A DNA stretch of 64,000 nucleotides, from IMG/VR virus record IMGVR_UViG_3300017766_003987, positions 32,001-96,000 of that record, one strand, 5' to 3'. Origin of the DNA: a virus. Shown here piece by piece: positions 1 through 64,000 of the stretch. A program made the translations under genes and the position numbers. The notes under the pieces were generated by a model. The model was not told where the DNA came from, ran no database searches, and saw only the letters and a program-made list of their open reading frames with translations. The stretch's first letter is position 1; the number at the start of each line of letters is the position of its first letter.

Positions 1-405
1 GTCTGGTACGTCGGCAACGAGTATGATTACCGTGAGGTTCTCCGCAAGCAGAAGGAAAAGTACGGGGTCGGTCTCGACTTCATGATCGCTAACATTGCTG
101 CTATGTGTATCTGCATCGAAGCGAACGTGATCGAAACTGAAGTCATTCGAGCGCCCCACAAGCTGAACGCGTCTCGAGCAAAGCAAAATAAGCCCCCGCT
201 GCCCGATCATACGGTCGTTTCCTTGTCCCGTCGCTATCGTGTCAGCAACCCTGCGGAGACCGTCGCAAGGGGCGAGCACGCGGGGAAGCGTATGCATTTT
301 CGGCGTGGGCACTGGCGGCATTACGCCGATCACAAAACCTGGATCAAATGGATGTTGGTCGGCAACCCTGATCTCGGCTTTGTCGAGCATGAGTATCGGG
401 CATGA
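1..405 (+). CDS. hypothetical phage protein, 5'-truncated by the window edge
   Basis: Frame is open from position 1; C-terminal HFRRGHWR motif seen in phage hypotheticals. Confidence 0.6.
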   Translation, partial: VWYVGNEYDYREVLRKQKEKYGVGLDFMIANIAAMCICIEANVIETEVIRAPHKLNASRAKQNKPPLPDHTVVSLSRRYRVSNPAETVARGEHAGKRMHFRRGHWRHYADHKTWIKWMLVGNPDLGFVEHEYRA

Positions 406-683
406 TCCGTCGGGGCGATAGGGTCACCAGCAAGGGCAGCAAAGATCGAGGTACGGTCACTGCTACAGATGGGACTATCACTAGGGTAAAGTGGGATTTG
501 CTCAGAGGCAGTCCTGATTATCTTATCGCCTGCGTTGACCTGGAGATCATCAAGGGAATTCAGATCAACGAAAGTTACCCTACCTGCTCCGCAAATACTT
601 GCGCCATGCTGCGGATTCCTTTACACTGGGCAGGCGTGCCGATGCACGAGTGTCGGTTCCGAACCATATTGGCGAACAGATGA
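402..683 (+). CDS. hypothetical protein
   Basis: ATGA overlaps with both flanking genes. Confidence 0.5.
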   Translation: MIRRGDRVTSKGSKDRGTVTATDGTITRVKWDLLRGSPDYLIACVDLEIIKGIQINESYPTCSANTCAMLRIPLHWAGVPMHECRFRTILANR

Positions 684-2368
684 AGTCGCGATACTATCAG
701 GACGAGGCTGAGGCTTCGTTATACGCCTATTTCGCAACACATACTAAAGCGGAAGACAATCCCGTCGTGGCTATGCCGACTGGCACAGGCAAGTCAATTG
801 TTATTGCGAAGTTCATTAAAGGTGTTATGTCTACCTGGCCCTCTCAACGGGTCATTATGACTACGCACGTCAAAGAACTGATCGATCAGAACGCTGACAA
901 GATGAAGCAGTTCTGGCCGCAGTCGCCTCTTGGAATTTACTCGGCGGGTCTGGGTCAAAAGAACCATACTATGCCCATTACGTTCGCCGGTATTCAATCG
1001 GCGATGAATGATCCCGATCTGTTCGGCTGGCAGGATCTGATGATCATTGATGAGTGTCATCTGGTCAGCCCAAACGCCAATACCGGTTATCAACAGTTCA
1101 TCAAGCGCCTGCGCGAGCGCAACCCTCGCCTTCGTATCATTGGGCTGTCTGCTACTCCCTATCGCCTCGGGCTCGGCATGATTACCGATGGAGGTATCTT
1201 TACTGATATCTCGTACGATATCACAGGTTTACACGCCTTCAACCGATTAATTGACGAAGCATATCTTATGCCGTTGATTCCGATGCCGACGGAAACCGAG
1301 TTCGATACCTCGGGCGTTCACATCCGCGGCGGTGAGTTCATTGCAGCCGAGCTTCAAGACCTCGCCAAATACGAGATCACCCGGGACGCATTGTGGGAGG
1401 CAGCTGAGAAAGCGAAGCTGCGTGCTCATTGGTTGATCTTCGCGTCCGGCGTTGACCACGTTCGCATGATCGTTGACATCCTTCGTAAGATGGGGATCAG
1501 CGCAGCAGGCGTCCATTCGAAGATGGATGCAAGCATCGACGGCAATCGAGACGATAATCTCGAAAATTTCAAGTCTGGCAAAATCAGGGCGCTTGTGAAT
1601 GCTGACATTCTCACCACAGGTTTCGACTTTCCTGCACTCGATTGTATCATTCTTCTTCGGCCGACAAACTCCCCCGGACTCCACGTTCAAATCTTGGGAA
1701 GAGGCACTCGTCCATTTTATGCTCCTGGCTTTGATCTCGATGATCTTGACCAGCGTCTTGCGGCTGTTGCAACCTCGACCAAGCAGAACTGTTTGGTCCT
1801 CGATTTTGCAGGCAATACGCAACGTCTAGGCCCGATCAATGATCCGCGCATCCCGGGGAAGAAGCGGGGCGGTGCAGGGGATATGCCGATCAAGGGGTGC
1901 AACGAATGTGGTTGCCTCAATCACATATCGGCACGCAACTGCATCAACTGCGGTGCGCCTTTCCAGTTCATGGAAAAGATTACGCCAAAGGCTTCGACGC
2001 TCGCCCTGATTCTCAGAGACGAACCTGAAGTGGTAGTGTTTGACGTTGATAGCGTCACCTATGCGCCGAACACGCGGCAACCGATCCCCTCGCTCAAAGT
2101 AAACTACTTCTGTGGAGTTCGTCGCTTTACAGAATGGATTTGCCTCGAGCATGAGGGCAACGCCATTCAGAACAAAGCGTTCGCTTGGTGGAAGAAACGG
2201 ATGCCTGGCAGCGATGAAGATCCGCCTAGAACTATTGAAGCCGCGCTTCCGCATGTAGATAAATTGTTGGTGCCCAAGAAGATCCGCGTGTGGGTCAACA
2301 AGCCGAAGTACCCTGAGATTCTCATGCACCTGTTTGAAGACGATATAAAGGAACCCGCCAATGTCTGA
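680..2368 (+). CDS. SF2 DNA helicase (RadD/YejH-like) with C-terminal zinc finger
   Basis: Q motif RYYQ, Walker A PTGTGKS, DECH, SAT, TTGFDFP, QILGRGTR, CxxC..CxxC; start moved to ATG 680 (MKSRYYQ). Confidence 0.9.
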   Translation: MKSRYYQDEAEASLYAYFATHTKAEDNPVVAMPTGTGKSIVIAKFIKGVMSTWPSQRVIMTTHVKELIDQNADKMKQFWPQSPLGIYSAGLGQKNHTMPITFAGIQSAMNDPDLFGWQDLMIIDECHLVSPNANTGYQQFIKRLRERNPRLRIIGLSATPYRLGLGMITDGGIFTDISYDITGLHAFNRLIDEAYLMPLIPMPTETEFDTSGVHIRGGEFIAAELQDLAKYEITRDALWEAAEKAKLRAHWLIFASGVDHVRMIVDILRKMGISAAGVHSKMDASIDGNRDDNLENFKSGKIRALVNADILTTGFDFPALDCIILLRPTNSPGLHVQILGRGTRPFYAPGFDLDDLDQRLAAVATSTKQNCLVLDFAGNTQRLGPINDPRIPGKKRGGAGDMPIKGCNECGCLNHISARNCINCGAPFQFMEKITPKASTLALILRDEPEVVVFDVDSVTYAPNTRQPIPSLKVNYFCGVRRFTEWICLEHEGNAIQNKAFAWWKKRMPGSDEDPPRTIEAALPHVDKLLVPKKIRVWVNKPKYPEILMHLFEDDIKEPANV

Positions 2369-2618
2369 ACCTCAAGCTAAACCCTATCGCCTTCGTGAGG
2401 GCGGCGCGGCCGACGACGCCAGCATTGCCTTGTCAGTTGCACTTAACAACTGGTTCACGTCTTTTGGACCCTCTGTCATTTTCAGGACTTGCGAGAACTG
2501 CAAGTTTATGATTGAAGCTGGTCCCGCGTTCTGTTCGCTTTGGAACGTGACCCCACCCGCTCAGGTCATTTGCTCGGGTTGCCCATCGCACCAAGACAAG
2601 CAAGAGATTCCGTTCTGA
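2361..2618 (+). CDS. small Cys-rich hypothetical protein
   Basis: CENC..C..C pattern, acidic EIPF C-terminus, AAGGA SD. Confidence 0.6.
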   Translation: MSEPQAKPYRLREGGAADDASIALSVALNNWFTSFGPSVIFRTCENCKFMIEAGPAFCSLWNVTPPAQVICSGCPSHQDKQEIPF

Positions 2619-2857
2619 TGGGCGACAAGATCTCAGAGGCGATCAGCATTCGAGCGGCAAACGTCGGTCGAAAGCAGCGGCGTAACGAATTGCGTCCACA
2701 GGTAGCAGCCACCATTTACGCGGGTTACATCACCACTCGCCAAGGAATGGAACCGCGCAATAAAGATCTAGCGATGGCTGTTGCAATCGAAGACGCTGAT
2801 CTTTTGCTGTTGAAGCTTTTTCCGATTTTGCCCGAGGTCGATCCCAGCCATGAGTAG
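2618..2857 (+). CDS. hypothetical protein
   Basis: TGATG coupling to the upstream stop. Confidence 0.5.
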   Translation: MGDKISEAISIRAANVGRKQRRNELRPQVAATIYAGYITTRQGMEPRNKDLAMAVAIEDADLLLLKLFPILPEVDPSHE

Positions 2858-3149
2858 CATTCAACTCAATTTCATGCCGCATCCGTTGGCGGGCCAGGTT
2901 CAGCCCTTGAGTGCCCCCGACGGCACCTCCCTCAACGTCATCCTTCCGCCTGATACCCAATACGCAGTGACGCGGAAATACAGCTTTCTGCTGATCCGCG
3001 AACCTGAGCTAGGGGGCTGGTTCACTTCGTGGCAGGATCGGTACGGCGGCGGCTCTGCCTCGAGCACGCGAGAAGGCCCCTTCCGTGATCGCTTCGCAGC
3101 CGAGGCTAATTGCAGGCGTATCTTAAAAGAGCTTGGGCAAAAGAATTAG
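2850..3149 (+). CDS. hypothetical protein
   Basis: ORF with GAGG SD in a tightly packed run. Confidence 0.55.
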   Translation: MSSIQLNFMPHPLAGQVQPLSAPDGTSLNVILPPDTQYAVTRKYSFLLIREPELGGWFTSWQDRYGGGSASSTREGPFRDRFAAEANCRRILKELGQKN

Positions 3150-3151
3150 GG

Positions 3152-3181
3152 GTTGCGTCCTTAGTCGAGACATGAGATAAC
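3152..3181 (+). promoter_or_regulatory. repeated early promoter, copy 1 (GTTGC-N16-TGnGATAA)
   Basis: TTGCGT-N17-GATAAC with extended -10 TG; same spacing at 5460, 7954, 34938, 35652. Confidence 0.7.
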
Positions 3182-3209
3182 AATCCTGTCGCAAACGAAA
3201 GGACATGAA

Positions 3210-3449
3210 ATGCGTTACACAGTCAGCATGACCACCGTCGCCGGGTTCGTCGTTCACCTTTACGACGGCGATGAAGAAGGCACTGCGAAGGCGGTCGTCT
3301 ATGACGCCATCTTCACTGCATTCCCCGGTGTGGGTCATGTGACGATTGTTGCCGAGGCCGATGTCTCCGCCCCCGGATCTGCAGATTTCCTTGCATACCG
3401 GGGTCTTGAGGCTATCAGCATCGCCTTCAATGCCTTCCCCTCCAATTAA
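3210..3449 (+). CDS. hypothetical protein
   Basis: Follows the promoter and GAAAGGA SD. Confidence 0.6.
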   Translation: MRYTVSMTTVAGFVVHLYDGDEEGTAKAVVYDAIFTAFPGVGHVTIVAEADVSAPGSADFLAYRGLEAISIAFNAFPSN

Positions 3450-3502
3450 GCGACCGACCTGGGCGAGCAATCGTCCGGGTCACCTTCACAAGGAACTCTG
3501 CA

Positions 3503-4036
3503 ATGTCTTATCTATATCGCGACCATGCAGCCCGAGCCGCGAAAAGTAAAAGCTGGCCCGGTTTCATAACCTTCTTTGATCGTAAGGTCTCGCAGTGGTA
3601 TAATAGAGAGGTCGCAACCCCCTTTCCGCCTGAGCTTTTGGCGTGGGAAAAGACAGACTTCGTCCATCACGTTGAATGGACCACAGAGTCTTACCATCAA
3701 GACTTTACAGGTGAAAAACTTAACGCGGGGAATCTTCACCCTTGCCTTGTTGTGACTTGTCGGCGCGAAGAAATCACCGAGGCGATACCCGAAGGTTATG
3801 TCATTCAGCCAATTACTCGGGAGCTTTGGTACGAAATTAAAGGCAGCGCGCAGTCGCCGGGTCTTCGTGCAAAGTCGGAAATCGAATCCCCTGTTAAGGT
3901 TGTGTGGAGACTTGCCGACGAAATGAAGAGTGCAGACCGCAAGACGGTTATCGCGGCATGCGTTGAAGCAGGTGTGAACAAGTCGACGGCTTCGACGCAG
4001 TATTACAAGTGGCAATTGGCGCAAAAGGGGAGCTAA
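3503..4036 (+). CDS. hypothetical protein with C-terminal putative helical DNA-binding domain (TAxTQYxxW family)
   Basis: Shares motif with 4150..4818 and 30009..30656. Confidence 0.65.
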   Translation: MSYLYRDHAARAAKSKSWPGFITFFDRKVSQWYNREVATPFPPELLAWEKTDFVHHVEWTTESYHQDFTGEKLNAGNLHPCLVVTCRREEITEAIPEGYVIQPITRELWYEIKGSAQSPGLRAKSEIESPVKVVWRLADEMKSADRKTVIAACVEAGVNKSTASTQYYKWQLAQKGS

Positions 4037-4149
4037 TCGGATAAAACAGACAAGCGCCCACTTTCGTAGTTGGCAAAGCTACGAGAACGCATAATATACC
4101 AATCGATCAGTCAATTCCGACACCTCGCAACAAACAAGGATTTTTCCAA

Positions 4150-4818
4150 ATGCGTATGATCAATTCTCTCGCGCTTGCCTCGCTGTGCATGGCTGGCATC
4201 GCTTTCGCTCCTGCTGATGGCGCTGCCGGTGCAGCCCCTGATGCAAGCTCGACCGTCGCCGGCAATGCGCCGGTGGTCGAGACCAAGACCGTCCTCAAGC
4301 AGAACGGCATCAAGCGCCCCGACGCCGGCAGCGTCACCGGCAAGCTCTGGGACATCGCCGACGAAGAGTCCAAGAAACTCAACGCCCCGGCCCCTCGCAA
4401 GACGGTCGTTGACCGCTACATGAAAGAACAGCCTGGCGCGAACAACGCCACTGCCAATACGCAGTACGCTCGCTGGGTCACCTACAACGGCGCGTCCGAG
4501 ATTCTGAAGGCAAACCGCGCTGCGACCAAGACCGCCGGCGCTGAGGCCAAGGAAAAGGAAAAGGCCGAGAAGGCTGCTGCCAAGCAGGCTGAGAAGGACG
4601 CCAAGGCGAAGGCCAAGGCTGACGAGAAGGCCGTGAAGGACGCCGAGAAGGCTGCCGCCGCTGCGAAGAAGGCCGAAGAGAAGGCTGCGGCTGAGAAGGC
4701 TGCTGCTGACGCCAAGGCGAAGGCTGAAGCTGACAAGAAGGCTGCTGATGACGCCGCCGCGGCTCAGAAGGCCAAGGACGACAAGGCCGGCAAGAACGGC
4801 AACTCGCCCGCGAAGTAA
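4150..4818 (+). CDS. TAxTQYxxW-domain protein with Ala/Lys/Glu-rich (histone H1/TolA-like) tail
   Basis: Strong codon bias, AAGGA SD, low-complexity KAAA repeats, downstream terminator. Confidence 0.7.
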   Translation: MRMINSLALASLCMAGIAFAPADGAAGAAPDASSTVAGNAPVVETKTVLKQNGIKRPDAGSVTGKLWDIADEESKKLNAPAPRKTVVDRYMKEQPGANNATANTQYARWVTYNGASEILKANRAATKTAGAEAKEKEKAEKAAAKQAEKDAKAKAKADEKAVKDAEKAAAAAKKAEEKAAAEKAAADAKAKAEADKKAADDAAAAQKAKDDKAGKNGNSPAK

Positions 4819-4875
4819 CGAGGCCACAAAGAGATTTGGGTTCGGAAGGGGTTCCTTCCCAAGTCTCCTCCCGAG

Positions 4876-4911
4876 GGGGTCGCTGAGCAATCGGCGGCCC
4901 CCTTTCCTTTA
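4876..4911 (+). terminator. intrinsic terminator
   Basis: GGGGGTCGCTGA-GCAA-TCGGCGGCCCCC followed by TTTCCTTT. Confidence 0.6.
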
Positions 4912-4931
4912 ACCAGCAGAAAGTCAACAAA

Positions 4932-5135
4932 ATGCGCAAGATCGTAGCAATGCAACAGAATGGTGAGGTCGTCGTCCGCAGCACGGGTGCCGACATTAGC
5001 CTGGATGAGCTCATGGCAAATTATCATGAGATGATCGGTCGGGATGAAAAGCGATATGCTTTTGTTAATCTGATGTCCCAAGACCCAGACAGCGGCAACT
5101 GGCACGTCGAAAAGTACAAGCACCAAATCGTCTAG
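4932..5135 (+). CDS. hypothetical protein
   Basis: Short ORF on the coding strand. Confidence 0.5.
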   Translation: MRKIVAMQQNGEVVVRSTGADISLDELMANYHEMIGRDEKRYAFVNLMSQDPDSGNWHVEKYKHQIV

Positions 5136-5190
5136 TTGTTTTCTCGTTTGATTGGTGGGACATTGGGTCATCGAAAAAAGGAACCCCTCG

Positions 5191-5451
5191 ATGATCCAAG
5201 CCCCGCACGTCAATCTGAACGGCTCGAGCAAGAGCGATCTGCTTGAGCAGTATCAGAAAGCCTACCTCGCGGCCAGCAAGTCGGTCGACATGCTGCGCCT
5301 TTGCGCCCCGCACGGTCGGGACTATCAGGGCCTTCCTGTGGAAGCATATGAGACGGCCCGGACTCAGCACAAAATGCGAATGGAGTCTGCACACAAGATC
5401 GCAAACGACATTCTCGACATTGTTGAGCAGATCACGGTACAAGGCAGATAA
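5191..5451 (+). CDS. hypothetical protein
   Basis: AAGGAACCCC SD motif before ATG 5191. Confidence 0.6.
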   Translation: MIQAPHVNLNGSSKSDLLEQYQKAYLAASKSVDMLRLCAPHGRDYQGLPVEAYETARTQHKMRMESAHKIANDILDIVEQITVQGR

Positions 5452-5459
5452 CCTTTCAA

Positions 5460-5489
5460 GTTGCCTATCCAATTGCGACATGGGATAAC
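5460..5489 (+). promoter_or_regulatory. repeated early promoter, copy 2
   Basis: GTTGCCTA...TGGGATAAC. Confidence 0.7.
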
Positions 5490-5518
5490 AATCATGTCGA
5501 AACAAAAGGAACCCCGAC

Positions 5519-5926
5519 ATGAACGCAATCACCCAAGCCGGTCTTCGTGCAGCCAAGGCCGACAAGTTCGAAAAGATTCTCGATGAAGCCCGCGATGCTG
5601 CCCGGTTGGCCGTCGCCGAGGCATCGAAGAAGTTTCCTGAGATGGCTGGTGCGTGCGGCTTCGCATGGGTCAGGATCGACGGCACAGAAGGTCTCGCTCG
5701 TCATTGTCGCAAGATGAGGAACAGTGAAGTTGCCTCCGATCCGCGCTTCCGTAACGAGTATAACCGTCGCTACGGCAACAAGGGCTACCCCAACGGGTGG
5801 CAGTTCTGGAATCCTGGCGATCACATGGGTCAGCGAGTCGATATCAAAGAAGCCGGCGCAGCTGCCTTCCGTGACGTCCTCGCGAACTACGGCATTCGTG
5901 CCGATTCCGGCTCGCGTCTCGACTGA
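5519..5926 (+). CDS. hypothetical phage protein
   Basis: AAGGAACCCC SD; GACGFAWV and SRLD-terminal motifs seen in phage hypotheticals. Confidence 0.65.
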   Translation: MNAITQAGLRAAKADKFEKILDEARDAARLAVAEASKKFPEMAGACGFAWVRIDGTEGLARHCRKMRNSEVASDPRFRNEYNRRYGNKGYPNGWQFWNPGDHMGQRVDIKEAGAAAFRDVLANYGIRADSGSRLD

Positions 5927-5974
5927 TCAACGTGACGGGGGCACAAGCCTCCGTCCTCTCATCCACAGAAAGCA

Positions 5975-6688
5975 ATGCAAATGGCCTATGATGGTCCTGA
6001 AGTCAAAATCGAAGAGGTCTCAGTCCGCAAGGCGAGCCTGAATCTTTCTCACGTCGAACGGTTCCTTTGCATTGCCGTCGGTTTCGATCCGAAGCGCACA
6101 AAAATGCAGCGTGTTGATAATCCGCAGACGTTCGAGCTGGTCGAAGAAACGACCGGCTTCATGAAAATTCTCGACGCGAATTTCAACACCGATCCGGATC
6201 GGGAGCCACCGTTCATCGATACGCTGCTACTACAGCTCAAGGAATGGGACGCGTCGCCCCGTGACGGAAATCTGGTCGCCCGTCGAGCATGGGAGCTGAT
6301 CGAATACTATCAGCGGCAACTCGAAAAGACGCAGAATGACGCGTCCGGCTGGGTCAATACCGGTTGCTTTGACAAGCACGGCAAAGAGATCAAGCTCGGC
6401 GACCGCGTTCGCTACAATCTCGAGGGCCCGGGTACCCAGCGTGAATACTGGAATCCGGAATACATCGTCATCTGGGAAGCACCCATGTTCACGCTCAAGC
6501 ATGTTGGCGGCGGTAAGTCGGGCGACGGTGACTCTCTTTTCAAACTGAAGCACGGTGGCAGAAACGGGCAGCTCGAGATCATTCCGCCTTCTGAAACGGC
6601 TAATGAAATGAGCAAGCGAGCCGAAGCGATCCGTGAAGAGCATCGCTCGCGCGGCGGTGGCAATCCTGAAGATGAGATCCCATCATGA
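5975..6688 (+). CDS. hypothetical protein with YopX-like segment
   Basis: TGCFDKHGKEIKLGDRV resembles the YopX signature TGxxDKNGxEIYEGDIV. Confidence 0.55.
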   Translation: MQMAYDGPEVKIEEVSVRKASLNLSHVERFLCIAVGFDPKRTKMQRVDNPQTFELVEETTGFMKILDANFNTDPDREPPFIDTLLLQLKEWDASPRDGNLVARRAWELIEYYQRQLEKTQNDASGWVNTGCFDKHGKEIKLGDRVRYNLEGPGTQREYWNPEYIVIWEAPMFTLKHVGGGKSGDGDSLFKLKHGGRNGQLEIIPPSETANEMSKRAEAIREEHRSRGGGNPEDEIPS

Positions 6689-6900
6689 AATACTGGACTC
6701 GACGGAATAGATCGCAGCGAGCATCTGCGATCCAAAAAGTCACCGTGCTCGAAACGGTGCCCGATAGCAGTGGTGCAACCCATTATCCCATCCTGTATTT
6801 TCAGGTGGACGGCGTCTGGCATTGCATCGAGTTTGAGAACGAGGGCGAGGCCAAAGTTCTCATGAGTTCCGCAGCACAAATCTTCAGAGGGATCAAATGA
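6685..6900 (+). CDS. hypothetical protein
   Basis: ATGA overlaps. Confidence 0.5.
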   Translation: MKYWTRRNRSQRASAIQKVTVLETVPDSSGATHYPILYFQVDGVWHCIEFENEGEAKVLMSSAAQIFRGIK

Positions 6901-7163
6901 CCATATACATCAATCCAGCCCACATGACCAAAGAAGCATTCCTTCAAGAACACGGGCGACGGATGAATTATCGGCCCGACGTTCATCGCTGGGATGACTA
7001 TCTGGCAGTCTGTCTCGTCAACAATGGGCCATTCACCGCTGCGGCCATTGTGACTACTCCGCATGAGCTGGAGCACCTTCTTCTGCCCGAACCCCGTCCC
7101 AAAACCTGGTACTGGGTATCAATCGAAAAGCTTCGCCCTTACCTTCCCGAGGATTTCAAATGA
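6897..7163 (+). CDS. hypothetical protein
   Basis: ATGA overlaps. Confidence 0.55.
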   Translation: MTIYINPAHMTKEAFLQEHGRRMNYRPDVHRWDDYLAVCLVNNGPFTAAAIVTTPHELEHLLLPEPRPKTWYWVSIEKLRPYLPEDFK

Positions 7164-7615
7164 GCGACATGACACACAACTGGATCGAAGGCGAAAAGCC
7201 GGTCCTTCCCACCATTACCGACGAAGAGCTGCTCAAGCGAGCCAGTCTGTTTCGTCATATCGCCAAGGGCCCGCTTGATAGCTGGTATGCCGTCGCAACG
7301 CCCCTGAGCATGGACTATCTTCGTGGCACCTCTTGCATCTGGGACCCCAAGCTCGGCGGTTTGTTTCAGATTGACGAGCTGCATACTCTGTCCCATCGGC
7401 CCCGAATGCTTCATTTCCCGGTGAGCTGCGGTTACTACGGGTTCTTCAAACCATCGGTCGCCGAAGTCATGGCTGCAATCCCCGACAATAAAACCGACGG
7501 GCTCGAAGCATTGCTTGACGAAGGTTTCAACGCCTATTCGATCCGTTCACATTGCGATATCCACAAATCAGGCGAAGTGCAGATCGGCTATGCGGACTTC
7601 GTGAGGGTGATTTGA
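7160..7615 (+). CDS. hypothetical protein
   Basis: GAGGA SD, ATGA overlap. Confidence 0.55.
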   Translation: MSDMTHNWIEGEKPVLPTITDEELLKRASLFRHIAKGPLDSWYAVATPLSMDYLRGTSCIWDPKLGGLFQIDELHTLSHRPRMLHFPVSCGYYGFFKPSVAEVMAAIPDNKTDGLEALLDEGFNAYSIRSHCDIHKSGEVQIGYADFVRVI

Positions 7616-7977
7616 TCACGAGGGACCAAATCCTTGATCTGGTCTGTAAAGAATACAGTGTCGAACCTGAGCGAGTTTTGACACCCTATATTCGAAACCA
7701 CGACTACGATATCGTTCCGGTTAGACGCGTATATTGGTACTTGTGCCAGCAATTCTTGCCAGTTATTCGAAAGTTTGGGCCATGCACAAAGCCTAAACTA
7801 GTTCAAGGTGGCACAAACGGCGTAGCTAGGTCTTTGGGGATAAGCCCCTTTGGGTTTCGCAAGGCAACCCGGTGGGTTGAAGACTTACGCGATGACCCTG
7901 AGTTTGATGCGCGACTAGAAAAGTTAGAAAAAAGCCTCTTTGCGCAATCAGGGGTTGCAACTTCGACCGCGGGTTGA
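7612..7977 (+). CDS. stand-alone DnaA domain IV (C-terminal HTH)-like protein
   Basis: ILDLVCKEYSV...RRVYWYL...VARSLG...VEDLRDDPEFDARLEKLE resembles small alphaproteobacterial Bac_DnaA_C-like proteins; TTG start inferred. Confidence 0.55.
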   Translation: MITRDQILDLVCKEYSVEPERVLTPYIRNHDYDIVPVRRVYWYLCQQFLPVIRKFGPCTKPKLVQGGTNGVARSLGISPFGFRKATRWVEDLRDDPEFDARLEKLEKSLFAQSGVATSTAG

Positions 7978-7983
7978 GATAAC
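7954..7983 (+). promoter_or_regulatory. repeated early promoter, copy 3
   Basis: GTTGCAAC...TGAGATAAC. Confidence 0.7.
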
Positions 7984-8025
7984 AGGTCATCGAATTGAAC
8001 AACGCCAACGCAAGGAACCCCGCAA

Positions 8026-8715
8026 ATGGCCACTGACATCCGCACCAAGATCGCCGCCCTGCTCGCCAAGGCCGAAAGCACTGATAACGTCTTCGAAGCC
8101 GAAAGCTTCATGGACAAGGTCAACGAACTTCTCGAGACCCACCAGATCGAAATGCATGAGATTCGTGCGTCGATGGGGGCACAGAAGGATTCCGATCCGC
8201 TGGGCAAGGAAAAGGGCACGACCAATCTCTATGCTTCGATCAAGTGGGCCCGTGACGTTGCCGGCGCTCTGGCGAAGTACTACGGTTGCCGGTTCGTTTA
8301 CTGGAAGCGTGGCAATCACTTCACCTATGAGATCATCGGTCGCGAATCTGCGCGTACCACTTTCGAGCTGATGCTGCCTTTCGTTATCTCGCAGGTCAAG
8401 CAGCAGGCAAAGCGGATGCACATGATCCACGGCGTCAATACGTTGGCGGTTTGGGAACGCGAAGTCGGTCAGGCACTCTACGTGCGTATCTGGAACATGA
8501 TCCCCAAGGCCGAAGCCCACCGCGCCGATCTCGGTTCGAAGGCGCTTATTCCTGTGGACGACGTTCAGGCATTCATGGATGCTACCTACGGCGATCTCAA
8601 GAAGAGCCGCCAGTTGAAGATCAGCTACACACTCGAGGCTCAGGAAGCAGCGAAGCGCGTCTCGATCAACGTCCAGGCGACGGGTCGCGGCAAAGTCAAG
8701 TTGTTGGAGAAGTGA
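8026..8715 (+). CDS. DUF2786-domain protein
   Basis: N-terminal KIAALLAKAES...EAESFMDKVNELLETHQI. Confidence 0.7.
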   Translation: MATDIRTKIAALLAKAESTDNVFEAESFMDKVNELLETHQIEMHEIRASMGAQKDSDPLGKEKGTTNLYASIKWARDVAGALAKYYGCRFVYWKRGNHFTYEIIGRESARTTFELMLPFVISQVKQQAKRMHMIHGVNTLAVWEREVGQALYVRIWNMIPKAEAHRADLGSKALIPVDDVQAFMDATYGDLKKSRQLKISYTLEAQEAAKRVSINVQATGRGKVKLLEK

Positions 8716-8716
8716 A

Positions 8717-8920
8717 ATGGGTAAGCTCGTTCTTTATTACTTCGCAGTAGCTTTCCTAATACTGGCGTTCTTCATCGCGATCTCCGCTGCGATGAAGACG
8801 ACGGAAAAGGCCGCCTTTGAGTGTGAAGTCATCACAGGAGGTCACTTCGTCAATAGCCGAGGATATGAGTGCTGGTCGCAGGACGGCACGAAACGCCTTT
8901 TTCCTTCTGAAAAGTTCTAA
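8717..8920 (+). CDS. small membrane protein
   Basis: N-terminal hydrophobic helix. Confidence 0.55.
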   Translation: MGKLVLYYFAVAFLILAFFIAISAAMKTTEKAAFECEVITGGHFVNSRGYECWSQDGTKRLFPSEKF

Positions 8921-8926
8921 CGAGCA

Positions 8927-9013
8927 GCGGGCGTGATGGAACTGGTAGACAAACGAGACTTAAAATCTTGTGCTTGTATAAGCGTGCGGGTTCGAATCCC
9001 GCCGCCCGCACCA
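8927..9013 (+). tRNA. tRNA-Leu(TAA)
   Basis: GCGGGCG/CGCCCGC acceptor stem, loop CTTAAAA, long variable arm, GGTTCGAATCC, encoded CCA. Confidence 0.9.
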
Positions 9014-9031
9014 ACAATCTGAGAGCTAAAA

Positions 9032-9355
9032 ATGGGCTATAAATATATCATCGTTCGCAAGGGCAATCAAGAGTTGCCTTTCATCTTTCCGGAAAACTGT
9101 GTCCACTCTTTGATGTTCCGAGCGGTCCGTATGATGACAAAGCTCGAGATCAAAACAATTTATCCGAGTGCTTCGGAGAAGATGCTTAAGGACGCAGTCG
9201 ATTCCCTGAAGGTGGTAGGTGCCGGTTCAATCACTTTAGACGTGGGCTCAGCCACAGGGAGCTCTGGGACTCTAAAGGTGCAATCGCGCCCCGGCGACGC
9301 TTCGGCCATTCAATCGTTCCCATACACGCATGGCCTGATATTCGAGGGTGAGTGA
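9032..9355 (+). CDS. hypothetical phage protein
   Basis: KYIIV..ELPFIFP..H..M and VGAG motifs. Confidence 0.6.
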   Translation: MGYKYIIVRKGNQELPFIFPENCVHSLMFRAVRMMTKLEIKTIYPSASEKMLKDAVDSLKVVGAGSITLDVGSATGSSGTLKVQSRPGDASAIQSFPYTHGLIFEGE

Positions 9356-9581
9356 CGTTTCCACATCGCGGGCCCTATCATCGTTTGTCAAACAGGAGAA
9401 ATGTCGTGTCGTTTCAGTTTTATTGGCCAGGCGGGTGGAAAATTTGGCCGCATCACTATCGAATTGCAGATGCAGATTTCGATCCTGTATTGTTCATAAA
9501 CTACTTCTGTTTCGGTCCGTTCCAATGGCGTTGGTATAGCTATGCTAATTGATTTTAGCAGCTCTGTTGTGGCGTAGTCAT

Positions 9582-9881
9582 ATGAAAAAGTGGCTTCTAC
9601 TCTCACCTATTGGCGGGTTATTTATCGGTCATGGTATGGGGATGGCTTTCTTCTCAAAACAAGAAGACGCAGGACAAAGTCGCGTCGTCACCTTTTCGAG
9701 TGAGGAAACGGCAACGGATTTCGCACTAACTTATTTGTCAGCTTGTGGGCCTCTCGAGGCGATGCCTGTCGAAGTCGCAGGCGAGCAATACGCCACAATC
9801 CCTGAGTTGATCGCAAGTGGATACAAAGATCACTTAGGTTTGCTTTTAGCAAACGTTCAAGCTCACCCAACAATACAATGA
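9582..9881 (+). CDS. hypothetical protein
   Basis: ORF on the coding strand; start uncertain. Confidence 0.45.
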   Translation: MKKWLLLSPIGGLFIGHGMGMAFFSKQEDAGQSRVVTFSSEETATDFALTYLSACGPLEAMPVEVAGEQYATIPELIASGYKDHLGLLLANVQAHPTIQ

Positions 9882-9963
9882 AGACGCCCAAGAGCCCTAT
9901 TGACTCTTAATTGCCGCCCTGTATTGTGGGGACTCTTACATCGTTGGGCAGAGGACACCTGCA

Positions 9964-10695
9964 TTGAATAATCAAAAACCCGAACCGCGCTCCAAAAGCG
10001 ACGGCTCAACTCTTGACTTCCACTCCATGTTCTTCACGCTTCAAGGCGAAGGACCTTTTGCAGGTCATCGCTCGATCTTCGTTCGCCTTGCCGGCTGCAA
10101 TCTGCAATGCCCCGGCTGTGATACCGAGTACACACAAGGGCGTGTTGAGCTCGATATCAACCGGCTCTTCGGTATGGTGATCGAGAAAGCGCGTGAGAAC
10201 GGTGTCATGCGCAACGAAAACTTTTTGATTGTCATTACCGGTGGTGAACCGCTTCGGCAGTCAATCGGGCCATTTGTTGCCATGCTGCTCGACACGGGCT
10301 TTATCGTTCAGATCGAATCCAATGGAGTCTTCGAACCTGATCCCCAGCTGAGCAATATGCTCCATAACCGGGTGCAGAGCTTGCATCTCGTTGTTAGCCC
10401 AAAGACCAAGAAGATCAACCCAATGACCGCGAATTTCGCAACGTGCTTCAAGTACGTTATCGATCATCGCAGCATCGACTACGCCGACGGGTTGCCCATC
10501 AAGGCGCTTGAACACCCCGCGTCCACAGGAGTAGCCCGGCCTCCGTTCGGGTATCGAAAGTCAATCTACGTCAATCCCTATGACGTCCAGAACGATCACG
10601 AAAACCAGCTTAATCTCAAAGCCGCGGCAGTCTCCGCTCAACGCTTCGGTTACATTGCCGGCGTGCAACTGCATAAGCTGATCGGGCTCGAGTGA
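9964..10695 (+). CDS. queE: 7-carboxy-7-deazaguanine synthase (radical SAM)
   Basis: FFTLQGEG, CNLQCPGCDT (CxxxCxxC), ITGGEP, QLHK. Confidence 0.92.
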   Translation: MNNQKPEPRSKSDGSTLDFHSMFFTLQGEGPFAGHRSIFVRLAGCNLQCPGCDTEYTQGRVELDINRLFGMVIEKARENGVMRNENFLIVITGGEPLRQSIGPFVAMLLDTGFIVQIESNGVFEPDPQLSNMLHNRVQSLHLVVSPKTKKINPMTANFATCFKYVIDHRSIDYADGLPIKALEHPASTGVARPPFGYRKSIYVNPYDVQNDHENQLNLKAAAVSAQRFGYIAGVQLHKLIGLE

Positions 10696-10885
10696 TGAAG
10701 TCTTTCAGGGCGGACGGCTTTCCTCGAGATCGCAAGATCAAACACGCAAGCAATCGCCCTGAAAAATCAGGTGCATTCTTTGCCAAGCGTTTTGCGTTGA
10801 CCCAAGAACGCATGGTCGAGATCGGAATCATCCTTCGCAGAATTCGCGAATATCTTGGGTAAACAATCCTAAAGAGGAAACTCAA

Positions 10886-11677
10886 ATGACACAACTTAGC
10901 CCCCTTCACGCCTTGGTCGTTTTCAGCGGTGGCCAGGACAGCACGACTTGCCTCGGCTGGGCACTCGATCGTTTCGAAACAGTCAGCGCAGTGACGTTCG
11001 ATTACAACCAGAAGCACAGGATCGAGCTCGACGCCTCTATCCAGGTCATCCAGCACTTCGAAGAATACACGGGTCGGAAGATCTCGCACGATATCGTGCC
11101 GATCCAGGACATCTTCCTGAGCGCGTCACCGCTCACCAATCCGGACGAACAGCTCGAGATGTATTCCAATCACGACGAGATGGAAGGCATCATCGGGGAT
11201 CGTGTGGAGAAGACCTTCGTTCCCATGCGCAATGCTGTCTTCCTCATGATCGCCGCAAACCGTGCCGTCGCAGCTGGGGCTGGCGTTCTGGTGACCGGTG
11301 TCTGTGAAGCTGACAACGCCAACTATCCAGATTGTCGCAAGGTCTTCATAGACTCTGCTTCTCAGACGATCAACATGGCGCTTGGCATCGACGCTTTCAG
11401 TATCGAGACCCCGCTCATGCGCCTGAGCAAGGCTGATACCGCCAAACTCGCATATGCGACGCCGGGCACCTACGCGGCACTGAAATACTCGCATACCGCC
11501 TATGACGGCAAATATCCGCCGAACGGGCATGACCATGCGTCGATTCTTCGCGCACATGGGTTTGAGCAGGCCGGCATGCCCGATCCTTTGGTCGTTCGTG
11601 CATGGCGTGAGGGCTTGATGGACTTGCCCACAACGTCGAACTACGACACGACCGCAAAGGGTTGGGAACTTCTCTGA
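10886..11677 (+). CDS. queC: 7-cyano-7-deazaguanine (preQ0) synthase
   Basis: SGGQDSTT PP-loop, FDYNQKH, FVPMRN, YPDCR. Confidence 0.92.
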   Translation: MTQLSPLHALVVFSGGQDSTTCLGWALDRFETVSAVTFDYNQKHRIELDASIQVIQHFEEYTGRKISHDIVPIQDIFLSASPLTNPDEQLEMYSNHDEMEGIIGDRVEKTFVPMRNAVFLMIAANRAVAAGAGVLVTGVCEADNANYPDCRKVFIDSASQTINMALGIDAFSIETPLMRLSKADTAKLAYATPGTYAALKYSHTAYDGKYPPNGHDHASILRAHGFEQAGMPDPLVVRAWREGLMDLPTTSNYDTTAKGWELL

Positions 11678-12126
11678 TGACCTACCATTCCAGCAAAATG
11701 TATGGGCACGAGATCGGCTTATCTTGTGCCTTCCGGCAGTGGCGAGCGGTCGAGAGCCACTGTTCGAAGCTTCACGGCTATGCCATCGCCGTCAAACTCG
11801 AGTTTGAGGCAGAAGCTCTCGATCATCGGAACTGGGTGATGGATTTCGGCGGCCTCAAGGCTGTCAAGCAGTATCTCACCGATACTTTCGATCACAAGGT
11901 TCTGGTCGCCCACGACGATCCGGATCATGCTCTTTTCAATGACATGGAAGCAATAGGTATTGCCGACCTAACCCGGGTCGAGCATGTCGGCTGCGAAGCA
12001 TTCGCCGAAATGATCTATCACTGGATCATTAATTGGATGTTTGTCAATAGTCTTGACAGCAGGGTGCGTCTCACCCGTGTCACTGTCAGCGAACACGGCG
12101 CTAATTCCGCCGCTTATTCGGAGTAA
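11677..12126 (+). CDS. queD: 6-carboxy-5,6,7,8-tetrahydropterin synthase
   Basis: HCSKLHGY, MDFGGLK, FDHK; located between queC and folE. Confidence 0.88.
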   Translation: MTYHSSKMYGHEIGLSCAFRQWRAVESHCSKLHGYAIAVKLEFEAEALDHRNWVMDFGGLKAVKQYLTDTFDHKVLVAHDDPDHALFNDMEAIGIADLTRVEHVGCEAFAEMIYHWIINWMFVNSLDSRVRLTRVTVSEHGANSAAYSE

Positions 12127-12132
12127 CATCCT

Positions 12133-12990
12133 GTGGATGAGAAAACAATCACTGCGCTCGCCGCTAAAGCGGACGCGCGAGTAAAAGCCATGTCGCCCGA
12201 AGATCTGGCCAAACTATGGGAAGAGCAGAAGCAAAGCGGGGTGAAGGGCGAAGCTGGTATAGGCAACGACCGAGATGAAGTAGAAGTTCGGCAGCCGGTG
12301 AGCGAACGAGTTGATAGCAACGGAAGAAAGATTGCTTTCTTCAACGATGGGACGTTTATCAGGGAAGCTGATCAGACTCAACCCGAAAGAGTCGTTCCTG
12401 CGGTAACGCGGCGTCGTGTGGCATCTTCGTTTGAAACGACCATGTCGGACGGTTCTATTCGGCATGGTGACTGGCTTCAGACTTACACGGGCAAGGCATT
12501 CTTCCCGTTCGATCCTCGGCCCGAAGATATCGACATTGAGGATATTGCACATGCCCTCTCCCACCAATGTCGCTATGGCGGGCATACCAGCCGTTTCTAC
12601 TCGGTCGCTGAGCATTGCGTGATCCTCTCAACGAAAGTCGAACCGCAGTATGCCTTGGCGGCACTGATGCACGATTGCGCCGAAGCGTACCTGGTCGACA
12701 TTCCTCGCCCTGTGAAATACTCGCTTGTCGGGTATAAAGAACTCGAAGTTCTGGTCGAAAAAGCAATCGCTGCGAAATTCAATTTGCAGTATCCTTGGCC
12801 TGAACAAGTCATGGCTTTCGATACCCGGATGATCCGCGACGAAGGTAACGAGCTCATGGGCGGCGGGGTCAACGACTGGAACAAATACGGCGAGACGCTC
12901 GACGCTCGCCCGTTTGGGGTGACCCCTATCGTCGCCAAGCAGGCATTCCTGCGCCGCTTTCACGAACTACATCAAGAGGGAGCCATTTAA
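12133..12990 (+). CDS. HD-domain 5'-deoxynucleotidase (YfbR-like) with N-terminal extension
   Basis: DIAHALSHQCRYGGH, YSVAEH, LMHDCAEAYLVDIPRP. Confidence 0.8.
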   Translation: MDEKTITALAAKADARVKAMSPEDLAKLWEEQKQSGVKGEAGIGNDRDEVEVRQPVSERVDSNGRKIAFFNDGTFIREADQTQPERVVPAVTRRRVASSFETTMSDGSIRHGDWLQTYTGKAFFPFDPRPEDIDIEDIAHALSHQCRYGGHTSRFYSVAEHCVILSTKVEPQYALAALMHDCAEAYLVDIPRPVKYSLVGYKELEVLVEKAIAAKFNLQYPWPEQVMAFDTRMIRDEGNELMGGGVNDWNKYGETLDARPFGVTPIVAKQAFLRRFHELHQEGAI

Positions 12991-13559
12991 TGGCCATGTT
13001 GCGCGATTACCCCGTAGGCATCGAACAGGCCACTCGGCTTCTGCTTGACGAGATCGGCGAAGATATTGATCGCCCCGGCTTGCTCGAGACGCCTGAGCGC
13101 GTCGCCAAAGCGTGGGCCGAATGGACTTCCGGTTACGACATGGACCCCAAAGAGGTCATCAAGATCTTCGAAGAGGGCGACTACAATGAGATGGTGATTG
13201 TCAAGAACATTCCCATCTATTCGAAGTGTGAACATCACCTTGCCGATATCTTCGGCACAGCTACAATTGCCTACATTCCGCAGGGTAAGGTTCTCGGCTT
13301 ATCAAAGCTTTCCCGTCTCGCCAACGTCTTCGCTCGCCGCCTCCAGGTTCAGGAACGCATGACAGTGCAGATTGCAGACGCTCTTTTCAAGAGTGACCTG
13401 GACCCGAAAGGCGTTGGCGTTCAGCTGCGTTGCCGACACATGTGCATGGAATCTCGAGGCACCAACCAGCAGGGTCATCATACGGTGACAACTGCATTGC
13501 GTGGTGTTTTGTTTGCCGGCGAACCCCGCGCCGAATTCCTCGCCGCGGTTGGAGGGTAA
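12990..13559 (+). CDS. folE: GTP cyclohydrolase I
   Basis: ETPERVAK, CEHHL, GLSKL, LQVQER, HMCMESRG. Confidence 0.95.
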   Translation: MAMLRDYPVGIEQATRLLLDEIGEDIDRPGLLETPERVAKAWAEWTSGYDMDPKEVIKIFEEGDYNEMVIVKNIPIYSKCEHHLADIFGTATIAYIPQGKVLGLSKLSRLANVFARRLQVQERMTVQIADALFKSDLDPKGVGVQLRCRHMCMESRGTNQQGHHTVTTALRGVLFAGEPRAEFLAAVGG

Positions 13560-13560
13560 A

Positions 13561-13980
13561 ATGAACCTAGCAATTCGCATTCTCGTCATTATGGCGCTTG
13601 GCGCCTGGACCATCTGGCCTGAGCCGTGGGGCTTCGGCATGTTCACGCTCGGCATGATCAGCGTTAACCCCGTAGTAGGCCTGACAATGGCCATCCTGTG
13701 GACGATTGTCGTCTTCACTGTGCTGCCGCTCAAGCTTCGGCACTACAAGCTCGGAACTCAGATCGCACTTGTCGCGATGATACTGGTCATGCACTATCAG
13801 GCATATGCGATGGGTTTCATTTCGCTAGCGAACTACGCGCCTTGGCTGATCTCGTTCGCCATGTCGGGAATTTTCGTTCTGGTGGCCTGGCCTATGATCG
13901 CCAATAGGCTCTGGCAGTGGACCCATTACCAGCGTGCCGTCGATCCGCAGACCGCGGATGTTAACGAGCACTCGCACTGA
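13561..13980 (+). CDS. multi-pass membrane protein
   Basis: About four hydrophobic segments; GGAGG SD. Confidence 0.6.
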   Translation: MNLAIRILVIMALGAWTIWPEPWGFGMFTLGMISVNPVVGLTMAILWTIVVFTVLPLKLRHYKLGTQIALVAMILVMHYQAYAMGFISLANYAPWLISFAMSGIFVLVAWPMIANRLWQWTHYQRAVDPQTADVNEHSH

Positions 13981-14017
13981 TCTGTAAAGATCGAGACGGC
14001 CCCCGGCGCGGAGTGAG

Positions 14018-15202
14018 ATGACGATGAAAGATTTTCTGATTTACGGCAAGCATGACGAAAACACGCTTGCGCAAATGACGACTTGCATGGCGTTTGACGA
14101 CGCTGCGGCAGGCGTACTCTGTGCGGATGGGCATCTTGGTTATGCCCATCCCATCGGGGGTGTGGTCGGTTATACTGACCACATTAGCATTAGCGGTGTT
14201 GGTTTTGATATTGCTTGCGGCAACATGGCTGTGCGTCTTGACGCTCGCGCCGATGACATTCGTCCACAGGTAGGGAAAATCTTGGCTGATATCGCAGCTG
14301 TTGTGAGCTTCGGCGTCGGTCGATCCAACGACGAGAAGGTCGATCACGATTTGTTCGATAGCCGGCTCTGGGAAGATGCCGGGGTGCCTGAACTGAAGAC
14401 GATGGCTCGCAATCAGCTTGGGACCGTCGGATCAGGAAACCATTACGTCGATCTTTTCGAAGATGATGCAGGGTTTGTCTGGATTGGCAACCATTTCGGA
14501 TCGCGTGGCCTCGGACATAAAATCACGACCAAGTACCTGGAGCTTGCTGGGGCCAAAGACGGGATGCTCGTTCCTCCTGCGTTGGTTCCGGCAGACGACG
14601 ATCTCGGACGCGGCTATATGGCGGGCGTTGAGCTGGGAGGTCTGTATGCTTACGCTGGTCGTGAGTGGGTGATTGAGCGCGTGCGCAAGATCATCGGCGG
14701 CAACGTCACGTTCTCGGTTCACAATCACCATAACTGGTGTTGGCGTGAAACCCATAACGGGATTGACATGTGGGTTGTTCGAAAGGGTGCTACGCCGGCA
14801 TTCCCCGGGCAATACGGCTTCGTCGGCGGATCGATGGGCGATGACGCGGTGATCCTTCGCGGTATTGATAGTCCGCTTTCGAAAGCTTCGCTCTATTCCA
14901 CGGTTCACGGGGCGGGGCGTATCATGTCACGCACCGAGGCACGCGGTCGTTTCGTTCGAGATCCTATTACCAAAAAGAAAGAGCGTCAACCCGGTCGAGT
15001 TCGTCATGACGAATGGCAGAACTGGATACGTGACAAGGGCGTTACGTTGATTGGAGCGGACTTGGACGAGGCGCCCCAGGCATATCGTCGTCTTCCTGAG
15101 GTCCTTGCAGCTCATGCCGGCACGGTAGAGATCATGCATACTTTGCATCCGTTTGGGGTCATCATGGCCGGCGCAAACGAATTCGATCCTTACAAAGATT
15201 AA
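14018..15202 (+). CDS. rtcB: RtcB-family RNA ligase
   Basis: DGHLGY, GVGFDIACG, GTVGSGNHY, HFGSRG, HNHHN, HGAGR, DEAPQAY. Confidence 0.92.
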   Translation: MTMKDFLIYGKHDENTLAQMTTCMAFDDAAAGVLCADGHLGYAHPIGGVVGYTDHISISGVGFDIACGNMAVRLDARADDIRPQVGKILADIAAVVSFGVGRSNDEKVDHDLFDSRLWEDAGVPELKTMARNQLGTVGSGNHYVDLFEDDAGFVWIGNHFGSRGLGHKITTKYLELAGAKDGMLVPPALVPADDDLGRGYMAGVELGGLYAYAGREWVIERVRKIIGGNVTFSVHNHHNWCWRETHNGIDMWVVRKGATPAFPGQYGFVGGSMGDDAVILRGIDSPLSKASLYSTVHGAGRIMSRTEARGRFVRDPITKKKERQPGRVRHDEWQNWIRDKGVTLIGADLDEAPQAYRRLPEVLAAHAGTVEIMHTLHPFGVIMAGANEFDPYKD

Positions 15203-15525
15203 TGAGCCGTAAACCGGGTCTTATCAAACTGAGACTCCGCTTGCACCCGCACGCGGAGTTTCTTTTTGCTGAAATGGCCAACCAGCAATGCACCGCGCAA
15301 CAGATGGCAGAGCGTTCAGGTGTCTCGAAAGCAACAATATTCAACTGGTCGCAGGGTAGATCCAATCCCGGGATGATCGATCTGGAAGCTTGCCTCAACG
15401 TTTTAGGCTTTTCGCTTGTGATCCGCAAGCAGTTAACACAGCCCAGCAAACACCTTGCCACCCATCCACAGGGATGCGATTGTCGGCATTGCAAAACGCA
15501 GACAAAAGGAACTCCTGATGCGTGA
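15202..15525 (+). CDS. XRE-family HTH regulator
   Basis: TAQQMAERSGVSKATIFNWSQGRSNP. Confidence 0.7.
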   Translation: MSRKPGLIKLRLRLHPHAEFLFAEMANQQCTAQQMAERSGVSKATIFNWSQGRSNPGMIDLEACLNVLGFSLVIRKQLTQPSKHLATHPQGCDCRHCKTQTKGTPDA

Positions 15526-15796
15526 TCCCAACGACGAACCGCACTTTTATCAGACGGGTGCACTTTCCGAAAAGAACATCGTCCTGCTCGCTGAGGCGTG
15601 CCGCGCCTATTCGCAGGTCGATGGCGTCGATCTCCAGAAGACAGACGACCTGATTGCTCTCGCCGAGCACTTCGAAGACGCAGAGGGCAACCTCATTCCT
15701 GTGGACGGGCCCGACACGGTCAATGCCGAGGAAGAAGGGCTCGAGATCGAAGACGAAGATGGCGACGACGATCTCACCGAGGGTGACGACGACTAG
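15518..15796 (+). CDS. acidic hypothetical protein
   Basis: AAAGGA SD before MRDPND; D/E-rich tail. Confidence 0.55.
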   Translation: MRDPNDEPHFYQTGALSEKNIVLLAEACRAYSQVDGVDLQKTDDLIALAEHFEDAEGNLIPVDGPDTVNAEEEGLEIEDEDGDDDLTEGDDD

Positions 15797-15875
15797 GCAA
15801 TCGTCAAAGTCGCTTCTTCAGTTGTCCCACACTGCAAGGTGTGGGACAACTTGTTTTCAATAGGAGCCCCATCGC

Positions 15876-16118
15876 ATGTCTGCTGATCATGACGCCGAAA
15901 AAGAACTAATCGCTTTGTCCAAGGATCAGCGCTTGTTCTTTGAAAAGCTGATGCCTGGGATGAAGCTTTACCCGTATCAGGAAGAGTTAATTTCTGCAAT
16001 TCTGAACGGCAAAGTTACTCGGAAGCTTATAATGCATCGTCGGCCCATTGGCAAAACCCCGATGATGCGAGCTGTTGAAAAATATCTCGAAGAGCATCCT
16101 AATGCCGACAAACAATAG
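15876..16118 (+). CDS. hypothetical protein (helicase/terminase N-terminal-like fragment)
   Basis: LYPYQ and RRPIGKT resemble Q-motif/Walker A remnants. Confidence 0.4.
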   Translation: MSADHDAEKELIALSKDQRLFFEKLMPGMKLYPYQEELISAILNGKVTRKLIMHRRPIGKTPMMRAVEKYLEEHPNADKQ

Positions 16119-16281
16119 CTCCGAAGATGATTGGGAATTCGAAGAGGTCGTTCCTGACCAGTGGCGCTGCGAAGACTGCGGCCATGAGTTCACGAAGAAA
16201 TGGCCTCCGAAGGGCGTCGAAGCGAAGCCTTGCAAATGCCCGAAATGTAAGTCATATTCAGCAGCGCCTGTGGGGAGATAG
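16102..16281 (+). CDS. zinc-ribbon protein
   Basis: CEDCGHEF...CPKCKS. Confidence 0.55.
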   Translation: MPTNNSSEDDWEFEEVVPDQWRCEDCGHEFTKKWPPKGVEAKPCKCPKCKSYSAAPVGR

Positions 16282-16283
16282 AC

Positions 16284-16583
16284 ATGTCGGGATACCGTAA
16301 GAGTTGGGGTCAGGTAATGAACCGCCTTATTGAGATTCGGGGCAAGGAAAAGAACGAAGACTTCTTCCTTATCGAATGCAAGGGCGACCAAGTCACGTTT
16401 GAATACGTCCTTGAGTGCGAGATCAATACGTTGCCGACGGCTGAATTTGTCGACTTGCTTGAGCAGGCTGAAATTCTCTATTTGCCATCCCCTGAGCTTG
16501 CGCAGAAGATTACTTCGGATGGGATTACCGAGCTTTCGAAGCTGAAAGAAAAACTTGCCGCTCAAGGGATCATTGTTGAATGA
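16284..16583 (+). CDS. hypothetical protein
   Basis: GGAG SD, ATGA overlap. Confidence 0.55.
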   Translation: MSGYRKSWGQVMNRLIEIRGKEKNEDFFLIECKGDQVTFEYVLECEINTLPTAEFVDLLEQAEILYLPSPELAQKITSDGITELSKLKEKLAAQGIIVE

Positions 16584-16912
16584 GGATGTGGGATGTTCCG
16601 CCTGCGACAATGTGTCGGCAACATTTGCTCGGTGAGCATCTCGAGATGCACATGTTTGTAGGTGCTATCGCCAAGGGCACGAGCATGTATGGCTATATCG
16701 AGAATGGACTTCTCGACGTGTCAAAGCTTCAATCTCGGCACGACGAGCTGGTCACCGAAATGACCAATCGCGGCATGAAACACAAATCCCCGTTGCCTGA
16801 GATCCCCGAGCATCCGTGGCGTGCCGAAGCGATTGACGTTAATGTCAGTCTGCTCGAGCTCGCGCATAGGTGCGCTGAGTGTCAGAAGCTACAGGACGCA
16901 TATTACAAGTGA
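16580..16912 (+). CDS. pyrimidine-dimer DNA glycosylase / endonuclease V family protein
   Basis: MRMW...RQHLLGEHLEMH...RHDELVTEMTNRGMKHKSP. Confidence 0.7.
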   Translation: MRMWDVPPATMCRQHLLGEHLEMHMFVGAIAKGTSMYGYIENGLLDVSKLQSRHDELVTEMTNRGMKHKSPLPEIPEHPWRAEAIDVNVSLLELAHRCAECQKLQDAYYK

Positions 16913-17081
16913 AGTTTGTATATACGCCTACCGAGTTTTGTGAATATATAATCCGCAGTCGTCTTGAACCTGGAATCCCCTTAATAGTCGACCGGAGACC
17001 TCTCCCTTACACGACAGGGGAACCTAGCTGGGTTTACAGCAAGTGTCGAGAACGAAACCTAGAAAAGACGGTTGAGATAGA

Positions 17082-17984
17082 ATGAGGCTCTTTAACGCCG
17101 GTATCTATACGTCGAATTTTGACAAGCTGGGCACCGTGTATGCTAGACTCACGGACAGTGAGCGTGCAATGCGCGATAGCTGCGCCAACTTCCTCGAGTC
17201 TTATCATTACGTGCATTCGCAGCGATACGTTGACAAGATGCGCCGTGACGGTATCAAAGTTTTTCTCGATTCCGGGGCGTTCTCGGCTTTCTCACAGGGC
17301 ATCTCGGTCGATATAAATGCATACTGCGATTACATCCACAGGAATGATGATATCATCGAATTTCCATCTGTGCTTGACGCCATCGGTGATCCTGATGGAA
17401 CCTGGCGCAACCAAGAAGAGATGGAACGACAAGGCACGCACCCCCTCCCCTGCTATCACTATGGCGAGCCGGTTGAAGTTTTGCAGTATTACATCTCAAA
17501 GTACGAATACATAACCATCGGTGGCATGGTGCCAATTTCGACTCCTCAGCTCAAGATTTGGCTTGACCGAATTTGGGCGGAGTTCTTGACGCATGAAGAC
17601 GGCACCCCAAAAGTTAAAGTGCATGGGTTTGGTTTGACTTCGCTCCCTCTTATGTTCAGGTACCCGTGGTATAGCGTGGATTCGTCAACATGGGTGCAGT
17701 GGGCGGCAAATGGCATGATCCTGATCCCCGGCAAGGCTGGGCAGGTTGACGTTTCGAACAAGTCGAGTCGTCGTAAACAGCGCGGCCAGCACATGGATAG
17801 CGTGGCGCCCCTCGAAACAGCCGCAATCGAGAACGAGATCCAAAGTTTCGGTGGTGACCCCGAACGCCTTCGCGATCTATACTATTCTCGTTGGGCCTGG
17901 AACGCATGGGCCTTCCCGACTTATGCTAAGGACAAGCACTGGGAGGGAGATAAATTTGAAACCATCGAACAACGCTTGTTTTGA
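17082..17984 (+). CDS. dpdA: DpdA-like DNA-guanine transglycosylase (TGT fold)
   Basis: FLDSGAFSA, LDAIGD, ITIGGMV, VHGFG, YSVDSSTW; co-occurs with folE/queD/queE/queC. Confidence 0.75.
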   Translation: MRLFNAGIYTSNFDKLGTVYARLTDSERAMRDSCANFLESYHYVHSQRYVDKMRRDGIKVFLDSGAFSAFSQGISVDINAYCDYIHRNDDIIEFPSVLDAIGDPDGTWRNQEEMERQGTHPLPCYHYGEPVEVLQYYISKYEYITIGGMVPISTPQLKIWLDRIWAEFLTHEDGTPKVKVHGFGLTSLPLMFRYPWYSVDSSTWVQWAANGMILIPGKAGQVDVSNKSSRRKQRGQHMDSVAPLETAAIENEIQSFGGDPERLRDLYYSRWAWNAWAFPTYAKDKHWEGDKFETIEQRLF

Positions 17985-17996
17985 AAGGACAAACGT

Positions 17997-19073
17997 ATGA
18001 ACTTCCGCAACTCCCTGATGGCAATTGCACTTGCAGTCGCTGCATTCTCGGCTCCGGTATTTGCGCAGACCGCGCCGCCCGCCGCCGACGTAACCCTGAG
18101 CCTCACAGCGAACATGCCGAACCTCAAGGATGCCAAGGCACTCAACACTTTCTCCGGCAAGATCATCGATGCGCAGCTTCGCGAGACGTCGATTCTGAAG
18201 TGCACGGCGGGTCGTTCGAAGTGGGCAGTGTTCCACGAGAACAAAACCTGCGCTTCTCAGCCGGGTTCGGGCACTGAATTGTTCATCGCCAAGACGAATA
18301 CATGGGTCCCGCGCGTGCTTCTCGGTGGCTTCTACGAAGTTCAGGAGGATGGCACGACTGAAGGGTCCACCCTCGTCTATGACTATCAGGCGGTCGGTGC
18401 AGTTGCCCCGAGCAAGGGCGCGTTCGGCGGTTCGCTTCTGCTGAAGCCTGAGCTCGCTTCGACAGGTGCCAAGGGTCTGGTGGACGACGTCCTCGGCGGT
18501 CTGACAAAGCAGGCTGGTTCGGCGGTGATCAACAAGGAAACGGACACCATCACGTTCGCCAACTTTTGCCTGCCGTCGGCGGGTTACCCCTCCGATAAAG
18601 GGACTTGCTTCAACGGTGACGCGGTATATAGCTACCAGAATTATGCCTGGTTCTTCCGCGTCAATGCGAAGTTCAAGGATCAGGACATCCGTCTGGAAGG
18701 CAACATGCCCTTCACCACGCCAGCCATCCCCGAGAATGTCGACCCGAACAAGCCTGCTGTTACTGAATACAATGTCAGTCTTCAGATCCCCGGCCAGGTT
18801 GCCGCCTCCACCACCACCGACGATGACGCTGCCCTCTTCGCAGAGTTCGATCCCGACGCCGGTCTGTCTGCCCTGCCGAACGGTATTTCCGGCAAGCTCA
18901 CGATGAAGAACTCGGCTTACACCGAAGTCGCAATCGGTCAGGAAACCATCCTCGCAGCGACCGCGGTTCAGCTTGATGGCACGCTTCACGGTACGGGAAT
19001 CCCTCTCGAGGTCGTTCGTGCCTTCGGCAAGCTGATTGTCGAGATTCTGCCTGAGACCTTCGTCGGTCCGTAA
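17997..19073 (+). CDS. exported protein of unknown function
   Basis: Signal peptide ending APVFA-Q; strong codon bias; GAAAGGA SD. Confidence 0.7.
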   Translation: MNFRNSLMAIALAVAAFSAPVFAQTAPPAADVTLSLTANMPNLKDAKALNTFSGKIIDAQLRETSILKCTAGRSKWAVFHENKTCASQPGSGTELFIAKTNTWVPRVLLGGFYEVQEDGTTEGSTLVYDYQAVGAVAPSKGAFGGSLLLKPELASTGAKGLVDDVLGGLTKQAGSAVINKETDTITFANFCLPSAGYPSDKGTCFNGDAVYSYQNYAWFFRVNAKFKDQDIRLEGNMPFTTPAIPENVDPNKPAVTEYNVSLQIPGQVAASTTTDDDAALFAEFDPDAGLSALPNGISGKLTMKNSAYTEVAIGQETILAATAVQLDGTLHGTGIPLEVVRAFGKLIVEILPETFVGP

Positions 19074-19130
19074 TCCTATCAATACACCCCGGCAATCGTG
19101 TCGGGGTGCAACTTCCAGAATTGCTTTATG

Positions 19131-19216
19131 GCTTAGTCGATACGGGGCAGGACCGTAGCCGTGACCGAAGAGGGAAACCTCCAAGTTAGGCATGTGGTGT
19201 AACACTTCGACTAAGC
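19131..19216 (+). ncRNA. candidate structured leader RNA (four-way junction) upstream of pnuC
   Basis: 10-bp closing stem GCTTAGTCGA/TCGACTAAGC enclosing three hairpins, one with a GAAA tetraloop. Confidence 0.5.
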
Positions 19217-19255
19217 TTTATGGCAATTACGGTAATCAAAAGGAACCCCGTAAAA

Positions 19256-20113
19256 ATGAACTATATCAAGCAGTTTCGCACGTTCTACTTTCCCGACCCC
19301 GGCACGATTACCTGGCGAGACTATCTCTGGCGCTCGTTCATAGTCGGCCTCTTTTTCACGAGCATTTCGTGGCTTGCAGTCAAGCTTTTCGGGGTCGATG
19401 CGTCGATGACGCCGCTCGAGATCGCCGCAGTGAGCACGAGTTTCGCTTGCACGTACCTGTGCAACATCCAATCGCGCATGAACTACCCGCTGGGTATGAT
19501 CACTACCGCGCTTTATGCTTGGCTCACGTTTGACGCCGGCCTGCTGGGTTCTGCCGCGCTGAACATCTACCTTGTTCCTGTTCTCGCGTACGGTTGGTTC
19601 CGATGGGGCAAGGACAAATCGACCCGTCCTGTTGCCCATCTCAATGCGTGGTACATTCCGATCTATCTCATCCTCACTGTCATTGTGTGGATCTTTTGCT
19701 CGGTAATTGTCACATCGCTTGGCGGACAACTCGGTCCGTGGGATACTGCTATTCTCGTTCTCAGCGTGCTAGCGCAGCTCCTGCTTGACAACAAGAAGCT
19801 GGAAACCTGGATCATCTGGGTTTTAGTCAATCTGGTTGCCCTTTACGTTTACTCGACGCAAGGCCTTTGGCTGGTTACCGCGCAGTACGTGTTCTTCTTG
19901 ATCAACACCAGCATCGGCTGGATGGAATGGCGACGCATCTATGCGAAGAATAAAGCCAACGAGATCATGCAACGAACCTTGCATGAAGGCACAACGCCCG
20001 AGTATGTGAAGGGCGATCTTTACTACCCTCAGACAACGGGTCGAGGGCTTCGCCGCACTCCCAAGGGTCCCCCGGACATTCGCGAGTGGGACGATAGCGA
20101 TTACAGGGGCTGA
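19256..20113 (+). CDS. pnuC: nicotinamide riboside transporter PnuC
   Basis: Multi-TM; YGWFRW, AQLLLDNKKLETWIIWVLVN, GWMEW; start follows AAGGAACCCC SD. Confidence 0.85.
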   Translation: MNYIKQFRTFYFPDPGTITWRDYLWRSFIVGLFFTSISWLAVKLFGVDASMTPLEIAAVSTSFACTYLCNIQSRMNYPLGMITTALYAWLTFDAGLLGSAALNIYLVPVLAYGWFRWGKDKSTRPVAHLNAWYIPIYLILTVIVWIFCSVIVTSLGGQLGPWDTAILVLSVLAQLLLDNKKLETWIIWVLVNLVALYVYSTQGLWLVTAQYVFFLINTSIGWMEWRRIYAKNKANEIMQRTLHEGTTPEYVKGDLYYPQTTGRGLRRTPKGPPDIREWDDSDYRG

Positions 20114-20114
20114 A

Positions 20115-20798
20115 ATGCGTATCATCGGCGGGCACGATTACTACGACGGCGTGATTCCTTTCGACAGCGATAGGGAACGCGTATTCGTCCGAGACCACAA
20201 GACTATCGAGCTCGTGCCCGTCGATAACAGCAGATTGCAGATCAAATCTACAGCAAGACCTGTGCTGCGTGGGATCGAGAAACTTGAGGTGATCTTCTGC
20301 GGAAAGCGTTATCGCGGAATCAGGATCAAAGAGACGACACGCCAATACCAACCGCTGATTGATGTCTTCGCTTGGACGGCGGAGCGAGCCCTTCAGCATC
20401 TCGAGTTTGATGATCGCCCCGCTTGGCGAACGCCGGATGGCGAGCAGATTTACTCGCAGGACGTAGGCCGATACTTCGCCCCTACCCCTGTGGACGAGAA
20501 AACGTTCGCCCTGCTTCGCCAGCAGAAAATCCTGATTGCTATTGCGCAGCACGAAGGATTCTCAAATAAATCTACTTGGCGCGTTAACTCGGCTGAGTTG
20601 AAGTATTTGCATTTTGGCTCGATCATGCCGGCGTGGGAAGCGTATCAGGAGCTTGAAATGTTCCTCGGTACAATTCTGGTGAACGATGACGACCAAATGG
20701 TTAAGGTCAGCGAGCAATCGAAACTTGTCAAGCACGGGTTTGACAAGTGGAGTTTCAAGAATCCCATCCACAGGAATAAACCGAGAGGTGCAAAGTGA
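20115..20798 (+). CDS. conserved hypothetical phage protein
   Basis: MRIIGGHDYYDG N-terminus, AYQELEMFLG and HGFDKWSF motifs. Confidence 0.65.
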   Translation: MRIIGGHDYYDGVIPFDSDRERVFVRDHKTIELVPVDNSRLQIKSTARPVLRGIEKLEVIFCGKRYRGIRIKETTRQYQPLIDVFAWTAERALQHLEFDDRPAWRTPDGEQIYSQDVGRYFAPTPVDEKTFALLRQQKILIAIAQHEGFSNKSTWRVNSAELKYLHFGSIMPAWEAYQELEMFLGTILVNDDDQMVKVSEQSKLVKHGFDKWSFKNPIHRNKPRGAK

Positions 20799-21049
20799 AA
20801 GTTATCCGTTTCAAGGGTTCGTGGGGAGCAAGTAATCAAGGCTTTCTATCGATTGAGCAAGCGGTTCGGCATATGGTTGCCCCGATACCTTACGGAAGTG
20901 ACGGGCAGCTAGAGAAAGAAATAGAACGCTTGAACAATACGGTTGAACTGATCGGAAGATTAGTCGATGGCCTTGTTTCCAAGGGCCTACTAAGCCACGA
21001 AGAAGTGGCATTGATTCTCGGATTGTCTTACGAGGTAGTTGAAGAATGA
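20795..21049 (+). CDS. hypothetical protein
   Basis: GAGG SD, overlaps with neighbours. Confidence 0.5.
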   Translation: MKVIRFKGSWGASNQGFLSIEQAVRHMVAPIPYGSDGQLEKEIERLNNTVELIGRLVDGLVSKGLLSHEEVALILGLSYEVVEE

Positions 21050-22170
21050 TCAAATTCAAAGATGTTCGCAGCGGGCCTGTAGGGGCTATCCTGATGACAG
21101 CCCTACCACCGAGCATAGGGCACGAGGCGCTTGTTCGCTTCGGCGCGGAATATATGTCGCATCTCGACGGCCATTTGGTCGTTATTATGGGCGTTCTCCC
21201 TAATGAACCTGGCCGGCGTGCGGATCATTTCGAGGCGCTTCGTTCGTGTTTCGGAAGTTACCGAAACGTGCACTTTAGCCTTCAGTTCTCGAACGATCCG
21301 CAAGGCCCGAGCGGCCCGGACGATGACGCGTTCTGGGCGCACTGGGTCAAGGTGATCATGGGCCACATTGGCAAGACCCCGGATTACCTCTTCTCGTCGG
21401 AACAATACGGCTTTCGAATGGCTCAGGCACTCGATTGCCAGCACATCCCGTTTGATCCGGGCCGTTGGATCGCCAACGGCGTAAAGGCGACTGATATCCG
21501 CAACGATATCACAGGTCAGTTCTTTAACATAATCAAGCCGCTTCGAGACGAATTGCGGATGCGCGTGACGATCTTCGGACCTGAGAGCACCGGTAAGACG
21601 ACGCTGACGAAGAACCTCGGTGAGCACTACAATTCGCCAGTTTCTCCGGAGTGGGCCCGGCCCTACCTCGAGATGCTTCCTGATGGTCGCGTGAACCAAG
21701 AACGTGAACGAATGCTGACCATCGTCCGCGGTCAAGCGGCACAGGAAGCTGTGACGGATCGCATGGCAGAAGACAAGGGTTCGCCGTTTGCGTTCTTCGA
21801 CACAGACCTGCTTACTACGATGGGTTTCGAACAGCGTCGGCGTCCGCGGTTTGGACGAAATAAGTTAGTTAGCTGGGAACATGACGAGCGTGCGAAATGG
21901 TGGGACGAGATCGAAGGGCTCTACCGCCCTGCCGACCTTTATCTGGTGACCAGCGACGCGATCCCCTTCGAAGTCGATCCGTTGCGCTACGGCGGTGACA
22001 AACGCGAAACCGATGCTGCTTACTGGATCGGTATTCTCGAAGCCCGTCAATTGCCTTATTATGTGATCCCGACAGGCGACGCACTCGAGACCCTCGGATG
22101 GGCTATTCAGCAGCTCGAAAATGCAATGGAAGCACGCGCCGGTTTCGCCTACTATGAAAGGACCACGTAA
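21046..22170 (+). CDS. nadR: NadR-like NMN adenylyltransferase / ribosylnicotinamide kinase (no HTH)
   Basis: PPSIGH, FSSEQYG, ATDIR, Walker A GPESTGKTT, FFDTD, DPLRYGG; near pnuC. Confidence 0.8.
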   Translation: MIKFKDVRSGPVGAILMTALPPSIGHEALVRFGAEYMSHLDGHLVVIMGVLPNEPGRRADHFEALRSCFGSYRNVHFSLQFSNDPQGPSGPDDDAFWAHWVKVIMGHIGKTPDYLFSSEQYGFRMAQALDCQHIPFDPGRWIANGVKATDIRNDITGQFFNIIKPLRDELRMRVTIFGPESTGKTTLTKNLGEHYNSPVSPEWARPYLEMLPDGRVNQERERMLTIVRGQAAQEAVTDRMAEDKGSPFAFFDTDLLTTMGFEQRRRPRFGRNKLVSWEHDERAKWWDEIEGLYRPADLYLVTSDAIPFEVDPLRYGGDKRETDAAYWIGILEARQLPYYVIPTGDALETLGWAIQQLENAMEARAGFAYYERTT

Positions 22171-22184
22171 GGCGAGGAACACGC

Positions 22185-22430
22185 ATGCCTAAGATCCTTT
22201 TGCGCAATCAAGAGAATCGATACTTCATCACTGAAGTTGAATTCTGGCCCGCCGCGTGGAGTAGGGAAACCCCTCCCGTCGTGCGGGCCAATGTCTTTGG
22301 TAGGGTAGAATCCGTTTATTATCTTCGGACGGATGATTGGCTCGACGGAAAGCGTCTTTATGTTGAGGCGCCTGAACTAGGGGTAGCAATCCCTTACGAG
22401 TTGACAACCAAAGAAAGTCACGCAAAATGA
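22185..22430 (+). CDS. hypothetical protein
   Basis: GAGGA SD. Confidence 0.5.
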   Translation: MPKILLRNQENRYFITEVEFWPAAWSRETPPVVRANVFGRVESVYYLRTDDWLDGKRLYVEAPELGVAIPYELTTKESHAK

Positions 22431-22888
22431 AGCAGATCAACACTCTGTCCCGAGAAGATCTCGCAAGGCTCAAAGACGAAGTCATGTTCGCAGGTCCGAA
22501 TAATTCAATCGACCTGTATCAGTCCGTTGCGACGAAGTCGGCAATATACCCCGGGCATGGAACGCCGTTTGGGCTCGCCTATGTCGCCCTCAAGGGGGCT
22601 GGTGAAGCCGGGGAATTCGCCGAGCACGTCGGCAAGGCAATGCGTGACGATGATCTGGTCACAATCGGAACAGAACGGGGCGACGGTTTGCACGACGTTT
22701 TGTTCCAGGAGATTACTCCCGAGCGCAAAGCTCTATTGATCAAGGAAATTGGCGATCAGCTTTGGTATCTAGCCGCCAAGTGCAACGAGCTTGGGGTTCT
22801 GCTCAGCGACGTAGCAGTCATCAATATCGAAAAGTTACTCGACAGAACCGAACGAAACGCCTTGCAAGGCTCAGGCGATACGCGTTAA
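22427..22888 (+). CDS. MazG-like NTP pyrophosphohydrolase
   Basis: GEAGEFAE, KEIGDQLWY, NIEKLLDR..R..LQGSGDTR. Confidence 0.85.
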   Translation: MKQINTLSREDLARLKDEVMFAGPNNSIDLYQSVATKSAIYPGHGTPFGLAYVALKGAGEAGEFAEHVGKAMRDDDLVTIGTERGDGLHDVLFQEITPERKALLIKEIGDQLWYLAAKCNELGVLLSDVAVINIEKLLDRTERNALQGSGDTR

Positions 22889-23031
22889 TGTAATGTCGTT
22901 CTGAGCAAGGGTCTTTCGTTTCGACTCGGTTGTGTTGTGCTTTGCTTAGCGTTGATGGGTATTTCCGCGATCAACTCCAGTCCCGTCGCCGGATCAATTC
23001 CCCCGAATGTTCGGCGACGGGATAACTTAAA

Positions 23032-23090
23032 GTGTCACTGAAGAGTCCTGATGGGACGAAATCACAAGGGAGAGCTTTGTGATCTGGCAC
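23032..23090 (+). ncRNA. type I hammerhead ribozyme
   Basis: Stem I GTGTCA/TGGCAC, core CTGAAGA (23038-44), stem II GTCC/GGAC, GAAA (23058-61), stem III ATCACAAGG/CTTTGTGAT, AUC cleavage triplet ending at C23084. Confidence 0.88.
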
Positions 23091-23296
23091 GTACAAGAGG
23101 AACGTTTAAGAGCGATATGGGCTTGACCGGCAATAGCTTACCGGTGACAACATAATGACCCAAAAGGATCTTGAGTAGGTATCGCTAGCCTCATTTGGGA
23201 GCTGATGATCCGGCTTAACAGCTCGATTTGACTTCTCAGGCGGGATGGTTGCAAACGCCCGCAAGTCCTCACTCCTATCTTCCACAGGAAGTTATC

Positions 23297-23530
23297 ATGG
23301 CTATCAAGCAAGCGCCTCCGTCTGCACTCATCGGGGTTGAAGCGGTCAACGCTGAAACGGGGCGAGAAGTGACTCCTTTGACTTTGACATTCACGTTACG
23401 ACAGTGGCGTCTGCTTGCGGTTGCGGCAGGCCGCGTTAGCGCGTCAGTTTTCATCGAATCCAAAGATGCGGCTGAAGTCAAGGCAATCGCCAAGCTGATT
23501 GCTGAACAAACCGGCAAAGAACCCGCATGA
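23297..23530 (+). CDS. hypothetical protein
   Basis: AGGA SD before MAIKQAPP. Confidence 0.55.
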   Translation: MAIKQAPPSALIGVEAVNAETGREVTPLTLTFTLRQWRLLAVAAGRVSASVFIESKDAAEVKAIAKLIAEQTGKEPA

Positions 23531-23787
23531 AATTCGATAACTTCCAAGTCGTAAATCCGCAAATTGTTCCCGCGGATCGCAAGCGTGAGCTTGATCGTCG
23601 GTACCTGGCGTTCGTTTATCCCAATCGAGACGCTCGCGGCGGCCTTGAAGATCTTGTTGCAACCAGCGATAGTTACGACGATATCTTAGCTGCCGTTAAC
23701 GAAGCCCGCAAGACAGAATTTCAAGCGATTTGGCACGTGTACGATAGCGCAACCGGCCAGATTGTGCTCAAGGGATCTGATCCATGA
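23527..23787 (+). CDS. hypothetical protein
   Basis: ATGA overlaps. Confidence 0.55.
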   Translation: MKFDNFQVVNPQIVPADRKRELDRRYLAFVYPNRDARGGLEDLVATSDSYDDILAAVNEARKTEFQAIWHVYDSATGQIVLKGSDP

Positions 23788-23935
23788 TCGAACGCGAGAA
23801 AGAATTTCTTCTTGAGCTCGCCGAAAAGATCGAACGTCTCCCTACCATTTTCGGGGAGGATGAGGTAAAGCGGCTGCGCGAGATTGCTGACATGTTCACG
23901 ATCCGCGGTAAGCGACAGCAGGAAAAAGGCCTTCT

Positions 23936-24913
23936 TTGATGCTTGACGCACTTCGTTTCGTTGCATCCGCCGTTGCGAAGAAAGACTACGTCCCAGCTCT
24001 CACACACTACAAGATCACTAACGGTAAGGTGATGGGCTTTAATGGGATCATCGCCCTGTCATCTGAGATTGACGTTGATCTGGAGGTGATGCCGAGCGCA
24101 GCGAAATTCCTCGCCGCAATCAAGGCGTGCCCTGACACCATTGCGCTCAACGTAACCCCATCTGGGAAGCTCGCTGTCAAGTCCGGCAAATTTAAATCGT
24201 TCGTTGATTGCCTTCCCATGGACACAGCGGTCACTTTCCTTGAACCTGAAGGCGAGGAAGTTGACTTGGGACCGAGCTTTCTCAAGGGCATCAAGCTGCT
24301 TGAGCCTGCGATGGGCATCGACGCATCCCGCCAATGGGCAATGGGGATTAAGCTTCGCGGCAAGTCAATGTTCGCGACTAACAACATCATGTTAGTCGAA
24401 TACTATCACGGGACGCACATTCCAATGGACGTGGTGATACCTGACCTGGCCATTAGGGAGTTGGTTCGTATCAACGAAGTTCCTACGCGTGTCCAAGTTT
24501 CTGAAAAGTCGATCTCATTCTGGTTCGGTGAGAAGCGTTGGTTGCGCACGAACCTGCTTGAAGGTGGAAAGTGGCCGACGGACAAACTCACGCAGATTCT
24601 GTCAGCGTCAACCGGTGAGCAGGTGCCTTTCCCTGATGGGTTCGCAGAGAACCTTGAAATTATCAAACCGTTCTTGGGCGATAACGGCACTATCTTTCTT
24701 ACGCCTAAGGCGATGATGACCTCTCAGTACGACGGCGAGGGAACGACGCTCGAGATTGAAATGCCGCAGATCACCGAGATGCAGGCATATCATCATAAAC
24801 AGCTTGTGCTGCTGGCCGAGATGGCAGCGACTATCGATTGGACAGGCTATCCGCGTCCGTGCATGTTTCAAGGGAAGATGCTTCGCGGCGCACTTGTTGG
24901 ACAGAGGGTGTAA
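23936..24913 (+). CDS. DNA polymerase sliding clamp (Pol III beta)-like protein
   Basis: ALRFVASAVAKKD..PAL N-terminus and FATNNIMLVE; about 325 aa; adjacent to the polymerase. Confidence 0.7.
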   Translation: MMLDALRFVASAVAKKDYVPALTHYKITNGKVMGFNGIIALSSEIDVDLEVMPSAAKFLAAIKACPDTIALNVTPSGKLAVKSGKFKSFVDCLPMDTAVTFLEPEGEEVDLGPSFLKGIKLLEPAMGIDASRQWAMGIKLRGKSMFATNNIMLVEYYHGTHIPMDVVIPDLAIRELVRINEVPTRVQVSEKSISFWFGEKRWLRTNLLEGGKWPTDKLTQILSASTGEQVPFPDGFAENLEIIKPFLGDNGTIFLTPKAMMTSQYDGEGTTLEIEMPQITEMQAYHHKQLVLLAEMAATIDWTGYPRPCMFQGKMLRGALVGQRV

Positions 24914-27202
24914 ATGTCACGTTGGGACCTGACAGGTATCTTCTGGGACGACTATGTCGAGCCCCGTGCGCCGGCGATAAAGGAAAAGCGTCTGCCGCCT
25001 GACCCCGTCTGGCTCAAAGACGACTATTTGCCCGGGCTCGCCGAAGCACTTTCGTATCAGTTCAATCATATGTCTGATGCTGAAATTGTGACAGAAGCCA
25101 AAGAGAAGAATCGTCTCGTTTGGGATACGGAAGAATATCCGAACTATTCCTTGATCGGTTTCAAGTCGGTCAAGAGTGGCAAGCATATCGTAATGGAGGC
25201 TAACGACGGGCAGCCATTCAACGAAATTGATCGAGCCAAGCTTCAGTGGATTCTAAGGAACTACTGCGTTGTCGGTTTCAATGACGAAGCATTCGATATC
25301 CCGGTCACAATGTACGCGCTGAACGGGGCAACGACGAACCAGCTTTCAGACGCAGCCCAAGATATCATTGCCGGCGGACCTTTGTTTCAGGGTTTGACGC
25401 CGCGTGACTTCTATGCCAAATACCGGATCAGCGCCTTTCCAGTCGATCATATCGATCTGATCCAACTAACGCCCCTCGGTCCGGGCTTGAAAGTTTGCGC
25501 CGGTCGTATGCACTCGAAATGGATGGCTGATCTACCGTTCATTCCAGGCAAGCTACTCACTGCTGACCAAAAGTTAATCCTTCGCAGGTATTGGGCGAAC
25601 GACTTGGATAACACCGAGTTGCTGTTGGGCAAGCATAAGGTCGCACTCGAGCTGCGTGAACTGCTGACTAAGGATTACGGCGTTGACGTTCGATCCAAGT
25701 CTGATCCGCAAATCGCAGAGGCAGTGCTTCGATCCGAAGTCAAGAAGTTAACAGGCCGCAAGCGCATTGACAAAGCGGTCATTCGCGCCGGCGAGTATTT
25801 CTATTTCGTTCCGCCTGCATATACTGCCTACAAGTCGGAAACAATGAAATGGGTACTTGACTTCATCAAACGGCAGAAGTTCTATATTGATGAAGGCGGT
25901 TCGCCCGTCATGCCAATCGAGCTGGAAGGACTTGATATTGAAATCGCTGGTAACATCTACCGTATGGGTATCGGCGGACTTCACTCACAAGAAAAGTGTT
26001 CAATCCACCACAGTGATGATGACTTCGAGCTTTCGGACAACGACGTTACTTCGTACTATCCGAACCTCATCATCCAGCAGAACATGTACCCGCCTCACGT
26101 GGGACCCGCTTTCCTCACTTCTTTTAGCGGCATCGTAACTCGACGCATAACGGCCAAGCGCGCTGGCGACAAGGGGACCGCGGAAACGCTGAAGATTGTC
26201 GCTAACGGCACGTTCGGTAAGACCGGCGAGCGAGGCGGGCATTCGGTCGTCTATTACCCTGAGATGATGATCCAGACGACGGTGAGCGGGCAACTGTCCC
26301 TACTCATGCTGATCGAGATGCTCGAGCTGGTCAACATTCATGTAGTGAGTGCGAATACCGACGGTATCATGATCAAGTGCCCCAGGCACCTATTGGACGT
26401 CAAAGCGCAGATCATTGCCGATTGGCAGACTGCAACGGGACTCGAGCTCGAAAGCAAAGGATACAAAGCCGTCTACTCGCGTGACGTTAACAACTACATC
26501 GCTTTGCTCGAGAAGCCGGACACGAAAGAAACCGGCCCTTGGCAGTATGCTAAGGCGGTCGGTGCGTATCGCAAAACGATTGACGTGTATCCACTCAAGT
26601 GGAACCCTACGTGCGAAATCTGCAACGAAGCGGTCATTATGTATCTCGCAAAGGGCGTTCCCTTGATCGAGACCATTCGAGCTTGCGACGATGTACGCAA
26701 GCTGATAGAAGTGCGCCGTGTGAGCGGTGGGGCATGCAAGGGCGGCGAGTATTTGGGCAAGGTCATTCGCTGGTATTACGGCGTTGACGTTAAAGACGAG
26801 ATCATCAACGCGAAGAACGGTAATCACATTCCGCGGTCTAAAGGCGCTGTCCCCTGCATGACCTTGCCGGATGACATTCCTGTGGACGTAGATTGGGACT
26901 ACTATGTCACGCGCGCTCAAAAGATGATCGATGACTTCTATCCGAAAGTCAAGGTTGCCAAAGTCAAGGCGAATGCTGCGCCAATCGTCCCGGCCACTCC
27001 CGAGCAGGTCGAATGGCTCAAGCAGCATGATTGGGAACCTCTTTGGGATGACAACAATTGGATCAAAGTCGAATGGCGTGCAAACCCCAGGATCGACATT
27101 GACAAAGCTGGCGTACCTTTCCATGTCGCGTGGGCGAGCGCAACTAACGGCAAAAATGTTCTTGGTAAAGTTGAAGACGAAGAAGAGGCGACCACAGAAT
27201 GA
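24914..27202 (+). CDS. family B DNA polymerase with 3'-5' exonuclease
   Basis: Exo WDTE and GFNDEAFD; pol motifs DVTSYYPN, KIVANGTFGK, SANTDG, RDVNNY. Confidence 0.88.
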   Translation: MSRWDLTGIFWDDYVEPRAPAIKEKRLPPDPVWLKDDYLPGLAEALSYQFNHMSDAEIVTEAKEKNRLVWDTEEYPNYSLIGFKSVKSGKHIVMEANDGQPFNEIDRAKLQWILRNYCVVGFNDEAFDIPVTMYALNGATTNQLSDAAQDIIAGGPLFQGLTPRDFYAKYRISAFPVDHIDLIQLTPLGPGLKVCAGRMHSKWMADLPFIPGKLLTADQKLILRRYWANDLDNTELLLGKHKVALELRELLTKDYGVDVRSKSDPQIAEAVLRSEVKKLTGRKRIDKAVIRAGEYFYFVPPAYTAYKSETMKWVLDFIKRQKFYIDEGGSPVMPIELEGLDIEIAGNIYRMGIGGLHSQEKCSIHHSDDDFELSDNDVTSYYPNLIIQQNMYPPHVGPAFLTSFSGIVTRRITAKRAGDKGTAETLKIVANGTFGKTGERGGHSVVYYPEMMIQTTVSGQLSLLMLIEMLELVNIHVVSANTDGIMIKCPRHLLDVKAQIIADWQTATGLELESKGYKAVYSRDVNNYIALLEKPDTKETGPWQYAKAVGAYRKTIDVYPLKWNPTCEICNEAVIMYLAKGVPLIETIRACDDVRKLIEVRRVSGGACKGGEYLGKVIRWYYGVDVKDEIINAKNGNHIPRSKGAVPCMTLPDDIPVDVDWDYYVTRAQKMIDDFYPKVKVAKVKANAAPIVPATPEQVEWLKQHDWEPLWDDNNWIKVEWRANPRIDIDKAGVPFHVAWASATNGKNVLGKVEDEEEATTE

Positions 27203-27447
27203 GAGCTCTTAGGCTTCCGCCCTCGAAAGAGGAACAGATTGCTACTGCCACAGCACTTATCGCCAATGCAGTTTATCAGCAAAAGAAGGCGCAAGCTGAG
27301 GTCGACCGGCTGGGCAAGCAGGTTGCCGCTCATCCCGATATCCCTGTGTTCAAGGATATCCTTTATGAGAACCAGAAATGGCTAGCATTGGAGACTGGGA
27401 GAATTGAACGCTACACACAATCCCTCAACGCACTTGAGTCCGAATGA
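27199..27447 (+). CDS. hypothetical protein
   Basis: ATGA overlap with the polymerase. Confidence 0.55.
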   Translation: MRALRLPPSKEEQIATATALIANAVYQQKKAQAEVDRLGKQVAAHPDIPVFKDILYENQKWLALETGRIERYTQSLNALESE

Positions 27448-27629
27448 GTTTGTAGCAATCCGTCATCCTCAGACAGGTCTCTACATGCAAGCTAACAAAC
27501 GTTGGTTTAACGTTGCAAAATTTCTACCCTACAGTCGAGCAATACTGTTTGTTCGGGTTGATCTAGGGCTTGATCTCAGCGACGTGGAATTCGTCTCACG
27601 TGACGAGATTAAGAACCTCAAGTATTGAG

Positions 27630-27658
27630 TTGACGCGATAGCACGATGGGCCTAACCT
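27630..27658 (+). promoter_or_regulatory. sigma70-like promoter
   Basis: TTGACG-N17-TAACCT. Confidence 0.6.
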
Positions 27659-27664
27659 GATCGT

Positions 27665-27975
27665 ATTGAGATTGAGTTGCAGCCCTCAGCGCAGCTCGAT
27701 TGATCGGAAGGGAGCCTGTGAATGATCGTTCGCAAACAGACTTGGAATTGTATGTCACCGGGCGCGGAATACGCACCCGTCTGGGTTGAGCAAAGGCTTC
27801 CCGTATAGGCGGTTTTAGATAAACGGCGTAGCATCCGCGGATTGGATGTACGAGGCGTGAGCAATCTCGGCTGAACGAAAATGGAGGAAAAATCGAGTTG
27901 GGCAGTGCGGGGCGCGCGCGGCATTAATGTCCGGTGATGCAAAACGGACGAGTAAGACCGCAGGACTCAGTTTTA
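27665..27975 (+). ncRNA. candidate large structured ncRNA (about 310 nt)
   Basis: Own promoter and terminator, no credible ORF, nested long-range stems. Confidence 0.55.
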
Positions 27976-28013
27976 GGCCCTACCGTACTTGAAAGCGGTA
28001 GGGCCATTTAATT
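27976..28013. terminator. likely bidirectional terminator hairpin
   Basis: GGCCCTACCGT/GCGGTAGGGCC stem with AT-rich flanks between convergent units. Confidence 0.65.
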
Positions 28014-28454
28014 TTATGCAGCTTGCTTAATTGATTGCTCTTCGCCAGATTTCCATTTCAGGAACGCTTCGAGCAGCTCGAGCTTCGGAGTTTCAACTCC
28101 GTATTTTTCAACCAGCTGGCGAACGCGTTTCCAGTCGGGCGGATTGATACAGGTAGCCTCCATTGCCATGTAGGGTGTGCCTTTTAAGAATCCGTATGCC
28201 AGCAACGCTGCCCGGGATTCGCTACGCACGTCGATTTTACGATGGTCGCGGAGGGATAAACGAAGCCTGCGAGCTTCATCATGAGCGACAAGATCACGCG
28301 GAGCAGGACGCTTCCAAACACCGGGCTCGACTTCAACACGTTTGGAGGGTTTTGCCCATTCCTGAGTACGGCGTTGAATAGCTTCTTCGTGTCGAATGTC
28401 ACGAGCTTCTGAAGCGAGAGATTTGATCTTGACGCGGAGGTAGATAGACGACAT
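28014..28454 (-). CDS. hypothetical basic phage protein; the only clear - strand gene in the early region
   Basis: AAGGA SD; LRVKIKSLASEARDIRHEE...HRKIDVRSESRAALLAYGFLKG.PY. Confidence 0.75.
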   Translation of the reverse strand: MSSIYLRVKIKSLASEARDIRHEEAIQRRTQEWAKPSKRVEVEPGVWKRPAPRDLVAHDEARRLRLSLRDHRKIDVRSESRAALLAYGFLKGTPYMAMEATCINPPDWKRVRQLVEKYGVETPKLELLEAFLKWKSGEEQSIKQAA

Positions 28455-28459
28455 TTTGA

Positions 28460-28551
28460 TGATCCTTGAAAGGGAGTAAAAATACTACGACCAGACAAAG
28501 GATCAAAGGCGGACTGCGTATTCGGAATCTAGGTCATCTTTAATGCCTTTC
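28460..28551 (-). promoter_or_regulatory. leader with mini-ORF ATG-ACC-TAG(A), +1-frame IRSPP motif and anti-SD hairpin
   Basis: SD GAAAGG (28551-46), ATG 28537, TAGA 28531-28; TGATCCTT (28505-28498) pairs with AAGGATCA (28467-60). Confidence 0.6.
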
Positions 28552-28564
28552 AAGCATTGGTGTT

Positions 28565-35720: not shown

Positions 35721-36398
35721 ATGCCGACTGCAACCCCCTCGCTCGATGATTTCCGTGCCGAAGCAACTGCCCGTCGTGAGGCAACCCGAACCTCTCTTCA
35801 GATGCGGCAGGATACGTTCATTCAGCGCAACCCAGGTGTGGTTGAAGGTCTTCGCGAATGCGCTTCGTGGAACGACTTCAGCGCATCGCTGGTCGAACAG
35901 TTTGAGCGCAAGGGTGATCTTTCGGTCAACCAGCTCGCTGCCGCAAACCGCATGCTCGAGAAAATCGCCGCCAACAAGAAGGCTCGTGAGGCGTCCACAG
36001 AAAGTGCAGCAACTCGGTCGGGCGAAGTCGACATGTCGGCGATCCGTGAGCTGTTTGCTACCGCTCAGAACAACGGTCTCAAAAAGCCGAAGTTCTACGC
36101 GGGGGATGTGAAGATCTCGCTTGCGCCTGTCAACGGCAAAAATGCCGGCGCGCTCTACGTGACGCGTGACCCGGACGTGTATCAGGGCAAGATCTTCGGC
36201 GACGCCTTTAACGCTGCCCGTGATTGCGCGCCCGACACGCTCGAGGTTCTCAAGGCGATCAGCAAGGACCCCGCGGAATATGCTCGCATGACGGGCAAGG
36301 CAACGGGCCGTTGCTGCTGTTGCGGTCGTGAGCTCACCGATCCGGAATCGATTGCCAATGGAATCGGCCCGATCTGCGCTGAGAAGTGGGGGCTGTAA
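35721..36398 (+). CDS. DUF6011-domain protein
   Basis: C-terminal GRCCCCGRELTDPESIANGIGPICA. Confidence 0.75.
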   Translation: MPTATPSLDDFRAEATARREATRTSLQMRQDTFIQRNPGVVEGLRECASWNDFSASLVEQFERKGDLSVNQLAAANRMLEKIAANKKAREASTESAATRSGEVDMSAIRELFATAQNNGLKKPKFYAGDVKISLAPVNGKNAGALYVTRDPDVYQGKIFGDAFNAARDCAPDTLEVLKAISKDPAEYARMTGKATGRCCCCGRELTDPESIANGIGPICAEKWGL

Positions 36399-36522
36399 TG
36401 GCCCCTGCCCACAAGCCGCCTGTGATCATCACCGAGTGGACATATAACAAGTCGAAACTCAACGACTTTAAGCGTAAGTTGATCATACACCGCGCAAACG
36501 ACAACCGAGAGCAGGCGATCAA

Positions 36523-36828
36523 ATGACCCGACTTATCCCCGTATCGGAATGGCAATGGGACCTCTGGAAGGTGACCTATCACACCACGCCCGAGGGGCCG
36601 GCTGAGCCCGGCTATGATCGCTATCTCGTGAGCACTGACACTCACGTTCAGGGCGAGGTCTGCGAAGGCGACCGTTGGCCCAGCCCGCATCTCAATTATG
36701 CGCGGTGGGAACCCGTTGCCGAGAAGGTCCGAGCTCCCCGCGCCGTTGGATCGTACTACGGTCAAACGTTGTATGAAGACGGATGGGCCGCAGGTGAGCG
36801 CGAAGCGCAGGAACGCAAGCTGAAATGA
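36523..36828 (+). CDS. hypothetical protein
   Basis: ORF in a packed run. Confidence 0.5.
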   Translation: MTRLIPVSEWQWDLWKVTYHTTPEGPAEPGYDRYLVSTDTHVQGEVCEGDRWPSPHLNYARWEPVAEKVRAPRAVGSYYGQTLYEDGWAAGEREAQERKLK

Positions 36829-37013
36829 GTATCGTTCGAAGGAATCTCATGACGATAGTAGGGTATGCACCTTATTGCGGTAACATGCGTTGCAGCAATC
36901 GGATGCCGCGTACCTACTTCGTCAACGGACAGTTCCAATGCTCGTGCGGTTGGCGCTCGTCTTTCGAGCCCGAGTTCATCGCTGAGTACAAAGCCAAATG
37001 GGGATTAGAATGA
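36825..37013 (+). CDS. small Cys-rich protein
   Basis: PYCG..C..CSCGW. Confidence 0.55.
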   Translation: MSIVRRNLMTIVGYAPYCGNMRCSNRMPRTYFVNGQFQCSCGWRSSFEPEFIAEYKAKWGLE

Positions 37014-37270
37014 GCAAGCAAATGACCGGACCCTGCTACATGACCAAAGAAGCCCTCGAGACGCCGTCCGAGGGTTCGGAGGTCATGCTCAACTATTGGT
37101 GGTGGGAAAAGGACGGCCAAATCCTTGACTACGTCATGAATGGACAGCATTGTGCGCAAGCCAACAAGTCCAAAGCTGTCATGGATCACATGGTCGAACA
37201 TGGGCACAAGTTGTATGCGAACCATACACCCATGTTGATCCCCGTCGCTTATTATCCGAGGTCCAGATGA
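37010..37270 (+). CDS. hypothetical protein
   Basis: ATGA overlap. Confidence 0.5.
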   Translation: MSKQMTGPCYMTKEALETPSEGSEVMLNYWWWEKDGQILDYVMNGQHCAQANKSKAVMDHMVEHGHKLYANHTPMLIPVAYYPRSR

Positions 37271-37758
37271 CCGCATCCGAATTGCTCAAGCTGGTTGAAC
37301 AAGCTGCGGGTTATGAGCGCGAACTAAACGGAATGCTTCAGTGCTTGCATAGGGGTTGGCGCTTCATTCGCTTCGCTGGCGATAACGACTATGCCTCAGC
37401 CTACCTTGACGTGGAACCTGGTCCTGAGAATGAAGGACGGGGCGGCAAGGTTCATCGCGGAACGATGATCTTTTACATTCCGTATCCTGCGGTTGGTCAT
37501 TATCATTATCAACAATGGTCAGGAGAGCATCCACTCTACACGACAGACATAAATACCGCATTGGCATTTGCCTGCAATTGGTTCCCTGAGTACGACTACG
37601 TGCTCGAGAAGACAAATGGTGGTTTGACGATCTCGTGTCTGTTCGGTACGCTCGATCCCAACAAACGAGTATTCGGCAACAACTTGGCCCTTGCCATCAT
37701 CGCCGCGACGCTCAAAGAATTGATCGAAAGGTTCCCTGATGTCCATCGTCCCAACTGA
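37267..37758 (+). CDS. hypothetical protein
   Basis: GAGG SD before MTASELL. Confidence 0.55.
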   Translation: MTASELLKLVEQAAGYERELNGMLQCLHRGWRFIRFAGDNDYASAYLDVEPGPENEGRGGKVHRGTMIFYIPYPAVGHYHYQQWSGEHPLYTTDINTALAFACNWFPEYDYVLEKTNGGLTISCLFGTLDPNKRVFGNNLALAIIAATLKELIERFPDVHRPN

Positions 37759-38014
37759 CCGCGAAAAGAAGAACCTCGAGTTCATCCGAAACGTTGAAGC
37801 TTGGCCCCGTTGGCCTGAGCTTCCTGTGGTTGGGAGCCGTGATCGTCAGCGAAGTGGCATGATCTTTGCCGGTGATTTGCGCAACGTGTATCACGTCAAC
37901 ATCTTCGATCTCGGTGATCGCCCGGGCAAGACCTATCAGGAAAAGCTCGTCGGCGTAAAGTATGATCGTTACGCTTCGACCGAAGAGCTGGTTCGCGATT
38001 GGACGGTTGATTGA
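37739..38014 (+). CDS. hypothetical protein
   Basis: ORF in a packed run. Confidence 0.5.
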   Translation: MSIVPTDREKKNLEFIRNVEAWPRWPELPVVGSRDRQRSGMIFAGDLRNVYHVNIFDLGDRPGKTYQEKLVGVKYDRYASTEELVRDWTVD

Positions 38015-38511
38015 TGGCATGGAAGCTGTGCTGGGATTTCGAGACAAAGAGCTGGGACCGCAAAAAGAAGAAGCCGCTTCGGATCAAAGGCGAGAACACT
38101 GGAGGCCCTTACCCCTACACTGAGGAATCTGCCAAAGCCCTTGCCGAAGACCTGTGCCGAATGTACGGTGATGGTACGCACTGGGCTGAGGAAGTCAAAT
38201 CCGAGGGTAGCACTCGTTAACGACAAGATCAATCCTGAGGATCGCATTCTCGTTCTTCTGCCTGTTGAGAACATTCCCGATGGCGCGACCGTTACGAAGC
38301 GGACCGGCGACAAGGAATATGTTCTTCGTCGGAACATGAAAGTTTACCTCTTGCCGGATGCGCCTGATCGGACTATCGAGATCGAAGGCTTCTTTCTCGG
38401 TGCGGACGGTGAAGTACGTCAAGTGCAAGAAGGTACTCTTCTTCATTGGAACATATGTGCTGAAGACTTCGTTGACGAGATGCAGCGCAGTTGGCATGAA
38501 AGAGTTGAACA

Positions 38512-38916
38512 GTGACACGCGTAGCCGGACCCATGTTTGCAGCTTGTGAGGATCTCATCAAGTTGTACGTTCTCGAGAATAACAACCGTCAAGGGTATCT
38601 TGAACGTGTAACCTTTCACGTCGATGTAGAAAGCTGGCAAGCGATCTTGGCCCTGGAAGACATGGGCATGAGGTCGGCCATCTCGATGTTTGGTAGGGGG
38701 TTAGCGAGTTGGGCTAACGTGCCGGTAAAGACAGTTCACACAAAGAATCTGTCTAGCGACATGAGTGCAATTCCCAAAGGTTACGGTCCGATCTCGAAAC
38801 ATACGACAATCGAGGATAACGGAATGCCTCAGATGCTAACCCTTGAATGCATCGACCAGCGTACCAAGCGCGTCGTCTACATCAATCACCCTCACAATCC
38901 GCCCGAATACCAGTAA
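38512..38916 (+). CDS. hypothetical protein
   Basis: GTGA overlap. Confidence 0.5.
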   Translation: MTRVAGPMFAACEDLIKLYVLENNNRQGYLERVTFHVDVESWQAILALEDMGMRSAISMFGRGLASWANVPVKTVHTKNLSSDMSAIPKGYGPISKHTTIEDNGMPQMLTLECIDQRTKRVVYINHPHNPPEYQ

Positions 38917-38997
38917 ACGCGCCCCGCGCACTTCGCCGTCACGGGGGTCCCGCCCCTCGCCCCTGTATCGCCTCACCCTGTGGAAGGAATCGCCTCA

Positions 38998-39441
38998 ATG
39001 AACGTCAATCACCTCAAGCGCGAGATGTATAAAGCTCGTATAGCCGAGCTCAGCGGCGCGCTTGAATTGGCGCTTGCCATTCTGATCAAGCTTGAGCCGC
39101 CTGACAGTCGCGCGGTGTCGGATCATTTCGTTGCGATGGCCGCAATTCACGCGGGTGGGGATATCGTTAGCGATGCCGCTCGACAGATCGTCAAAGACAT
39201 GCTTGAGAAGATTAAGCAGGACGAAGAGATCAAAGACATCGTTATCGCTTGCGGGGAACCCGAGCCATTTTCGATGTATGACGAAGAAGGCGTCGAGGGT
39301 TGGCTCTGGACCCACCCCGACGGCCGGCAATGGTCTGAAATGGGCTCATGGGACAAACCCGCTCCCCCTCATCCCGCGTTAGCCAATCTGAACTATTCAA
39401 TCCGGATCGGCGACGTTGAAATTCAGGTGACATCCAATTGA
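38998..39441 (+). CDS. hypothetical protein
   Basis: AAGGA SD before MNVNH. Confidence 0.55.
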   Translation: MNVNHLKREMYKARIAELSGALELALAILIKLEPPDSRAVSDHFVAMAAIHAGGDIVSDAARQIVKDMLEKIKQDEEIKDIVIACGEPEPFSMYDEEGVEGWLWTHPDGRQWSEMGSWDKPAPPHPALANLNYSIRIGDVEIQVTSN

Positions 39442-39740
39442 GGTACATTATTGCTCAGCAAATGCGAATGGCGGCTAACATCATTCGTGTTGAACTCAAA
39501 GATTGGAAGCTCGTAAATCGAGCCCGATTTGAGTATACGGATTCCGATGGCGAGCTGGTAAGGATCATCAGCGGCTCAGGTCATTCCCTTCAAGGAATTC
39601 GATTTGATCGACTGTACCTTGCTCATGGATGGCGAGAAGCTATGAGTGAAAGTGAGCGAGCAGAACTTTTTCAAGTGGCTCGAGCTTTCAACGCTCGGAT
39701 CACCTATGTCTACCGAAACGGAGAAATGCGAGATGCCTAG
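39438..39740 (+). CDS. hypothetical protein
   Basis: Overlapping start/stop. Confidence 0.5.
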   Translation: MRYIIAQQMRMAANIIRVELKDWKLVNRARFEYTDSDGELVRIISGSGHSLQGIRFDRLYLAHGWREAMSESERAELFQVARAFNARITYVYRNGEMRDA

Positions 39741-39954
39741 GAAGTTTCTTGTGCTTAAGCAGCGCATTTTGGACGGTGAAACTTATGCCGAAGTAGGCGA
39801 CATTGTCTACGATCAACAAACGCATGACTACGGTTTAGCGAATGAAGATTCTCGCATAACTGGCATCGAGCATCGCAGCGTAACAAAGAACGAAGACGGA
39901 GGCTACCCTGGCTTCACTATCTCGGTTTTTGACATTGAGGAGCTCAAAGAATGA
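39733..39954 (+). CDS. hypothetical protein
   Basis: DYGLANEDSRITGIEHRSVT motif. Confidence 0.5.
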   Translation: MPRKFLVLKQRILDGETYAEVGDIVYDQQTHDYGLANEDSRITGIEHRSVTKNEDGGYPGFTISVFDIEELKE

Positions 39955-40500
39955 GCTGGTTCCGTGCGCAACGCATCCACAGGATGCCGCTTTCACCTGA
40001 AGAGCGCAAGATCATCGATGAGGCCTGCTATGCCGCTGTCGAGCGAGCGATCTGCCCGAGGCCGGCAACGCATGATCTGCGCGTCAACAAGGTCGCCTGA
40101 CTTGAGCAAATCTTTTTCTGATCGCTGGGAGCGCAAGCCAAAAGGTTCGGGCGCCATCTGGAAGCACCCTTTGCTGGCGCATGCCATTGTTGACACTCGA
40201 GGGTTCGGGTCCAACGCACGAATCTCATACAAGAACGAACGCTTCGACACAGTAGTGCAAGCGAAGCTTTATGCGGAAGAGGAATATGAACGTAGCGCAA
40301 ATGGGTGACGCGGCAGACGACGTTTACGAATCTGAGATGCGCCAAGAGGCGCTTGAGGATGCTTGGATGAAAGGTATTCGAGACGCTTGCGAATACTCGA
40401 TCCTCGGTCGCAAGCCTTGCCGGGTCGTATCGAATTGGCGTCCACAGGGAGATGCCGCGCCTTATCGGTGCGCTCACTGCAACAAGGAATTTGACTACCC

Positions 40501-40881
40501 GTGAACTGTCCTGTATGCCATAAAGGCAATATCCGCGTTATCGATAGCCGATCAACTCGGATCCGCGTAGGACACGCAGCCTCGGATTCACCTGCTATTC
40601 GACGGCGACGCAAATGCCTATCATGCGCTCACACTTGGACGACTTACGAAGTCTCCGAGGGCGTATGGATGGGATATCGAGGGAACGTTAGTCTCGGTGG
40701 GATAATCGGTCAGGCGAGGCGAAGGGGGTTTATCGTGCCTCCCGGGCTTCGCGATAAATACACTAACCTTAGACGCAACAAAGCTATGACCGCAAATGAA
40801 GCCGCCAAAGCACTGGGGATCATGAATGAGGATGGAACGGTGAAGAGGCAATTTCTTCCCCCTTCACCAAAAAGCACCTAG
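40501..40881 (+). CDS. NrdR-like zinc-ribbon protein lacking the ATP cone
   Basis: MNCPVC..RVIDSR..AIRRRRKCLSC..WTTYE. Confidence 0.7.
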   Translation: MNCPVCHKGNIRVIDSRSTRIRVGHAASDSPAIRRRRKCLSCAHTWTTYEVSEGVWMGYRGNVSLGGIIGQARRRGFIVPPGLRDKYTNLRRNKAMTANEAAKALGIMNEDGTVKRQFLPPSPKST

Positions 40882-41384
40882 ACGCTTCCTAAGGCGACCA
40901 CTCCCAAAAACGCAAGCGTCATGATCGAACCAGCGATGAACATGCTAATGCCAACCGCGAGTATCCACCATCGCATTGACACGGGTTCGATGTCTTCTTT
41001 GGTGTTTAGGGGCGTAAGAAGCAACGAACTCGCCGACAAGAAGAACCCCACAGTAAAGATTCCACCTATTGGAACATGACGAGACCACTCGCGAAGATCA
41101 TATCCAATAACGATGACTAGGTAGACGAAGTAAGCAAGGCTAACAACCGATCCAAGCCAGACACCGACAAAGATATTATCTGTGCCTGTAGAAATACCTG
41201 TGCGAAGCGAGGCATAAGCACGTTTAGCCCAAGTCAAACAGACCGCAAGGTTAACTCCAATGACTAAAGAGTTGATAACAATTCGAGCATTATCCGGTCC
41301 GTTGGGGAGAGTATAGTGCCCGATAAGATAAAGGATCAGCATAATGAGACTGGCCCAAAGTGCTGCATGAGTTTTGACACCCAT
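40878..41384 (-). CDS. multi-pass membrane protein (lysis region)
   Basis: About five hydrophobic helices. Confidence 0.65.
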   Translation of the reverse strand: MGVKTHAALWASLIMLILYLIGHYTLPNGPDNARIVINSLVIGVNLAVCLTWAKRAYASLRTGISTGTDNIFVGVWLGSVVSLAYFVYLVIVIGYDLREWSRHVPIGGIFTVGFFLSASSLLLTPLNTKEDIEPVSMRWWILAVGISMFIAGSIMTLAFLGVVALGSV

Positions 41385-41389
41385 AGTAG

Positions 41390-41596
41390 CTAAAACCTCC
41401 GAAGCTCCTGGGCCGCTTTTGCGGCAAATAATTCTTGCGACGCTGCGACAGTTCGCTCAGCAGATGTCACCAGGTGGTCGAGCAATATTTTACCTGATGC
41501 CGCTTCCTCGGCTTTTGAGGGATCGGGTACCTCAGCCGGGGCAGTGTTCAATGTGGTTCGGGCACGTCCACCAATTAGAGACATAAACCACCTCAC
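41390..41596 (-). CDS. hypothetical protein
   Basis: GTGA overlap. Confidence 0.45.
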   Translation of the reverse strand: MRWFMSLIGGRARTTLNTAPAEVPDPSKAEEAASGKILLDHLVTSAERTVAASQELFAAKAAQELRRF

Positions 41597-41886
41597 TTGT
41601 CAAGCATCCTTTTCATTAAATCGTGGCTCTGCTCAGCAGCAACCACCATTGAATTACCGAGGGGAATGAGAACTTTTTGATCCTCTACACGCTGTTCCTG
41701 CAACTTCGCATTCAATGCGCGCTCAGCTGATAACTGTTGATCAAACCGATCCTGCTGCCTTATGATCCACCAAAGCAATAACCCGATAATGCCTATCAGC
41801 GGGCCTTGCTGGAACATAGTTCCTATGTCAAACGGGAGCGGCACAGGATTAGCAGCTACAGCTGGGGCTATGACTGTAGGATCCAT
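41593..41886 (-). CDS. holin-like membrane protein
   Basis: Single TM followed by a coiled coil; lysis cassette position. Confidence 0.5.
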   Translation of the reverse strand: MDPTVIAPAVAANPVPLPFDIGTMFQQGPLIGIIGLLLWWIIRQQDRFDQQLSAERALNAKLQEQRVEDQKVLIPLGNSMVVAAEQSHDLMKRMLDK

Positions 41887-41889
41887 TCA

Positions 41890-42417
41890 TCAAAGCCCAG
41901 CTTTCTTCTCTTCGGTACGCTTCCAGATCTGAATGCCGAGAACCGCTAGCGCAGCGACATTCATGAATGTCAAGTACGTAGTGATGTCTTCGAGCTTGAT
42001 GATAGCATCCAGGCGATCAGTCCACAGCAACCACAGGAAGGTGACGATCTGCATGGCGAAGAGCACAGTGTAACTGATAGCGAACAGGGGCCGCCAGATC
42101 CGCGTCAGAAGACCGTCCGCCTTCTGATCGTCGCGGAGCATGGCAACGTAATTGGAGAGGTCACCGGTGCCGATATCGAAGCTCTTGATGACCTGAGATT
42201 CGATGCTCTGAACAATCGGCGCGCTTCCAGCGGGGTCTCGCTCAATGGCGTCGGCCACAGCGTCGGAGGTCGCCGGCGTGCCTAGTTCCTGAGCGAGAGA
42301 CTCAATGATCCCGCCTGCAATTTTGCCGCCTACGCCGCCGACTGCGTTCTCGACCAGGTTCTTGAGCATCGGGGCTCCCGCCTTGAGCAGGGCCCCACCG
42401 AGTTTACCGAGATCCAT
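41890..42417 (-). CDS. GTA-type holin-like protein
   Basis: Gly-rich amphipathic N-terminus, WRP motif, two TMs, RTEEK end. Confidence 0.6.
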   Translation of the reverse strand: MDLGKLGGALLKAGAPMLKNLVENAVGGVGGKIAGGIIESLAQELGTPATSDAVADAIERDPAGSAPIVQSIESQVIKSFDIGTGDLSNYVAMLRDDQKADGLLTRIWRPLFAISYTVLFAMQIVTFLWLLWTDRLDAIIKLEDITTYLTFMNVAALAVLGIQIWKRTEEKKAGL

Positions 42418-42418
42418 T

Positions 42419-43390
42419 TTACGCAATCCTCTTGAGCGCGGGGGCAATTTCGTCCTTGTAGCGAACTGCAAGGTAGACGAGCACGGCAATACCGATTGCG
42501 AGACCGCCCCAGAGCAGAACGTCGCCGATCCAACCAAGATCGCTGACCGGGATCGGGGAATCGGGCAAGGGCACAGCGTCGCCGGCCTTCGTCCCTCCCT
42601 CAATCGCTCCACCAGCGACCGCGCCGCCCCCAACGCCCCCTGTTACGAGACCTTTGTCCCTCAACGCAACAGAACGTTGCAGCGCGGAAAGCGTTGCAGG
42701 GCCGATCACACCGTCTTCAGCAAGCTGGCCGTGATCCTTCTGAAAGCGCAGGGTAGCGGCGACCGTGCGTTGACCAGGCACGCCGTCAGCGGGGCCCGGC
42801 GAGTAGCCGAGCTTCTCGAGCCACTTCTGCGCCTGAGCAATATCCTGCTGGATTGTGTGGGTCTGCGGTACTTCACCGAGATTCCACGGCTTGACCCAAG
42901 CAGGCCAATTCCCTGTGGACGCAATATCCGCTTCTTCGCCGCGACGCTTGACGAGGCCCGGCAACTTCTTGCCTCGAGCGGTCGTGCCGGTCGTGCGCCA
43001 ACGAGCAATGCCCATTGCGCGCTTGCCCTGAGCGATCAGGGACGCCCAGTCCCAAGCGAGCGCGCCTGTCCCACAATTGAAGAGCATGGAACCGGCTGCG
43101 GCGACGAGCTCGCCGCGTTCATTGGGGAATTTTGCTTCAGCAGGCGGTACGTATTCTTTGGACAGCACAAGCTGAAGCAGTTCAAATGCTTCAGCCTCGG
43201 TCAACGTATCACCGAGTTTCAGCTTCCCAGTGCCGCGATGCTTCGCCCACCAGTCACGGAATATCTTGGAACCCCAAGTGAATCCATAACCGATTGTGAC
43301 AACATGCACCGGGTCAAGGTACGCCTTGAGAACTTTGCCCTCATGCCCGCCGACGAACGGCAAGAGATATCGATAAACTGCGACGTCCAT
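42419..43390 (-). CDS. endolysin (GH24 lysozyme + peptidoglycan-binding domain + C-terminal hydrophobic segments)
   Basis: HEG..AYLDPVHVVTIGYG, LPGLVKRRGEE, DGVPGQRT/DGVIGPAT. Confidence 0.88.
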   Translation of the reverse strand: MDVAVYRYLLPFVGGHEGKVLKAYLDPVHVVTIGYGFTWGSKIFRDWWAKHRGTGKLKLGDTLTEAEAFELLQLVLSKEYVPPAEAKFPNERGELVAAAGSMLFNCGTGALAWDWASLIAQGKRAMGIARWRTTGTTARGKKLPGLVKRRGEEADIASTGNWPAWVKPWNLGEVPQTHTIQQDIAQAQKWLEKLGYSPGPADGVPGQRTVAATLRFQKDHGQLAEDGVIGPATLSALQRSVALRDKGLVTGGVGGGAVAGGAIEGGTKAGDAVPLPDSPIPVSDLGWIGDVLLWGGLAIGIAVLVYLAVRYKDEIAPALKRIA

Positions 43391-43479
43391 TAGATAACTC
43401 CGCAACGCAATAGGGGAAATGTTTAGGCGACGTTACGCTCCAACGTCACGGAAGGCAAGGCAGATGCAGAGGCTAAAGA

Positions 43480-45195
43480 TTAGCCCCAAACAGCCGCGGC
43501 GGCAGAATGGTTATTTGTCGTGTTGCTTGCCGTTGCGGTAACTGTTCTCGGGGTCGCCGCGGCTGCTGCTTCAGCCGAGCCCCCTGAGTAACTATTGCTT
43601 CCGCTTTGGATGGCGCCGTCAAAATCTTCTGTTACACCTACCCAAGCAGTGGTTCTCAAACTGCCGATATTGATAACATTACACGCAATGACAATATCAC
43701 CAATCTCAGCATCTACGCTAACTGTTCTGGTTGTGCTCGCCGCGTCCCCGTCGGCAGCTGTATCTTTGGCTGTTGTAGATGCCAGCCCGTTCAGTCTCCA
43801 CACAGCAATACCGAGAACACCGAATGAGCCAGACATGGTGACAACGATATTGCCTGAGGCATTTGCTGGGCCTGCAATCTGCCATAACTCAGCGACTGCA
43901 ACAGAGTTCACTCCTCGTGTTGCTACCTGACTTGCGTTATTACCATCAACAGTTACACTGCTAACGGTTCGACCGGTGCTGCTTCGCCCCATCACACCGA
44001 TGACTAGTAACTGGTGATTGGCACCATAGCCATAAGATGAAAAAGTATAGGTGGTCGATGCTGCGGCATTAACTGCGCTAACAAATGCCGCTGTTGGGTA
44101 TCGAAGATTAACAGCTTGCCCGGTCAGAGAATAGGCACCTTGTCCTGCTGCTATGCTGAGTTGGCGACCCAGTGTTACGTCGATACCTGTGACAACATAG
44201 GATCCTTGACCCGCGATGAGGGGGTACTGCCGGGCAAGTCCTACAGCTTGACCACTGAGCGAGTAGGAGCCTTGCCCAACGTTTAAGAAATAACCAGCTG
44301 AGTAAAGAAGTGTTGCATCCTGCCCCGCCAAGGCATAGGAACCTTGTCCGACGGTGACGGCAAGACCTCGCAAGAAATTAGCGACTTGTCCTGTGACAAC
44401 ATAGCTGCCTTGATTAGCAGCATGCAAAATACTTCTGAGAAGATTTACTGTTTGACCGTTGAGCGTGTAAGTCCCTTGACCGGTCGCTATTACCAGCGCC
44501 CTGATGAAGTTAACTGCTTGCCCTGATAGAACGTAAGTATCGTTCCCAACAAGCATTCCGAAACCTTTGGTCAGATTAACATTTTGACCAGCTAACGCAT
44601 AAGCACCCATAGCGACTGCAATAGGATGATTCCAGTTAAAGTTTACATTTTGCCCACTAAGAATGTATGAGCCAAGACCTGCGAGCTGTTTAAGGTCGCG
44701 TTTGAAATTAATATCTTGCCCGCTTAGCACATAGGAACCGAAATCGGTAACCCCGTTAATGCTCTTGCGAAGGTTAACCGCTTGCCCATTGAGCACGTAA
44801 TTGCCGTTGGCAGCAATTAACGTTCGAGCAGCGAAAATATTAACCGCGAGTCCAGTTACACTATAAGAACCGAAATCGGCGGCCTGTCGAAGCGACTTGA
44901 TAAGGTTCGCGAGCTGTCCAGATACTACATACGAACCTTGATTGGCTGAAAGACGCAGAGCTTTGAAAAGCTGAACCGCAATACCTGTTAAGGTATAGCT
45001 TCCCTGTCCGACTGCTAGATTTATACCCTTATAGAGATTTACCTGCTGACCCCCAACAGAATACGACCCCGCAGCCGCAACTAATTTGTGGCCAATGAGC
45101 AGATTTGCAACTTGCCCGCTCACAGCGTAGGTGCCAGATGCGGCAACCATGAACCATGATGCGGGCTTATTGTAGGGGTTCAGCAGATAGAACAT
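43480..45195 (-). CDS. repeat-rich tail fibre/spike-like protein
   Basis: 16 repeats of about 22 aa (GSYxLxGQxVNL) plus a C-terminal beta-rich domain. Confidence 0.7.
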   Translation of the reverse strand: MFYLLNPYNKPASWFMVAASGTYAVSGQVANLLIGHKLVAAAGSYSVGGQQVNLYKGINLAVGQGSYTLTGIAVQLFKALRLSANQGSYVVSGQLANLIKSLRQAADFGSYSVTGLAVNIFAARTLIAANGNYVLNGQAVNLRKSINGVTDFGSYVLSGQDINFKRDLKQLAGLGSYILSGQNVNFNWNHPIAVAMGAYALAGQNVNLTKGFGMLVGNDTYVLSGQAVNFIRALVIATGQGTYTLNGQTVNLLRSILHAANQGSYVVTGQVANFLRGLAVTVGQGSYALAGQDATLLYSAGYFLNVGQGSYSLSGQAVGLARQYPLIAGQGSYVVTGIDVTLGRQLSIAAGQGAYSLTGQAVNLRYPTAAFVSAVNAAASTTYTFSSYGYGANHQLLVIGVMGRSSTGRTVSSVTVDGNNASQVATRGVNSVAVAELWQIAGPANASGNIVVTMSGSFGVLGIAVWRLNGLASTTAKDTAADGDAASTTRTVSVDAEIGDIVIACNVINIGSLRTTAWVGVTEDFDGAIQSGSNSYSGGSAEAAAAATPRTVTATASNTTNNHSAAAAVWG

Positions 45196-45198
45196 CGA

Positions 45199-45549
45199 TT
45201 ACTCGACAGGGGTATCGACAGGCGCTTCAGCTTCGGTAGATGGATTCTCCGTGTGAAATTTCTGAACGGCTTCGGCGTCATAAGGTTTGTCGCCAGATTC
45301 ACCGGTTTTGCCGCTCAGCGCGTTGGCTAGACGACCTTGCTCGACCTGGAGTTCGTAACGCTTCTGGTGAGCAATTTTCAAAAGTCCAACCAACTCTCGC
45401 TCGCGCTCGATCTTGTAGTTGGAAATCTCTTCAGCTTCAGCCTGAAGCGGTACGAGTTCTTCATCGCACGCTTTGATCTGAGCATCGAGGTCCCAGAAGC
45501 GAGAACGCATTACTTCTGGATCATACGGATTCACTTTGGTTGCCATCAT
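45199..45549 (-). CDS. coiled-coil hypothetical protein
   Basis: GGGAGG SD. Confidence 0.6.
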   Translation of the reverse strand: MMATKVNPYDPEVMRSRFWDLDAQIKACDEELVPLQAEAEEISNYKIERERELVGLLKIAHQKRYELQVEQGRLANALSGKTGESGDKPYDAEAVQKFHTENPSTEAEAPVDTPVE

Positions 45550-45558
45550 GGCCTCCCT

Positions 45559-45903
45559 TTAGCTTTCGATAAGATGAAGTTTTGCAACCTCAGGCTTTCG
45601 CCCTTCGTCAAAACCTCGGCACCAAATCAGCACCGCGTTAGCCGCGTCACCGTGGGTTATGATGTTGAAACCCACAATCTGACCTTCTCTGATCATGCTT
45701 CCATCCGGGGCTGCTCGCCCCGTGGAACGCATATAGTACACTTTTTGCACAAGTGGATGCCATTGAAACTCGCCGTGCATATTGCGGAAGTAAAGAATCT
45801 TTTGTCCGCCGCCCGTAGGATCGGGTTTGATATGCAACGCAGCGGCAACCGCCTCTTGCGTTTTGGGTGCGCCTTGAAGAAGAGTCAGAATGTGGTGTCT
45901 CAC
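45559..45903 (-). CDS. hypothetical protein
   Basis: ORF filling the gap in the late operon; GTG start inferred. Confidence 0.5.
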   Translation of the reverse strand: MRHHILTLLQGAPKTQEAVAAALHIKPDPTGGGQKILYFRNMHGEFQWHPLVQKVYYMRSTGRAAPDGSMIREGQIVGFNIITHGDAANAVLIWCRGFDEGRKPEVAKLHLIES

Positions 45904-45904
45904 A

Positions 45905-46345
45905 TCAGGCAATCTGCAGTACTCCATTGGTCGCGTCAGCGTCCCAAGTGAAGGATTCGCCTGCCGCGAGAGTGATTGAGGAACCGTAGTCCCACCAAGC
46001 AATCAGCGGGTCAGCGTTAGCGCCCTGAGAGTTGGCGGTCGGCGTATCGTTATACAGATCTGTATAACGGAACGGGCCGATTGAGCCGCCAGAGGCTGTG
46101 AAGACCACGTCACCGCATACAAGCTTGTATGTACCCGACGTTTGCCCGGATGACGACTGACTCGTTTGGGTGCCACCTGCGGTGTAGCCATTGCCTGCCG
46201 AAATTTCGGTAAGATTGGACTTGATGGTGTTGGCCGAGGTAGGCGCAGTATTTGTCAGAAGCACCTTGAGAGTGTCAGACGCAAGATTGTGAATCTTCTC
46301 AGCAAGATCTTCAACGAAGATCTGGTGTTTATTATAAGTGGCCAT
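45905..46345 (-). CDS. virion structural (minor tail) protein
   Basis: DTLKVLLTN, GNGYTAGG, LIAWWDYGSSITL motif common in tail modules. Confidence 0.7.
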   Translation of the reverse strand: MATYNKHQIFVEDLAEKIHNLASDTLKVLLTNTAPTSANTIKSNLTEISAGNGYTAGGTQTSQSSSGQTSGTYKLVCGDVVFTASGGSIGPFRYTDLYNDTPTANSQGANADPLIAWWDYGSSITLAAGESFTWDADATNGVLQIA

Positions 46346-46354
46346 CGAGATCTC

Positions 46355-47212
46355 CTAGACCGACGTTTCTTTCAGCAGAACTTTGAGGCCGATTGCACCT
46401 GAGCCTGCGCCATCGACATGGAAAGTCAACTCGTCGTCATCGCTCAGTTCATCATCGACTAACGAGTAGGGGGTAGCGGCTGTTTTTGAAGTCAGCTCAC
46501 CTTGATCGATTGTTAACTTGGTCACAAAGATTGAGACACTGTTTCGCTTAATATCAACGGTGACAGCTCCTGAAGAAGAGGCCACGTTGAGACTGGCTCG
46601 AATGGTATCAATCGTAGTATCACCAAAATGTCGCATTGTAAGCTTCTTTCCGGTAGTGATTATTGTCACTTCATCGGAAAGCGCTACGTGGTTACCACCC
46701 GGCCCTTCAGGCCCTGTAACTGAAAGCGCTGCTGACCAATCACCGCTGGTGGAAGAAGCTTTAATATAAATCACTGCGGCGTCTTGACCGCCTGTGCCAT
46801 CTAGCGAAGCAAAGACAAAACCTTTATCTTCATCGTCGTAAGTATCTCGATCTGTAAAATTACCAAACGCATCGGGTTGAATACCGAGCGGGCCCAACTG
46901 GCCTAACAGCTCAAGGTAACGCCGAGTCTGCGCGGTCGAGCGTGTAACGTCGCCGACGAAACGGATTTCGTAAGGGGCTGCGGAAACCGTCGCCCCGGGC
47001 CACCCTTCCCATAGGGTCGCGGTCTGCATCGCATAATCAAGAGAGGCAATGCGCTGCGGGGGAATTTCAGGCTGGTCGGGATCAGAAAACAGATCCCCCG
47101 GCATGATCGTCGGAAAGTCAACACTGCCAAGCCCCGCACCAAAAAAGTTAACGAGCGTAGCGCCAGCTGTAACTGACGCGGTACCCGTATTATAGTACGT
47201 GATCAAAGCCAT
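46355..47212 (-). CDS. tail fibre protein
   Basis: N-terminal YNTGTASVTAG anchor motif; short GPEGPGG. Confidence 0.65.
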   Translation of the reverse strand: MALITYYNTGTASVTAGATLVNFFGAGLGSVDFPTIMPGDLFSDPDQPEIPPQRIASLDYAMQTATLWEGWPGATVSAAPYEIRFVGDVTRSTAQTRRYLELLGQLGPLGIQPDAFGNFTDRDTYDDEDKGFVFASLDGTGGQDAAVIYIKASSTSGDWSAALSVTGPEGPGGNHVALSDEVTIITTGKKLTMRHFGDTTIDTIRASLNVASSSGAVTVDIKRNSVSIFVTKLTIDQGELTSKTAATPYSLVDDELSDDDELTFHVDGAGSGAIGLKVLLKETSV

Positions 47213-47303
47213 TTGATATCTGTCTTCTCGAGGGAGGCCGACGCATCACGATAGCCTCTATGTTTCTGCCAGGCTACCAGAATATCACATCCACAGGGGG
47301 AGC

Positions 47304-48788
47304 CTAGTGGAATGAGGCCGCAAACCATCTAAGGCCAGTCGCACGAGTAGATGTTCCAGTGGAACTAGCAGTATTGGTTTCGGCTCGGACAAGTTTAGTG
47401 GTTCCATCGGTTTTTGAATTAGCACACCAGTAAGCAAGAGAAATACCTTCTGGAAAATCCATATTCTGAAATCCTTGCACGATATTAGTTAGGCCTGAAA
47501 AATCTCGATCCATAGCAAAACCAATCGCCCAACCGTCAGCTACAGTAACCAGTGAGGAGCCGACTGTGGTTCCGTAAACGGTCTGTGAGCTAATTGTTGC
47601 ATCGGGAACCGTCGGAGCGACTAAGTTGTAGCCTGCCCAGAGTGCAATTGCAATGCTACTGTAACCTGAGTTACTGGTAGAAACAACTACCGTTACGCTT
47701 GTTCCTGTCGGAACAGCAGCCACCCAAATTCCCCCGTCTACTTCAGGTGCTGAGCGATTAGCTGTGACCAAAGGCGTTGCGGTTACACCTCCTATAGTGA
47801 CACCTGTAATTGTAGTTGAACCTGAGCCTAAATTGTTAGTTGCACCAACTGCTGCGTAAATATATCGAGTAGGATGCTCGAGTAGAACGTCAAACACACG
47901 GCTGGTCGTAGCACCGTCTGTGTCCATTCCGAGATAGAGTATTACTTTGTTGTCAGTAACACTGTTTACAGGAGTGTTCAAAGTAGCTACAGGAATGATT
48001 CTCAAATCAAGTGAATAAACTGAGCTGTAATCGGTAGTATCAGTCAAACTACAAGCATTAGACTGCCCTCGTTGCATATCGGCACCCGTGCCGGGCGTAA
48101 AACTCGGGCCTTTAGTATCAAGCTGCGCAACAATATGCCCGTAGGCTCCTGCTGTTCCGCCGTAAGTCCATCCTGAGTTAGTTGGATCATTACCACCTCG
48201 CCAATAGGTGTAGAGCGTAGTAATCACACTTTGACGACGCTCAAGCACAATGTCTCGAGACCCGTCGCCATTATACACGGGATCTCCGCTTGCGTCGGTT
48301 CTCAAGCGAACGTCGATCTGACGGCTCAGGGGCCACAAAAACTCTAAGGGTAGAGATCCTCCTGCACATACTGTCCAATCACCGGATGAAGGCAAAACCG
48401 GGATTGTATTGCCATTGATCTGACTAGGGTTAGTAGTCCTCGTTACTTTCGCTAGTACGTATAGAGAATCGACTCCCGAAGGTACCGTTCCTAGTACGCT
48501 TTCCGCAAGCGTTCGCCCAGAATCAGGATTAGATACGCTCGGACCCCACTCTTGAGGGCCAAGCGTTAGAAAACTCATACAGCTACGGTAGAGGTCAGCG
48601 CCAATAGTGCCTCTAGCGTAAGCGTATGAGTCACCTTTCATTAAATCCGGAAAAGTAACAGTTGTCGATACAATGATTTCTTCGCCTGAAGGGGCGAGCT
48701 GAAGCGGTGCCAAGTCGCTGTCAAAAACAACAACGCTGTCCTCTAAGAACCGCATTCTATCAGGGAGAGTCTCAAATTTAACAGTCAT
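47304..48788 (-). CDS. putative receptor-binding tail protein
   Basis: Thr/Ser/Gly-rich and beta-rich; position after the tail tip. Confidence 0.6.
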   Translation of the reverse strand: MTVKFETLPDRMRFLEDSVVVFDSDLAPLQLAPSGEEIIVSTTVTFPDLMKGDSYAYARGTIGADLYRSCMSFLTLGPQEWGPSVSNPDSGRTLAESVLGTVPSGVDSLYVLAKVTRTTNPSQINGNTIPVLPSSGDWTVCAGGSLPLEFLWPLSRQIDVRLRTDASGDPVYNGDGSRDIVLERRQSVITTLYTYWRGGNDPTNSGWTYGGTAGAYGHIVAQLDTKGPSFTPGTGADMQRGQSNACSLTDTTDYSSVYSLDLRIIPVATLNTPVNSVTDNKVILYLGMDTDGATTSRVFDVLLEHPTRYIYAAVGATNNLGSGSTTITGVTIGGVTATPLVTANRSAPEVDGGIWVAAVPTGTSVTVVVSTSNSGYSSIAIALWAGYNLVAPTVPDATISSQTVYGTTVGSSLVTVADGWAIGFAMDRDFSGLTNIVQGFQNMDFPEGISLAYWCANSKTDGTTKLVRAETNTASSTGTSTRATGLRWFAASFH

Positions 48789-49564
48789 GTGAAAGACACA
48801 GGCATGTAGTCCATATTATTCAAAACTCCCGCATATCGTCCTGTATCACCTCGAGTTCCATCAGGTCTAAGAAAACGGAAGTTGCCGTTACGTGTATCCG
48901 AAGTTCGCGTAAGGGGAAAGTTAAGCACAGGCGAATCCCCAGGTTCAGCTTTTCGTACCACGCTTTGCCCCGCTTGGATCTTTCCTTGTCCCAGAATAAG
49001 TTTTTCAGGAGCACCAGTTTTAACTTGAAATACAGGCAGAACAGGATCAGCCGCCGGATCCTTGAAGATATAAACATCGTATTGCAGAGTTACGGCAGGG
49101 AGATCAAGCTCACTAGAGATACCGATGTCCCTAATTATGATTTTAGAGGTAGTGGCAAAAGCTGACACAGTTCTAAGTTGACTGCTGCCAAATTGAACTG
49201 GAACTCCACCTGATAAAATCATTCCGTTGTAAAGAACAAAAAACAAAGGAATGTAACCTAAGCTGTGAGTATAAAGATCAAGATTGGAAGCAGTAATTCT
49301 TCCATCAGCAATCGCTGGCGAAGTGCCCGTGCTGCCGCTTCCTGCTGAAGTTGAATAACCCGTTCCAATTTGACCAGCAACTAATGCATGGTTAATGCTT
49401 ATGTTTGTCGAGATAAGATTATTAGCAAGATATTGTAAGTCGCTATGAAAACGAATATACTCGAGATGGTCATACGGGTTATCAAATGGGGCCATCGGAT
49501 CGCCGCTGGGAGGTTTCTCCCAAATAGCAACCGTGCCTCCCTTTGCTCTAAAGCACATAACCAT
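48785..49564 (-). CDS. minor tail protein
   Basis: FHSDLQY motif; position in the tail module. Confidence 0.6.
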   Translation of the reverse strand: MVMCFRAKGGTVAIWEKPPSGDPMAPFDNPYDHLEYIRFHSDLQYLANNLISTNISINHALVAGQIGTGYSTSAGSGSTGTSPAIADGRITASNLDLYTHSLGYIPLFFVLYNGMILSGGVPVQFGSSQLRTVSAFATTSKIIIRDIGISSELDLPAVTLQYDVYIFKDPAADPVLPVFQVKTGAPEKLILGQGKIQAGQSVVRKAEPGDSPVLNFPLTRTSDTRNGNFRFLRPDGTRGDTGRYAGVLNNMDYMPVSFT

Positions 49565-49566
49565 CT

Positions 49567-52035
49567 TTAAGATTCCATGTAGATTTCGGGATTATCAAAA
49601 TCGATGATAAAAGACGTCCCGTCAGCGGAGGTAATACGACCCGCCCGAGCGCCCACAAATTTAAGTTCACCGCCCTCAACCACAAAAGCCGGATGATCTG
49701 TCGTTCCATCAGTTACAATAAACTGATCAGCAGCAACAACGACACGAGTGGGATCAAGGGGATTTGCCGGCACATCGAGAAAGAACGAAGCAGACCGAAT
49801 ATCACCATCGTTCACCTCGGCTGTAACCGCATATCGTGCGGAGAAGCCGCTAGGCGCCGCAATGGATTGCCAGCGAACGTTAACCTGCGAAGTACTTCCG
49901 CCCATCGCTGCATAAAGCGAGCTCAGCGCTGTTGCGATAGCGCCGCCTGGCCCAAGAGCAACTTCAATGACTTCGGTGAACGATGCTTCTACGTCACCCA
50001 GCCGAACCCCGATCTCACGACTAAGAACCTCTCGCTCGGTATAATTCTCGCGATCAACTTGCTCAATTATCGTACCAAGCTGGTGAAAGCTATCAATAGC
50101 ATTACGCACGCCCGCTCTGATCCAATCTAACTGCTGCGAGATCTCAGCAGCAATCGCATCGAGCTCAATATCAATGTCTTTCGCACCAAGCAGGATGTTA
50201 GGCGTCGTAACCCCCAACCACGGACCAAGCGTACCGTCGTCATCTTCATTCGACCACAGGGTAGCCCGACTAGAATAAGGCACAAAGATGCCGCGAACTT
50301 CGTAGTTAACATTAGGCGCAAGGAAGTCGCCGATGATTGGATTAGTGATCAGAGGATCAGTAATTGTAGTGTCATAAGGCACTTCCCCATCGAAGACCAG
50401 CGACGTTTGCCCTGCTACACGCACTTGCACACGGACTGCCCGTACGTCGTCAAGTTCCGCGGCGTATGATAGCAAAATGCCGGGGCGACGTGCATCCCCG
50501 TCCTCATCAAGCAGAGTATAAGGCGCAACAGACCATCCAACAATAGGCTGAGCGTTCGGCCGATTGATTGTAATAGGAACAGTCTCATACTCAATCTCGT
50601 CTGTAGGCGACCAATCATAATCAGTCGGATCGATCTCTTGCGAACCGATGATTTGGTTAGCATTCGGAGCATCGTCAATGACAGTTATTAAGAACTGTTT
50701 ATCGGTATAGCCGTTTCGCGTCGAATCCCAAGCAAATGTGTCTAGGGGTTCATACTCCCACCAATCCGCTTTACCCGTGAACGAGTGCTTACGAAACCGA
50801 CGCGTCTCGAGCAGCGACATTTCCATATTACGTTGAACTTGTCGAGCGAATGGCACGGCTTTGTACTGCGTATCGAAGGGCAAACGATTACCGTTATCTT
50901 CAAGCTCAAGCGCAGCGTCATAACGCGAAGGCGCCTCTTTCATGTTCCAGCCTTCATCCGGTTCTGGATAAGTAGCTGTCACACCGTTGAAAGTGTCTTC
51001 AAGCCCCGGAAACGGTTCATAAGTTTGGCTTTCGCTAATCAAGATTTCTTCATCTGTGATCGAACGAACCGGGGAGTCGGGCTCGCCGACCAATACTTTG
51101 TAGAAGCCCCCGATGACCGCAATGCGACCTTCGCAAGCCTTGAGCAGTTCACCGATAACCGCCTGAGGCTCATCGCTCACGAGAACTTCATAACCAAAAC
51201 GGAAACGCTTCTCGGTGCCGCCTTCAGACAGGTCAATGGGTGCATCGCATTTATCCATCTGCGCTGCCCAATTTGCATAAGGCAGCTGCGATTGAGTTGT
51301 GTTCTGCGGCCCGTAGAACCAATCCCCGTCGTAGTACAACCCGAGCAACAGGTTGTAAACACCAACAATCGGATTGTCGCTGTATTCCCATGTTGCAGGG
51401 TCATTCAGACGATGACTACCCGATCCACCTGCGGTCGTGTCCTTACGAACGTCGTAAAGCTTGATCCCCTGAAGCTCGAAATTGAACTCAGGGAGCCCAG
51501 AGAACAGCTCGCGATTAACTCGTGCGGTCGCAATCGCGTAAGAGGTTCCCTTACCGATCATTGAAGAATCCCAAGGGCGGTCTGTGCCCGAGGTAAACTT
51601 CTCCAACAAATAATCATCGGCAACGGTCTGCGTACCGTCGTAAAATTTGATCCAAAGATAATCTTTTCCCTTCTTTTTGTACTCGATTACCGGATACCCG
51701 TAGAGCGAGTGCGGGGTCGGCCCCAGCGTCACGCGCTCGTCGTTAACAAACACCCCAGTATTGGCCGATACAGGAAGATCAGAAAGACTAATTACGATTG
51801 TATAGAAAGAATTTGGTGTCTCATCAATGGTTCCCCAGGTTCCTGCGTACTCGAATTGACCCGGAGTGGCAAAAAATCCCATAATAAAAGCTAACGGGTT
51901 ATCGCCTCCCTTCTGAATAGTACCCTTAATGCCTGATTGCTGCTCTTTTTGATCTTGCGCAAAAATCAGCTGAACCACCGTAGCAGCCAGATTGAGCGCA
52001 ATTCCGATAAGCAGATTGACTAAAAAAGGGGGCAT
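49567..52035 (-). CDS. tail tip / central fibre (gpJ-like) protein
   Basis: LYDVRKD..G.GSHRL.DPATWEYSDNP motif; 822 aa. Confidence 0.8.
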   Translation of the reverse strand: MPPFLVNLLIGIALNLAATVVQLIFAQDQKEQQSGIKGTIQKGGDNPLAFIMGFFATPGQFEYAGTWGTIDETPNSFYTIVISLSDLPVSANTGVFVNDERVTLGPTPHSLYGYPVIEYKKKGKDYLWIKFYDGTQTVADDYLLEKFTSGTDRPWDSSMIGKGTSYAIATARVNRELFSGLPEFNFELQGIKLYDVRKDTTAGGSGSHRLNDPATWEYSDNPIVGVYNLLLGLYYDGDWFYGPQNTTQSQLPYANWAAQMDKCDAPIDLSEGGTEKRFRFGYEVLVSDEPQAVIGELLKACEGRIAVIGGFYKVLVGEPDSPVRSITDEEILISESQTYEPFPGLEDTFNGVTATYPEPDEGWNMKEAPSRYDAALELEDNGNRLPFDTQYKAVPFARQVQRNMEMSLLETRRFRKHSFTGKADWWEYEPLDTFAWDSTRNGYTDKQFLITVIDDAPNANQIIGSQEIDPTDYDWSPTDEIEYETVPITINRPNAQPIVGWSVAPYTLLDEDGDARRPGILLSYAAELDDVRAVRVQVRVAGQTSLVFDGEVPYDTTITDPLITNPIIGDFLAPNVNYEVRGIFVPYSSRATLWSNEDDDGTLGPWLGVTTPNILLGAKDIDIELDAIAAEISQQLDWIRAGVRNAIDSFHQLGTIIEQVDRENYTEREVLSREIGVRLGDVEASFTEVIEVALGPGGAIATALSSLYAAMGGSTSQVNVRWQSIAAPSGFSARYAVTAEVNDGDIRSASFFLDVPANPLDPTRVVVAADQFIVTDGTTDHPAFVVEGGELKFVGARAGRITSADGTSFIIDFDNPEIYMES

Positions 52036-52045
52036 CTACTTATCC

Positions 52046-52705
52046 TTACTTCTTATTGCTGCTGCTACCGCTGTCGCTAGTCGTCTTGGCACTCTTCTCA
52101 CCCCAGAAGATTTCCCAATCGCCAGCAACTGTGCTGTATCGCCGAAAGTTATCGGTGCGAAGCTTTTGTGTTTCGTGGCTACGTTTAGCAGGATTCGTGC
52201 GCGTCAATTCTCGAGTGTGAGACGTAATGCGAAGGGTGATCGAGCCTCCCCCATTATAAGCGGGCGTCTCGATAGGTGCTCCATTAACGATCCCGAGGAA
52301 TCGGCATCTAGGAGGTGCAACCGGTTGCATCGATTCTGGATCTAGGTACATGCGATGAATTTGTGCTTGTACGTTTCGAATGTTATTCGAACGAACCATT
52401 GCCTGCGCTTGGGAATGAATTTGTGACAAGATGACTTGAACAGTCGGGATGTCAATGTTCATCTGCAAAGGAACAGGATCAATTGAGATCAGAGGTCCAC
52501 TGTCGCCGTAAAAGGTTCTACTGACTTCGGTCTGGGTCCGACCGTCGATGATATTTACGGTAATATCTTCTCCAAAATCGGTAAAGCCAAAACGAACAAC
52601 ATCCCCGCCAGGATCAATCGCATCGACCAAAACAGTGTTGCGAATAATGATCTTTCCCGGATCACGGATCGCAGTCTGCGTGTCAACGTCAAGAACGCGA
52701 ACCAT
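52046..52705 (-). CDS. tail tip / baseplate hub protein
   Basis: KRSHETQKLR..D.F..Y..FWG C-terminus; position. Confidence 0.65.
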   Translation of the reverse strand: MVRVLDVDTQTAIRDPGKIIIRNTVLVDAIDPGGDVVRFGFTDFGEDITVNIIDGRTQTEVSRTFYGDSGPLISIDPVPLQMNIDIPTVQVILSQIHSQAQAMVRSNNIRNVQAQIHRMYLDPESMQPVAPPRCRFLGIVNGAPIETPAYNGGGSITLRITSHTRELTRTNPAKRSHETQKLRTDNFRRYSTVAGDWEIFWGEKSAKTTSDSGSSSNKK

Positions 52706-53368
52706 TTAACCCGCCTGTAGAGTTTGCCGAACTGAGAAGGTAATCTGCTCTTTATTGTAACGAACTTGCTTTTTGTCGAGCGTTCCGGGCATCAGCTTAA
52801 CTTTAGCAGCTGGACGTGCAAATGAGACAACATCGTCAACAATCGCACTTGCTGAAATATGAGGGCGAAACTCGAGCGATCCCGTCGTTCCAAGCGCGCT
52901 GACAGTTGCGCCCTCACGCAAGCGGAATAGCCCCCTGCGCGCACCCCCGCCGCCGTATTCGACATGAAACATGTCGCCCGGGCTCAACACATAGCCAATG
53001 GGCAGGCCCTTGAACGAGATTTGCTTTTTGTTCGCGTTAATTGCACCAATTTGAGGCGTCGAACTGCCATAAAGAGTGCCACCTGGATCCATTGCAGGCC
53101 ACCAACCAAGCGGATTTGCAAGGTAGAATGTCTCAAGTGCACCATCCAATGCCTCGAGTTGAGCCATGAGAGCGCGAGCTTCCGTCACCAGTTGCGGTTT
53201 AAGAGTAACGACACCTGTCCACAGGGGGCGAGCCAGATCAGCGGCTAGCGTTTCACCGTTGCCGGAAATCGAAATCTCTTGAAACTGCTCAAGAGTCCAA
53301 TCAACGTTGAGAATAGGCAGAAGTTGACCGAGGTTGGCAAAAGGTACCGGGTAGGTGAGCAGTGCCAT
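52706..53368 (-). CDS. distal tail protein
   Basis: Directly after tape measure; start at MALLTYP. Confidence 0.65.
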   Translation of the reverse strand: MALLTYPVPFANLGQLLPILNVDWTLEQFQEISISGNGETLAADLARPLWTGVVTLKPQLVTEARALMAQLEALDGALETFYLANPLGWWPAMDPGGTLYGSSTPQIGAINANKKQISFKGLPIGYVLSPGDMFHVEYGGGGARRGLFRLREGATVSALGTTGSLEFRPHISASAIVDDVVSFARPAAKVKLMPGTLDKKQVRYNKEQITFSVRQTLQAG

Positions 53369-53369
53369 T

Positions 53370-55367
53370 TTAACCCCTTGCCAATGGATCCTTATTGATC
53401 TGACCCACTCGTTTAGGAAGTGAGAACCGATCATAATGATCGAGAGCTTGTCGAATTTCTTCCGCGACGCCTCGTTGTGCGCCTCGAGCGTCGATATGAA
53501 ATACATTGCTTCCAGAACCAGAAGCACCCCCGGAACCCCCCTTCGGGAGTTTCGGGATAATCATACCATCCATACCCGGCGCAAAATATTCACTATTCGG
53601 TGTGTTTTCGTTCACCTTATAGATCTTTCCAGCTTGTACGTCGCCGCCCTGCGCACGACCACCGCCGAAAATGTTCTTTATGATGTCTTGAAACTGGCCT
53701 GTTCCGCTACCAAATGCTTGGTTAAGAAAGAAATTACCCACCTGCGAAAGCACATTAGAGGCGATATCGCCGAATTCCTGGAGAGAAATCTTGCCGTCAT
53801 CGAGCGCGCTAATGATCCCCTGTACCGCCGATTGACCAGCGGAACCCAAGGACTCATAAAGCCCCTGAAGATACTGAACTGCTTCTTGCTCAGCGTAATT
53901 AGCACGAGTGAGTTCTTCAATACGCGCCACTTGATCAGCAGTCGCCGTCGCACCCGCCTTACGAATGTTAGCGAGTACCTGTTGATCGACCGTGTTGAGA
54001 CGCATCGCTGCGCCCTCAGCTTCAAGGTCTGCAATCTGCTCTTTGATATTATTCTGAGCGGTTTCGAATGCTTTTTCTTCCGCGCTCTTTCCGCTGTTAC
54101 TTGTCTTGTAGAGGTCATCAAAGATGCTGATCGGCTTGGGCTCAAGACTCTTATAATCGGCATCACGAAATAGCTTCTCGTTCGAGCTAAGCGATTTAGC
54201 AGGAACAACGGGCACAACGATGGGTTTGGCGTTCGGATCAGTAGGCACCGTCGAAATATCAGGAACGGGAAGACCTGTATCTGACTCTATATACCGAACT
54301 TTAATTCCGATAGGCTTCTGCCCCGAGAAACCCGCCATCAAATCGTCCCAAGCCTGCTGCGCGCCGCTGAAGTCGATTGGATCAAAAAATGCAGTTTCGC
54401 CAGGATTAATTGTGCTCGGTTTACCTTTTAGGAATTCATCGGTCTGCTTTGCTCCCGCAGCCAAGCGAGCATAGAAATTATCCATCTCACCTTTGCTATC
54501 AGCAAAAGCTTTACCTACCTTCTGAATAAATCCAGCAAGCCCGTCCATTGCAGTACCAAGACCGATGCTCAATCCTGTGGCAGTGTCGAATTGACCAGCG
54601 GCAACGATCATCACGTTTTTGAGACGTTCGAACCCCTGCCCAATTGTAATTTGTGCGTTGCCGACCTTTTCCTGGATGTCGCCAGCCCCGATAGCAAAGC
54701 CGTCAAAAAACGCCTTAGACGAAATCTTGCCTTCAAGCACAAGGTTACGCAAGGTGGCGACGCTTCCGCCCGCTTCCTTGATGCCCTTGGCTGCCGCCTG
54801 AAGCACAGGGAGCAAACCTTCGTTGACCGAGTTGAATTCTTCCGCTCGCACCGTACCAGTCGAAAGCGCCTGGCTGAGCTGCAAGAGCGCGCCTTGCGAC
54901 TCTTCGGCACTTCGACCCGTCACGCGGAGAGCCGCGGCAACGTTGTCGGTGAACTTGAGCAAATCCTCGCTCGAGGCGCCTAGCGCACTTTGCACCTGCG
55001 AGACTCGACCATACAACGTAGCGAGAGCTTCGAACGGGGCGCCGTTCTTCTGTGCGCTTGCAAAGAGGCGGTCATAGACCTGCGTAAGCTGGGTGCCCTG
55101 AAGACCCGCGATCTTGAGCGCGTTAGTGATACGGATGTTGGCATCGATGAACTGCTTAGCAGCATTCGCCGCGTAGCCGGTCGCAAAGAACGCAAAAGCT
55201 TTTTGCAAGCCTGCGCCGACGTTCGTGCCCATTTGGCTGACACGCTTCTCAATACGCCGCATTGAGGTGTTCGTCTGCCCGTTAGCACGGGCGAGTGCAC
55301 GCTCGTATTTGACGGTAGAAGCCTCAAGTGAGACGATCAGACGTTCCAGCTCAGTAGTGCCAGCCAT
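53370..55367 (-). CDS. tape measure protein
   Basis: ALLQLSQAL..G.VRAEEFNSV, GGRAQGGDV..YKVNE. Confidence 0.9.
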   Translation of the reverse strand: MAGTTELERLIVSLEASTVKYERALARANGQTNTSMRRIEKRVSQMGTNVGAGLQKAFAFFATGYAANAAKQFIDANIRITNALKIAGLQGTQLTQVYDRLFASAQKNGAPFEALATLYGRVSQVQSALGASSEDLLKFTDNVAAALRVTGRSAEESQGALLQLSQALSTGTVRAEEFNSVNEGLLPVLQAAAKGIKEAGGSVATLRNLVLEGKISSKAFFDGFAIGAGDIQEKVGNAQITIGQGFERLKNVMIVAAGQFDTATGLSIGLGTAMDGLAGFIQKVGKAFADSKGEMDNFYARLAAGAKQTDEFLKGKPSTINPGETAFFDPIDFSGAQQAWDDLMAGFSGQKPIGIKVRYIESDTGLPVPDISTVPTDPNAKPIVVPVVPAKSLSSNEKLFRDADYKSLEPKPISIFDDLYKTSNSGKSAEEKAFETAQNNIKEQIADLEAEGAAMRLNTVDQQVLANIRKAGATATADQVARIEELTRANYAEQEAVQYLQGLYESLGSAGQSAVQGIISALDDGKISLQEFGDIASNVLSQVGNFFLNQAFGSGTGQFQDIIKNIFGGGRAQGGDVQAGKIYKVNENTPNSEYFAPGMDGMIIPKLPKGGSGGASGSGSNVFHIDARGAQRGVAEEIRQALDHYDRFSLPKRVGQINKDPLARG

Positions 55368-55376
55368 TTAATCGCC

Positions 55377-55715
55377 TCAGTCGAGTGTGAAAGTTACTTC
55401 CTTATCAACCACGGGGCCGTTCTCGTCCCAGAGGTAAACAAGGGTTTTGTATAGGGGTTTGCTTTCTGCGTCTGCATCAAGCCAATCTGACAACTCGCCA
55501 AGCTCGGCTTCAGTGAGTTGTTCTTTCCCCTTAGGCGTATTCTGCTCGATGTACGCGTAGAGTACCGAATAGTACTGCCACATGCTCATCTTGTTAACTT
55601 GCTGTGGGGTGAACCCCATTGCGACACCGCCGGCATAAATCGGAGCTATCCGAATCTTACCGTTGGGGAGAGGTTCTACTCGCTCTCCGGATTCGGTGCC
55701 GCTTCGCCTTCCCCC
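55377..55715 (-). CDS. tail assembly chaperone gpGT extension (via -1 frameshift)
   Basis: -1 frame from GGGGGAA is open into MGFTPQQV... Confidence 0.65.
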   Translation of the reverse strand, partial: GGRRSGTESGERVEPLPNGKIRIAPIYAGGVAMGFTPQQVNKMSMWQYYSVLYAYIEQNTPKGKEQLTEAELGELSDWLDADAESKPLYKTLVYLWDENGPVVDKEVTFTLD

Positions 55716-56035
55716 GGTTTTTCGTCTGGAGCCCCCTGTACTGCGATGCCGAGAATGCCACGAGCGAACGGAACATTCTCGAGAGGAGGACGACTATGCA
55801 CGTAAGTTTTCACCAACCTGAATGCTTCGGTAGGTTCAATTCCACCACCGATAAGGCTGAGACGAATGACATTCGAGATATCTTCCATCAGCCAAGTGTT
55901 GGTGCTTAAACGCCGAAGAATTTCGAAAGGTCCGGCATTGCATTCTTCTTGCAGGGTGATCAGTTCGCCCCATGCTAGGCGGAAGGTGTAGGTCCCATCC
56001 GCCCAGTCAATTGTAAGTTGCGCATCGCGCGACAT
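55676..56035 (-). CDS. tail assembly chaperone (GTA gp10-like)
   Basis: WADGTYTFRLAWGEL..LQE, IRLSLIGGG. Confidence 0.8.
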   Translation of the reverse strand: MSRDAQLTIDWADGTYTFRLAWGELITLQEECNAGPFEILRRLSTNTWLMEDISNVIRLSLIGGGIEPTEAFRLVKTYVHSRPPLENVPFARGILGIAVQGAPDEKPGEGEAAPNPESE

Positions 56036-56049
56036 GAAAGAACCTCAGA

Positions 56050-56487
56050 TTATGTCGCGACCGTACGGACCATTTCACCGTCGGACTGCATCGAGATTGT
56101 AGCCGTCGAGCGACGACCGTTGGGCGAAACGCCTTCCATGGTCTCGACATGCATCTTGCCGGTCCAGGTAATCGTCTTGGCGGGGAATTCCATTTCGATC
56201 TTGACGTTGACGGAATCAATCGATTCCCAAGCGTCGAGCCAGGTTTCGATGGACTGTTCGGCGAGAACACCTTCACCCGAAACACTCATGGCGAGCGAGG
56301 TAGCATCGCGACCGAGCCAATCGACCTTGTCCGGATCATCACAATCCGGAACCTGAACGTCTTCCAAGCCCTTGGTGAAAGTCACCGTCTTGGAAGTGAA
56401 GCCGCAGGGGGTCGCGTAAACAGTAGGAACAGCGGTCTCGAGTTTGACCCGAACTTTGCCGCCCTTAATGGTAGTTGCCTGTGTCAT
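56050..56487 (-). CDS. major tail tube protein
   Basis: PCGFTSK, VPDCDDPD, SVSGEG, MQSDG. Confidence 0.85.
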   Translation of the reverse strand: MTQATTIKGGKVRVKLETAVPTVYATPCGFTSKTVTFTKGLEDVQVPDCDDPDKVDWLGRDATSLAMSVSGEGVLAEQSIETWLDAWESIDSVNVKIEMEFPAKTITWTGKMHVETMEGVSPNGRRSTATISMQSDGEMVRTVAT

Positions 56488-56505
56488 AACAGTCTCCGTA
56501 TTGCC

Positions 56506-64000: not shown

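Follow-up and report, generated by a model that had tools for sequence, protein, structure and literature searches.

A type I hammerhead ribozyme motif between mazG and the replication genes of a complete 107-kb phage genome

Introduction

The IMG/VR virus record IMGVR_UViG_3300017766_003987 is a complete genome of 107,266 bp. Downstream of its mazG gene lies an intergenic gap of 408 nt (22889-23296) that is unusually long for a tightly packed genome, and within the gap is a 59-nt segment on the + strand (23032-23090) that resembles a hammerhead ribozyme. This raises the question of whether the segment is a genuine self-cleaving RNA and, if it is, what its cleavage would do to the phage transcript. 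Throughout, “the window” is the whole stretch of 64,000 nt that was analysed (positions 32001-96000 of the record), and all coordinates refer to it unless a locus name precedes them.

Hammerheads have been known from phage intergenic regions since 2011. Those of phages and prophages, including Rhizobiales ones, cleave in vitro and in vivo, and the role proposed for them is to cut the long transcripts of phages into shorter mRNAs (Perreault et al., 2011; PMC3088659). Their biological role has been described as an open question (PMC6155905).

Core, stems and cleavage site

By motif, 23032-23090 is a genuine type I hammerhead self-cleaving ribozyme (Table 1), and it very probably cleaves. All 13 of the 13 invariant core positions can be read from the sequence: the hammerhead core comprises C3-A9, G12-A14, A15.1, U16.1 (U23083) and H17 (C23084). 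The three stems are uninterrupted and without bulges, with 6 bp in stem I, 4-5 bp in stem II and 9 bp in stem III. Stem I is open and stems II and III are closed by loops, which is the type I topology, as found in the sequence, in the predicted folds and with a structural descriptor. The pairs adjacent to the core are standard, namely U23085-A23037 (1.1-2.1), G23045-C23057 (10.1-11.1) and A23061-U23083 (15.1-16.1).

Stem II is built from G23045-C23057, one U-A and two C-G pairs, and a possible fifth pair (U23049.G23053) would reduce its loop to GAU. In stem III, A23061-U23083 is followed by eight further pairs, of which the last is G23069-C23075, and the ensemble pair probability is ~0.97 in every context tested. 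Both the minimum free energy (MFE) and the centroid folds of 96-nt and 415-nt contexts are the hammerhead three-way junction. The folding-energy z-scores of the hammerhead contexts are unremarkable (-1.2).

Perreault et al. (2011; PMC3088659) accepted candidates with the core, three helices, standard core-adjacent pairs and no multiple mispairs, and the segment passes all of these rules. A preliminary description of this DNA had called it a complete type I hammerhead with this core and these three stems, which sequence, folds, descriptor and the Rfam model RF00163 confirm. It had also placed cleavage after AUC at C23084, and this is right, as the site follows from the core numbering. Hammerhead cleavage yields a 2′,3′-cyclic phosphate and a 5′-OH, which would lie here on C23084 and U23085, respectively.

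Table 1. Features of the ribozyme, its flanks and the genes discussed (window coordinates)
Feature	Position	Strand	Basis or remark
RtcB RNA ligase gene	14018-15202	+	Pfam PF01139, 205.8 bits; no shown tie to the ribozyme
MazG-like NTP pyrophosphohydrolase gene (upstream)	22427-22888	+	Pfam PF03819, 28.3 bits, cut-off 22
Structured upstream intergenic part	22889-23031	+	MFE -50.4 versus -38.2 kcal/mol for shuffles
Stem I, 5′ strand (GUGUCA)	23032-23037	+	A23037 is position 2.1; pairs with 23085-23090, one G.U
Stem I, end pairs (6 bp)	G23032-C23090 through A23037-U23085	+	Sequence, folds, descriptor
Catalytic core C3-A9 (CUGAAGA)	23038-23044	+	Fits invariant C3 U4 G5 A6 N7 G8 A9
Stem II hairpin (GUCC/GGAC, loop UGAUG)	23045-23057	+	G10.1-C11.1 closes the core
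Core G12 A13 A14 and A15.1 (GAAA)	23058-23061	+	Sequence, RF00163 alignment
Stem III hairpin (9 bp including A15.1-U16.1, loop GAGAG)	23061-23083	+	Sequence, fold, descriptor
Predicted scissile bond, C17 (23084)/U1.1 (23085)	23084-23085	+	From core numbering
Stem I, 3′ strand (UGGCAC)	23085-23090	+	Sequence, fold, descriptor
Competitor segment	23142-23149	+	8-bp helix with 23033-23040 (stem I 5′ strand and C3-G5)
First downstream gene (77 aa)	23297-23530	+	ORF; no Pfam or PHROGs family
Processivity factor	23936-24913	+	phrog_947, 188.9 bits
DNA polymerase	24914-27202	+	phrog_1252, 621.5 bits

Support from covariance models and shuffled sequences

The Rfam model RF00163 (Hammerhead_1), which has the topology and core of the candidate, aligns over its full length (1-45) to exactly 23032-23090 with 25.4 bits (E = 5e-4 in a region-limited scan and 3e-5 for the whole 107-kb genome). 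This is its sole match in the whole 107,266-bp record. The search with the Rfam hammerhead models that the preliminary description had proposed thus gave an exact full-length match, at a score below the gathering threshold of 34 bits. For this reason the hammerhead is not listed by default whole-window Rfam scans, at the gathering threshold or at E ≤ 1; at the gathering threshold the window yields tRNAs only. RF00163 derives mainly from animal satellite-DNA type I hammerheads, for example those of Schistosoma and newt. Nine matches to phage hammerheads in five phage records scored 12.8-36.7 bits on this model, and one of the nine reached 34. Given this range of about 13-37 bits, the 25.4 bits of the candidate are typical of the phage class, and the sub-threshold score reflects a model poorly suited to phage copies rather than a defect of this one.

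The type I structural descriptor found one site in the window, which is the candidate. With minimum stems of 5, 3 and 3 bp it gave 2 matches in 1,500 dinucleotide shuffles, and the real stems are 6, 5 and 9 bp. We also used a covariance model (R1) built from 46 phage type I hammerheads, with the candidate left out. R1 scores the candidate at 49.4 bits over its full length (E about 3e-12), part of this score being there by construction because the pattern used to fetch the class was that of the candidate's own core and stem II. R1 had no second match in the genome and none in 18 loci from relatives, and no other ribozyme was found in the complete 107-kb genome with Rfam, RF00163 or R1. The covariation counts from alignment A2 rest on rows that were pre-selected for pairing and are not independent proof. 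Although the Rfam score is sub-threshold and permissive E-values also give weak RF00163 matches in control genomes, a chance match without any evolutionary relation to hammerheads is barely credible given the rarity of shuffled matches at far weaker stem criteria, the R1 score and a 24-nt signature that, in the collections searched, always lies within a complete hammerhead (see below).

Genomic context and relatives

The hammerhead is on the coding strand, between co-oriented phage genes. Genes for an AAA_28 protein and MazG are located upstream on the + strand, and downstream come the 77-aa ORF, an 86-aa ORF and the genes for the processivity factor and the DNA polymerase, all on the + strand. 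Pfam and PHROGs matches therefore bear out the earlier placement of the element between mazG and the clamp and polymerase genes. We found no credible ORF in the gap (22889-23296). At the TAA directly 5′ of stem I, only 31-34-aa frames with TTG or GTG starts terminate, and a small ORF there was rejected as not credible.

None of the INPHARED phages matched the intergenic region. DNA matches in that collection were to the mazG and DNA-polymerase genes only, from Rhizobium phages at ~71-76% identity, and a Rhizobiales-type host background is likely for this phage. The only closer relative found, L149, was identified with the processivity factor as anchor (63% amino acid identity there); it has different upstream genes, no gap and no hammerhead. 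Among 27 MazG-anchored viral loci, of which ten were scanned with Rfam and seventeen with R1, no hammerhead was located nearby. Its position is thus not conserved in L149 or at the MazG-anchored loci. A tblastn search of the window ORFs of at least 100 aa against hammerhead-bearing loci detected no relative of the phage. In the collections searched there was neither an orthologue of the hammerhead nor a close relative of the phage, so this copy comes with no lineage-specific conservation or covariation of its own.

One viral locus (L063:836-1215, - strand) has a type I hammerhead ~110 nt upstream of a MazG homologue that shares 36% amino acid identity with the MazG of the candidate phage. As this hammerhead is on the other side of the mazG family gene, the resemblance is probably a coincidence. 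The record that holds this locus has 4 RF00163 matches in 17 kb, and the genome studied here has a single copy.

Two further RNA matches in the window were recorded. At 4834-4910 (+) there is a sub-threshold match to the Bradyrhizobiaceae sRNA BjrC68 (RF02353; 31 versus 39 bits, E = 4.5e-4), which hints at a Rhizobiales host or at a captured host sRNA. In the tRNA cluster, 29605-29709 (+) matches tRNA-Sec weakly (28.6 versus 47 bits) and may be a tRNA with a long variable arm, or an otherwise unusual tRNA, that the tRNA model missed.

The phage hammerhead class and other known systems

The core and stem II signature retrieved at least 120 viral-contig stretches. Type I layout was found in 103 of the 132 viral-contig matches listed, and the class statistics are based on 83 unique type I examples among them (IMG/VR viral contigs). 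We compared features that are outside the retrieval pattern. Among the matches listed, stem I has 6 bp in 50 of the 83 examples, 72 have C as H17, 41 have U-A as the 1.1-2.1 pair and in 48 stem I is directly preceded by an A; the candidate agrees in all four. Its geometry (6-bp stem I, 4-5-bp stem II and 5-nt loop) is also the class mode. Like the phage class as a whole (L029-L169), it combines the same core and stem II and a 6-bp open stem I with a UC cleavage dinucleotide, the preceding A and a hairpin-capped stem III. It differs in its longer stem III (9 bp versus a class mode of 5), in having A at N7, which is rare (3 of 83 among the matches listed), and in having no abutting stop codon, as it begins 143 nt 3′ of the mazG stop. 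The G at +1, after stem I, is a minority state in the class. The nearest class examples, L133 and L159, resemble the candidate in loop II (UGAUG) and in having G at +1.

Most class members are co-oriented with their neighbouring genes, as is the candidate, and 44 of 62 members (among the matches listed) are outside called ORFs, compared with ~22% of random positions. The viral contigs searched had four exact matches to the 24-nt signature of core, stem II and UGAUG loop, and the metagenome contigs had 15. Each of these 19 matches is a complete type I hammerhead; stem I has 6 bp in 17, and at least 8 unrelated, compensating sequences of stems I and III occur among them. When the stem I 3′ strand of the candidate was part of the exact pattern, viral contigs gave no match. 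Given the lack of sequence homology in stems I and III, the candidate is not an orthologue of any class copy retrieved.

No covarying contact between stem I and loop II was seen. Such a tertiary contact is needed for fast hammerhead cleavage at physiological Mg2+, and in the Schistosoma ribozyme stem I is extended and has an internal loop with which loop II docks. In contrast to the Schistosoma ribozyme, neither the candidate nor the phage class has a supported stem I extension. One possible extension, between 23026-31 and 23105-10, was rejected because it occurs in ~10% of shuffles and is thus not above chance, and extensions are not enriched in the phage class (4.61 versus 4.64).

Several observations concern the class itself. 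In 30 of the 83 type I examples among the matches listed, the last base of a stop codon is either the one before stem I or the first of stem I; thus, in about a third of the class, the ribozyme starts where the upstream gene ends. Type I copies are clustered in several phage contigs, for example three copies within 1.1 kb at L037. The matches without type I layout resemble type III hammerheads with stem I loops of the UGUGU or UGAGUG type (L029, L040, L043, L052, L062, L072, L085, L095 and others), and at these loci a start codon is located ~25-40 nt downstream of the hammerhead.

The closest published counterparts are those of Perreault et al. (2011; PMC3088659), which include the clusters of Agrobacterium tumefaciens and Azorhizobium caulinodans and the hammerheads of phages PaP3 and Bcep176. 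As in the candidate, these have the consensus core and short stems and are located between co-oriented phage genes, in a Rhizobiales-type host background that is likely for the candidate as well. Their copies often form clusters of two to four that flank single genes, whereas the candidate occurs once, midway through a 408-nt gap; theirs cleave, and cleavage of the candidate is predicted. RAGATH-1 (RF03152) shares with the candidate the type I order of elements and a hairpin that lies a few nucleotides 5′ of stem I, but its stem II is a single modelled pair, whereas the candidate has a normal stem II of 4-5 bp. Membership in RAGATH-1 was rejected, as the score is 27 versus 56.3 bits and the upstream hairpin of the model does not align to the real hairpin.

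The HHphage hammerhead of the haloviruses HF1 and HF2 is, like the candidate, a virus hammerhead upstream of replication genes in a genome that encodes RtcB, and in HF2 a transcript 5′ end was mapped within three nucleotides of the cleavage site (PMC3088659). It differs in being a variant hammerhead, analogous to HHmeta, which needs very high Mg2+ in vitro, in its location 13 nt from a start codon, and in belonging to an archaeal virus. No link between the hammerhead and RtcB has been shown in HF1/HF2. In synthetic insulators of the RiboJ type, a hammerhead in the 5′ leader frees the transcript of its upstream RNA context, with a 5′-OH as the new end. This is a working analogy only, as RiboJ is an engineered part and implies no natural regulatory role for the candidate.

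Proposed role and alternative readings

The best-supported and most likely role of the element is the cutting of polycistronic mRNA. As a whole, the explanation that a type I hammerhead of the phage class cuts the rightward polycistronic RNA and uncouples two gene blocks is, in our judgement, probable. The hammerhead would be transcribed within the rightward polycistronic RNA. Once its 59 nt have emerged, the three-way junction would fold and the RNA would cut itself between C23084 and U23085, separating the message for mazG and nucleotide metabolism from that of the replication module, with its two small ORFs and the genes for the processivity factor and the DNA polymerase. The upstream product would have a terminal 2′,3′-cyclic phosphate behind a very stable hairpin stack and the folded ribozyme, and we propose that such a structured cyclic-phosphate 3′ end should hinder 3′ exonucleases. 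The downstream product would begin with a 5′-OH, ~212 nt before the next start codon, and should, as a further proposal, be a poor substrate for decay that depends on a 5′-monophosphate. Cleavage would in this way uncouple the gene blocks from each other, in stability as well as in translation. We infer these effects on mRNA stability from established knowledge of bacterial RNA decay.

A different outcome would be a hammerhead that is real by descent and functionally neutral. As a sporadically acquired copy, or one in decay, it could cleave slowly in vivo or fail to cleave, either for want of a functional tertiary contact or through trapping in an alternative fold. Its absence from L149 and from the MazG-anchored relatives fits this, as do its occurrence as a single copy, where many phages carry several, its atypical mid-intergenic position and the minority states at N7 and +1. 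Perreault et al. (PMC3088659) noted that some phage hammerheads may be non-functional or slow. Stem I is moreover the weak element of the fold: its ensemble probability varies with the flanks (~0 to 0.95), and some contexts favour a competing helix. In the MFE structure of 22983-23150 the stem I 5′ strand pairs with the competitor segment (Table 1), and enforcing stem I there costs 4.2 kcal/mol; in an 801-nt context the competing helix and stem I are approximately isoenergetic (0.1 kcal/mol). However, a decaying copy would be expected to have defects in its core or stems, and here the core is without any deviation, the stems are uninterrupted and longer than the class median, and the hammerhead fold is the MFE structure in the native 415-nt context. 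We therefore consider a neutral copy unlikely.

The length of the gap raises the alternative that the main job of the ribozyme is to release a discrete non-coding RNA (22889-23084, or 23085 to ~23270) and not to process mRNA. The upstream 143 nt are significantly more stable in their fold than shuffled sequence (z = -3.5; none of 200 shuffles was equally stable), and after cleavage they would form the 3′ end of the upstream product. This flank is dominated by a long GC-rich hairpin at ~22980-23023, just 5′ of the ribozyme and without a U-tract, and the structured RNA could stabilise the 3′ end or bind a protein. On the 3′ side of the cut, on the other hand, the 212 nt are no more structured than shuffles (z = +0.63), and a structured RNA there was rejected for want of thermodynamic support. 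The region has no Rfam match besides the hammerhead models, neither a promoter-like site nor a + strand terminator was found in the gap, and no homologue or repeat of the region was found, apart from an RBS-like motif that recurs elsewhere in the genome. The earlier suggestion that the ribozyme defines the ends of neighbouring non-coding RNAs is thus weak, and we regard release of such an RNA as the main function as quite improbable.

The helix between 23033-23040 and 23142-23149 may, in the folding models, represent an inactive conformer, or it may be due to chance. There is only a slight probability that it is the off-state of a regulated switch whose cleaved ends might in turn be RtcB substrates. 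If the switch were real, the cleaved share would be set by co-transcriptional folding or by a factor that tips the balance, and together with RtcB it would give reversible control over the coupling of the nucleotide-metabolism and replication messages.

The preliminary description had also raised the possibility that RtcB, whose gene it placed at 14018, re-ligates the cleaved RNA or circularises it. The gene is indeed there (Table 1), RtcB substrates carry the end chemistry that hammerheads produce, and it is on this basis that the two might cooperate, with the ends re-joined so that cleavage is reversed or the released RNA becomes circular. The haloviruses HF1/HF2 likewise combine a hammerhead with RtcB (PMC3088659, PMC7230728). 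However, rtcB is 9 kb from the ribozyme, in another module and beside a GTP cyclohydrolase I gene. As the hammerhead is the only ribozyme found in the 107,266 bp and no repeat of its region was detected there, no RNA segment would have two ribozyme-cut ends of the kind expected for retrozyme- or viroid-like circles, which leaves circularisation unsupported. RtcB was present in only 2 of the 50 hammerhead-bearing viral records listed, both of them with some of the largest genomes, and in 1 of the 25 listed that are ≥ 90% complete; these counts cover hammerhead-bearing records only and indicate a low frequency rather than a formal enrichment test. The usual role of phage RNA ligases is tRNA repair, and with at least five tRNA genes in this genome tRNA repair is the ordinary expectation for its RtcB. 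Spliced or circular products of phage hammerheads have been sought and none was detected (Perreault et al., 2011; PMC3088659). In combination, these observations make cooperation between the hammerhead and RtcB highly improbable. Of the earlier interpretation, the structure, cleavage site and position of the ribozyme thus stand, and the idea of RtcB re-ligation finds no support.

The GTP cyclohydrolase I gene (PF01227, 215.9 bits) is just upstream of rtcB, and the two genes span 12990-15202. Phage GTP cyclohydrolase I genes often belong to 7-deazaguanine pathways.

Implications

The candidate is a further member of a large and well-known family of phage intergenic hammerheads. It is a clean, single-copy example at the boundary between nucleotide-metabolism and replication genes in a complete 107-kb genome, and this makes it a convenient construct for testing how cleavage affects expression. 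The side results may outweigh the copy itself in usefulness. Because the Rfam type I model under-scores phage hammerheads, default annotation misses them. The abutment of stop codons and stem I in the class is a second such result, and the frequency of RtcB is a third: in the records listed, RtcB is not the usual companion of phage hammerheads.
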